Position numbers and translations under genes: made by a program. Of a stretch of 64,000 nt of DNA, positions 1 to 64,000 are shown piece by piece. The DNA is from Chlorokybus atmophyticus. Taxonomy: Eukaryota; Plantae; Mesostigma and Chlorokybus algae. The notes under the pieces are model-generated. The model had not been told where the DNA came from. It ran no database searches and worked only from the letters and a program-made list of their open reading frames with translations. Position 1 is the first letter of the stretch, and each line of letters starts with the position of its first letter. The stretch lies in contig RHPI01000260.1 in the NCBI GenBank assembly GCA_009103225.1, positions 131,156-195,155 of the forward strand, written 5' to 3'.

Positions 1-21
1 TGATAAAACGTGCTATGTACC

Positions 22-1325
22 TGTCGCTGATGCAATGAAGGATGGCGTCAACTAGGCTCGGATGCATGTTGATTTGGGCTACAATGTCCCTTAGAGGAGC
101 CTCCGGTAAGCCTTTTTTCTTCTCGCTCATTGTCAGCGGCTTGACTTCAGCTGTCATAAGGTGGTGCTGACAATGCAACAGTAAATTTGTGCTGCAAGCT
201 TGGCGCACTGCAGCAGCATTGCCGTTGAGGGCTTATGGGGCAGGTACTCACCTTGAGGGCTTCACCAGCTTGCAATGTCAATGCCAACGTAACCAGATTT
301 TCTCCTGCGCACACAAGGCCACTGCTGGCAATGTCCAACACGTGGCTACAGCCACGAACGCCCGCAAAGTCCAACTCCTGGACAGCAAAGCAAGCAAAAG
401 CCAATTAGCCTCTCCTGTCATAGCACGCTAATGTTGTTCAAGATGATGCTTCCTGATAACGCATGGTTACAGTACAAGTTATAGCAGATATGCATGACAC
501 CTGCAAGTGAGCGTGCTCGGTTTCCGCCAGCAAGCGCTCGCTTTGCCGCCTGCTTGATCCGACCTTCAACCCGCCCTGAAGAGCCGTCTGCTTGCCGGCA
601 GGTGTTGAACAGAATGCTGCCACCTGAGACCAATGTGCCATTGGCAACATGACTACATCACACGCATACAGTGCAACTATGTGCAAGCTCAATCAAACCT
701 GTGCGCACACGGCCGGCCATTCTAACAGCTTCAGTGTCTCCGACTGAATGTTCACAGCGTGAGAAACACCTTCCTCAGGTGTTTCTGGGAGTTCTAATCG
801 TAGTTGAGACTTGTTGCTGGAAACAGCAGCTTCAGGCAAGGACGCGCTGAGGGCGGCCTTTGCAACCCCTTTCCCTGGCAGCATCCCAACAAGTACACGA
901 CCATTGGCAACCACAATACACAGAACACAGTCCAACACAACTGCAAGTAGCTAGTTCCCAAGCATGCTGCTGGCCATGTTGGTTCCTGCATATTGTTCAC
1001 TGTGCAGCAAGGGGAGCCACGCTGCTTCCCTACTGTGCAAGCTACACGTCGAAGGAAAAAGAATTACACGTTGCTGTGCAGACCAGACATGAATTGTTGA
1101 CTTACCAGTAGCTGCAACGCTTTTTTGCTGCGCTGCTGTGCTGCGCTTCAGCTTGGACAAGTTGTGCTGCTTCACTGGTTGTGGACTAGGCTCAGAGAGC
1201 AACGTGCAGCGTCGAGAACTGGGCGGAGGCAACATGCATGAGGTCATTTGCACTGGAACTGCGCGCAAGGGCCGCGAAACCGACCACGCCATTGTGGTTG
1301 CGGCCGCCGCCGCCGCCACCGCCAT
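22..1325 (-). CDS. MutS2: MutS2 family protein (plastid-type), 5' part; continues beyond window start. Exons approx 1325-1106, 940-699, 623-501, 377-252, ~145-22
   Basis: Spliced peptides SETLKLLEWPAVCAQV / AAFCSTPAGKQTALQGGLKVGSSRRQSERLLAET / ELDFAGVRGCSHVLDIASSG resemble the plant MutS2 N-terminus (ETLxxLEW..FASTxxG...SxxLLxET). Ala/Ser/Arg-rich transit-peptide-like leader from ATG 1325. GT-AG sites keep frame across exons 1-4; acceptor of the last visible exon is ambiguous. Confidence 0.85.
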
Positions 1326-1775
1326 GCTGGCACACAGGCTGCCACGTGGAGCGCTCCAAGCTGGGACTTGTCGATCGCGGTCAACCAGGCGAGACAGAAC
1401 CGGGTCGTTCAGATCAAGTTTCATGAGTTTGAAACGCGGTGACGCGGGCGTTGGCGTTGCCGCAACCGTTGCAGCGTTGTTGCCACGGGGCAGCCCGGCT
1501 GAGTGTTTGCAACAACTCAGTTCAAACCCTAAACGGCCACACGGCTTCGGCACGTCGTGGGTGTCGCCGCCGTTGCTGGCCTCAGCGCTGGCGGCGTGGC
1601 TGAAGGTGGGGATGCCGCAGGGGTGATGCTATGTGGACACATACCACTTGAGAGGTGCGCGTCCGTGATGAGGCGCCGTCGCTGCGGTGGTCGCCGGTCC
1701 GCCTGGACCCAAGCTGTTGTGAAGCTGCTGCTGTAAGGTCGCGTTGGTAGCTTGAGGGCCTTAGCTGGTGCTAGC

Positions 1776-4700
1776 ATGGCGTATTATGCAGCCAAGACGA
1801 GGCCTGGTAGTCCGCTGAGGTGAGTATATGTATTCGGGTTTGCGACCTATAGGCATACTCTGTGTTGCTGAAATGCACACGTTCGTTGAGCGCGAAAGTG
1901 GCCTACTGGTTACATACACGAAAAGCACGGTTTTGCACGGTAGCGCCAATGTCGTTCGCACAAGGTTTTCTTAGCGTCTGAGTTACATGTTGATAGACTT
2001 GAACCCACTGTGCCCAAGCTATTGTTTGTTCAGGACAACTTTGTATAATCAACTATCGCAATGCTGAAAAAGTGCGTTGGTCGTTAAATGCAAGAGTGTG
2101 TATTGTTGGGAGATCGTAATGCTTTGTAGCACCATGAACGTTGTGTCTTTGTAGGCATGGCCACAGCGCCTCAGATGGTCCCAGCCTGTCCGCCAAAGGC
2201 AACCACAGCTTCGATTCTGCTGTGCTGGACTCACCGTACACTGCAACATATACGCCAGGTTGTTGTTTGTTCTGGCATTGTGACTGTGCATCCGTAACAT
2301 GCAATGCAATTGCTGATTGCGGCATGCTGGTATTGGCGCTTTGCAGACCTTGCAGCAGCGATAGATACGCACATCCCGAGTAAGTCTGCAGCTACTCATC
2401 GCACTGTTCCAGCTTGGCAATCCAGCTCGCCTTATTTCAGCGAACATGATGACCATCTTGTGGAGCGCTTCAAGGCACTCGCTCATGCCAGGGAGCACGC
2501 TCAGGCTGTCAGTCATCAAGCCCAAAAAGTAAGCATCATGCACCGTCCATACCCCTGGTCGACAGAAACACGGTTGGAAACTCTTACTACATTATGTATA
2601 TATCATTTGCCCATCAATCAATTGATCTGGTTTTTGCCTTCAATCACTAATTGGGCACACTGCGCTGTCTGTGATTGACATTGCCTGTTGGCAGTCTGTT
2701 GATAGCAGAATGGTGGAGGGTCTCCGGCAGCTGGCCAAGATACGGGAACGACAGCTGGCGGGTTTGAGCCATGGTGGACCCTACACATCAAGCACCAGCT
2801 TGCCAGGGCTAGACTGGCCAAGCACGTCTCTGCTACAGCGCACAGTCCAAGAGGAAAATCCGTACTCGAACTCGACAGCATCTACCATGCCATATGCCAG
2901 CTGGTCAAGCCGTGCAAGCGCAGATGTCCCACCCCACGTGAAGGCAATCAGTTATACTTCACAGCAAACAAGCAAGAAACCTGCAGTTTCCGTTCCAAGT
3001 TCTGCATCCAGCCACACAGTGTCAGGGCCAGGATCCAGGCCATCTTCCGCAGGCAACAGCAAGCAGAGCGTGTCAGGACTTGCAGAAAGGCGGAATACGG
3101 ACGCAGTCAAGCGGCAGGATGCATTGCTTGAGCGCCAGGATTCTCAGATACACCGACTGCAGGAACAACTTGAGCAACTGCATGCGCTGCATGAAGACCT
3201 GCGGGTTAGTAACAAGGAGGACCCTGAGAACCAGCTTGTGTCACGCATGCAACGCATTCATGCTTTGGTCTGCGACATAAAGACAAGACGGCATTGTCTT
3301 GCCTGACTTTTTGTGCTGGGCGGTGTCTCTATCTAGCACTGACACGCACTACTACTATAACTCGTGCTACAGGTCAAGGTGTCAGCTTCGCATTCCACTT
3401 CAGCAAGCACAGCAATGCCACAGGTGTGCCTTTAGATACGGAGCATTGCAGAGCAATTAGCTGACACATGTAGTCAGGCTTGTTGTAATTGCTGACTGGT
3501 GACCTTACTTACAGAAAGTGTCTGCAAGTAGCGATGAAGCAAGCGACATGGCTCGCAGTCACATGCGTCAAGAACTGGCCCAGGCAAAACTTCTGTTAGC
3601 TTCTGATGGTGAATTCCATGGACACCAGCAAAGCCCAAAGCGAAGCCTGCCGCGGCAGCAGAAGTCTGAAGTCGACCAGCTTCATCAGCAAGTGGCAGAG
3701 CTACAGGCACGCATGGCAGTTGTGGAAGCCCAGCGAGACCAGGTACTGTGTTGCAATGCTCAACAACTTCAGGCCGGCTCAGCCAAGATTGCACACTCAA
3801 TACAACTCAAATTGTTGGTACATTGCAGCAAGCGCAAGGGCAGCGACAGTTACAAAGCGTGTTAGATAGCAAGGAAGACTTGTTGCGCGATCTGCAAGTA
3901 CAGATGCAGGTGATTCTACAGTTATGCCTTGCCAGTGTTGCTTGCTACTATGTATGCAAATTACGTCTCATGTCAGCATTGAACCGTTGTGGTGTGTATG
4001 GCATTTGTGTTGTACTTGCAAGCTGACTTGCGCACACCGCTACAATGTTGCAGCAACACGAGTCGACTGCGACGGAGCTGCGCTCTGAGTTGTCTCAAAG
4101 AGCCATGCAAGAAGACCCTGCGCCGTTGCGTTCGCAGTTGTTGAGCATGCAACAGGAAATGGTCAAGGTGCCAGTGTATACTCGATCAGTGGCTTTCCGC
4201 TTGCTGACATAGGTGCCTTGCAAGTGCTGATGGCGTTGCTGGCCAGGTTGAAGCGTACTACGAAGAGCTGATTGAGGAAATGGAGTCGCTGCGCCGAGAG
4301 CTGGTCCACAAGAGCATGAGGCTAGCAGAGCTAGAAGAGGAAGTCAGTGAAAGGTCTGGCGAGGCAGACCGGCTACGGCAACAACAGCGCGTCACTGAGG
4401 AGCAGCGTGCAGCCTTGCAGGCATGTGTTTCAAGATCTGCAGAGTCACTGCGCTGTGGTCGTGGAAGTTGTGTCAAATCTTGATTGAGCCAACTTTTGCA
4501 AAATTCAAAGTTAGTGAAAACCTGCTCAAGTCAAATGTTGTGCGAGACAACAAGCCCGATGACATGCGTTTCGGTTGATATCTTGTTCTGCAAATTGGAT
4601 GGTGCGTTGAAGTGTTAACTAAAATGACAGGCCGAGAAGGAGGTGCAACGCCGCGAAAGCGATTGGCAGGAAGGTGAGCTTCAAAGACGCTCTGAGCAGT

Positions 4701-6377
4701 TACGCGATGCAGATCAAGCACTGGAGTTGTCACATAACGAACAACTGAGGTTGCGGCAACAGTTGCAGGTGAGTTATGACTCTTGAGTAACTGCAATGTA
4801 TAGCAAACCGCCTGTTGCTGCAGCTCCTCATCCGCCCTGCCTTGCAACCATGCATTTTGCTCGTGCTTATGCTCAATGCTATGAACAACACTAACAATCA
4901 CTTACAAATAAGCGCGGCTGAGGTTTCAATGCAAACACACAGTTGACTTCTGCAGAGTTGCAATAAGCGGATTGCTGAGTCGGAGGGCTGCATAGCAACT
5001 GCTGCTAAGCATGCAGAGCCTTGTCAGCTAAGCACATCAGTGGAGGCAGAATTGCAGCTAAAACAAGCCATGCTGCAAAATCAGAACTCAGAGATTGAGC
5101 ATCTACGAGCAAAGGTGATGCTGCTCGACTCGCAGCTGGAGGCTGCTGAGGAGTACAAACCACAGGTGGCCCAGGCTGTTGTGCTTATTGTGGCGGGTCT
5201 AGGTCATAACTGCATCGCTGTGACGCCACCCCAAGAATGGCCTGGTTTGCAAGCTTTGCTTGTGCAATTACTATTTTCATGTGCCTTGGTGGCAGCGGCA
5301 GACTTTCCACTATTCTGTTGAGCAAAGGACGGGAATGTTTGTTTGTCTCGATCGCACATGGTTATTGCACAGTGGGTCAGACTTCATGACCGCTTGTTTT
5401 GGTATCATTGCAGCTCAAAGCGCTTGAAGAGAAGCTGAAAGAGGCTGCCAAGTATGCAGCTGGTTTGGAAGAGACAGTTGTTTCAATGGAGAACAAGGCA
5501 GATGATACCATTGAGCTTCAAGAGAACCTTGAAGATGCGTCCGCGACCGTCGAAAGGCTATCTGCACAGGTGTCTGAGCTGCACAATGCTCTAGGTCAAC
5601 GTGATGCGCAGCTGATGGATGTCAAGGAACAATTTGCCGATGACACCTTGAAAGAGCTGCAGCTAGAGCATGAGCTGCTGCAGTCCAGGTCAGCACGTCA
5701 TGTAGCATAGCCATGTTTGCCAGCATATGTCTGCGTGTGCTTTGGCATGCATGCCAGCATATCGCTGCTATTGTCACTGAATATGTTGGGGCAAAACAGG
5801 CTTAAAGCTGCACTAATGGATGCTGAAAAGGGGGACATCGTAGTTAGAACTGCAGAGGCCAAGATGGAGGCCTGTGCTACTGAACTGCATGCTCTATCGC
5901 AGGTGACTGTGCAATGTTAAAATGATGCACATCCCTATGTACATACGGAATCTAAACTCCTTTATAGATCAAGCAGTTCTTGTCTGAACCCTTGGTATGT
6001 ACACTCACAACTATATCTGGCAGGCGGTCGGGGCTTTACTCAAAGGAGAAGAGGTGAATCTGACTGCCCTAACTGAGGCCAGCGTGATGCACGACATTGT
6101 CAACTCCCCATCGTTCCCGGGGGTTGGGAAAACAGCGAGCATGCTGCGCCTGAGTGCATCAGAGTCGCCTTCAAGTTGGTTGCTGAAGGCTCGCAGCATT
6201 GGCTCACCTCTGTCTGTGCCCAACAGTGTTCCAAAGAGTCCTGCTTTGCTTGGGTCGATGCCGAGATTCGGCATAATGTGTGCCACTGACAAAGTGGGTG
6301 CTGAGGTACATGCTCTGAGAGAGTTGTTGGTGCAGCAGGTGGCTGACTCTGTAGGGCAGAACTGCCACATACAGTGA
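1776..6377 (+). CDS. Multi-exon coiled-coil protein with CEP85/CEP85L-like C-terminus (putative centriolar protein); start codon inferred
   Basis: ATG 1776 followed by donor GTGAGT at 1820; many GT-AG exons encoding heptad-rich coiled coil; terminal exons give KMEACATELHALSQAVGALLKGEEVNLTAL...EVHALRELLVQQVADSVGQNCHIQ*, resembling the CEP85 end (..LRxxxSDRYAxxMGENCxTQ*). Confidence 0.65.
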
Positions 6378-6944
6378 TAATAACCCAATAACCTACTGCG
6401 AGGCTGCTGTACAATTGTTTGCCTTCCAGGCAGGCCCTTCGCGGCACAGTGCTGGACATCGGTGCACAATGGCAACTTGCAGCCAACTATGGAATCTCGA
6501 TACAGCTTGCTTGCACACTTCCGGTTCTGCACAATAGAGCCATTAGAGTCATTAGAGGCCAAAACTTTTGGAAAATACCAGCTCTCCAGCAAGACGCATA
6601 AGAGGCGTGTGCGTTTATGAGGACTATCCGGTGCCCGGGCACGACACCCAGAATGTATGCTCGTTATCACCGTTCAAAGCAACCCCAAAGCACCTTCAAC
6701 GTTCCTGTACAGTTGCACTAGCAGAGCATCGCAGCAAGACCTATGTTGTTGATATTATAAAGTGACAATGGCCATTGTAATACATGGTGGGATCAGCAAT
6801 GTCTGGCATGTAAGTGGTGAGAGCGGTTATGCAGGCAGATCAGCAATGCTTGCACCCTTGGCAACAGTTGTGACGGAGAAAAGTGTGGCATAGCATACGA
6901 CACAAACAAGTCAGGTCGTGGACACATTGGAATGCAACGCCCTG

Positions 6945-9900
6945 TCAGATCTGCTGCGCTTCATCTTCTAACAGAATTTCATAGACATCGGTACGCAAGC
7001 GCAACTCCTTGTCCTTCATGATGTCCATAAGCTCCGACAGTTCCTTAGCTGAGAGCACCCCCGCAAGCCTTCTAAAACCATCCAGCCATAGCTCCTTAGA
7101 CCTGCAAACAATACATAGTGCTCGGCAGTCAGAACATCCTGTGCATGCAACCGCAGAAAGTAAGGAGCGCAGTGAGTGGGAAAACTTGCTCCTTACCAAG
7201 GGCATATGTGTATTGCACGGAAAAAGGCCCGGCGGGCAGCATCATTTCGTCCCAGGCTCTGGAGGAAAGCGATGTACGCCCTCCACAAAACTACCGAACA
7301 ACGCATAGACGGGTGCTCCACCAAGCGCTCAAACAGTGTGACAATCCTGGTAAGACAGACCAGACATGATCTCAGTGATGTGTAAAGTTGGTAATATGCA
7401 GCCACACAGATAGGCTGCTGTCAGTGACAGGTCTTTAAAGGCATCGTCACCTGTGAACGGTACCCGGACGGGACACTTCCGACTCGACAGCGAATAAAGC
7501 AGTGACAGGAGAAGGATGCTTTTCCAACAGCTTATCAAAGTATCTTCGCAGCCGATTTGAAAGGGCAGCATGCGCCTCGCACTTGATCATGTCGAGTAAT
7601 AACACTGGATTCTGTGGGTAAACTGCCAATGCTTGTTGGACGACCCGCCTTGCTGACGATGGCTTCATGCGCAACAGCTTGGTGCGGGCATCGATACCCA
7701 TCACGTGCATGCCCGCGAGGTATGCTGCGAGCTCCTCAAACTCGGGCAACATTCGCTGTTTTGCGGGCAGAACAAAGGCCAAAACTTCCTCCATGACAGA
7801 TTGTGCAGCAACAACACCTGATCACAGACCGCTAGTTAGGGGTCAAGGGCAACAGGCCATGGTCCTACAAAGCTGCAGAGACGAATCATGCCTTCAGTTA
7901 GAAGCTCAAGAAGTGCAAAACATAGTGCAGTATCCACCACCAGGCGAGGGTGCTCTGCTGCAGACTTCCGCAGACTCTGTAACATATTCCTACCATTGCA
8001 TCACGACATGCTGATTAGGGAAGCATACTTGAGTAAACATCCAACGGCTAGCATATGCTTGCCCATGCAGGCAGATTAAGTTGATTGTGCCAGGAAGCTA
8101 AAAGCCTCCATCGCACACACCTGTATCCTTTGCGAGCCTTTAGCAGGCGTGTTGGTGGAACCATGAAACTGTTGTCATATGGCTTGTAAGCAATGCCTTC
8201 CCCATATGAAGCTAACACATGCAATGCACGCTGCCTTTGCTCGTTGCTGAGCTCCAGAGCGCTGCCTTGGCGCCGAGGCAGCTCAAGCCCAGCCTCCATT
8301 TCTGCAAACGCCCGGACCATGACGGGTGCGACATCAGCACTACTCTTTGGCAATGCAGGCAGCGAGGCTAGTGCTGTTTCATACACGCGCCTGTCCCCCA
8401 CGAGTACGTTGGGTAAGATTTAAAAACAGCATTAACGTTGTAAAGGGTATGCTGCCTAAGAGACACTCCTGATGCAGTCTGCGATAGTGCGATGAGCAGC
8501 AACACAACACACCTTGCGGCAATCAGGCTGCCGGCAGCACTTTCCAGACCAGCATAAAGCGTCCATAGCTCGATGCTATGTCTCTGTTGCTTGAGTCGAC
8601 TCTTGGCCAACTTCGCAGCTGAACCTTTGTCGGTGGAACCAAGCAAGGCCTCAGAGAAGCGGCCCTCTGCAGGGAACGCCTTGGATGCTAGCAAGGCTAA
8701 GTTATGCGTGAACTGTCGCCGCCCTGCTTCCTGATCCAACCACAGACTACTTCCCACCAGTGCAGGTAAACCAGCATCATCTGAATGACACTGCCTGTAA
8801 CAGTTCAATCAGGACTCCAAACAGCAGCACGCAGACAAAACGCGATGAGTATACCTTAGCAGACCGGTGAGGTCTGCGCCAATGCTATCCATGGCATTGC
8901 GGTACGCAGCTCCATAATCATGATTGGAGCTAAACCACTGCTGCATTGGTGCATCGCAGAAGTGCAGGAAACGAAGAAGCAGCTCCTTGCGCACAGACTC
9001 TGTCTGCCAAAGCAGCTGTTGTGAGCAGGGCTGGTTTATGCTTACAATGTTGGGTGCAACAATACGGACACAGGTGTACTCACATCACCTCAACAGAGAA
9101 CAAGAAGTCCTGAAGGTCGTCAAAGAGCACGGTGCGCTCAAGAGCGTCCTCGCCAGCACCTCGTATGGGCTGCCACTGAGACTTTGACCGCGACGACTCC
9201 TCTGTAAGTGCATGAAGCGCGTCAAGCTGCGTGTGTGACAAGTGTAGCGGGTGTGTGCATGACCTGTACCAGCCTTGCCACAAGCCTAATAAACGTGCCT
9301 GCGGCCCAGCGCTTCAATACGTCGACATTGACCATCTTTGCTATCTCTTCATCCGTCGTACCAACTGTCATGCCAAGCCTTTCCATCAGAGCCTCCTCAT
9401 CCTCCACCTGCTTGCCACAAACAAAGTTGGCCTTCAGACCAAGCCACAGATGTACTGTCAACATAGTCATTGAAACCAACCTTGTCGCCGTCATCATTGT
9501 CGTCATCATCATCAGCTGCAACGTCAGCCTCAAGGTCAGAACCAACAGCCTGTGCAGGGGCAACGAGTTCGACTTCCTGCCAGCCGCTCCAGCCGTTGTC
9601 CTCCTCAATGAGCTCTGCCGCCTGATTGCCGTGCGCGAGCTGCTGCTCTTGCTGTTCAAGCCACAAAGCCCAGCCCTGAGCGCTCTGATCACCGCAGCGT
9701 GGAGCCTCGCTGTCCCAAAACTCTTGGAACAGCTTCAGCTTATTGACTTCAGCAGTTGTTATCTGCGGTGCAAACACGTTGTACTCTATAAGCGCTTGGA
9801 ACCTGGCAATGGCAACCTCTGAGTGACCACTTTGCCATTCGAAGCGACAGGAATCACATATGACGTCGAGCAGAGCCGTCTCAGCTTCAGCGATAGACGA

Positions 9901-12184
9901 CAAAAAGCTGGTCCTGTTAGGCTGCTTGGCCCCTGCTCGCAGCCTGTTCCTCTCCAACACGAATGCCGCCGCTGCATTTGCGTGTATCTGCCGCATGGAT
10001 GCGACAGAAAACTTAGAGAACTGGCAGCGGCGAAAGGCAATGTACGCGAACCACAACTTGACGGAGCTGGGATGACGAGACAACGCCCTCTCCCACTTCT
10101 TTACAGCAACGTCAAACTCGTCAGCCTGCGAGCAGGTCTCCAAGTATGCCAGGATGAGGGCTTCGCTGTCAGGATGGTGTTGCAGCGCCCGCTCGTATAT
10201 CGCCATCTTCTTGTCAAGATGCTGCAGGGCAACCTTGCGCCTGCTAAGCCGAATGAGCTCATCCTGGAATGCTGCAAAGTCCAGCCACAGCTGCACGTCG
10301 CCGGGACGCTCTCGTGTAAGCTGGTTCAGCTCTTTCGTACGCCGCAACAGATGGTCCTCAAAGCTTTCTCCTTCTTCTTCAGCGCGTTCTTCAACCAACC
10401 CGGGCACCACAGGCACGAACTCTCCAAGGCTGCCGGGCATGCGCTTGGGAGCGGATGCGCGTGCATGTACGCGCTTCAATCGGCGATCGCGTTCACGACC
10501 AACATGCTTGGAAGAAAAATAGCGGAGCTCGGCCTTCTCAGGGGCCCTTTCACCATCAACCTCCTTTGTGTGGTTTGCATGACTACCCCTTCCATGTCCT
10601 GAGAAGCATGCCTTCATGTCAACCGTGCAGTCCACTGAGCATTATAGGTGATTGACTGGCAATTGCTCAGTTGGGCATCATCCAAAGCATCATGGCACAA
10701 ATGCTTACCTGTGGCAACAGCGCGTTGGAATTGAGCAACATCAAGCCTATACAGTTTGCCGAAGACAAGGTTGTCCTTGTCCCCGTGCGTGTCAAAGAAG
10801 TAGTCCTGCTTGGCATCGCTCACAGCATAACTCCATTCCACGGTTTTCCTGCGCTCGCCCATGCCAGGGACAGCACCAGCGGAAGGTGCAAAGTTCATGC
10901 GACGCAGCTTCTGCCTCTCCAACTCCTTCTCCTGCTTCTTCTTCTCGCGCTTTTTCCTCTTCTTCTCCTTGCGATGAGCCTTCTCTTCCTCCTCTGAGCC
11001 AGAGCTGGTAGCTGCTTTGGGTTCGGCAAAAAAGTCTGCTGCACGCGGCCTTGACTGATGAACTGGCTCTACTGCTTTGTGATCTTCCTGTTCTTGAGAC
11101 GGACTCGCTTCGGGCATGCTTGTGTCTTCATGGCGGCCTGTTTGGCAATCTTCCGGTGCAACGCTCTGCTTTTCCGCCTCAAACAGAGCGCCCAACCTGA
11201 AGCTCGAGTTCGCAAGCCAGTCTGATGCCACGTNNNNNNNNNNNNNNNNNNNNNNNNNNNNNNNNNNNNNNNNNNNNNNNNNNNNNNNNNNNNNNNNNNN
11301 NNNNNNNNNNNNNNNNNNNNNNNNNNNNNNNNNNNNNNNNNNNNNNNNNNNNNNNNNNNNNNNNNNNNNNNNNNNNNNNNNNNNNNNNNNNNNNNNNNNN
11401 NNNNNNNNNNNNNNNNNNNNNNNNNNNNNNNNNNNNNNNNNNNNNNNNNNNNNNNNNNNNNNNNNNNNNNNNNNNNNNNNNNNNNNNNNNNNNNNNNNNN
11501 NNNNNNNNNNNNNNNNNNGGGGGGGTAAAATGGAGAGGGGTTTCTGTGTGCATGAGAGTCACAGCCTGTGTAACCCGTGTGTGCACTTAACTTCACAACA
11601 GCGCTACCATGATGAGTAGCACCAGTCAGAGCATATGCTGAAAACGTTGCCTACCATACCGAAATAACGCACAAGCTCGGAACTTGACACTGTTAACTGA
11701 TTTGCAACACAACGTCACTCGCAGCAGCTGCTCACTAGTGATAGATAGCAACATGCACACGAACAGCGCTTTGCTGTATGCCATGCAATCTTTGCAGGAA
11801 GAGCTTGCGTACTAGGTATAGGAGTGATGTGGAACTTGTGTTTTCATGTCTACATGCACGCAATTGACATAACACAGCACAGCAGAGCAGACTGCGCCTC
11901 AGGAATCACACCAAGCCTCAGGCAGAAGACAAGCATGCACTAGCACCACAAACAAGAGCGAAATTGTAAACAAGCAGTACGAGTCTCTCAAGCAACAGGA
12001 AATTCCATTTGGCGAGCTGCAGCCCACCAACCTTAGCCTGCACCGGAAATAGCCCGCCCTGAACGACCACAGGGAACAGCGAGCCGCCACGAGGCGGAAG
12101 CGCCGCCATACCAGCTCCTACCGCAGTAACAGCATGCGGCGACTGCCGCTCCTCACCCTCGCTGTCGCCGTCGCTGTCCTCCAT
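6945..12184 (-). CDS. NRDE2: NRDE2 (nuclear exosome regulator / nuclear RNAi defective-2) homolog, multi-exon, spans N gap 11234-11518
   Basis: N-terminal SLFPV and DWLANSSF motifs, YFFDTHGDKDNLVFGKLYRLDV, HAT/TPR-like helices (WLDFAAFQD, ALIEYNVFAP), C-terminal RAFFRAIHICPWSKELWLDG...ELRLRTDVYEILL. Exon 1 is 12184-12032. Confidence 0.92.
11234..11518. other. Assembly gap (N run)
   Basis: N bases. Other gaps at 27314-27538, 32272-32411 and 38846-39654; single N at 18684, ~57486 and ~58791. Most are flanked by G/C homopolymers. Confidence 1.
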
Positions 12185-12490
12185 CTCCCCGACCGCACCG
12201 CCGCCCACCCGATCGCCAACACCACCAACACCTGACCCTACGCACGTTACGCTACCTTGCACTGTATGCGGTAGAGTCATACACTGCAGCCGTAATTAAC
12301 GCATACAGCTTACGTACACCATTAAACTTACATTAGTAGCAGCAACAGGCTGATTGTCTTGGCGCAGACAGGCTTCTTCTTATGCTATATTAGTGTGGTA
12401 GGTGTGAGTTGCGGGTGGAGTTGTGTACGGTGATGGTGGTCATGGTCGCTGATGATAAGCACGCTTGTTGCAGCTAGTAGCAGTAGAGCC

Positions 12491-13317
12491 ATGCCGCAGG
12501 AGGTTGCCGTCGCTGCGACGGGTGAGAGCGCCGCTTTCGTGGCCGAGAGAGACCACTTGGTGAACGAGATACACGAGGTAAGGCGTTTTGGGCTGCTGGG
12601 GACACAGTCATGCGCATGGTCATTGATGTTTACTCTAATTGTAGCAATGACTCTGGCCGCAATCGGAACTGCATTGCTTTGCGTGGACGGACAATGCGTC
12701 CATTGTTTGTGGGCTGCGTGCATGAACAGTGCGTTTTTTCATGCATGCAGGCACAGTGCATCTTTCTCATGCACTTAGCGCACATACTCGTACACTGGCG
12801 TTCAGCATAAGCGCCCGCTAAGTAAGCTAAATCAGACGTTGTGCATGTGTCTTGCAGCGGAACAGGTCGCTTTGTGTCGATGGCTTGCTTGACAATAGCA
12901 TTCGCCTTGGAGACTGAGTCTCCGAGTTGCAGTGTGTGATTGAGGCATGACCTGAGTGAATACATACACACCACACTGGAGTCAACCGGCAGGTCAGGTG
13001 GTGTGTGGTTTCAAATGCCACTCAACAAGCAATAGCACATCACACATATGAACAACCAACAGCCTCTACACAAGCAATGTCGCGACAGAGTCAGTGTTGC
13101 CTACTGCGCATATGCACAAAGGGCATGCAAGAGCTTGTTGCGATGATGTGCTGAGCAGGGCTTGAGAGAGCTGGTGGCGGGCATGCGTGCGCTGCACGCT
13201 AGCCTCGAGGCGTTTGGGACATCAGGGACGGAGCTGCAGCAGCTGCAGGCGGTGTGGAGTGTGTTCTACGACTCTGTAGCGCAGCCCGTGTTGGGTCTGC
13301 ATGCAGGCAGGCATTGA
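12491..13317 (+). CDS. DAD1: DASH/Dam1 complex subunit Dad1-like, 81 aa, two exons (12491-12577, 13159-13317)
   Basis: Donor GTAAGG at 12578, acceptor CAG at 13158, phase 0. Protein MPQEVAVAATGESAAFVAERDHLVNEIHEGLRELVAGMRALHASLEAFGTSGTELQQLQAVWSVFYDSVAQPVLGLHAGRH matches the Dad1 pattern F..ER..L..EI...L......LN.SLE.....G.EF......W..FY. Confidence 0.75.
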
Positions 13318-13480
13318 TAGCGAGCAGGTGAACTTCTCCCGCAGCGTAATCAATCAATGTTGGCTCCTCAACAGCGGCAACATTGCAACGCTATTGTAGC
13401 TTGAAGTGGTGGCATGTTCTCATCTCCAAGCATTCAGACGGACAAGCAGCCGTATTGCATGCGACATGATGGAGTCATGT

Positions 13481-13814
13481 CTCTCGAGTTGTCATGCACA
13501 ACAGTTGCGTAATGCTTATGAAGGACTGCTGATCATACAGATGAAATGCTGGGTACGGTTTGGCTTGTTGCCACGCCTCCGCAAATCACATTGCTGGTCA
13601 AGAATCTTGATGGTTGGCGTTGCACAGTCCAAAGTGCGGCAATGCCTCTCGAGTTGTCATGCACAACAGTTGCGTAATGCTTATGAAGGACTGCTGATCA
13701 TACAGATGAAATGCTGGGTACGGTTTGGCTTGTTGCCACGCCTCCGCAAATCACGTGTTGCTGGTCAAGAATCTTGATGGTTGGCGTTGCACAGTCCAAA
13801 GTGCGGCAATGCCT
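13481..13814. repeat. Near-perfect tandem duplication, unit ~165 bp x2
   Basis: ctctcgagttgtcatgcacaac...cggcaatgcct starts at 13481 and 13646; copies differ by a small indel. Confidence 0.95.
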
Positions 13815-14091
13815 TGTGCCGTGGAGGTGCTGCTGGCGATGGGTGCTAATGATTGATCGCCGCAAAACAACCGACATTCACACCTGGATCTGGTCAGCTT
13901 AGTGCGGTTTGAAGTTGCCTGGCATATAAGCTAGTCTCCATCTGGACAGTTGCCTTGTGCAGTTAACACATGCACCTGGCTGATTGCTTGGTGCAGTTAA
14001 GTGTCGATGGCATTGCAGTCGCCAACGGCATTGTGCACGCCACCAGCTGTGCTGCTGGAGAATCACTGACAATAAGATGTACACCCTATGA

Positions 14092-14221
14092 ATGCCCTCG
14101 CGTGAGTGAGGCGCAATATGCAGCCTTAAGTACACAGGATAAGCGCGAGGCTGCTGATGCCCTCGCGTGAGTGAGGCGCAATATGCAGCCTTAATTACAC
14201 AGGATAAGCGCAAGGCTGCTA
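14092..14221. repeat. Tandem duplication, unit 65 bp x2
   Basis: atgccctcgcgtgagtgaggcgcaatatgcagccttaa(g/t)tacacaggataagcgc(g/a)aggctgct repeated at 14092 and 14157. Confidence 0.95.
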
Positions 14222-14858
14222 AAAGCATGCATTTTCACACCATACATCACATACCCAATCACACGCACCTGCAAGTACAACCACTCGGCTAACTGTACCC
14301 TGTTCTTACCTAACTCCTACTGCCCCCCTGTCAGTGATGCATGCATACATGCATCCACAGCAGTGGTCATGTACTAATGTGCATGTTAGCAATGGATGTG
14401 GGCGATGTGGGCGTAAGCATGCCATGCAGGGGAGTGAAAGCTTAGCATGTGCTGATGCATGGTATATAATAGATGGTAGGGGTTGATTAGGCAGCACGGC
14501 AAAGCATGCATACTATTTGTTTACAACACGCAATATTTGCTATAATTGACACTGGGGCATTGAAGGTGGCAGAGTGCACTTATAGATGTACAAAAGTGTA
14601 AAGGGCTAATGCAACTTGCATGGAGTGCTCTGCACAGCACGTAACACATCATATACACAGCATATTAGCATGGTTTAACTGACATCATGCTTTAGTACAA
14701 TTGCAATCAAGACAAAAACATACCAAACATGTTTGCGGTAGAAATTAAATCAATAAATGCCGTAGTGCAGTAACATTGGCGCCTCAACCACTAGTTCATG
14801 GCAGCAAGTCGCTGCCATATGTGGAGCCACATAGCGTTTATGTGTCCCATATTACATA

Positions 14859-14975
14859 CCGCATCTTTGCAATCCCCCCCCTCCCTACAAACAAGGATCC
14901 CCCCCCCCTCCTCAAACAAACATCAATGGGGGGTTGCACTAATAGAGTAGGGGGGGTCCATTCGCACAAATACGG
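14859..14975. mobile_element. Degenerate short MITE related to the 38821-39690 element (CCGTATTT-type TIR, TA flanks)
   Basis: TA|ccgcatctttgcaa-poly C ... poly G-ttcgcacaaatacgg|TA. Confidence 0.55.
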
Positions 14976-16349
14976 TATGTGGCATGCCACAACTTGTCTA
15001 TAAGATAGATAATCATACAAGGCAACTCATTAAATGAAAGTAGGATGAGACCGAATAGTAGGTTTATTTAGCACAATAACAATCAAATTATACATATAAT
15101 AACGGTTGCTTACTAATACTGCTGTAACCATCATAGCCAATTGTTGAGCCAATTCTAGTGCTATAGCACGATGATGCTGATGCGAACGCTAATGCTGACG
15201 CCGACGTTTACGTTAACGCCAAGGCTGACGTAACAAGCGTACAATGCTAGCAATCGTACATCCGTGTGACGCACGATTGCACATAATAGCGCCTTTTGCA
15301 ATGCGCAATAGGGCAACAACAGACATGCTCACTTGCGTATATAATGACATGGTCGACAAAGGTGAAATTAAGCAGGTGACGCGCCGACCAAGTAATCTTA
15401 CACATTGTGAGACTTACATTGGCAGCCTACATACCCATTCCAAACTATCTGTTTAAATATGAACAAAGAGTCGATATGCTTTTGCGGCGGTTGTGACGAA
15501 CAATGGCAATTTGCTGCTACGGTATTCGTGCTAAGTCCCCCAGCGGCTGATATACCATGTGAGGGTTCATGATCCTCGTTAAACGGATGCCTCATGAGCT
15601 TGGTGTCAGCGGACACACGTACTGCCATACAACTCCTCCGCCAAAGCCGTGCGCAGCATTGTACAGTGCTGCACATGTACGCACTGCCTCTATCCCGCTA
15701 ATGGAGTAGTGTTGATGTGGTGCAAAACAATAGGCAACTAGTCATGTCAAATTACGAGCATGCCATTTTCCAGTCCCTTCTAGCTAGCATGTTTAACGTC
15801 GCCCCGCTTGTTGCTGCAATGCATTAATTACTTGTTCCTTCTTCATCCTATTGCAACCTACAGTAGTAGCAGGCTTCAAACCTAGTAATAGGCCTCATTA
15901 CCACAAGGGATGTAAATTAATGATGTCTCACGCACCATTTGGCTGCCGCGGCGTAATTGCGGGGAACGATGAGGCAATGCTACAAAAGTCTCAGCAATAA
16001 CCGAGAATCTTTCTGCTCAACAAAGATGCCGGTTACCAATGAGGCGGCGCCTGCCTGCTTGCCTATGAGTTGTTGGGCGCATTGTGTCTAACCGATTACT
16101 TGATCGGGATCACTGCGCAAGGCGGGCGGATGCTGAAACGAAACCACCGTTTTATCAATGTCCCGAATACCATCATTAATTCGCGCTGAGGCGGCTCCTT
16201 TGGAAGATCCGTGGCAGCGGCTGTAAAGCTGTCGGTGGCGGCATTGGAAGAGCAGAGGTAGAAGGTGGCGTTGGCATTGGCGCTAACGCTAGCGGTGCCG
16301 GCACTAAGTAAGCATGCCTGCTTTAAATAATAATTACGACTTAGTATAA

Positions 16350-16842
16350 GGGTAGTATAATATAATAATAGAAGTAGTAGTAATAGTAGTAGCAATTTAC
16401 AGTATACAATAGCAACATCATATAATGTAATATTAATGTATCATTATTTTTGAGTTGCAATTTTGCTTGTCACATACCGTCTCTCACAATACTTAAACGG
16501 TACTTGTTGGTACCTTCAAAAATAACGTCAAGTACCATAAGGTACCTTACAGGTACCTGATAGTTAGGTAGCTTCGACGTAAAGTCGTTTGTACTTTACT
16601 GTTGGGTATCGGATATTTAGGTCAAGTCCCCTTTGCTTAATTGATAGGTACCTTACAGGTACCCATTAATTAGGGTCAGTCCCTTTATGCAGACGGCCGC
16701 CGACTGATGGTAACGGCCGTTATATTCAGGTCTCTGTATCAAGATTACAGGTGGACTCAGCCACGACAGCTTAAATAAGTATCCTCAGGTGCACGGCCGT
16801 TGCCAATATTTAGTCGGCCGGCAGGGGAAACATTTTGCGACG
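16350..16842. repeat. Copy A of an unclassified ~500 bp palindrome-rich repeat
   Basis: Shares blocks aggtcaagtyccctttgcttaa, agggtcartccctttatgcagacggccgcc and ggtgcacggccgttgccaatatytagtcggccggcaggggaaac with copies B and C; preceded by a (GTA)n-rich tract. Confidence 0.9.
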
Positions 16843-16925
16843 ATGCTTGCGTCTGTGACAACTGGGATAGCAACATACTTTAATCGACTGACTCACTGCG
16901 TGGCACCTCTTGCCTTTTTTCCAAG

Positions 16926-17091
16926 GCCAATGCATTTCCCTCATCGGTGGGCTCAAAGGCACTGACCATGCTCCGAATCGTACCAATTGAAGCCGTCCGC
17001 AACTTCGCTGGTGCCCTTCTGCTGGGTGCTTTCGTTCTTGACACTACCAGATCTAAGACTACCAAGCCACAAGCCTTTACCACAACCCTAG
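16926..17091 (+). pseudogene. Isolated exon 2 of a decayed PTB/PHO4 paralog
   Basis: 166 bp, the same length as exon 2 of the intact gene (59815-59980); ANAFPSSVGSKALTM...FAGALLLGA...KPQAF; AG/GT boundaries retained. Confidence 0.9.
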
Positions 17092-17692
17092 GTAGGCAAT
17101 CAGCTTTGCACAAGTTCCACTGTGCGCACTATTTCGTCGCAAGTTTTACACGGTGACTAACAAGGGACTGAGGGTCTGACGGGTGCCTTACCCTACCTGA
17201 CGTAACGGATTGGTCCACAAAGGGACTTCTTTGGTCGGCCGTTACAATTAAGCAACATATACCGACGGCAAGCGGTCGACCGATTAATACAATCGACGGC
17301 GGTCTGCTTGTGACGGCAACACCGCACTTTCAGATGACGGCCGATCGTCTCATTTGCGCGATGGCGACCTATTTGTATAGTAGATAAGTCACGTTTTAGT
17401 CACATACAGTGACGGCCGACCGACGGTCGTACCCTGACCGTCAAAAAGTATGCGCGACGGTCTGCCTACCTTGGCAAGCCAGTCACTGTTAGTCCCTATC
17501 AGGTGACCTTACCGCGTTTATTAAGTGACGGCCGATCGCCGGTCGTGCATTAACGCGGCGGCGACCTACTTATTGTGTGTCAAGTATGATCAGCAAGTGA
17601 CCGCTTGTCCCTAAAGGTCGGCAAGTCGGGACGGTGGTACCGGCCGACAAGTCGAAACGCTGGTACAATGCCGCCGCCGTACTATGTCAATA

Positions 17693-17777
17693 GTACGAAC
17701 AGTGCCATTGTCGCAATGGCACTATCGTACCATACTGATGGTACGATAGTGCCATTGCGACAATGGTACTTTCGTAC
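17693..17777. repeat. Long nested inverted repeat (33 bp stem with 1 mismatch, 4 nt loop; each arm itself a hairpin)
   Basis: agtgccattgtcgcaatggcactatcgtaccat-actg-atggtacgatagtgccattgcgacaatggtact (17701-17770), extendable by gtacgaa/ttcgtac. Confidence 0.95.
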
Positions 17778-18164
17778 CATTATAATAATACGATAATGCC
17801 GTTGCGAGTCCGACTCGAAACGTGAGTCACATTTGAAAAACATGTTTGAATAACTTGGGCTGCCCAAGTTATTCAAACGCTCAACGGCTTCAAGTTGGAC
17901 AAGAGAGTTGTGGGCGGCGGCGGCGGTGATGGCGGCGGTGGCGGCGGCGGCGGCAACGGCTAACAGTAGGTGAGCTTGGTTGCTGTCTGACGTTGTACTA
18001 CGTGCAACACCGCATGCCAGCTAACCACCCTCCTTGCCTTAGGGCGGCCAGGCCAGACCAGGCTAGGCCAGACCAGGCCAGGCGGCGGCAGCGGCGGCGG
18101 AGAAGGAACGGCGGCGGCGGAGCTGGAGCGGGCGGTGCAGGAGCCGCAGCTCAGTACAAGGGTA

Positions 18165-18683
18165 GTACTAGCAGTGGTACCTAAGGTAGTAGTAGCAGTA
18201 GTGGTAGCAATAGTGGTAGTCTAGTTGTACTAGCAGTAGTAGTAGCTCAGTATAATAATACATTATAATTTAATGTTTTGCTTCATATTATTGTCACGCA
18301 TTCTTGCACAGCTGATAACGACAATTACGTGTGACACCTAATCATGACTGAGCGGTACTATCATGTACCTTTTAAAAGTACACATCATTAATGATAGGTA
18401 CCTTAACGTACCTAACAATTTCGCTCAGTTAGCGTACAGTCGCCGGTAACTAACTGATAGGTACCGGTCAGTTACGTGTTAGTTAGGTCAAGTTCCCTTT
18501 GCTTAACTGTTGAATACCTGACAAATACTTATTAACTAGGGTCAATCCCTTTATGCAGACGGCCGCCAACAAATGGTGACGGCCGTTATGCGCCGGTCCC
18601 TGTATCGAGATCGCCGGTAGACTGAAGGTCAACATTATAAATGAGTATCATCAGGTGCACGGCCGTTGCCAATATTTAGTCGG
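18165..18683. repeat. Copy B of the ~500 bp repeat (ends at a single N)
   Basis: Alignable with copy C along its full length with scattered substitutions; shares core blocks with copy A. Confidence 0.9.
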
Positions 18684-18684
18684 N

Positions 18685-19191
18685 TAGTATTGGTAGTCTA
18701 GTTGTACTAGCAGTAGTAGTAGTAGCTCAGTATATTACATTGTAATTTATTTATTTTTTTGTTTTTTATTATTTGTCACGCATTCTTGCACAGCTGATGA
18801 CGACAATTACGTGTGACACCTAATCATGACTGAGCGGTACCAGCATGTACCTTTGAAAGTACACATCATTAACGGTAAGTACCTTAAGGTACCTGACAAT
18901 TTCGCTCAGCTAGCGTACAGTCGCCGATACCTAATTGATAGGTACTGGTCAATTACTTGTTAGTTAGGTCAAGTTCCCTTTGCTTAACTGTTGAGTACCA
19001 AACGGGTACTTATTAAAAAAAGGGTCAGTCCCTTTATGCAGACGGCCGCCAACTAATGGTGACGGCCGTTATGCGCCGGTCTTTGTATCGAGATCGCCGG
19101 TAGACAGAAGGTTGACAATCTAAATAAGTATCATTAGGTGCACGGCCGTTGCCAATATCTAGTCGGCCGGCAGGGGAAACGTTTTGCGACG
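18685..19191. repeat. Copy C of the ~500 bp repeat
   Basis: Tandem to copy B; ends ...tagtcggccggcaggggaaacgttttgcgacg like copy A. Confidence 0.9.
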
Positions 19192-19235
19192 TCGAAGGCA
19201 CGGCCGCACAACATGCATGTGCTTGCGTGCGTGCA

Positions 19236-20154
19236 TGTTACGCCTATAAGCTGGTGAAGAATATTCTCTGTTCTTTATGATTGTAAAACCAAGTGGCCAT
19301 GCCGGTTGTCAAGTTGCGTAGTGCTTGACGGTCGTGTTCATGACTTTTTATGAGTCATGGGCACGATACTACACAAGGCATTAATGCGAGGTTAGCACGG
19401 AGCTGGTCAGTGCATGTGGTCTGTGAACCTTGAGTATTGCATTGTGAGTTGCCACAGGAAGTGGCAGCTGCAAGACAGTGAGCCAAGTTGGCAAACCACA
19501 TAATGTGGACTGTGGTAGTAATTTGCCACAGGTGTGACAGCCGCCAGGCAAGTCGTGCCTATGGGCAATCCGCAAGTACATGTGTGCTAGGGGCGTCTAA
19601 GTTTGTGATTCCAAGGTAGGTATCATTATTCCTATGAGAATTCAAGGTGGTTTAATACTCCTGAGGTGAAGTTTGTTGGTTCCAATGTTGGAACAAGGTC
19701 AGTGCATAGTGACAAGGCATATGTGGCCTTGAACATCCTGTGCCAGGTTGGGAGAGCAGCATGTGGTATAAATGCTAAGTTGCATGACTGGGGATCCGAT
19801 CACTATTAAGTAAAACATCTGTGTGTGTTCACCTTGCACGAGGGCCACATGTGCGTGGTGTGCTTGGGTGTTAACCGTTTAAGGGGCTCTCTCCCTCATC
19901 CCTTGTGGGGTGTGGGGTGGTATTGTGGTGTTTTGCACGTGGGGTGGGTGTGTTGGGCGTGTTGGGCGTGGGTGTGCCTGGGGCTGGGGCTAAGTGGAGA
20001 CGCCGGTGGTAATCCTCTCTTCCCTTCGTGCTGAGCTGCACCTTCCCTGCGTGCTGCACCGGTGATGCTAGTGGGACTTCCATTTGTACGTCCTTGATGC
20101 TTGTGCATAATTATAAGTTTGCCGACCAGTATGTAAGTATGTGGTATCGTTGCA
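19236..20154. mobile_element. Solo LTR (~920 bp), same family as 48010-49015, opposite orientation
   Basis: TG...CA termini; flanks GTGCA / ATGCA (5 bp TSD, 1 mismatch); reverse complement aligns with the 48010 copy at both ends (acgataccac..., ...ccagcttataggcgtaaca) and internally (gagagccccttaaac). Confidence 0.75.
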
Positions 20155-20399
20155 ATGCAGCTGCCGACTGCCGCGTCGAGCATGCATACATCAAGCATTT
20201 TAATCTAGGCTTGGCTTATATGAGGAGCGGTTGTAATCAACTGCTTGTTGCCATTGAGTCATGCCCGAAGTGCTCCACGATGCATATGCCCGTTGCTGAT
20301 TGCATTAGCTGCATGCATTGCTAACAGTTGCTTTGTTGCATTGCAAAAATATTGATACACGGCATGCTCTGTCCGCTGCATTTTGAGACAGTCTGGCCT

Positions 20400-22470
20400 C
20401 CCACCTGAGCTTCGCCGTGTCCTCGACACACAAAATTATTTGTGGCGTCATTGGCATGACCATGACCGCCCTCTACGACAAGAGCGATCATTGTGATGTT
20501 GTATGGTCCAAGAAGCAGGACGGTTTCCCCCACATCGCGGGCATGAGCGCAATATTGCCGCGAAGGAGGCCTCCTAGGGCATTTGCCCTCTGCTCTTGGC
20601 GGCGTTTGTGCTTATCCAAACAATCAAGATCCTCTTTGACTATACGCGCCACCTTCATTCTGCACTTAACAGACTCTTTCAGGCGCGCCTTCTCTACATC
20701 ATGCTATTGTTTATTTGCCTTGTCTTTTTCATCATTAAGGGGAGAAAGACTAAGATATGAACTCCTGCCACGTGCAACAGTAAAGCTGTATGGATTGATG
20801 TGATTGTTAGCGCCCTCACGCTGGCTATTGTCATGCCTTACCTCTGTCGCAGCCTCACCCCAGGAGGATGAGCACCTTCAGGATCTTGTCAACAAGCGCA
20901 TGGAGGAGGCAAAGGGCCTCAACGCTGAAAAGGGCGCCACTGTCCATCATTGGAGCCGAGTCGCTGCTCCTGATGGCGAGCATGCCCAGCCTGGCCTGAG
21001 ATTGTTAAGACCCTTTCGGAGACTCTAAGACTATTGCTGGTCAGCGTCAACTACACATTGACATCAGATGGGTGGTGGCTTCCCATTCTTTAGCGAGACG
21101 CACATGAGCATGTTCTTCAGCAAGATCGCTGCTAGTCCCTTGGGCAACAACCGTAGCATACGCATATGGTTCTTTGTAATTGCTCTTGCAGCTGGCAACA
21201 TCACGGCACCCACGTGCATGCATACTATCATTAAATGATTGTATATTTCTCCATTGGTACCGCATGGGGTCCGGGCTGCCATGCAATAGCATTGCATGGT
21301 ACTCATACAAACAGCTAGATTTAAGACATGTGCGTCAAGCCACTCTTATGCTTGTGTCATTCAAAGCGCCAATCACAAGACCCATGACAACCTAGTAAAG
21401 GATGACATCTCCATAAAGGTATAGGAGCATGCCGAGGTGTTCGACTATAGCTAGCGCATGTTCTCCGCCATAGTCATAGTCTTTGCCCACGGCACCAATT
21501 TAAGCGATGTCCCCAACGCGATCAGCCCCTACACGGCCGTGAAGCATATATGGCGCGTTGGCTTTTTCATCCAAGGTATCAATCCAATATCTGGCTATGG
21601 GTGGTGTTGGCATCATGACAATTGCTGGCCTGACCACCTCTGATGATAAAATCATAGCGGTGCTGGGTGTCAAGACTTTCAAGCTATTCAACACGCACGG
21701 CTTTTCTGTTGAGCTGTCTATGGAAGTTGCCATTGTGCTAGCTTTCGGGTACGGCCTCCCCTTTTCCACCACCTACACCATGATGGACCCCGTGATGGTG
21801 TGAGTGGTGGAACAGCAATGATGGCATATGGCGCTATCGTTACTATTGGCATGTTTGAGGGCATTAAGGGGCATTAATGGAGGGTCATATTCCGCATCTT
21901 CTTTGCCAAATGTGCGTGAAAACTCACCCAATAGTTGGGTAAGTTTTCACGCGCATGATGCGCATGTGCACGCTCGGACACACACAGTGGTCTGTTGTAG
22001 TTAAACATGCAGGCAACATGTACAACATGGTGTTGTACTTAATTGATTCTATTCATCAATTCTAATATTAGTCGTTACGGGCTTCGTCGCTGCTGGCCTA
22101 GCTGCATGGGTAAGCACATCTCTTTGTGCCTTCGTCTCTTGTCGTACGGCTTGAATTGGTTGGTTGACTGTTGGAGCCGTCCAGTGTAGGGCGCGTGCTC
22201 CCAACAAGTTCCAAACAAACAACCTTATGTACGTACACATTGTATACATCACATCATACCTCATAATTAGTCAATACTAGATCCGAGGCACTATTTGCCT
22301 CAACAACCGCTGGAAGTGGTGTTGCTGCTATTTCCCTTGTTGGAATCAACTCTACCACTTACAGCTTCGTTGTCAACACCTACCAGATGCCTAGGGACAT
22401 GGCGGACGTCTTCAACCAATTCTTCAATGTTATTGTCAATACCGCATGCTCTACTACCCCAAGCATGTAA
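20400..22470 (+). pseudogene. Decayed PTB/PHO4 paralog, exons 3-5 equivalents with frameshifts, stops and small insertions
   Basis: VSSTHKIICGVIGM..VVWSKKQDGFPHIAGMSAI; LQDLVNKRMEEAKGLNAEKGATV; MFSAIVIVFAHGTNLSDVPNAISPYTA; LGVKTFKLFNTHGFSVELS; last-exon APNKFQ; all colinear with 59623-61930. Confidence 0.92.
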
Positions 22471-23189
22471 GCCCTTCTGTTCATCTCGCTTCTTCTCGAG
22501 CTCGTTAAACATGCAGTTGCTGAGTACGAGGTCAAAGACTTAAAGCATCTTTCATTGCCGTCGGATGACAACAAAGCACTTCGATGCCGCGTGCATTTAT
22601 GACGCACCGCCGCAGTTAGACGCTAAACATGTCTATATATATAGGTCTTTACATTTGTTAATTATATTGCGAAGCATATTCATCATCATAAATGCTTTGT
22701 GCCCATGTCATGTAATGCCAGTCCATGGCAGTCCGACCATTGTGGCGCTCTTATTGCATGCGCTGACGTGTACAGTAGGGAAATAAATAATCGACAAATG
22801 ACAGTATCTAAAGGTATTGGTGTATGCATAATATATGTCCCAACATCGAGGCACTGTGCCTCGATGCTGCCAACTGAGAGAGCACTTGAAAAGATTAGTG
22901 TGTGCATGATATATGTAGGGTTATTGTATATGCAACCATTAATGATCTGTTAAGATCATGTCAATAATGTATGTAGGAACGGTTACGTAAGGGTCCATTG
23001 CCGATCTGTTTTAATCATTCCCATTTACCGCCCGCCACATGCCATCATGGCATATGATATGCCATTTTCACGCATGAAAATGGCCCATGCTGGCAGCCGC
23101 AGCCTTTGCGTGTTATGTAGAGTTTTATGGAGAGTTGCTCAACACTCTGTGCTTAATTTTTATCGTAAAAATAGCAACAGTGGTCGAGA

Positions 23190-23560
23190 AGTGCGTAGCG
23201 CCCTTCTCAATCTTAAATTTAGCTTCAAAGCCCTTAGCCTCTTTGATGCAGTGGTTGACGAGAGTAATATTCCTACTTCAAGGTAGTCATTGTCTCGAGT
23301 GAGGCTGCGACGGAGGTAAGGCATATATATCATTGCAATGCTAGCCAACTAGCTAGCGTGAGGGCAGCAAAGCCAAAGCATTAAGCCTCCGGTATGCGTT
23401 GGTTAACGAGGGTATTTGTTGTGATGCAATGTAGTTATTGTTTGGAGTGAAGCTGCGATGGAAGTAAGGCATAGCAACGGCTAGCGTGAGGGTAGCAAGG
23501 GTAGCAAAGGCGACGTCAATCACTACACAGATTGACATGGCTTTACCATTGGACATGGCA
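23190..23560 (-). pseudogene. Two inverted PTB fragments in tandem (exon 3 region)
   Basis: Minus-strand MSNGKAMSICVVIDVAFATL..AMPYFHRSF and MPYLRRSLTRDNDYLE...gaggctaagggc..gagaagggcgctac match PTB VANGKAVWISVIVAVGFAIL..MPFLKRSL and the pseudogene at ~20830. Confidence 0.8.
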
Positions 23561-24396
23561 GGAATTCACGTGCCACATAAGCTATTAGAATTGTTGCTGT
23601 GACAAGATGGTGGTGTTGAGTCACATCTGACGGTGAGGGCGACAAAGGTTGGCATTACATACAAATTTAGACCACATAACAATGCTCTTGCCACGTGTTG
23701 CGATGGCTATATCATGACACCGCCGCGGCCATGGCGGCCATGGATTGTGTGTGTAGTGGACTTGGACGAAAAGAAACGTAATTAAGAAATCTAGAGTTTG
23801 AAGTGCGGCGGCAATGAGCATGAAACGTGCCATACACCAACAGCTCTGCAATGCAACAAACGAATGTAAGTTCAGCAGCGCATGCATTGGCTGCATATAA
23901 ATAGTAGCCATGTGCGGAGTGGTTAAGCTCTCGCATAACAAGCAGCACTTGCTGCGTACAGTCACTTGCAAGCAGTGACCCATTTTGCATTAACATGCTT
24001 TCACATGCTCAGCGGTACTTGACGTAATGGTCAATTGCATGCACATGCATGCTGTGCGGCCGCGCCACTCGGCGCTGTGCAAGGTAGGGGAACATATGCG
24101 GTGCCAAGTTGCCTACTTGCAGTTGTGGCCAATTTCAACCAAATGTTGCTTACTTTAATGTTATGTGTGTTTAACGCATCAAGCAAAGCCAAGCTGAGGG
24201 GTATACGATTATGATCTGCTAGCTCGCCTTTGTTTGATGCTCATGACAAAAGGCGCTAAAAAGTGCGTTCCACGCGGGCGAAATATTATTATGTAGAATC
24301 CATCACAAGACGCACCGCACAGCCCCGTTGATTAATCTATACATTCAGTCTGTCATAACTATGTGGAAGTGGTCTACAAAGTAGAGGCAGCAGCAC

Positions 24397-24397
<1 letters not shown>

Positions 24398-24459
<62 letters not shown>
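24398..24459. repeat. (AC)n microsatellite, ~31 units
   Basis: Direct reading. Confidence 0.98.
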
Positions 24460-24462
<3 letters not shown>

Positions 24463-24644
24463 TAAACTCAACATCAGCTCACATAAGTGTTATTGACTAT
24501 AGTGTCAATGTACTTTTGTTCGTGAATTCCAACATTGCTCATTGCGGGCTTTGTCGCTGCTCACCAGGCTGGTCTAGCATTTTAGTAAAGCTAATCTCTT
24601 GCTGCCTTTGTGTACTAATTGACATTGTTAATTAAGTGGTGGTC

Positions 24645-24835
24645 TTTCGCACGGCACCTATGCTCCCAACCAGCTTTGGACGGACGACCTTGTGTACGTC
24701 ACTATATACCTCATCAACATATCTAAGGTACTACTTACCTACCTTCACAACCGTTGTAATTGATGGTGCTGTTCCTGCTACTATGGTAGTTGGCATCAAC
24801 TTCAACCTTTGCAGCTTTGTTGTCAACACTTATAT
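24645..24835 (+). pseudogene. Additional decayed copy of the PTB last exon
   Basis: cacctatgctcccaaccagctttggacggacgaccttgtgtacgtc corresponds to GAYAPNKFQTDDLVYV of exon 5; ggcatcaacttcaacctttgcagctttgttgtcaacac matches the copy at ~22345. Confidence 0.8.
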
Positions 24836-26389
24836 ATCAAGTGCTAAAAGACGTGTCGGACGTTTTCAGTCAATTGTTTTAACATGTTTGCTTCTACTGC
24901 ATGCTCAGCTACACTCCATCCATAAAAGCTCTTCTGTCGATAAACTCTCTTCATTAATCTTCTATTGATCATAATTTGGACATAACTCGCACCCCAACAC
25001 ATGATTTCATTAGCGTGGCAACTTTATTGTCTGCCATGCGCTTTGGTGCAGAGTATAATCAATGGCTGTAGTGTGCAGTGGTCACCGAGTCAATGAGTGC
25101 TTCTATCTCACACAAGCTGCATGTACATGTCAACAACAATAATAAGGCTTTAATGAAGTATAATTGCGCAATATTGTATATACATGATGTGCTTGCTCTT
25201 GGCCAGAGATGATCAGCCCCAATCAGCTTTGTATTGTACCTTTGCCTCAGTTGTGCTATCGCATGTTACATTCAAATGAAGAAAAATATGATTGTTTTGA
25301 TGACATATCGATTTGGCTGCTATGCAAGAAGTGTTGACCAACTGCAACTATACCCAAGCACGATTTTTGCGTATCGAATAAATAGCAAGCTATGATCGTG
25401 ATCTCTTGCCACATGCAACTCACGCGTGGCAAACCAGCTTGCATGAAGGTCGACAAGATTTGCGCTCACCGCATTATACTGGCAACGGCGACGCGTGTCG
25501 TCCGCCGTATTTTTACAACCAGCATGGAACATGCGCGCGAGGGGGAATCTTGTACGGCAAGCAATTTCAAGGCGCTGACAGCATTTCTCAACTACCCTTG
25601 ATATAATGAATCTCATGTCTCTAGTGGAGTCGTTTGGGTTTCTGAGCAAAAAATTTAAAATGTAATGCCGAAAAAATGACATTTTACTTGGCTCGAAATA
25701 CGCCGTCGAAAACCGCATATGACCGTTGCTGTTGCCGTTACTGTTGAAGCACCCGGGTAACCCGGAAGCACCCGGAAGCACCCGGGTAACCCGGAAGGCT
25801 GCAGTAACCATCATTTCTGGGTAGCATAAAAACGGGGTGAGACGAGGAACATCATGCTTGGGTGTTAAGCTAATCATCAACCGAAAAAATATCATTGTGT
25901 AGCTATCAGGTAATATTCGTGAGAAACAGTTCATGCACACACATGTCCGTCAATAAGTCAACGCCGCCTCGAAACCTTTAACATGTCAAAACCTCAAAAT
26001 AGCCCCAAGTAACAAACCAACACTCTATTACATGGCTTGGAAGCGTGTTCATGCATTTACAATTCCCACCATGCCTAAGGGCAGTTGACCCTAATGTTTC
26101 CCAACGACACTTTCCGACTGCCCGGTCTCGGGCTCTCAGAAATGGGCCTGAGATGGCCAGCCCATCTCAGTCTGCATCTGATTTGCCGGCCAGAGAACCC
26201 GTTCCGCTGAGCCCGAACTTATCCTACCACCCCCGATTAAGTTTAAACCACGTGACTCACTACGGCGCAGGCATTTGTCTCCCGTTTTGGGACGGGCAGA
26301 GCTGTAGCCCCGAGTGGCCCGGCCTGGTAGTCTGGCCTGGCCTGGTTTGCGCGGGGCGGGGCGGGGCGGGACAACCAGATCAGGCAGCC

Positions 26390-28371
26390 ATGTCTGGAGC
26401 GGCGTGGCGATGGTGGGCGCTGGCGTTGGCCGCTGCCGCGGTGGTGGTGGCGATGGGGGCGGCGGCGGCGGAGGAGGCCAGCTGCCCACTTGGGTTCGAG
26501 GAGTCGTTCAAGTTTTATGGCCATCTGGACGACCAGCCCTGCTTACAGGTGCCAAAGCTACCACTTCTGATGATCTGACCACTCAATATCATAGAGCGTT
26601 AGTCAAAAATTCCTTGCCCTGCATCGTGCCATCAAGATGCGTGTCTGTGTCTGCGCGCACAAGCGCATCTAGTTCTTTCCTGCGTTGTGGTGGCTTACAG
26701 GCCGTAAGGTGTGCGTTTGCGCGTGCGTGTGATCGTGCGTGCTTGAGTGCGTGTGCTACCATCCCATGGGAAGAACACAAGCACTTGACAGCGCGTGCAC
26801 ATATGGATGAGCCGATGTCATGAGCGTGCACTCATCTATCACATACCTTACTTTAATAGGACAAACCTCACATTATATCTACCTGTGCCATCACCACGAG
26901 CACCACCACCATCATGATTACTAGTATGGGTACGACTAATAAGTTGTGAGAGCATCAACTTGCTGCTACTCTTAGGACTTGTCACTGCCCTTGTATCCTT
27001 TACTACTTCCATCATCACCATGGATACTAATTCTACTACATGCACTCTTGTCACCCTCCACTGTTAATATAGTCTCCCCCACCAGCTTCCAGAGGCATCG
27101 GATGCCGCAGAGTATCTTCAGGACACGCAGTGGCGGCTGTCGTTGGTGCGGCCTGATGGCGAGGCCGTCCCGGGCTGGTGCTACGCCGGCACCAACCCCG
27201 CACGCGACGCCTTCCGCAGGGTGGCCCTCGGAGAGACGGCCTGCCCCCTTCAGGTGCGTTTTGGGAGGACAGTGCCTTTTCCTTTTCAAGTTGTGGTTTT
27301 TGTGGGGGCGGGGNNNNNNNNNNNNNNNNNNNNNNNNNNNNNNNNNNNNNNNNNNNNNNNNNNNNNNNNNNNNNNNNNNNNNNNNNNNNNNNNNNNNNNN
27401 NNNNNNNNNNNNNNNNNNNNNNNNNNNNNNNNNNNNNNNNNNNNNNNNNNNNNNNNNNNNNNNNNNNNNNNNNNNNNNNNNNNNNNNNNNNNNNNNNNNN
27501 NNNNNNNNNNNNNNNNNNNNNNNNNNNNNNNNNNNNNNATCATAGTACACTGAGGGGGAAGGCGGCGAGGGGGTGTCACATTTTGATGTGACTGAAGGTG
27601 TGTGGCTGTGCGTGCACAGTGGACAAAGTATGTTGGTGAGGAGAGCGGGCACGCCATCCCGCTGTCGGATCTGTTCTACTTCCAGGGCAACAGGGTGAGT
27701 GGTGCTTATCGTGCTTGTGCTGCCGCCGCTGCTGCTAATGTTGTGTCTTGCAGTTGTGGCTGCGCAACTCGGCAGCGGCCAACCACATGGTCCTGAGTGA
27801 ACTTGACGGTGCTCTGGTCCGCGCCTATGTGACCTGCGACAGCGGCGACTCCGGCTGGGTTGCCTTCAGAGTCCGTTGCAACTGTGGCGGTGCGTAATGT
27901 TTTGCCAACAGTCATGGCAACACATGGTGCAGTTGTGGCTTGACGGGTGTAACTGACTGGCAGTGTCGGAGGTGCATGGGTGCGAGGAGACGGCAGAGGT
28001 GCCAGGCACAGCGCTGGTGGCAGCCTGTCCGTCCGGGGGCACCATCAACGTGCTGGACTACAACTATGGTCGCACCGACCAGAGTGTCTGCAGCTACCCA
28101 TGCAGGGGTGCCTATGCACCTGAACGCTGCCTCCGCACCAACTGCTGGTAAATCAATCAGCCTCATCAACACCAACATACCACTGTGTAAAGATACAGGC
28201 TGGAAATGACTGAGTGTGGTTGACACTGTGTGCAGGGGCAAGCCGCAGCTGGTGTACTCCATGTGCCATGGGCAGCAGAACTGCACCATACCCGTGGAGC
28301 GCTCCACCATGGCGGGTGACCCATGCCCGGACACCTACAAGTATCTGTCCATGAAGTACTACTGCAACTGA
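26390..28371 (+). CDS. Secreted protein with C-terminal SUEL / galactose-rhamnose-binding lectin domain; 6 exons (26390-26548, 27086-27253, 27620-27694, ~27754-27889, ~27964-28148, ~28236-28371)
   Basis: Signal peptide MSGAAWRWWALALAAAAVVVAMGAAAA; ACPSGGTINVLDYNYGRTDQSVC ... CHGQQNCTIPV...GDPCPDTYKYLSMKYYC is the Gal_lectin signature. Confidence 0.88.
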
Positions 28372-28941
28372 GGGGGCACACAGTACAGTGTAGCTGGCTG
28401 CGGTTGCCTCTATGGGTGACCTTGAATGACTTGACTTGGGGCGTTGAATGACGGAATGTCATTCCGCTCGTGTATGCCTTGTGCATAGCTGACTAGACAG
28501 TCACACAGTGTGATGAAGCGCACAGCATGCACGCCATTGGAATGCAATTGTGCCAGTAAAAAGCAGTTGTCATACAGGTTCAGGTTGCTAATATCGTCCA
28601 CTGGTGACTCTGGTTTCATCGCACTGCAGCAAATGAAAGCCAACCCTGCTGCAAACATTACGGGCAGCGGGTGTCTGAGTTGTGATGCGGTCAACTTGAC
28701 ACATAAGCCATGCATGGCGGCACACGAAACACACAGCGACGCACCCGGAAGCAGCTGGGCAAGCAGAAGCAATTTTGTGCCATAAATATACATATACTGC
28801 CACACAAGAAGTAGCGACCCATGCACTCACACAGCAACCCATCATATACTGGAAAGCCAACCACAACCGCATCCTATCACTCCCTTACAGACCACATACG
28901 CAAACACGCACTGAAATCCACATGTAACAACATAACCAGAA

Positions 28942-30354
28942 TCAATCATCTAGCTCATCATCAGCTTCCTGTTCTCGACGCGCTATCAAGCGCTCAACGT
29001 AAGCACGCGTCGCACTTGCCGACCCTGTGTCGGTACCGTTATCGTCACCTCCTTGGCATACAGGCCCCAGCTGATTCAGCCCAAAAGCAACATCTGAGAG
29101 CAGCAAACACACAAAGTCAGCAACTGTTCATTCCAATTACATATGGCACACTACCCAATCAGACATGCGACCGCGCAACAATGTTGATGCTGCCGACAGG
29201 TTTGATGCGTACGCCTGCACTAACAATGCAGTCCCATCCAGTCAATCCCTGATAGACAAACGAGTCTTGCGAGGGTCAAAGTCAACACATGCGCTTGCAG
29301 TGCGATATGGTAGTTCAAGATGTGCACACTTCAAGTGTTGACAATGGTGCCATTGGTCATGCGGCTAGAGCATGTGTGCACGCCAAAGCAAGTCTCTGTT
29401 GTACATGTCACCAAAGTGCACAGCGGCCAGTGAACAAAGTGCCATAACTGCCACGCAACATAAACACACCTTCTGGAGACGCATTCCGTCCACCAAAGCG
29501 CACGAGTCCCACAAGAGTGGCTTTGACAGCACCGTTGAAGTAAACAAGCAGTGTAGGCAGATTGCTGTCCGGATAGTTGGGTATACAATCGGTTGAGACA
29601 ATCTTAACAAACTTCGTGCCAGGGTAACGTTCTGCCAGCTTCTCCAGACACCGACTCATGATACCACATTCTGTTATACTGCAAGCGACAGAGGACACGT
29701 TCCAGTCCTTGCACGCATGAAAGCACACATGGAGAAAGGTCTGCAGCAACTTACCTGTCCTTGAACAGGTGAACAACCACATGGACATCCTGTACACGCG
29801 ACACCTTCTCGATGAACTCCGATGCTTTGATCTGCTCCACCGAACTAAATCGAGGTTTTCTGTGAGCCTCTCTCAACTCGTTCAGTCTTTGCTGCCTACC
29901 AGACATGCAGTTCAGCGACTAGGAGAGGCTCGGCAACCTGCAACAAGCAGCGCCATGCCAATCACAAACGCGTAAGCTGACAGGCAGGCATGCACACTAT
30001 GTCCTGCTCCACAGTGTCAAATCCTGATAAGCCTTCAGTAACTTAACATGCACTCAATCGCTTGGTCACTTGCTCAGACAAAGGGTAACATTGTGTTTTA
30101 CAGTAGCCAAACCTATACTGCTCGAGGAAGCGGTCGTCAGCGTCCAGCTCATCGTGCAGCTCCTCTAACTCCTCCTCGTCCAGGCGGGCGACGGCGGCAG
30201 CGTCCCGGGGTGCTCCCTCGTCTGAACTGGGCTCCCAGGGTGCCGGCTTGGGCCTTTCCGGCAGCGGCGGCAGGTTGCCCAGCCGTCTCTGGATGTCGTC
30301 CCACTGCGTCGTCGTCCCAGGCACATCCTTGTGCACAAAGTGGTAATCCGCCAT
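28942..30354 (-). CDS. PLP2: Phosducin-like protein 2/3 (PhLP2, thioredoxin-fold CCT co-chaperone), 4 exons
   Basis: TTQWDDIQRRLGNLP; RFSSVEQIKASEFIEKVS..VVVHLFK; CLEKLAERYPGTKFVKIVSTDCIPNYPDSNLPTLLVY; last exon DVAFGLNQLGPV...ELDD*. Confidence 0.92.
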
Positions 30355-30839
30355 CACCTCGCCCCCCCTCTAATCTACAGCCAGCAGCCAAGCAAGCTCG
30401 ACGCTCCGCCAGCCCTGGACCAGGCCACCACCGTCCTGCTCCTGGCTTAACAACAACACTTAACTTAACACACGCTGGACGCTTAGCGCACACAAAGCAT
30501 GGCACAGCATTCGCTTGTCCGGTAGGCGCCAGTCAACACAACGGAGCATGGCAGTAGGTTGCTGCCGGTCGGTCTGTTGTGTTATCTGCCGGACAGAGGT
30601 TGTCGACTGTCCGGCCGCGACACTGCTCTCGCGCGGCAACTGTTCGCAGCGGCACTGCGCAAAGCTGCGACAGTAAGTAAGGCTTCCGCTTGACTTGACC
30701 AGCAACAGGCGCTGGTGGGGGTGGTGGGGGTGGGGTGATAGGGTGGTGCAGCACGTGCAAGGTGACTACGTGACTGTGGCTTGCAATGGCATACAGTAGT
30801 GTGCTGTTGTGAACCGGAGGGAGGCTGAAGAGCAACAGA

Positions 30840-33800
30840 ATGGCGAATGTGAGGGAGAGGCGGGTGCTGAGCGCCCTGGTTCTGGCTCTGTTTGGGCTGC
30901 TGGCCCTCATTACTGTGCACTATGTTCAGGTGCAGTGCAGTCTCTTTCTATGCTGAGTGTAGTTGCTTGCTGAATGTGGTTGATCGCTGAGCTTCGACTA
31001 TCAGCTGCGTCAACAACGTTCGTAACAGACATACCTGTAAGGCAAGCATTGCATCGGCATGGCAGTGGATGTAGGATTAAACGTGATGAGAAGACTCTCT
31101 GGATATCCAATAACTTTTTTTGTGGGACGCTGCAATCTAGTTCTCTTCAGCTAGTACGTCACTCTTGCATTGCACGCTTTCACACGCCACTGAAGACATT
31201 CTCTTCCTTCGTTGAACAACCTGCCATCGTCAAGTGTCAAGCCAACGGTGTAATAATCACAAGCCTGCACGCAGGTGGCAGATCTAATGTTTCATCATCC
31301 GAACTCTACAACGCAATCAATGCATGCACGTTGGTATGGTCGAGTATTGTCGTTGACAGCTTGGTAGTTGTAAACTGGCGGCGTACGCAGGACATTGCTT
31401 ACTGGAAGGTGTTGGAGGACACTGTAGAGACTGAACGTGCATCACGACAGCGCTGGCAACATCGTGCTGTAAGCATCTACACCACGTTCACTCCGGATTG
31501 ACCTCTAGTGTGCATCTCTGTCATCTATACTCGGTAAGCTATGGCTGCTTTGTTGCTCTGGTTCAGCGACTTGCACTGCAGGAGGACCTGAAGCGTCGGG
31601 TGCTGTCCACCGATATTGGCGAGGGTGGGGAGAGGGAAGGCGTGGTGATTAAGCAGCAGGCGAGCGGGCGTGATATCGCACTCGTGCAGACAGACGGCGT
31701 TGCGAAAGAGTGTCCAACATGCCCAAAGTGTTTGGCCGCAGCTGAGGGGTCGGGTACTGATATTGCAGGTAGCAAACAAGGCGACCTCCTAAACTTCAAG
31801 GTGGGTTGCGATACTGTACCACTCGCTGGCCTCCGTGTCATTGTTGCAATAGCAGACCAACACGCACGTAATGTCCAGATTTACGTGTATGACTTGCCGC
31901 CGGAGTTCCATTCTACGCTGAAAGCGGAGCAGCCGCGTTGCGTGAATGACCAGTACGGCACGGAAATCTTGTAAGTAACCATCATGTGCTTGCAGTCCAT
32001 GCATTACGCAAGCAATGGCGTGACGACTTGCAAGCTTCTGGTAGCTTCACCAGGCCACATACAGCCAATTTACAAACTGACACAGCACATGAACCTTTTG
32101 TTGTGTGTGTGCAGGTTTCATGAGCAGCTACTGCGGAGTCCGCTACTAACCAAAGACCCAAAAGAGGTGCGATGCCTGTTGGCTATTGCTTGAGCACGCA
32201 TGTGTGCGTGCATGTGTCTGCATGTGCGTGCGCGCGGCGCGGCGCAGGGGGGGGGGGGGGGGAAGGGGGGGNNNNNNNNNNNNNNNNNNNNNNNNNNNNN
32301 NNNNNNNNNNNNNNNNNNNNNNNNNNNNNNNNNNNNNNNNNNNNNNNNNNNNNNNNNNNNNNNNNNNNNNNNNNNNNNNNNNNNNNNNNNNNNNNNNNNN
32401 NNNNNNNNNNNGGGGGGGGGGGGGGGAGGAAGGGGGGGAGAAATCTGCATGGCTCGTGATGTGGGGTTACATGTTCAGGCGGAATTCTTCTTTGTCCCAA
32501 TATACGGCGAATGCTACCTGTTTCGCGAGACGCAAAAGTGCGTCTATAAGAAACAGGCTTGTTTGGTTGAGACTTATTGACTTTCATTTTAACTGACGTT
32601 TTTTGATGTGCGCAGGAATGGCAAGACAGCGTTTGACAACACCAACGTGTGGTAAGTTCTACAATAATGTACTAATCATAGTACACTGAGTGTTTTGGTA
32701 AGTTCTACAACACGCTTATGTATGCGATGCAGGTACAAGCGTGCAATGGATGTCGTGATCAACGATTCTCCGCACTGGAATGCTACGGGTGGGCGAGACC
32801 ACCTGTTTGTGTTTGCGGGTGCGCGCGGGGCTCACATCTTCAAAGACTGGAAGAACTACATCAAGCGCAGCATTTTTCTCACTCCGGAAGGCGACCGCAC
32901 CCTTGGGTACCGCACTAGCATCGCAATAGTACTTACAAGCACAAGAGAGAATGAATAGGGTCCACTCATAAGTTACCACTTAACTTGCAACAGGGAGCAG
33001 TTCAACACCTGGAAGGATGTTGTCATACCCGGGTTGGAGGTGAGGGCAGAATGTGCGACAGCTGCAACCGGACCACTTTTGCGCCAGTTAGACCCATGCA
33101 TGCAATGTAGGTTGGAGACTGACATCATGCGCGGCAGATTGACAGGAAGTTTGCAACTGGAGAGCTCCGAAACTCCCGCGTCCCTCGTGACATCTTTGCA
33201 TCATTCCGAGGAACAATACATAACAAGGTGGGCGCAGCACAATGTGGTCAATGCAGGTCAACGTGGTCATGCGCGTTTCTCACTCAACATCCCCTGCAGG
33301 GGGGTTCAACATACAGCAGAGGCATTCGCATACTGATGGAGCAAGCATACAAGAACATGACAGGTGGGTAAGCCTTTGTAACAACACTGTGGTTACACTT
33401 CTGCTCCTGTGAATACCCATGCAATGTTGGTACAATGGCAGATGTGGTGTTCAGTGAGCCTTCTTCCAAGTGTAACCGCGACTGCTACCGGGACCAAATG
33501 CGGAGAAGGTGCATTGCACGACCGTGCAATCTAGCTTAGGTTGGAGGAAGAAGTTCCATTGCGCACTGACAAGCCTTGTTGACGCAGTACTTTCTGCCTT
33601 TGTCCAAGAGGGTGGTCGCCATGGACCTTACGCACGTACCAGGCTATGATGGTAAGCGTGCGGTTGTGGGGCTCAGAACTCGCAAAGGTCAGGAGTTGCT
33701 GCATGTCTTGCCGCATTCATGACATCAAGCATTCACTCAGTCCTTTGTCACGGTGTTCTTGTTCTTTTTAGTCTACTTTTGCAATAAGCCAATGCGCGTT

Positions 33801-34319
33801 TTAAGACAACATATGATTGCAGGTCGGCTGCATTCCCGTCATTATAGCGGATGAGATAGAGTTCCCATACGAAAGTTCCCTTGATTGGAGTCAGCTGACT
33901 GTCAAGATTCCCGAGGCAAAGGCTGTACAGGCAAGCTTGTTCACAGTCACTTTTGCTCATCTGTAATAAATGCCAGGCACATGACGCTTGACTTGGACAG
34001 ACGATAAGTATCCTACGAAGTATGAGCACTGCGGAGGTTGAGCGCACGCAAAAGGCTATTGAGGCGGTAAGTGTCACCAGCCTGTGCATTGTGTCGTAAA
34101 CGGTCCAATACATACGCTGCTCTTCGGCAACTTGGATGCTATGTGGAGGCTGCATTCAATATTGAACTTATTACAAACTCACTTCCATATTATCAGGTGT
34201 GGCACATGATGGCATATCAGCTTCCCGCGCAGCCCGGAGACGCTTTCTATTCAATAATGCAGGAATTAGGCCGCAAGAAGCGGCGGTTCAAACACTCGAC
34301 CACAGTGTTTTGGAATTGA
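30840..34319 (+). CDS. GT47 exostosin-family glycosyltransferase (IRX10/GUT-like), type II membrane protein, many exons, spans N gap
   Basis: N-terminal TM anchor; IYVYDLPPEFH, QYGTEI, AEFFFVPIY, GGRDHLFVF, YSRGIR, STFCLCPRGWSPWTLR, GCIPVIIADEIEFPY, PGDAFYSIMQEL. Confidence 0.93.
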
Positions 34320-34931
34320 TTTTGCGAAATGTGCTGATTAACTTTATCTCGCTGTGGCCTAAGATTGAAGTGTTCTGGTGCTGAGTTATGCCACCTGCCT
34401 TGCCTCACTCCAGCACACTGGCCGTCATTGTAGTCTGTGTGAAATGAGACACTGTGCCTCTGCTGCTCGTCATAGGTACCACTTTTATACTAGCTCATTC
34501 AGTCTAGACTGTAGTGGATCGCGACACAACATACCAGAATGGCCATGTAGCTAGGGTTGCGACAGTATTCAGTGTGATGTGGGGGTTCAACCTGCATGAG
34601 TGAGTGAACGTATCATTACAGGCACAATCACTGCCCACAACCCACGACAGGCCACTACGCTAAGCAGAGTACCACACCAAGACAATGTGTCCAGACAAAA
34701 TCCCTACCCTGTCTGCACCGAAGATAGCCCTCACTAACAGCATCTGTTTCATGTACAATTTGTAGTATCAGCAGCAGCACATCGTGTGGACATGCTTTCA
34801 GCTGAGCCTGTTGCCTGCAGGCAGCAGTGCTGCTTATGCCGCAACAATGTAACTGGCATTGACAACTGCACGGCATCTTGCATCATCAGCTTCCGTGTTT
34901 CACTTGTTTGCCAACCAAGGTGAAGCAGCCA

Positions 34932-37336
34932 CTACGCTCGCATGGACAAGCTTAGGCGCTGCTGGAAGCGCTGTTTGGCTTGCATTAGCTGATAAGCATT
35001 CTGCAAGTCTGCGGAGCCTGGATGGATAATCTGGCCACTCATGGAAGGCATGGCCTGCTGCGCTCGCAGTTGAGTGACAAAGTGGAAGAAGTCCCGCACT
35101 TGTGAAGCATACCTGGCAGCAACACGCAAATTGACTATGGGTTGACTGTGAACTTGCCATGCAGTGCAACCGGACTACTAATGCTGACTCAACCTGAGCG
35201 CGCAACCAAGTCAATGCCCATGTACACGGCTGCATGACAGCACTTACGCTTCTTTGGCATCTTGGTCCTTGTTGAAGTCAATGCTCTGGTCACAATCGAG
35301 GACAAGTGCAGGCACCTGGCGTCCCAGCTATTAGTATGCACCCAGGTGCTAACGAAAACACTCCAACCCCACGTATACAGAACAGCATGCAGCAAATGGC
35401 TAGATGGACTTGCCTGTTTGATGGACTGATGCACGGACTCGTTTTGCAACAAGAATGTCTTGTCCTTGATGTTGGCCGGTGCATTTGGAAAGTCACAAAT
35501 AGTCATGAGCGAGCCAGGAGTCTTTACGGGCAGAAGCCACTGCTCGTGCTTCTCATGTAGATCCTGCCACACATGCACAATCTTTTGCATCAATACCTGC
35601 GCTGTAAACTGACAGACCATGTGCAGCTGCCGTTTATGCCACAAGGTATGCGTCAAACCTTCAAGTACGACAAGTCCACTTTGTTCTCCTCACGACGCGC
35701 CCTGGATTGCATGCGGGAGTGGCATGTCTCTGGATTTGCTCGCAAATAGATGAACCCGTCCGGCACAAGCCCAGGCAAAGCAGAAATCTGCAACAAGCAG
35801 AAGCTGTCAACAACAGCTTGGGACACCACATCCTCGCCATCCAAAGCAAACTTCACAAGCCCACCATAGCAGTCAGTCAATTTGCTCACCATGGGGTCAA
35901 ACCAGGAATCGTAGATGCTGATTTCCATGTCAGACATCCATTTTGCCTCATGAACAGCACGCACAAACACCATGCGATCGCTGAAGATGCTGCGCTCCAT
36001 CAATCGCAGCGGCTTTGGACCAGCTTGTGTGTTTTGGTTCTGTTCAAGCCATGCTATCAGCCTTGGCATGCAATGCACAACCAACTTGTGGTATGATGCT
36101 TATCTACTTGCAACACCTGCATGGCGCGTGTGAAGAACACGTAGTTCTGGAAGGTATACGCATATCTCGCAGGGTCTTCATAGAACTGCTGCAATATATT
36201 GTGGTTTTTGCCCATGACGTTCTGCCATTGGTCCACAGGCTCGGGTACAATCTCCACAAGATCCTGCAACAAGTACAACACCATTACACATAGCAGTTGT
36301 GCTTGCTGCGTGCCCACTGTTGGGTAGAACAAGTCTGCGTTGTACAATGCCTCAAGCGAAAGGGGCTCAAGAACATGTTGCAACAAACACGGCAACACAC
36401 CTGCAGTTGAATGCAATCTTGTGCCACACGCCGTAGAAACGTTGACTTGCCGACACTGATGTTGCCTTCGACGCAGAAGGTGAGGCGCTGTTCTCCTCCC
36501 GACACCTTCGTCTTGCAGAGGCCTGCGACATATGTCGTGATGGCTTCTGCGTGCTTGCGAAACTTTATCTTACACGTGCTTCTAAGGTAATCTATCATCC
36601 TGTCCTTCTCGCCGCCGGCGTCTTCCAAGAACAAACTCTTCAGGGCATCCACAGACTCGTAACCCTTAGCCACCAGAAGCTCGCTATTGCGGGGGCCAAT
36701 GCCTGGTACGCTCAACAAGCCTGGCACCTGCATGAAGTGAACACTGCAAGTCAAGTTGCTCTGCCTCACGTTTGAAACCCTGCAGCTGTTAAATGCTACT
36801 CTACTTCTCTGAGGAAAGCTGCAAGCATGGTGGCATATCAAACAGCATCGCTACCAACTCTACCTTGGCTACCTGCAATTACACCTCAGCATTGCACACT
36901 CAGTACTAACACGGGAACAGTGACATCGCTGTAAACTAGTATCAACACCAATGCTGCAACCACACAGGGGAGCAGTGACATTAACTAGGGCAGAACGCGC
37001 AAAAGTTTGAAGTTTACCGTTGTAAGTTGTATATGCACCTTTGCTCAGTACCACTGGTAGTACCTGCTCATTGGCCGTGAAGGCCTTGCGGCGTTCCCGC
37101 CTGGCGACTTTGACATCCGTGCCAGCAAGCAGCTCAGCGTCAGGCTTACCAGCTGCAGCAGACGTCTGCGGTGCCAACAGTGGTACGGCATCCGCAGACT
37201 CCGGTGCGTCATCTGCCTGTTGTCTGTCATGTGCAAGGGTGCAAACTGCCCTACTGGATGTGATGGTACTAGCTGCTATGTGCGTTGTTGGTCTCCGTCC
37301 AGCGAACAACCTGAAGACATTAAGCATGAGCATCAC
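34932..37336 (-). CDS. dNK: Plant-type multisubstrate deoxynucleoside kinase with N-terminal HhH-like segment; 5' end uncertain (may extend to ~37600)
   Basis: LLSVPGIGPRN; RLTFCVEGNISVGKSTFL (P-loop); VEIVPEPVDQWQ; RYAYTFQNYVFFTR; LMERSIFSDRMVFVRAVHEAKWM; PGLVPDGFIYLRANPETC; HEKHEQWLLP. Confidence 0.93.
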
Positions 37337-37863
37337 ATCTGCACCGATATGCTAGTTGAAAACTGGACAATAAAACAGCCTAATAGCTATTGCGGATGGA
37401 ATGGAGGGCATTGCATTTCCGCCGCTTGGCTCACCGCTGTGAGCCACTCAGGAAAGAACGCTTCATCAAACGATGCCTGGCATTTGTTGAGGCTGCGAAA
37501 GCCGGTAGAGCGTGAGCGTGAGGCAGGAGCACAAGAAGGGCTTGGCCCGCGGTTGGCGTCATGACATGACGGTGTGCAAGCCGGGCTGAGGCCAAATCGC
37601 AAGTGCCGGCGACTCTGCAGTCCCGGGTCACGACGCCATAATACAGCCCGTCAAGCAGCTTTCCACGGCCCAGCCACTACAGCTTGTCCGCTTCAGGCTC
37701 CGGCACCAGCAGGCGGCGGCCTCGCCTCCCGTGCCGCAGCCGCCGCCGGCGGCGAAAGAAGGAGACCTATAACAATAACCGTTCCGCCCACCGTCCGCTG
37801 CTCGCAGTAAATTTCCGCGCCAACCCTCTTCGTGATGCCGACGCGGACAACTATGCCGCCACC

Positions 37864-37895
<32 letters not shown>

Positions 37896-38055
37896 CAGCG
37901 CCCGCCTGCGACCTCCTGCCGTAAGTTCCGTTCTTCCAACGTGCGGCTGCGTTGCTTGGGCATGAGAGTTGGGTCAGTGCTTGCGTGTGTGAGTTCAACG
38001 CTTGTAGGCCTAGCATGTAAAGCCCTGGTTGCTTCATCCATGACTGAGGTTGCAG

Positions 38056-38288
38056 CATGCGCTACTGGCATGTGCTGTATCGCTTAGCACCAACATAATG
38101 TATCAGAAGCGTTGGTTAGAATGTTGTTAACCACAACAACCTCAGTACTGAGATTAACATATACACAGTGCAACATGCGCTATTGGCATGTGCTGTGGCG
38201 CTTAGCACTAACATGATGTATCAGAAGCGTTGGTTAGAATTGTGTAAACCACAACAACCTCTGTACAGAGATTAATATATACACAGTG
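38056..38288. repeat. Tandem duplication, unit ~118 bp x2, diverged
   Basis: catgcgctaytggcatgtgctgt...atatacacagtg at 38056 and 38174. Confidence 0.9.
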
Positions 38289-38820
38289 ATACCATTTTGC
38301 ATTTTACATGTATACTCATTACTTCACTTTATCTCGTGATAATAATAGCTTGAGAGCATTGCGCGTCGTTCAACAGCTGCTTCCATAATGTTCAACCAAT
38401 GTCGGCAACCTTTGCCTTTAAAATGTTCATAAGATACGACTTGGTGCATAACTAGCAGCACGTTATCTGTTAAAATGTGCAAATCTTACACCCAACGCTC
38501 ATTTGGCCATCAAATCTGACTACCGCTTGAAGTGTTGTGCAAGCTCACAGTATGTGTCATTAATGCCTTGTGTTATTTGTTTTAATACTTGTCCGTAAGC
38601 TCCAGCTTGTTTTTGTGCTAGTAAATCAAATATAATACAATCTCATAGCGTCATACGGATCACATGTAGACCACGTTATTTATGTTCACTTTTTCGTGCT
38701 GCAAGTGTGACGCTTAATCACACACAACCGTATTTGTACTCAGTTCAACGACGACAAGTGATCTTATCAAGTCATGTGCACGTGACAATGCCCGCTTCTG
38801 TATTCCGCAACGACCGCATA

Positions 38821-39690
38821 CCGTATTTATGCGAGCCGGACCCCCNNNNNNNNNNNNNNNNNNNNNNNNNNNNNNNNNNNNNNNNNNNNNNNNNNNNNNN
38901 NNNNNNNNNNNNNNNNNNNNNNNNNNNNNNNNNNNNNNNNNNNNNNNNNNNNNNNNNNNNNNNNNNNNNNNNNNNNNNNNNNNNNNNNNNNNNNNNNNNN
39001 NNNNNNNNNNNNNNNNNNNNNNNNNNNNNNNNNNNNNNNNNNNNNNNNNNNNNNNNNNNNNNNNNNNNNNNNNNNNNNNNNNNNNNNNNNNNNNNNNNNN
39101 NNNNNNNNNNNNNNNNNNNNNNNNNNNNNNNNNNNNNNNNNNNNNNNNNNNNNNNNNNNNNNNNNNNNNNNNNNNNNNNNNNNNNNNNNNNNNNNNNNNN
39201 NNNNNNNNNNNNNNNNNNNNNNNNNNNNNNNNNNNNNNNNNNNNNNNNNNNNNNNNNNNNNNNNNNNNNNNNNNNNNNNNNNNNNNNNNNNNNNNNNNNN
39301 NNNNNNNNNNNNNNNNNNNNNNNNNNNNNNNNNNNNNNNNNNNNNNNNNNNNNNNNNNNNNNNNNNNNNNNNNNNNNNNNNNNNNNNNNNNNNNNNNNNN
39401 NNNNNNNNNNNNNNNNNNNNNNNNNNNNNNNNNNNNNNNNNNNNNNNNNNNNNNNNNNNNNNNNNNNNNNNNNNNNNNNNNNNNNNNNNNNNNNNNNNNN
39501 NNNNNNNNNNNNNNNNNNNNNNNNNNNNNNNNNNNNNNNNNNNNNNNNNNNNNNNNNNNNNNNNNNNNNNNNNNNNNNNNNNNNNNNNNNNNNNNNNNNN
39601 NNNNNNNNNNNNNNNNNNNNNNNNNNNNNNNNNNNNNNNNNNNNNNNNNNNNNNGGGGTGGGGGGGAGGGGGGGGATCGCATAAATACGG
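38821..39690. mobile_element. Tc1/mariner-pogo (Tc2-like) MITE or non-autonomous element; interior is an N gap
   Basis: Perfect 14 bp TIR ccgtatttatgcga / tcgcataaatacgg with TA on both sides; CCGTA termini are known for Tc2/pogo-type elements. Confidence 0.75.
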
Positions 39691-39909
39691 TAAGCTATGG
39701 CAGTGAAAGTCGTTGTCATAGGAGGAGGCACATGCCATTGATACATGTTCCATAACCACGTACAAAACATCAAGTTACTATCACGTCACGTTTTATTGTG
39801 CATTATATGTCATGTACATCGCCTTAAAAGAGCAGTCATATATATAATGTGCAATGCATCTTATGAAGTCTCTTATATTGTCTGAGATGCGTTACATAAA
39901 TTAAAATAT

Positions 39910-41840
39910 GTCATGCCATGACGTTGTGCTTGTAGCTGTCGTGTAGGTCCTACACGCACTAGCGGCTAGTGCTCGGTAACCACCCTCTGTGTGGTCTGTG
40001 ACATGAGAGAGAAGGCTCAGTGTGAAACTAGTGCTCCCTTCTCCGTGGAGATGTAACTCACTCTGTGCTGGTGACGTGGTCGTGCCTCAAAGGTGAAAAG
40101 TGAATCTTGCCCAGTACAGCTCGCTCCCCTATAAGCCACAACACTAGGGTGATGTGAGATGTATGGAGGTGTAATTGTCAATGATTATCCTACTGATAGG
40201 TGTTTGGATTCAAGATGTGGACACACCAATGCATACGCATGCATACAGAATATAGTGATCCCGTGAATGAGCACAAACGGGATCACTCAGAGTTGGTGCT
40301 AAGTCACTTCCAATGCTCTCTGTGTGCACATTGCAAAGATATCATAAGCATGCACTGCACAGTACCGTACAAGTTGGTGGTGTGGACAAAGCGGGACTGA
40401 TCTTTAGTGATGTGACACCAACATGCTCACACCGTCACACTCACACCCTTTAAGCAGAACAAGTGCTAGCAATTACAATAGCGCGATTGCAAGGAGTTAC
40501 ACCAAAAAGTATACACACCAAGGAAAGGTATCGCTCGCAAAAAGATGAAATTGCATTACCACCCTGACTAGTTGAGAACGCTAGCTCGGTACTTCTACCA
40601 CTGTTCAGGTACAACAACTGTATCTGTCGTACATGTTCGTCTCGTCACATCCGGTTCGCTGACTAGCGCGCGCGCAGGCATCTCTTGAGCCTTTGAAGAT
40701 GTCAATGATGACAGGGGCTGATCTAGGTGTGGATCCGGTTTGAGTTCTGCCTCTCTATAGCTGAGGTGGCAATCTTAAGGCAATGCTGCCTTGGTTGCAT
40801 GCACATAGTTGTGCATGATGGCGGCGCCAGCAATGCGAAGATGCCCGAGCGCTATGCGTGGCCAAGAACGCCCGATGCAGATACTGCTATGAGCGTGGGT
40901 CTCATTGCCAGCGTGGCAGGGGTGGACCCTTTGTGTCGGGATGTCCCTGTGAGGTGTGGGCCATCGAGTATGCTCCCCCCATACCTCTGTACTGAACACC
41001 TGTCCGTAGACATGGTCGACAGGTGCACCAACGCTACCACCATGGTGTGCGGGGCGAGTGAGTGGGCCCCATCTGACAACCCATAATTATGGTCTGAGTG
41101 AGCGGGGCGGTGCAACGTGGTACCCTGTGCAGAAGACACCTCCTCCCAAGATGCATAAAGCACAATGGGGCTGAGGTGTGCGCCCAAGGTGGGGCTGCTC
41201 GTCTTGTGGCCCACTGCCGGACAAGCTGAGCCCGTGTGTGGCGACGTGCATTGGAATCCCTCCCATCAGTTGCTCCTTAGGATCAAGAAGGGGACTACGG
41301 CATGTGTGTGGTAGAGTAGAGGCTAACAACACACCCCTCTCTGTACACCTGTGGTATACTTGTATAAAATCTTTTCAACACAATGTATATGTCGTGCAGC
41401 CCCTATGTATGCTGGTGTAAGGCTGTTCCTCTGCATGGTGCACAGCTATATAGGTTTTCGGGTTGTATGCACAGCGCATCCTCGCATTGTACATTCAGAG
41501 CTGCTAAATGCATAAGGCACACTTCACTCGTATAAAGTAGCTCCCTCTTATATGTATAAAGTAACATAGGCCTCCTGGTTGTGTGCTTAGTGCGACCTTG
41601 CATGTGTGTTGAGTGCGCATGGCAACAAGTGCTCATGGCATGACATCTGTCGTGCTTGTAGCTGTCGTATAGGCTAGTGCTTTGTAACCATCCTCAGTGT
41701 GGTCTGTGACTTGCCCTTTGTGAGCTGAATGAGAACTGGTGCTCCCTTTTCATTGGAGATGTAACTTACTGCGTGCTGATGACCTGATCGTGCCTCGAGG
41801 GTGCAAATAAAAGTTGACAAGAACAGCGAGCTCCCCTACC
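39910..41840. repeat. Pair of diverged ~220 bp direct repeats (~39910-40130 and ~41635-41840), possible LTR remnants
   Basis: Shared catg(c/g)catgac..gtgcttgtagctgtcgt..gtggtctgtgac..gtgctccctt..ggagatgtaac..tcgtgcctc..ctcccct. Confidence 0.6.
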
Positions 41841-41899
41841 CGCTTCAGTTAGCTCCTTACTCGCATGAGTGGATCAACTGCATCTGGCAAGCCTCGCAC

Positions 41900-42870
41900 T
41901 GCGGCATGACATCTAGTCTCCCTTGGGAACTTTGCTCAATGGTGGTGACAGGCATTATATGTGCCAACCGGCTACACATCTGTCACACAGCAGCATGCTT
42001 GCTTGTCCATCGGCGCGTGCGCAGCTTTGCATCTGTGGCTGGCATTAGGAACAGCTGTTTTGGGTCCCCATCAATGTTGAGTAGATGACACAGGGCGCCG
42101 TTTTTCATCTGCTGCGTGCACATCCTGGCAATGCAGCCCTCCAGTAGAAGCACGCCGTTGTTGCGCACCTCCTTGACTTTGAAAATCATATTGCTGGCAC
42201 TCAGTGGACACTAGTAGTGTCCAGTGTGTTCTGAGTTTGTCAATGTAGGTAGACATAGTCTCCTGTGCTGTGCAATGACTAAGTCATCCATTGTAACGGG
42301 CATAACACGTTTGAACAGCTTAGCCCTAATGGTGAGCTTCTTGACTCTTTTCATCTTGTAATTCCACAACAGCCACTGGGCGTTCTCATAGAAGCTGACA
42401 GCTGTGGGTGACGGCCATATAGCTGAAAAATATGGACTGCATGCCCTCAAGGCAGCCTATTGACTGAACCTGTCACCCATCATGATCCGTGGCAACTGAA
42501 TGTCCCAGTTGCTCTGGTCATGACTGCGGCAAAACTTGCGCGGTCCTCCCTTCACAGTGCGTACTATTCTCTCAATGAGACCATCCGCTTAGGGATGGTT
42601 ACGCTGCGTACGGCGGCAGTTGATGAAGCAGTCATGTAGCACGTCGTCATACTTGCCCCTAAACTCATTGCCCCGATCTGCGAGCACATCTGCGCACCCG
42701 CCAAATTTCTTTGATACAAGGTTTATAGAGGCCTCCGTTATGGTGTTACTTTCCTTGTTCACAAATGGGGTCACCTCCACCCACTTGTTGAAATGTTCAA
42801 CCATAATTAAGATGTAGCGATGACCTCGACTATGCTAAACAGGAAACCTGTCCAGCACCTAGCCACCCTT
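41900..42870 (-). mobile_element. Ty3/Gypsy integrase core, C-terminal domain and PHD finger (decayed)
   Basis: RGHRYILIMVEHFNKWVEV...VLADRGNEF...HP*ADGLIERIVRTVK (rve); KVKEVRNNGVLLLEG; MLLCDRCVAGWHI*CLSPPLSKVPKGD* (PHD). Confidence 0.88.
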
Positions 42871-43157
42871 TACAGGGGTCTTTCGAGGTCTGATTATGAC
42901 ATGTCGCAATTGGGCCAGACCAAATATGATCAGATTCTATGACTGGTGCAAGACCACCGGGTAATCTGGTGCGCACCTGTCATGTCTTGTCATACCTACC
43001 CAAGTCTGTTGCAAAAGTTCACATTTCCCAACCAACTTTGCAGAGAACCTAGCATGGCTGCCGGGCACCTAGTTAACTGCTAGGTGACCAATGAGTCCCT
43101 ACCAGACTTCAACTATAAGTAGACATCATCAAGAACACTAGTTCATGCTAGACCATT

Positions 43158-43225
43158 TGTCACAGCCTGGCAAGCTGCAACCTAGCGCACGAATGGGCTA
43201 GGTTGCAGCTTGCCAGGCTGTGACA
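43158..43225. repeat. Perfect inverted repeat, 29 bp stem, 10 nt loop
   Basis: tgtcacagcctggcaagctgcaacctagc-gcacgaatgg-gctaggttgcagcttgccaggctgtgaca. Confidence 0.97.
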
Positions 43226-44499
43226 GAAGCCATGTCACCTCAACGGCAAGCCACTGCAAAATAGCTATGTTTATAATTACATATGCATGTGTGTCGCCAT
43301 GTGCACTACCATGAGAGCCATTCCATCAAGTCACCGTACATAACTATATAGCTGCACATCACATATGTACACACACTGTCACAGCTTCTAGAAGGTCGTG
43401 TACACACACAGCTCGTTGAGCATAACTAACTGGTCTTTTATTATACAACCATTTATGCTGTTTGCCCGAATAGGTGCGCTAGCTCGAGGTCCTGTTTCTC
43501 GTCGATGCACCGCTGCAGGAAAATGTCCACGTGCGCTGTCTGCTTGGAGCGTGGTACTCTCGATCAACAGTTTCGTTCAGCGTGTCGCATGCCTCGTGCT
43601 TTTGCGCTTGGCGGATTTTGGTAGACTGTCCCGCGCACTTGCCTTGTCAGCCCTCTGCGAGCTACAGATGGATATGGAGATTGTCATGGCTTAATGCTAA
43701 TCACCATGCAGTGCGGACAGATTAGCTACATACCTATGCACCGCGCTTGGCGGGCAAAGGGCGAGCTTTCTTGGGTTGCTTGTTAGTCGACGTGGTCGCC
43801 TCCTCGTTGAACCGCTCCCGTGCGCCTTTGCCAAGTGCAGAGACTTTCTTGTCTTGAGTGGGGTTCTTGATGGCCGGAGCGACGAGCCTTTCTGCGTCAT
43901 TACTCGGCAGGTATGCGTCCTCATGAACAGTATCATTCATGAACTCAATGGTACCTCATCTTTCTCGTTGTCGCTCTCGCTTCATTCAACACACCCAATC
44001 TTAGCGTCAACGAACGCTCGTGCGCCCTAAGCACTTTGCGTGTGCAAACGCTGAGGTGCCTTCCGGCTGTGAGGCAACCACGTAAGCATGCAAGCGTTTA
44101 TAGGATGCACAATGTCGCAAAGACTTGAGCTTGACTGTGCATGCTCACCCATTGCGTTGTAGAGCAGCTTGTGGTGGTGGGAGTGAAGCAAGTTGCATTT
44201 GCATGGCTCGATGCTCCGCTGCACTGCACTCATTCGCATTGAAAATGGCCTCCATCTTCGCCCACTTGGGGTCGCAGGCCATCCTCAGCAGCTTAGGATC
44301 TACGTTGCTTGGCTTAACGTGCCACGTGCCAGCATCATTCATTTTGTCGTGTAGCTGTTGACATTAGGACAGTCTAGAACGGTCTATACCGGCTTGGGAC
44401 TGGTCTAGGCCTTAGTTAAAAACTGTTCAGTCAGCTTGTTGTATAATTGTGCTGTTAACAACTGCTGGTGCTGGTTGAAGTCGGGCTTGAGACTAGGCA

Positions 44500-44965
44500 C
44501 ATGAGTTAGCAGTTTGTTAAGGTCGGACTGGCCTAGAACGCACAGCATCATTGAGGTTTGCATAAGTGCGAAGGCACTCATAACATTCCAAAAAATGAAG
44601 GGTTTTGCAGCGGCCCGCAGCTTGTTGCGCATAGGCAGGCAAAAGGTCACTGTGCTCCTTGCTGTGCTTGCGTGAAACGCGAGGTGCTGCGTGGTGGGGA
44701 CCACCGTTAAGTACGCCTAGCAGGGTGGGCTGGCCCACACATCATCGTAGGGCGAAAGATCAGCTTGCATAACGTCCTCCACAATCCAAGGGAATTCCTC
44801 CTGCCGGATTATGTCGATCCCCACCACATCGAACTGAGCACGCCACGGCCTCATGCCGGCACCGCCACCTCCGTAAAACATATCTAGTGCCATTAGACGC
44901 GACTTCACTCCGCAAGCCGCAACTGGCATCCGAGCCATGAGCATGGGGCGGTCAAGGTTGCGCAA
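44500..44965 (-). pseudogene. Decayed C5-cytosine DNA methyltransferase, compact phage/virus type
   Basis: ALDMFYGGGGAGM (motif I, DxFxGxGG), FDVVGIDI (motif II), DDVWASPPC*AY (motif IV, PPCQ with CAG>TAG), then KLRAAAKPFIFWNV (motif VI ENV equivalent) and SMMLC; intronless. Confidence 0.8.
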
Positions 44966-45055
44966 CCTCTGCAGTCCTTAAGGGGGATCCACCTTGCGTT
45001 TTACCTGGTGCTGGCCCACACGCAACAGCATATGTAAATGCTATCATTAAATGCC

Positions 45056-45095
45056 GCGACATTGTGGTATTTCAGCTGAAATACCACAATGTCGC
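45056..45095. repeat. Perfect 40 bp palindrome with no spacer
   Basis: gcgacattgtggtatttcag|ctgaaataccacaatgtcgc. Confidence 0.98.
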
Positions 45096-45449
45096 CCTGC
45101 AGGCATATAGTCTGCACGTTACCATTATCGAAATGTATGGTGTGCATTGCTATCAACCATGTAGTTCACTTTCACCATGTCAATAGGCAGCATGTGCAGC
45201 ATGCACATGCCAGATCCGCACGTGCTCTGATGTAACCTAGCCATGTAGCTGCGAGCTTATACTTATTGTGCACGTGTATAATGCCGCGGTACCGCTCCAT
45301 GTCCATCGGCCAGTACACCAGCACGGGACATCCCACCCAACTTTAAGCACCAGCAGACACATGATACCGCAGCTCGTTTAGATTAGTTGATTCTTCAAGT
45401 AACAATGTGGCAGATTCAAAGTTCACTCCTCGCCCGCAACGAGGCAACT

Positions 45450-45975
45450 TGTCACAACCCACTCGACCACAAAAGACTTGATGCTTTTATAGTCGATTTG
45501 TGGTAATTTAATGTACCTTCCCGTTACATTCCCCCCCACTTAAGAACGCTGGCGTCCTCGGCAGCTGGCGCCCATCAGCTGGGAAATCTTCGCAGGGGTC
45601 TGATTTAAAGTCGGTCACCGGCCCCACCACCCAAGGACCGGCCAATTTTGGCCCATACCGGTCAACGCGCGCATAGCGCACCGCTGCCGGCCCCACAGGT
45701 CGCATCGCGACAGCCAGGTCGCGTTCTGCCGCGCCGACTGAACCGGTCAGTCCGACACGACTGCCATTAGGCAAGTCGCGACCTATCGACGATGGCACTT
45801 ATGAAGTTACCATTTACGATGTTGTTGGATCGAGAAACAACGATCGCGGAATTCGTGTGCAAGGCAGGAATCAAACCTGGGTCTCAAGCTCCGATGACAA
45901 ATGTCACAACCCACTCGACCACAAAAGACTTGATGCTTTTATTGTCGATTTGTGGTAATGTACCTTCCCGTTACA
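45450..45975 (-). mobile_element. TRIM-1 (terminal-repeat retrotransposon in miniature), 526 bp
   Basis: LTRs 45450-45528 and 45902-45975 (TG..CA, nearly identical); perfect TSD CAACT; minus-strand PBS-like tgtcatcggagc and PPT aagtgggggggaa. Confidence 0.88.
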
Positions 45976-46014
45976 CAACTGGTGCTACCATATTGAACAT
46001 GTTTATATACAGCT

Positions 46015-46481
46015 TGTCACGATTTGAGATAAATTGTGACAGACCTCACTCATGGTAGCGTCATTTTGCTACCATAGCTTAGAGTTGGAGCCCACTTGTT
46101 ACAATGGTAACGGAGCTTGATGTCTTAGGTTCAATTTCCGTAGGGGATTAAGGCAGATTCAAAGGAAAAAACAATTTGGGGCGGCTTGCCCTAGGTTGGG
46201 CGCAGGTTCGCAACCTGCACGCCGAGCCAGTTTAACCTATGGCCGCATGGTAGGTCGCGCCGTGATGCTGGCCAAATCCAAAAGGCTACAGGCGGACCGG
46301 TTGTGGTACGGCCGTGACCACGGCAACGTGGGCTAGTAAGTGTTTCATTGGATAATGAGGAACCCGTGGGTTAAGTTAGGGAGGAATGTCATAATTTGGG
46401 ATGAATTGTAACAGACCGCACTCATGGTAGCGGTATTTGCTATTATAGCTTAGTGGTCGGAGCCCACTTCAAGTTGTTACA
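46015..46481 (+). mobile_element. TRIM-2, 467 bp
   Basis: LTRs 46015-46103 and 46387-46481 (TG..CA); perfect TSD CAGCT; PBS tggtaacggagc at 46105 (tRNA-iMet-like TGGTATCAGAGC); PPT agggaggaa directly before the 3' LTR. Confidence 0.9.
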
Positions 46482-46489
46482 CAGCTAAG

Positions 46490-47050
46490 CAGCAGAATAG
46501 TGCATGTGATATGAGGATACCTTTGCAAATTGTTGTGGTTAATGTTGAAAGGCCGTACTTGATTGAGTATAAGGCATGTATGGTAGTGGTCGACCACACC
46601 ACTCAAATGCTGATGTGTTGCAGCTGCTGCAAGTGTACTAATTAAAGAAGACCTTTGGTGATGTGCACTTGCAATTGTATGCTCTCCGACAGTCAAAAAC
46701 ATGCCACCCTTCAGCCTGGTGATGCCAGCAAGATAATGTGAAGCCATACAAAATCTTCAATGTCGTGCACAAGCGCTCATGTTGTTGCCATTATGCACAT
46801 CAATATGGCACGCAGTGCACATGAGTGGTCGTCGGCCGTCTAGCGTGGCCGCCGTAAATAGCCAAGAGGGCATCTGCTCACTTGTTTTTGGGTTTTGCTC
46901 CCTTTATTGGGGTGGCGAGCACTCATAAAGCACGATACGAACTAAGGCACAAAACGGTCATTGAGGCACCAGCATAGCAGTTCATTGGAGTCACCCAAGT
47001 TAAAAGTGTTTGTGTGAACTTCAGGTGCACCGCTGGGCTACCCAACGATA
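46490..47050 (-). mobile_element. Highly decayed Gypsy pol segment (RNase H end, linker, integrase zinc finger)
   Basis: NK*ADAL (typical N..ADALSR linker) near 46870 and VVDHYHTCLILNQVRPFN resembling V..C..CDRVRASFN of algal Gypsy integrases; weak. Confidence 0.45.
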
Positions 47051-48009
47051 CACCAATGCTATCTCCTATCATCTAGCACCATGCAATGGCTGTGCTGCAC
47101 GTGTTGGCGACGATCATCTTCAGAGTGAACGTTCTTGTTAAAGTATGCCAAAGATGCTGAATCTGCTTGTGCTGCGGCAGATGGATGACACGAATCAACT
47201 TATATTAAGATGTGCCTGGGCTGCTTGCAAAGCTTGAAGCAGCGAATACCCTTGTGGTCGGGTATTATTGAGAGCGTTGTTCAGCGTCTCGTTCAGTGGA
47301 CGCTCCAGCTAAATGATGAACTGTTGAGAGTATTCCTACATACGATCAGCATCGACCCCTCGACACTAGAGTAGAACACTTTATAAGGCGGAGCACGTGG
47401 ACTTTGGACTTGGCAAGACATCGCTCAGCCAGAGTCCGGACTTCAGACTAGGCGCCTAAAAGATACTTTGTATCTCAGTGTATACTAAGCCTTGGAGAGC
47501 GTACAAGAGCTTGTTGGTTAGCTCTGGTTGTAAGAAAGACAGTGCAGCTTACAGCGCTGCAAAAGGCTGAGTGAAGCTTACATAGTGCTCGCAAATGTAG
47601 ACGCGTATATAACTGGCTGATGTAAGAGCCAGCGGACAACTTGCAATCATCTATGATAGAAGAATGTGATGACTTGTGTATGCTCTGGTGGTGGTAGCTC
47701 TGTTCGTGTATATCTATGCTTGTCCTAGCTACATGTGCATGCTAGTCCTTCAACAGGTTATGAGCCCACACTACGCTCAAGGGGTGTGAGACCGGAGCAC
47801 TATTAGTTCTACATTTACGGTAGCTTGTGCGTAGCAGAGCCTTGCGTGTCAACTGCAGAAGGCAGGAGCGACAAAGATGGAGGCGATCTACGAGATGGGA
47901 CAGATTGCAAAGCTGAACATCAACAATTATAGTGTATGGTGTGCGGAGATGAAGGCCTTGCCCATCTAAAGGAAGATGTGAAAGTACGTTGATCCGAAGG
48001 CACCACCAC

Positions 48010-49015
48010 CGTAACAATACCACTCACTTACTTGCTGTACGGCTTGGTAAACTTATGCACAAGCACAAGGACTTACTGCCGGAAGTCCGACCATCAACAC
48101 ACCGTGCAGTACCTTGAAGGGAAAGTCACAGCACCGCACCAAGGAAGGAGAGGATGCCACCAACCTCTCTACTCAGCTCCCACACACATGCACACTCAAG
48201 CACACCCCACACACATGTGCAGAGCTGCCACAAGCATCACACCCCACATGGGATGAAAGGGAGAGCCCCTTAAACAACTAAACTAAGGCACCCCACACAC
48301 AAGAGTCGAGTATGCACATGCTCAGCCCCTTTAACACTTGTTGAGACCGTTTATATACCCCCTCTTTGCTGCTCTCCGACCTAGAACATCCAAGTCCAAG
48401 GCTACTTGCCTTGTCATGGCTGCGTTGACCACAACTCATATCTAGGGCTGCCACATCAGTCCTTGGACCTATTGTTTAATGTCAAAAACTGATCACACAT
48501 CAGCCTCGGACATTGTGGACGTCCGACGAGTCGTTGGCTGGTCACATCAGCCTTGGACATCACAAACATCACCCTTGGGCAATGCGAACGTCCTCGGCTG
48601 GTCATATCAGCCTAGGACATCACACACATGCATACATATGCATCCCCATGCATACATATGCGCGCATATGCACACATATGCGCGTGCATGCATACGCATG
48701 CATGAGTCTGGTACGTACCTCATATCCTCACATATGCACTCATATGCGGACATATGCACATGCAAACATATGCACACACATGCGGACACATGGCTCACAT
48801 GGCCATGTTTCAGTGTTACCGACCAGCTCTGTGCTTGCTGATATGCAATACCTTGTAATCTATCTCACTCAAGGCCTCATAGGCTCAAGAGCAGACCACG
48901 TGAGAGCCACCCCACAAGCACTACACATGCTTATGACATGGAAAACGCACCCGGTCTCATCTTACTTACAAGTAAGGAACAGATAATGACTTTAGCCAGC
49001 CTTATAGGCGTGACA
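48010..49015. mobile_element. Solo LTR (~1 kb) inserted in the Copia gag
   Basis: Perfect TSD ACCAC (48005-48009, 49016-49020); removing it restores gag YVDPKAPPPLPGANTVWSKH; homologous to 19236-20154; contains ggctggtcayatcagcc repeats and a CATATG-rich tract. Confidence 0.85.
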
Positions 49016-50111
49016 ACCACCGCTACCTGGAGCTAACACTGTGTGGTCAAAGCATTCAGCGGAAGCACACTCTTTGCTTGTGTTGACCTGCAAACCGCAT
49101 CACTTTCCCATGCTCACTGCATGTGAGAATGGTAGGCAAGAATGGGAAAAGCTATCAGCCGTTTTTAGAGCCAAGAACAACGCCGAGAGGTTGCAGTTAC
49201 GCAAGCAGCTGAGTGGACTCAAGAAGGCAGCAGAACTCATCACGAAGTATGTTGTGTGCGCGAGAGAGCTGTGGGCGGACCTCATCACGTCGGGCACAAC
49301 ATGGAGGAGATGGTCGTGCTGGCTATTGTTGCAGGGCTACCATCAGAGCACGAGGTCGTCGCAACACTGCTGGAGACATCGTCATCGGAGCTAATGCTGG
49401 ACGATGTATACCGAAGCTGCTCACCGTGGAGCAGCGGGTGATGAAGAAGGACGAGTAAGCTGATGACGTGGCCTTCTACACCAACAAGCACATGGAGAAA
49501 AGCAACCATAAAGCGAAGAACAAGGGCAACAAGCCGGGCAATCCTCGTCACAAAGACCTCACATGCCACTGGTATGGTTGGAAGGGGCACATTGTGAAGG
49601 ACTGTAAAAAGAAACAATAGGGGCAACGTAGAGCGAGCACTAGCACTAGCGGCAACGAGCACCAACAGAAGGAGAAACATGTCGCATTCACTGCATCCAG
49701 TTCGAGGGCGGGCACAGCTTTTGGGGTGGTGGACTCTCGCTGCGATTGTCATCTTAACCCCAAAAAGGAGATGATGGAGGGCTATAACAAGCTGACATCC
49801 GCAGTGAAGGTGGCAGGCTTTGATGGCGAAGTACTGATGGCTAAGGGAGTTGGCAACATCCGGCTCCAGTGCAAAGTTGGTAACACACAGCGAAATGTGT
49901 TGTTACGAGATGTCCTACATGTTCCAAAGGCTATTGCGAGTCTGTTCTCTGTGAGAGTTGCTGAGCGCTTAGAAGCAAAGATAGTGTTTTGGAAGGGTGG
50001 CTGCTCAGTCATCCTTGATGGGGTCGTGCACATGGATGAAATCGCTGATCCGGGAGGGCTCTACCATGTAGAGCAGCCTCATAACAAGACATCCAAGCCA
50101 TGGTGGTAAAG

Positions 50112-50494
50112 TGTTGAGATGGGCGATGACAAGCATACACATGCACAAGTGCACGCCACAACACCAGCGTCAGGAGACAATACAAGACCATATATTGCCA
50201 TCATGTCCACGGGTTTTGTACCCGCCAGCTACACATGCTTCTACTTAAAAAGCTACTGCATCTAGCACATTCAACCATAACTTGCGCTTTACATTGCTCC
50301 ACGTAGCTAGCTTCAAGAGCTTAAACAAGCTATAGCACACGTTAAATAGGTAAGTAACCACCGAGATACAATGATTCTACTACAGCGCCATGAAGTCTCC
50401 AGACTCCGGTTTCGCCGATGCGCCTGGAACCTTCTAGCGGCTATTCTTATGCAAAGGGCAAGCCGGCTGACTTAAATGTAAGAAATTCTCATTA
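50112..50494. mobile_element. Probable second solo LTR (Copia-type, TGTTGAGA start) interrupting pol between protease and integrase
   Basis: Removing it restores AMVVK|DKESPTL; flanks TAAAG/TCAAG; 3' end imperfect. Confidence 0.55.
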
Positions 50495-53400
50495 TCAAGG
50501 ACAAGGAGTCGCCAACATTGTAGCATTGTAGGTTTGAGCATCTGAGCTACGTCAATCTTAATCAACTAGTCGCTAAACAATTGGTCAAGGGCATTGATCT
50601 CAATACAGAAGAACTCAGAAATGCGTCAGGTGCACTTTATGAACCATGCCTGGTTGCAAAGCAGCATGCTATGCCATTCCCATCATCCTCTTCTAGTAGT
50701 CAGCATCCTTGCGAGCTTGTGTTCATGGATGTTTGTGGCCCTATGCGCATTGTGTCCAAGGGAGGGGTCAGGTATTTTGCTACATTCCTCGACAACTACA
50801 GCATGCTGTCCATCATCTTTCTGCTAGCGCTGAAAACAGAAGTTGCTGGAGCTGTGCGCGCAAGCATGGCCTTGTTGGAGACCCAGTCTGGCAACAAGAT
50901 GAAGGCAATGAGGAGTGATTGAGGAGGGGGGTACATCAACAAGGAGTTGAAGGAGTTTTTTGCAAGCAAGGGCATATGCCACGAGATAACAGCACCCTAC
51001 ACACCGCAGCAGAATGAAACAGCTGAACGCCTCAACAAGATACTCTTGGAGCGTGTTCAAGCCATGCGCAGATACAAAGATGGAAGACCGTATGTGGTAG
51101 GAGGCAGTTCTTACTGCCAACTACATCCGCTACAGGTCTTTGGTGAGCTTAAAGCAGAAGAAAAAGACTCCGTGGGAGCATTTATGGAGCCACACCAGAT
51201 GTGAGTGGTATGCGCGTGTTTGGATGCACAGCATATGCATTCGTGCCTGGACAGGTCAGGCACAAGTTGGAGCCGATCAGCAAAAAGAGCATGTTTGTTG
51301 GCTATGAACCGGGTTCCAAGGCTTACAGGTTTTTGCTCGAGGACATTCAGAGGATCATCGTGAGCAGAGAGCTGGTTTTTTCACGAGGGATTACAACAAC
51401 CAGAAGCAGGCTTCTTTCCTGAAGATGAAACACAGCTGGAGGAGCTTTTCAAGACAGTGGAGGTTGCAGGCAAAGCTATTATCAACAGCAAGGGTGAACA
51501 CGACTCAACTGTAGCAGGCCATAAGGAGCCGCATTTGCAGCAAAAGCGCCAGCTTGGTGATACCTAGCGAGGGAGAAAAAGGCACCTGACTTCCTACACA
51601 AGGCACACATTGCCAGTGTGCAAATAAGGAGCCTAGCACCGATGAGGAGGCATTGTCACCACCCGATGCGAATCAATGGCAGCGTGCGATGGACGAGGCG
51701 ACTGCGTCACCCCATGGCAACACTTCATTGGAGCAGATACCGCAAGGAGTGAAGACCATTTCAGTGAAGTGGGTCTCCAACATGAAGCGTGATGGTTAGG
51801 GCAATATGAAGCGCTACAAGGCAACATTAGTGGCAAAGGGCTTCTTGCAGCAGGAAGGTGTGGACTTCAACTAAGTGTTTGCACCTGCAAATAATCCTAC
51901 CACCTTCCGTCACTACTAGCTATGGTTGCTGTTGAAGACCTAGAGTTGCATCACCTCGATATGAACAGTGCCTTCCTTTATGGAAGGCTAGCGGAGCAGA
52001 TCTTCATCGAGCAACCACCTGGTCATGAAGAGAGGCACGGCGTGCAAGCTGATCAAGGTCTAGACAAGCTGCGACAGGCACCGAGTATGTGGCACATCAA
52101 GCTCACTACGGAGCTGGAGGCACTCGGCTACACTGCAGCCTTTGCAAATCTTGGACTCTTCATCCATGCAGACAACAAGGTCTGGCTGCTTGTGTATGTG
52201 GATGACATCATCATGACCGCTAGGCGGGTGCACCACCTGCAGGAGACGAAACTTGCTTTGCAGCAAGCATTCTCAGTTCGTGAGCTTGGACAGGCCAAGT
52301 GGTTCCTTTGCATGATGATTGAGCGCGACAGGGCGGCTTGCACAATCAAGATCAGTCAGCAGCAGATGGTGATATAATTGTCACCAAGTTCGGGCTCACA
52401 AAAGTAAAGACCAAGACCACACCGCTAGCACTTGGCACTGCCCTCGTTAAGGCACAAGATGGGGAGGTACTCGACAAGGCTCAATATCCACATGGTGAGC
52501 TGGTAGCTAGCATGCTTTATGTGGCAGTGTGCACACGTCCCTCTGTTGCACATGCTGTGGGAGTACTTGCTCGCTACATGTCTGCACTGAGAATGGAGCA
52601 TTGGAGAGCATCGAAGGGAGTTCTACGCTACGTTGCTGAGAGCTCGATAGTTGGTATATAAAGTTTGAGAGCGGGAGCAGTTGAGTTGGAGGGCTACTGC
52701 GACTCGGACTTTGCTGGTAACCTCAACAGCAAGAGGTCCAGTACAGGCTACGTCTTAACGCTCAATGGAGGTGCGGTGAGCTAAAACAGCAGGCTGCAGT
52801 CAACAACAGCAGCATTTTCATCAGAGGCTGAGTACATGGCAGCGGCAGCAGCAGTGAAGGAGGCACTCTGGCTTTGCAAGCTCATGGCACACCTAGAGCA
52901 CCCCATGACGTGCATTGTCATTAGCTGTGACAGCCAAGGAGCTATTAAGTTGTTAAAGCATCCAATCGCCTCGGCAAGGACGAAGCACATTGATGTCATG
53001 CATCACTCTGTGCGTAACAGAGTTACAAGAAAGGAGGTGGATTTCCAATAATGCTCAACCAAACGCATGCTGGCGGACTTCATGACAAAGCCATGATCAC
53101 TGGTTAAGTTCAAGACTTGTTGCGCAGGACTTGGCATGTGTTTAATACAGGATTAAGCGTTGGAGGTCAAGCTGCTCGCATGGGAGTGTTGAGAGTATTC
53201 CTACATATGATCAGCATCGACCCCTCCACACTTGTGCAGAAGACTTCGTAAGGTGGAGCATGTGGACTTCGGACCTGGCGAGACATTGTTCAGCCCGAGT
53301 CTGGACTTCAGACTAGGCGCCTGGAAGATACTTCGTATCTCAATGTATACTAAGCCTTACAAAGGGCGTAAGAGCTTATTATAAAGTTCTGGTTGTGAGA

Positions 53401-53719
53401 AAGACAGCGCAACTTACAGCGCAACAAAAGGCTGAGTATAGCTTACGTAGTGCTTGCAAATGGAGACGCATGTATATGTATGTATAAGTGGTATAAGAGC
53501 CAGCGGACAACTTGCAACAGCTCAATGTGATGTGACTTGTGTATGCTCTGGTGGCGGTAGCTCTGTCCGTGTGTATCCATGCATGTTTTAGCTACATGGG
53601 CATGCTAGTAATTCAACATGATAGCCTTGTATACGCAGTGATAACATCACTAACCCACGCACTGGGGTTTCATGTTCATCTAATGATACAACATGTGGTG
53701 ACTGTGATGACCAACAGGG

Positions 53720-54900
53720 ACATTCAGCCTTTGTACCAAGGCCTCACTCGTGCAACATTTGGGAGTGCCTGAGTCATACATATAACAACTGCAGGTGCCT
53801 TGGAAATTGTACCAATGGACATTAATATCAGGTCAGGAACCAAGACACGGTGAGGAATTGGTGGATCAAACATCATCGTCAATAACCAAGGGACATTGTT
53901 TCCCTTGCTGACATCACCAACTACTTGCAAACATTTCAGGTGATGTGTCTAAGATCCTTTAGACCACATCATTGTCATGCACTGCAACATTGCAGAAAGA
54001 CAGTGCACTTGTATTACAAGAAAAGGAAAGCTTACTGCGGTCAATTGAACAGTAGCTGCTGATGGTACAATGTTAGCAACAAATGGTAACTCACACTTCT
54101 CCACCCCGCATTCCTATGCAAAGTGTTTATGCTTGGGTGGGTTGCTGCATTGCGCCATCCGATAACCATTCTGTCCACACTTGAGACATACTCCACTCTA
54201 AAAGCGCTTGTTCTTAACATCCATTGAGATGCTCAAGGTGCTAGCTGTCTATTTGCATTGTTGCTATTTAAGGGCACATGAGCCTTTACCTTACCCTTGC
54301 CCTTGACATAAAAAACCCAGACATTGCATTTCGCTCCTTGAGTCGAAGAGGACGGACGTTCACATATAGACAATTTTGCAGTCTTAGCGATCATAAGCTG
54401 CCGGTTGTCAAAGTCAATGGCAGTCCTCACCATCACGTCATAGTCCTCGTTTGTAAAAAAAACTTCAAGCCCATGTACATCAGGTTTGAAGATAAGCTGA
54501 TCTGGCACAGACATGGGCAGAGAGCGCCAGAACTTGTCCATCTTTTCAGCCTCAGACATTGGCATGTCAGTGCCAATCTCGGCAACCAACGAGGTGAAGA
54601 AGAGGTGGAAGTCCTCAACCAACTGGTTGGGATGCATCCGCAGAGTAGCCGACTTGTCGCGTGCCTTTTGGGAAGGGTTGACACCCCCAAACGCATGGGT
54701 GAGTGCCTGTTTCAACACTGCCAACGTGGTAGCATCCTCTCCCTTGGCTTGAAGCCTGGGTTCTGCGCCCTCCTACATGCGGGTTGCAGTACCTCAGGTA
54801 TGATGACATCAAAGTCACTGCACTTGCTTCATTGGCGGGCAATGGCGCTCACCCAAAGAGCACGCTTGCTGTTGAACAGCTAGTTACGCAACTGCGTGCC
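53720..54900 (-). mobile_element. Ty3/Gypsy gag, zinc knuckle and protease remnant
   Basis: KARDKSATLRM..QLVEDF..LVAEI..MSEAEKMDKF (retrotransposon gag); CLKCGQNGYRMAQC (CCHC with H>Y) at ~54157-54198; YDSG protease motif near 53770. Confidence 0.8.
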
Positions 54901-55259
54901 GAAGTCCTTGCCTTTACTATCAGCAGAGTTAAAGAAACATCCCAGGTGAGGCAGCAAGTTTTTGTTGACGGTAATGGTTGCCACATTGGCAAGCTCCTCA
55001 GCATGACGCACTCGCATAGCTTCCATCTCAGCGCGTACAGCAGCCAAGAAGCCGTCAATGCAGTTGGGTTGAGTACCTCATTGTTGGCCATGTTTGCTTT
55101 AACGCAAACCAGTCTTGAGCAAAATAAACTTGGTCACACCATAGAAGTGTGACGCACAGCACAAAACACTGCCAATGCCAAATGACTAACCGGTGGGTGC
55201 AGTAACACAATACGCTCACTAGCTATACTCTGTGCAATAGCAACACTTGTGCTACGCAC

Positions 55260-55862
55260 ATGTCAGACATGACCCACGCGCTAATATCAATGGTTAGGCT
55301 GACCATCCATGGCTCGGTTATGTCAACAACTTAGCCAGCTAATGCAATTAAGCACTAGCATACATGTGCATACACTATCAGTCATGCCATGGTGTATGCA
55401 ATACAGTTCTACTCAGTCTTCAAGCAGAACCATCACAGCAGAGGATGTCTCAAGTTTTCTCCTCAGAAAAGAAAGGCTCCCAAAGACACACCCGTGTAGA
55501 AGTCTGTCCTGCAATCTTCCTTCGCACACCGCTCCCAACAAAGCACACAACCTACCCGGTATAGAGCAGAGGGAAGGCCCCTTGAACATCTACCGCCAAG
55601 CACCCCTCACACAGTAGTGAGCATAACGAACCCCCACTGGTGATTGTCTGGTCACTGCCAGCAATCTCCTTATGTACTTCTATCTGCTGCCTTCCCAAAT
55701 GACCACGCATTGGCCGAGAAGCACCTTATCAGCCAGCTGGCTGTGTGCTTTCAGCTTCACACGTGCTGACCTCAATCATGTGGTCCGCCCACTTAGCACT
55801 AGGATGGGAGCTACATGTATTTGAATAAGTACATTTCCCTTGCGGGCGATTCAGAGCATAAC
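55260..55862. mobile_element. LTR-like remnant distantly related to the 48010/19236 family; candidate 5' LTR of the minus-strand Gypsy
   Basis: gggaaggccccttgaac vs gagagccccttaaac, followed by tatgtac..tgctgc; boundaries uncertain. Confidence 0.35.
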
Positions 55863-57347
55863 AAGTCACGCCGTTTTTTAAATGAATTGACGATGTGGTT
55901 GGGTAACCAGTAGAAAAACAACCGCAACCAGGTACTCAGTTATGTAACCGCGGAAAATCATTGAACTGAGCCACGCTGCTGCATGATGCGGCCGCCAAGA
56001 ATTGAGAGTTCCGCCAACTTCCTTGCCAAATAGCGCATCAAACTCTCAACTTTTATGGTTAGGGTTTGGCAGTGAAATGTGCACGGTTCCTCCTACTTTA
56101 AGAAGCAATAACTTTAGGTAGAATTGTCATAAAATCACGAAATCAAACCGTTACGGCGTGCTACTTGCAATTTGCCGCAACTTCATATAAGCAACACTAT
56201 AACTAATTCGGTCTGGTTTAAGAGATCTATCGCAGCCAAAAAGGGACAATACTCGGTACTCAAATAAGTACAAGTACTTTTTTTTTGTACGATTCCCATC
56301 CTAGTGTTAAGTTGTAGTACTATTAGTCAAGCACATCGCTTGGCTAATTAGTGTCTGCTTATCTTAGCAGAGCACCCTTACGCAGATGATACGAAAGCGA
56401 GGTTGTTCGCACATGAGGCAACAGAGCATGTCACATCACATTATGTTATTGCGTGCTGATTGGCCCTATGCTGGCTTCTCTTGGTACTTGTACAATTCCT
56501 TGCTCAAGGCCCTTGGGCTCAGAGGCAGGTTGTAAACCGCTGACCAATATGTATTGTACTCACACATGGAAGGAACAGACAGCAACCTGCTGTCATGCTC
56601 TGCTACAGCAAGCACTGTTATGCGAACGAGTAAGCCTTACCTTGCAGGCGTGACATACGACCGTCTGAGCGGTCACATGCTTGCGCAATGATTGGCTGTC
56701 GGCGCGCAGTGACCAGGGTCCGGTCCCACGGGAACGAGGGTTATGCTTGCGATTTGTCTCGAATAGGCGGCAATGAGCTTGATAGATGACGTGGGCAAGT
56801 CGCCTGGCGACGACCCCACGGGGAATGGCTTGGGAGGAATGTAACATATACAGGATATGGCATATATGAGACATGTGGCTCCCCTTAGGGCAGCGACTTT
56901 TGCTGCCATGGCTTAATGGTTAAGGCGCCAATGTTACAAGTATCGCTTTTCACAGAACACACAGTGCTTTGCCCCATGCTAAGCAGGCACAACCACATGA
57001 CGATTTCCGATGAGAGAGAATGTCAAGTACAGCGACAATGTCAATAATGCAAACTTTGAAGGAGTGCCTTGGGTATATCATACCATGCTGGTATGTGAGC
57101 GGCCGGTGGCAATATTGCCATTAATGTTGCCAGCAGTGTTTTATCCGATTGCTTGTAATATGCTGTCGCTGCGCTATCGAGCTGCCATATCGGGGGCTCT
57201 GAACACTGTTGTTTGTATTTATAGCAATACAAGGTACAAAAAAGCAATGACGCTTTTTGTCAGCTCCGCGTGCGATGTCGCCTTCGCCGCTGCGCCCCGC
57301 AATTCAAGCCAAATAGCGACAGCACTGGGTGCACCCTTTGCTAGAAG

Positions 57348-57444
57348 GGGGTTTATTACGGATGATATCGTATATCATATATCGTATATCATGTAATAAA
57401 GCCCCAAAGATTGGAGCCCCCCACGATGGGGGGCTCCAATCTTT
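57348..57444. repeat. Two adjacent hairpins followed by a G tract
   Basis: ggggtttattac...gtaataaagcccc (57348-57405, with internal repeat tatcgtatatcat) abutting perfect aaagattggagcccccc-acgat-ggggggctccaatcttt (57406-57444). Confidence 0.9.
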
Positions 57445-57896
57445 GAGAGGGGTGGTGTGTGTGTGTGGGGGGGGGGGGGGGGGGGNCGTAATAGTACGCA
57501 GGATAGCGTAACTTGCATTATTGTCGCAGTTGTTTATCGTGACGCAAGTCTCGTAAATTGTTTCGCCTCAGATATTTGCGGCTGTGGCGAGCTATGACTG
57601 CTCATGCTTATGATCAATAGCGTTCGCATAGGAGAGCGGCCGGTTTGCTGCATGCAATGTCGTGAACAAGCTTACAAACTTGTGTACAAGTATAATCAAA
57701 CCTACGAACACTATTATAGAGCGTGCATATACACAGTTGAGCAAAAACTCCGAGGAAGTCAGCCCGCGCACGAAGAGGTCCTATTTGCGAGAGGGAAATT
57801 ATGATAAGGAGGGGGGGCATTATAAGTAACAGTTATTTGTAATGTCAGCGGTGATGCAAGCTGAGCCCACCCACCCTTCTCCCCTCTTTGTGGTGT

Positions 57897-57929
<33 letters not shown>

Positions 57930-59406
57930 CAGCCTGAGCTGCCCATCCTCGAGAAAGCAGCGACGCCGCGCTCTACCTCACCTACCTCGCCACAACCCAA
58001 AGTTCCACCTGTGACTGGGGTGCCGTGTTACCGGCGAGCTGAGCGAAGGAGGCGCTTCCGAACTTGGCAAAATGAAGTTGCGAAGTAATCGCTTCAGGGC
58101 ATCGCCCTCGACCGAGGTCGGCGCTGACAATGATGCAGCGCGCGCCGCAGACGCGGCTGTCAATCGACGTTTGTGTGTTGCAACTTGCAAGTCAGATTGA
58201 GAAGGCTTTAACCGTAAAGCGTAATATGCCGCAACGTGTGTCCAGTACTGTGATGCATCGTACTTTGCAGGGTACGGTGACTGTTGGACTATGGACCATA
58301 AAACGAGGATGCCATACCACCTGCTTGGCATTTTTGGTCCAAAGTAAACCCATGAATTTATGGCTCTAATCATCGAGCAAGCAATGAGGCATGCAGTGTG
58401 AGCGAACCTTATAACAACATGTGGAGATAGAATATGATCGGATAATGTTATGGATGTATCTATATAATGCAATTCAGGTAATAAAAATAGTATAATTTAG
58501 ATTAAATTGTAAATTATATGTTTATTTTACTATTATAACTAATACAATTACCAATTACATTTTACCATGTTGCAAAGTCTGCAAGATGACAAGGCGCTGC
58601 GTAACAATACAATACAACAGCGCTGCATATGCATTACGTCGAAGAGTATAAGGTTTCACAAACACCGTGGTCATTAAGCTTATTGTACAGACACTTACTC
58701 GAACGGAAGGCCCTCATATATAAGCCCCCCACCCCTTCATGCATGTGGTTGTCATTCACACAAAGAAGGGGGGGGGGGGGGGGGGGGGGGNGCTTTGGTC
58801 GTGTATGATATGGGTATTATACGGTATTCAATTTATTGTGCTACTACTGTGGTATGTATTACATCAAAAGATTTTGCTAACCGCAGCCCGAGTTCATCTG
58901 GCCCTAGCAGGCATTGTCGTAACTGCATATCATGATACTGCATACAGCAGGTACATACATGCATATAATGTCATCGTCCAATACAGAAGTACGGTTGATG
59001 CCAGGCTTCCAGAGCACAGTCAGCAGTGCTTTAAAGTTGAGGTCCAGTTGGGCCCGATAGGTAGGCCCTACGTTATAGCCGCTAGCAGCACACGTTTCTC
59101 AGTTTAAACACACATACTAGGTAAACCGTCCCTAACGCTTTTGGAGATGCTTTTAGGGACGGAATCTTGTTGTCGGCGGCAAACTTGTTGTTGGTGAATG
59201 TTAGCCGCGCCTCAAGGGAGCGCTGCACTGACTGCGCAAGCTAACCCAAACCTGTGGTCACTCGACCAGATGATTAGGGGGCGAACGTGACTGAGGGGCA
59301 ACTTGAGCAACCCTTTCTCGGTTACATACCGCCACCCAACCGACGTTCTAACCAGACATGCTCTGAGCGGCGGCGGCCGCTTCAGCCTTGATCAGCACAT
59401 GCGCCA

Positions 59407-59414
59407 GCATATTC
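59407..59414 (+). promoter_or_regulatory. Candidate P1BS (GNATATNC) phosphate-starvation element upstream of PTB; a second match at 58625-58632
   Basis: GCATATTC 216 bp upstream of ATG 59623; short motif, so a chance match is plausible. Confidence 0.4.
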
Positions 59415-59622
59415 GCATTGCATGCCCGCGCCACGCGTAGCGCATAGATACATTAACGGTGAAGCTGCTGCTGAAGCGCACAGCGCTGTGGTAGAAGGTG
59501 CGGCGCACACTTCGCAGGAAGCAAAGCTGCGAGGGGGAGGCAGTCGGTAAGGGCGTGTGCGTGGCCACGAGTGGAGCTTGGGCTGAGGGGTAGGAGCAGG
59601 AGCGGCGGCGGCTGCAGTAGCC

Positions 59623-61930
59623 ATGGCGGTGCTGGACAGCTACACCTGGATTTTTGGAGTTGGTACTGTGTTCTCCTTCATCTCCGCCTTTGGGATTGGC
59701 GCCAATGACATTGTAAGTGTGCTTGTCGGTTGCCGCCTACGAAATGTCATTGTCTCTTGCTGTGCAAGCGGGGTGTTGCATGCGTCGTCGAACTGACTTT
59801 TGATTTTGCTGCAGGCCAATGCTTTCGCCTCCTCCGTGGGCTCCAAGGCCCTTACCATGCCCCAGGTTATACTGATCGGTGCCGTCTGCGAGTTCACTGG
59901 CGCCATTCTTCTGGGTGCGTCGGTCACTGACACAATAAAGTCGAAAATTGCGAAGCCCGAGGCGTTTGCGGCAACACCTGGTACGCTTGTCGAATTGTTT
60001 GTACGATGATGGTGATGTCACGCGGTGGTCCATATGGAGAGCATGAGTAGTGGCTGCATCCCAAGTAGTGTCAGACACATCATGCATGCTGACGTTGATC
60101 CTATCATGTACTGCAGAGCTGCTGATGTATGGCTTCCTCTGCGTGCTCATCGCCGCTGCTTTCTGGGACAACCTCGCGTCCCATCTGGGCCTGCCCGTGT
60201 CCACCACTCACACCACCGTTGGTGGCACCGTCGGCATGGCCATCGTCCTCCGCGGCTTCAACGCCGTTATCTGGTCCAAGAAGAAGAGCAGCTTCCCCAA
60301 ATTCGATGGCATGAGCGCCATCTTCGCTTCCTGGGGTACCTCACCGCTGCTTGCTGGGGTATTTACAGTCGTCCTCTACGGTTTCACTCGCACTGTCATC
60401 CTGCGCTCTAAGGACTCGTTCCGCCGTGCGTTCTACATTCTGCCCATCTTCGTCGGCCTCACCTTCTTCATCGTCACCTTCTTCATCATCCAGACAGGCA
60501 ACAAGAATGCCACCTGGAATACCCCTGTGGCCAACGGCAAGGCTGTTTGGATCTCCGTCATCGTCGCTGTAGGCTTTGCGATCTTGACTCTGGTGGCTGT
60601 CATGCCCTTCCTGAAGCGTTCCCTTGAGCGCGAGGATGCCATCCTCCAGGACATGGCTAATAAGCGCATTGAGGAGGCGAAGGGTCTGGACACTGAGAAG
60701 GGTGCCACTGTCGCTGCCCCTGATGGCGAGCATGCCCAGAGCGTTGAGGCCCTCTCCAAGACGGCCGCAGGCCAGCGCCAGCTCGATGTGGACATTGCCA
60801 ACTTCGGTGGTGGCTTTCACTTCCCTGGCGAAAAGGCAGTGTCTAGATGCTTTTCCGGCTTGAGGGACAGCAAGCTGGGCCAGAACCTTGTGATGCGCAC
60901 CTTGTTCTTTGTAAGTGACACACTTAATGTGGAGCATGCATGCTGGTGCTCAACAGAGCAGTGCAGTTGGCATGTATTGTTCCTTACTGGATGTGTTGAT
61001 ACAGGGTGCCAACTACAAGATTCATGATGATATTTCCAAGGACCCAACCACCGAGCGAATCTGGGCACAAGCTGAGGTGTTTGACTACAAGACAGAGCGC
61101 ATGTTCCGCTACCTGCAGGTGTTCTCCGCCATGGTTATGTCCTTCGCGCATGGGTCCAACGATGTTGCCAACGCAATTGGTCCCTACACCGCTATCTACC
61201 AGATCTGGAGGACTGGTGTTGTCTCCAGCAAGTCCAGTGTGCCAACCTGGATCTTGGCTATGGGTGGAGCTGGTATCGTTGCTGGCCTTGCCACTTTTGG
61301 GTACAAGATTATGTCCGTCCTTGGTGTCCGCACATCTAAGCTGTCCAACTCTCGTGGCTTCTGCGTGGAGCTTTCCACTGCAACTGCTGTTGTCCTTGCC
61401 TCTCGCTATGGCCTGCCCATCTCCACCACGCAGACCATCACTGGCGCCATCATTGCAATCGGCTTGTTTGAGGGTCTGAAGGGTCTCAACTATAGGGTCT
61501 TGTTCCGCATCTTCTTCGGCTGGGTCCTGACACTGATCATTGCGGCTCTTGTTGCTGGCGTCCTTGCGGCCTGGGTAAGTCTTCTTTACCTTCATGGTGC
61601 AATACACTGTTCATACCTACTTGGTTACAATATGTGACTGTTCATGGCTCACCTTTCGTTGCTCTGCAGGGTGCGTATGCTCCTAACAAGTTCCAGACTG
61701 ACGACTTGGTCTACGTCAACCAGTACATGAATGCTGGTTCCAATGCTCTATTGGTTGCTGCTGCTGCTGGCGGTGATGCGACGGTTGCCTCGTCTGTGGT
61801 TGCCATCAACAGCACCCTTGCGGGTCTTACTGGCGCTATTTACCAGTACCCCCGCCTAGTCACCACCACCTTCAACGACTCCTTCAACCTATTCACGTCC
61901 ACTGTCTGCTCAGCCTCTCCTTCCCTTTAA
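59623..61930 (+). CDS. PTB: PTB / PHO4-family (SLC20) Na+/phosphate symporter; exons 59623-59712, 59815-59980, 60117-60910, 61005-61574, 61670-61930
   Basis: Both PHO4 signatures: GIGANDIANAFASSVGS and FAHGSNDVANAIGP; PVSTTHTTVG; SRGFCVELSTA..GLPISTT; intact frame, strong codon bias. Confidence 0.97.
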
Positions 61931-62096
61931 AGTAGCCTATTCGCCCTTTCCTTCTTATAACGTTGCCCTAGACTAGATATTGAGAGTACACCTTGTTAAT
62001 AAAAGTGCTGCACTTTCAGACTTGCTTGTGAGTGCACGGACATATGGCTGAGTGATGGTCATTTTGATTGTGCTGAAATTATGTTGTCGAACACAC

Positions 62097-62119
62097 TGGT
62101 GTGTGTGTGTGTGTGTGTG
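62097..62119. repeat. (GT)n microsatellite
   Basis: Direct reading. Confidence 0.95.
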
Positions 62120-62366
62120 CGCTGAAAGTCCAACTATGTATGTGTGAGTCGTCAGTCTGTTTATTTCCGGTGCTAGTGCGGTGCAAGACGACTTATCGAT
62201 TTGGAACTGTTGGAACTGTTTACTTCTGGTACTTTTGTTGCCTGTAGAAGGCGAGAGCAACTCACATGTGTGCATGTTTACGCGGCTGTGAGTGGATAAT
62301 TGGGTATCTGGGCATGTGCCTGCGCATGCTCGCACACACGCACTCACCCTTGCATCTTCCTCCAAG

Positions 62367-63840
62367 CCTGGCCGGTGGTGTTGGCGTGCGGGATGGTGGG
62401 TTCGTTGGTGTTATCGTCGGCGTTGCTGGTGCTGCTTCGGTACCTCGCGGGTCTGATGGCGTGGGTAATCGTGTTCGGCGCTAGCGGAACTCTTCATGGT
62501 CATGATGTTCTTGTACATGAAGTCGGGACTTAACTCACATCAGCCAATCATCCTCCGCATTCCACGCCGAGATAGATGTAGGGTATCATTCAACCATTTG
62601 CGATTTGACAACAGTAATTGACTCACTCCATACTGCAGTTCCCTTCTGCGTTGGATGCATCTGCGACGGACAGGAAGCTATTCGCGGTGGCGGCTTACAT
62701 CGCCACGGCCATGTCCGTCATCATCTTCCTCCTCACCATCGTGCTCGCCAAGCGTAGCGCCGTCGCGGTCACATGTCTGAGAGTCGCTCAGGCGAGCACG
62801 TAACAGCTTCGTCATCAAAGCATGAACACAATCCCCATATATATATTGTCTCATTAAGGCTCTGGCAACGATGCCGCATCTAATGCTGTGCCCTCTGATC
62901 ACCTTCACCGCGACAGTGGCGCTGGTGGTGTACTGGGTCTGCATCGCCGCCATGCTGTACAGCTCGGGCACCGTAAAAAGGCGGCGGGTGAGAGTCTGCA
63001 CTTGTGGTTGACGCACGCATACACGCACGCAGGCAGGCGCACAGACACGCGCACAGACATGCGCACACGCACTCACCCACACTTCCAGGTACAAGGTGAA
63101 GTGGGATCAGGACCTCCGTTCCGTGGCAGTGTACCACCTGATCGACCTGCTGTGGACAAACCAGCCCAGTTCATTGCCGGCCTTGACCAGGTCAACACTC
63201 AAAGCAAGAGCAAACTTGTCAGTACAAACACGCCAGAAACTTGACAACACACAGTCAACACAAACTCCCGCGCGCAGACGGTGATAGCGGGTGCGGTTGC
63301 CAACTTCAACTGGACTCGTGGCGAATCCAGCGTCATGCTCGGTAGCCCCGCGATATCCTCCATATGGCGCACATTGCGTTACCACCTCGGCTCCATCGCA
63401 TTCAGTTCTCTCATCGTCCAATCCTTCCGCATCATGTTGGAATACATCAACAAGAAGACCCGCGTTACTTCAACAACGCAGCGAGATGCTTCGCATGCTG
63501 ATGTGCTCCGCGCGTTGCACCGCGTGGTTGCTTGCGAAAAGCTGCAGTGCTTACATCATGGTGGCCGTGAAAGGCACGGGTTACTGCACCTTGGCTTCGC
63601 GTGCCGTTGTATTACTCGTCCCCAATGTACTGCGTGTGGCTGCGGTCAGTACTGTTGGGGATATTCTGATATGGTTGGCGAAGCTTGCGGTCATGGCGGC
63701 GTGCAGGGTGCTGGAAATTTTTGTATTGGCTTGGCGCCCAACTACACCGACCCGGCACGTACGACGTACCTGTCGAGGCGCTGTTTCCGGTCATATTCAC
63801 GATGCTCGTAGCCTACTTCATCGCAGCACACCTTTATGCA
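62367..63840 (+). pseudogene. Choline transporter-like (CTL/SLC44) fragment, C-terminal half, with several frameshifts
   Basis: LLVLLRYLAGLMAWV; FLYMKSG; YHLIDLLWT..QFIAG; VIAGAVANFNW; LRYHLGSIAFSSLI; AYIMVAVKGTGYC..NVLRVAAVSTVGDILIWLAKL; homologous blocks fall in different frames; no N-terminal exons between the PTB stop and 62367. Confidence 0.8.
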
Positions 63841-64000
63841 GGCAAGGATGCAACAGGATTGGTTACTCTATTGCATCTTACGATCCTTCTTTTTTCTGCT
63901 GCGCACACACTCGCGCACATGCACACGCAAGCGGGCTCGGGCACACACGCATGCCTACATGCGCACCCACCCACATGCAGGTAGCATCCCTAACCCACCC

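Follow-up and report, generated by a model that had tools for sequence, protein, structure and literature searches.

A transcribed and spliced gene for Dad1, a subunit of the DASH/Dam1 complex, in the streptophyte green alga Chlorokybus

The Dad1 locus, its transcripts and its neighbours

The window, by which we mean the whole 64-kb stretch of DNA analysed, contains on its plus strand a two-exon gene whose product is an 81-94 aa protein of the Pfam family DASH_Dad1. Exon 1 of the mRNA extends over 12407..12577, its 5' end being a minimum given by a contig of 456 nt in run X2 that begins at 12407 and departs from the genomic sequence at 12575/12577. It is followed by a phase-0 intron of 581 nt (12578..13158), bounded by GT at 12578-12579 and AG at 13157-13158 and located between E42 and G43 in the numbering of the 94-aa protein. 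The coding part of exon 2 (13159..13317; 52 codons plus the TGA at 13315-13317) carries the central part of the Dad1 domain, with its L..SLE, G.E and W..FY motifs, and leads into a 3' untranslated region at 13318..13482, whose end is approximate, a contig of run X1 covering 13157-13482 and the X2 contig reaching 13443. A prior reading of the letters by themselves, hereafter the sequence-only reading, had joined 12491-12577 to 13159-13317 over a phase-0 GT..AG intron into a protein of 81 aa starting at the ATG at 12491, and these coordinates are right.

The start codon may be the ATG at 12452 or the one at 12491. The former lies in frame 13 codons 5' of the latter and within the mRNA contig; it is used by the public gene model and gives exon 1 a coding part of 42 codons (12452..12577). 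From the second in-frame ATG, this part amounts to 29 codons (12491-12577). The predicted length of 81 aa is therefore correct for a start at 12491, while the public model counts 94 aa from 12452. Upstream, a short plus-strand ORF (12433..12477), 14 codons long and out of frame with Dad1, was deduced by translation; it is situated inside the mRNA-like contig, overlaps the ATG at 12452 and has its stop 14 nt before the ATG at 12491. Furthermore, the context at 12491 is better than that at 12452 with respect to a purine at -3. In run X4, which comes from a relative, an in-frame upstream ATG is found 4 codons before the conserved MPQE, with a TGA ahead of it, and the difference in length is a multiple of three. 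The Dad1 domain, whose onset is at about F29 of the 94-aa protein, is the same whichever ATG is used.

The gene is already part of a public gene set, in which it stands unremarked. The model concerned, EukProt EP00898_Chlorokybus_atmophyticus_P000448 (jgi/Chlat1/1403/Chrsp12S01971), is 94 aa long and carries a precomputed match to PF08649. In a word search, its residues 1-42 are 100% identical to the ORF at 12452-12775; the translation of 12452-12577 makes up its beginning and that of 13159-13314 its end, the two lengths summing to 94. The gene had been described as hidden, a term which does not hold, since this public model exists and the gene is missing only from a plain ORF track. On the other hand, the host had been correctly placed in the green lineage, as the EukProt name is that of Chlorokybus atmophyticus. 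Chlorokybus is an early-branching green alga of the clade that, among streptophytes, lies furthest from land plants. Its genome has been published (PMC7027972), and the sequenced strain, CCAC 0220, has been renamed C. melkonianii (PMC8611356).

Four public runs from two studies were aligned to positions 11700-14300. They consist of assembled contigs, which carry no strand, RNA ends or expression level and whose status as RNA is presumed; the spliced forms speak in favour of it. A joint at 12575>13157, which after a shift of +2 corresponds to 12577|13159 with GT..AG ends, occurs in all four runs, so that the junction proposed from the genomic letters is borne out in the assembled contigs of each of them. 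In X2, a single mRNA-like contig of 456 nt spans 12407-12575 and 13157-13443, and in X1 the spliced unitig reaches a depth of 685 versus about 11-14 for the unspliced path. The gene is transcribed and spliced at 12577|13159.

Two other arrangements were seen in these data. In X1, the normal acceptor at 13159 is also reached from a minor donor, CAG|GT at 12992/12993, with a depth of 24 versus 685; this splice form would read into an intronic stop and be non-productive. In X3, a contig of 282 nt carries exon 2 followed by exon 1, then 58 letters without a match and exon 2 a second time (recorded as "goes back 775"), and is probably an assembly loop rather than biology.

Runs X3 and X4 derive from relatives that are 90-95% alike to the window and have the same junction. 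Among the listed sites at which they differ, 11 of 12 are third codon positions, and the twelfth (13202) changes S to N. By our arithmetic, the chance of at least 11 third-position sites in 12 is about 5e-5. Judged from these substitutions, Dad1 is under purifying selection in sister Chlorokybus species. We infer from the pattern of the runs (one identical from 2021, two diverged from 2021 and one from 2013) that they fit the RNA-seq study of cryptic Chlorokybus species (PMC8611356).

Dad1 is arranged head to head with a minus-strand exon that has an AAG|GT donor at its end at 12032 and an ORF start at 12280 or 12184. This exon is probably the first of the NRDE-2 gene, located at 9397-11231 (Pfam NRDE-2, E 5e-59). 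An X1 contig of 3973 nt is unbroken from 12578 to 12032 before departing from the window sequence, so that the 5' ends of the Dad1 and minus-strand transcription units meet or overlap. Between the NRDE-2 coding exons and Dad1, the scaffold has a gap of 285 N (11234-11518). Past 12032, the X1 and X2 contigs continue with 30 nt that are absent from the 64-kb window, and the exon that follows 12032 is probably inside this gap. The continuity of Dad1 with NRDE2, singled out by the sequence-only reading as a point to confirm, is thus unbroken as far as the exon at 12032 and the link is likely, while the N gap intervenes and the next exon is absent from the window.

Close to where the Dad1 mRNA contigs stop on the 3' side, two tandem duplications begin: a unit of about 165 nt present twice at 13477-13814, with copies 99-100% alike, and a unit of 65 nt present twice at 14092-14220, with copies 97% alike. 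At 60050-61637 lies a gene for a PHO4-family phosphate transporter that is divided among two or more ORFs (Pfam E 7e-30 and 3e-58).

Assignment of the protein to the Dad1 family

Both exons were searched separately, and the full-length tests were run on the database protein P000448. The latter matches Pfam DASH_Dad1 (PF08649) over positions 2-55 of the 55 of the profile with 38.3 bits (E 1.5e-9), above the gathering cut-off of 31, which upholds the Dad1 assignment that had been proposed from a residue pattern. No match of P000448 to the Pfam families of other DASH subunits (Dad4, Ask1, Dad2, Dad3, Hsk3, Dam1 and Duo1) was obtained at E up to 10. Exon 2 alone scores 20.9 bits (E 4e-4, profile positions 17-55 of 55), which is below the cut-off of 31, and exon 1 alone has no Pfam match. 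In the PDB, the sole matches of P000448 are the Dad1 chains of S. cerevisiae (8q84_L, E 4.6e-5) and C. thermophilum (6cfz_F, E 0.004); exon 2 alone gives weak matches to the same two chains and to no others.

A search of 1.84 billion representative proteins returned 10 at E below 1e-3, namely P000448 itself, six short proteins and three long ones. All six short matches other than P000448 pass the Pfam Dad1 model. The three long proteins are repeat or LRR proteins which appear with similar E-values and were rejected as false matches. A profile word search gave 132 matches, and PF08649 is recorded on all 120 among the matches listed, the named ones being all fungal. Three of the proteins with PF08649, from Maublancomyces, Rhizina and Dispira (P0026, P0031 and P0038), bear the NCBI name 'Dolichyl-diphosphooligosaccharide-protein glycosyltransferase subunit dad1', a naming that mixes up DASH Dad1 with a protein to which it is unrelated, the OST subunit DAD1.

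All 2021 six-frame pieces of the 64-kb window were scored with a Dad1 profile from which the Chlorokybus row had been left out. The piece with exon 2 ranks first (29.2 bits, E 1e-7, profile positions 28-71) and the piece with exon 1 second (13.0 bits, E 0.01, positions 7-27), the third piece scoring 5.1 bits. With exon 1 matched up to profile position 27 and exon 2 from 28-29 onwards, both halves join without gap or overlap.

Residues F29, R33, L36, L54, L58, G65, W75 and F78 are kept with respect to the family. The LNRSLE motif is changed to LHASLE, N55 and R56, which are near-invariant in the mostly fungal alignment, being H and A in Chlorokybus; the R of this motif varies also in the three closest relatives, which are not fungal-like. 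AlphaFold2, used with an alignment of 49 sequences, predicts one long helix over residues 22-92 with a core pLDDT of 88-98, a shape that one would expect of a bundle subunit and that is not discriminating by itself. The look-alikes of exon 2 according to a language model are small DASH subunits with scores of 0.81-0.85, in which Dad1, Dad4 and Hsk3 clusters are mixed, and are taken as a lead only.

We consider membership of the Dad1 family to be established with very high confidence, because the Pfam score, the PDB matches, the library matches and the position of the intron agree. The two-exon Dad1 gene proposed by the sequence-only reading has thereby stood up, with a gathering score passed, matches that are reciprocal and an intron position common to fungal Dad1 genes.

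Intron position, relatives and origin of the gene

Three distant fungi, Dimargaris verticillata, Podospora anserina and Pneumocystis wakefieldiae, whose Dad1 proteins were mapped to their loci, have a phase-0 intron in Dad1 at the same alignment column as Chlorokybus. This column is just ahead of the residue aligned with G43. The position supports common descent of an intron-bearing gene; parallel intron gain at an AG|G site could conceivably have led to the same arrangement.

The highest identity to any other protein of the 1.84 billion in the library is 38%, and three proteins of metagenomes or Logan assemblies come nearest, with 34-38% identity. The closest of all, P0002, is a protein of 82 aa with 38% identity and has in common with the Chlorokybus Dad1 a tail of the form FY.(S/T)VA.P. 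Its gene is intronless and is found at 31-279 of L001 and 39-287 of L002 (JGI metagenomes 3300057222 and 3300057138), on compact eukaryotic contigs with 46% G+C, next to genes for an Endonuclease V and a dual-specificity phosphatase; an atlas look-up of a neighbour returned generic eukaryotic clusters only. Should it come from a green picoalga, the distribution of Dad1 among Viridiplantae would be broader. Another of these relatives, P0010, is on a Logan contig with 76% G+C.

The sequence-only reading had called for a phylogeny with fungal and protist Dad1, and had thought a Dam1 complex in this alga informative for the question of vertical loss versus horizontal transfer. In a tree of 60 Dad1 proteins, the Chlorokybus protein groups with the three metagenome and Logan relatives, outside the clades of Ascomycota and Kickxellomycotina, and is thus not nested in the sampled fungal clades. 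The tree is weak and based on few columns, and between vertical descent and old horizontal transfer it is undecided because of these few columns and of long branches.

These results bear on two rival explanations. The resemblance to Dad1 might be due to chance, a short helical protein mimicking the Dad1 pattern: the protein is indeed short and helical, exon 2 alone stays below the Pfam cut-off (20.9 versus 31 bits), and the three long repeat or LRR proteins came up in the library search with similar E-values. However, the full P000448 passes a curated cut-off across the whole profile, its PDB matches are Dad1 chains only, the short library matches are Dad1 in six cases out of six, both exons are matched independently and contiguously, and the intron position is common to fungal Dad1 genes, so that a chance resemblance is already close to refuted. 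Alternatively, the gene might be foreign, whether the assembly is contaminated with fungal or other DNA or a fungus recently passed the gene on by horizontal transfer. Dad1 is commonest in fungi, all the named matches are fungal, and the scaffold gap (N run at 11234-11518) is 0.9 kb upstream. Against this stand the occurrence of the same gene and junction in four runs of two studies, including diverged relatives, the presence of an intron of 581 nt, a G+C content of the gene of about 53%, as in its surroundings, and the lack of any gap between Dad1 and the divergent minus-strand exon at 12032-12280. Moreover, the best fungal identity is 34-38% with no nesting in the sampled fungal clades, and the same 64-kb window holds the NRDE-2 gene and the PHO4 transporter. 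Contamination is unlikely, and a foreign origin taken as a whole, recent transfer included, appears highly improbable.

A possible Dam1-like complex in Chlorokybus and comparison with known systems

Dad1 is a small alpha-helical subunit of DASH/Dam1, the microtubule-tracking coupler of yeast-type kinetochores, and we know of no role for it outside this complex. The gene is best explained as the Chlorokybus orthologue of Dad1. By analogy with its fungal counterparts, its product would work in a Dam1-like complex, a reading to which we give a probability of roughly 0.6. The long Dad1 helix may pack with other DASH subunits into one five-helix-bundle arm, as it does in fungi, and the resulting complex could help an Ndc80-bearing kinetochore to grip shrinking microtubule ends. 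The gene might have been inherited vertically from a green-plant ancestor endowed with Dam1-C, followed by loss in other green lineages. In fungi, Dam1-C consists of two five-helix-bundle arms; it binds Ndc80 and forms oligomers around microtubules (PMC9998035).

Such a reading has to be set against the known distribution of the complex. Surveys of 2017 and 2023 recorded Dam1-C in fungi and several protist groups (PMC5439489, PMC9998035). Within Archaeplastida, they found it in red algae only and as partial sets (PMC5439489, PMC9998035), and its loss in Metazoa and Viridiplantae has been spoken of (PMC9998035). This agrees with the background given by the sequence-only reading, namely that the complex is best known from fungi and patchy elsewhere. 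Klebsormidium, Chlamydomonas, Micromonas and land plants were among the species surveyed, and Chlorokybus and Mesostigma were outside the sampling (PMC5439489, PMC9998035). Our literature search found no paper reporting Dam1-C in Viridiplantae or tying Chlorokybus or streptophyte algae to Dam1/DASH. Dad1 is present in a lineage where it was thought absent; taken by itself, it is one small subunit.

How much of the complex accompanies it is a matter of weighing. The conservation of Dad1, which has no known independent role, suggests that at least some partners are retained. The subunits of Dam1-C resemble one another closely in phylogenetic profile and evolve as a single unit (PMC5439489), and purifying selection acts over the whole domain in sister species. 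Both points speak against the view that the protein is a remnant, Dad1 with or without a few small DASH proteins forming no ring and serving a reduced or different role at microtubules, while Ska, as it does in land plants, provides the coupling. It is nevertheless conceivable that Dad1 is a lone or partial remnant, because red algae have partial sets only (PMC9998035). Such sets are the rule in these algae, and how the complex might function when subunits are missing has been discussed, as has a second role away from the kinetochore (PMC9998035). Furthermore, Dad1 is the sole subunit shown, from a window of 64 kb, and its LNRSLE motif is altered to LHASLE. On balance, we regard a remnant as rather unlikely. 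A whole DASH ring in Chlorokybus is what we infer from one of nine or ten subunits examined, and we hold only tentatively, at slightly under even odds, that this alga retains a near-complete and working Dam1/DASH complex, probably beside Ska.

If this were the case, Chlorokybus would be the first member of Viridiplantae with a yeast-type coupler. The green-plant ancestor would then have had both systems, DASH having been lost by land plants after the split of Chlorokybophyceae, and vertical inheritance from LECA with repeated loss would gain direct support. An organism of the plant lineage would also become available in which both couplers can be studied together. An expressed Dad1 under selection in Chlorokybus adds the green lineage to the holders of DASH subunits, and the common intron position adds gene-structure evidence for common descent.

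Among known systems, the fungal Dad1 proteins (S. cerevisiae 8q84/8q85 chain L and Chaetomium thermophilum 6cfz chain F) are the nearest term of comparison. They share with the Chlorokybus protein the PF08649 domain, the range of sizes (about 75-130 aa), one extended helical domain and the conserved F, R, L, L..SLE, G and W..F positions. Identity is only 27-38%, and LNRSLE is LHASLE in Chlorokybus. The host of the latter protein is a green alga, in which partners and a ring are putative. The partial Dam1-C of red algae resembles the present case in that DASH subunits occur in archaeplastids, outside fungi, and differs from it in that Chlorokybus belongs to Viridiplantae (Streptophyta). Dad4 is likewise a small helical DASH subunit, a structural paralogue of Dad1 located in the other arm of the complex (PMC9998035), but the Chlorokybus protein does not match Pfam Dad4 at E up to 10. 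Finally, the Ska complex (Ska1-3) of animals and land plants is presumed to do the same job, tracking depolymerising ends at Ndc80 kinetochores (PMC5439489), with unrelated proteins.
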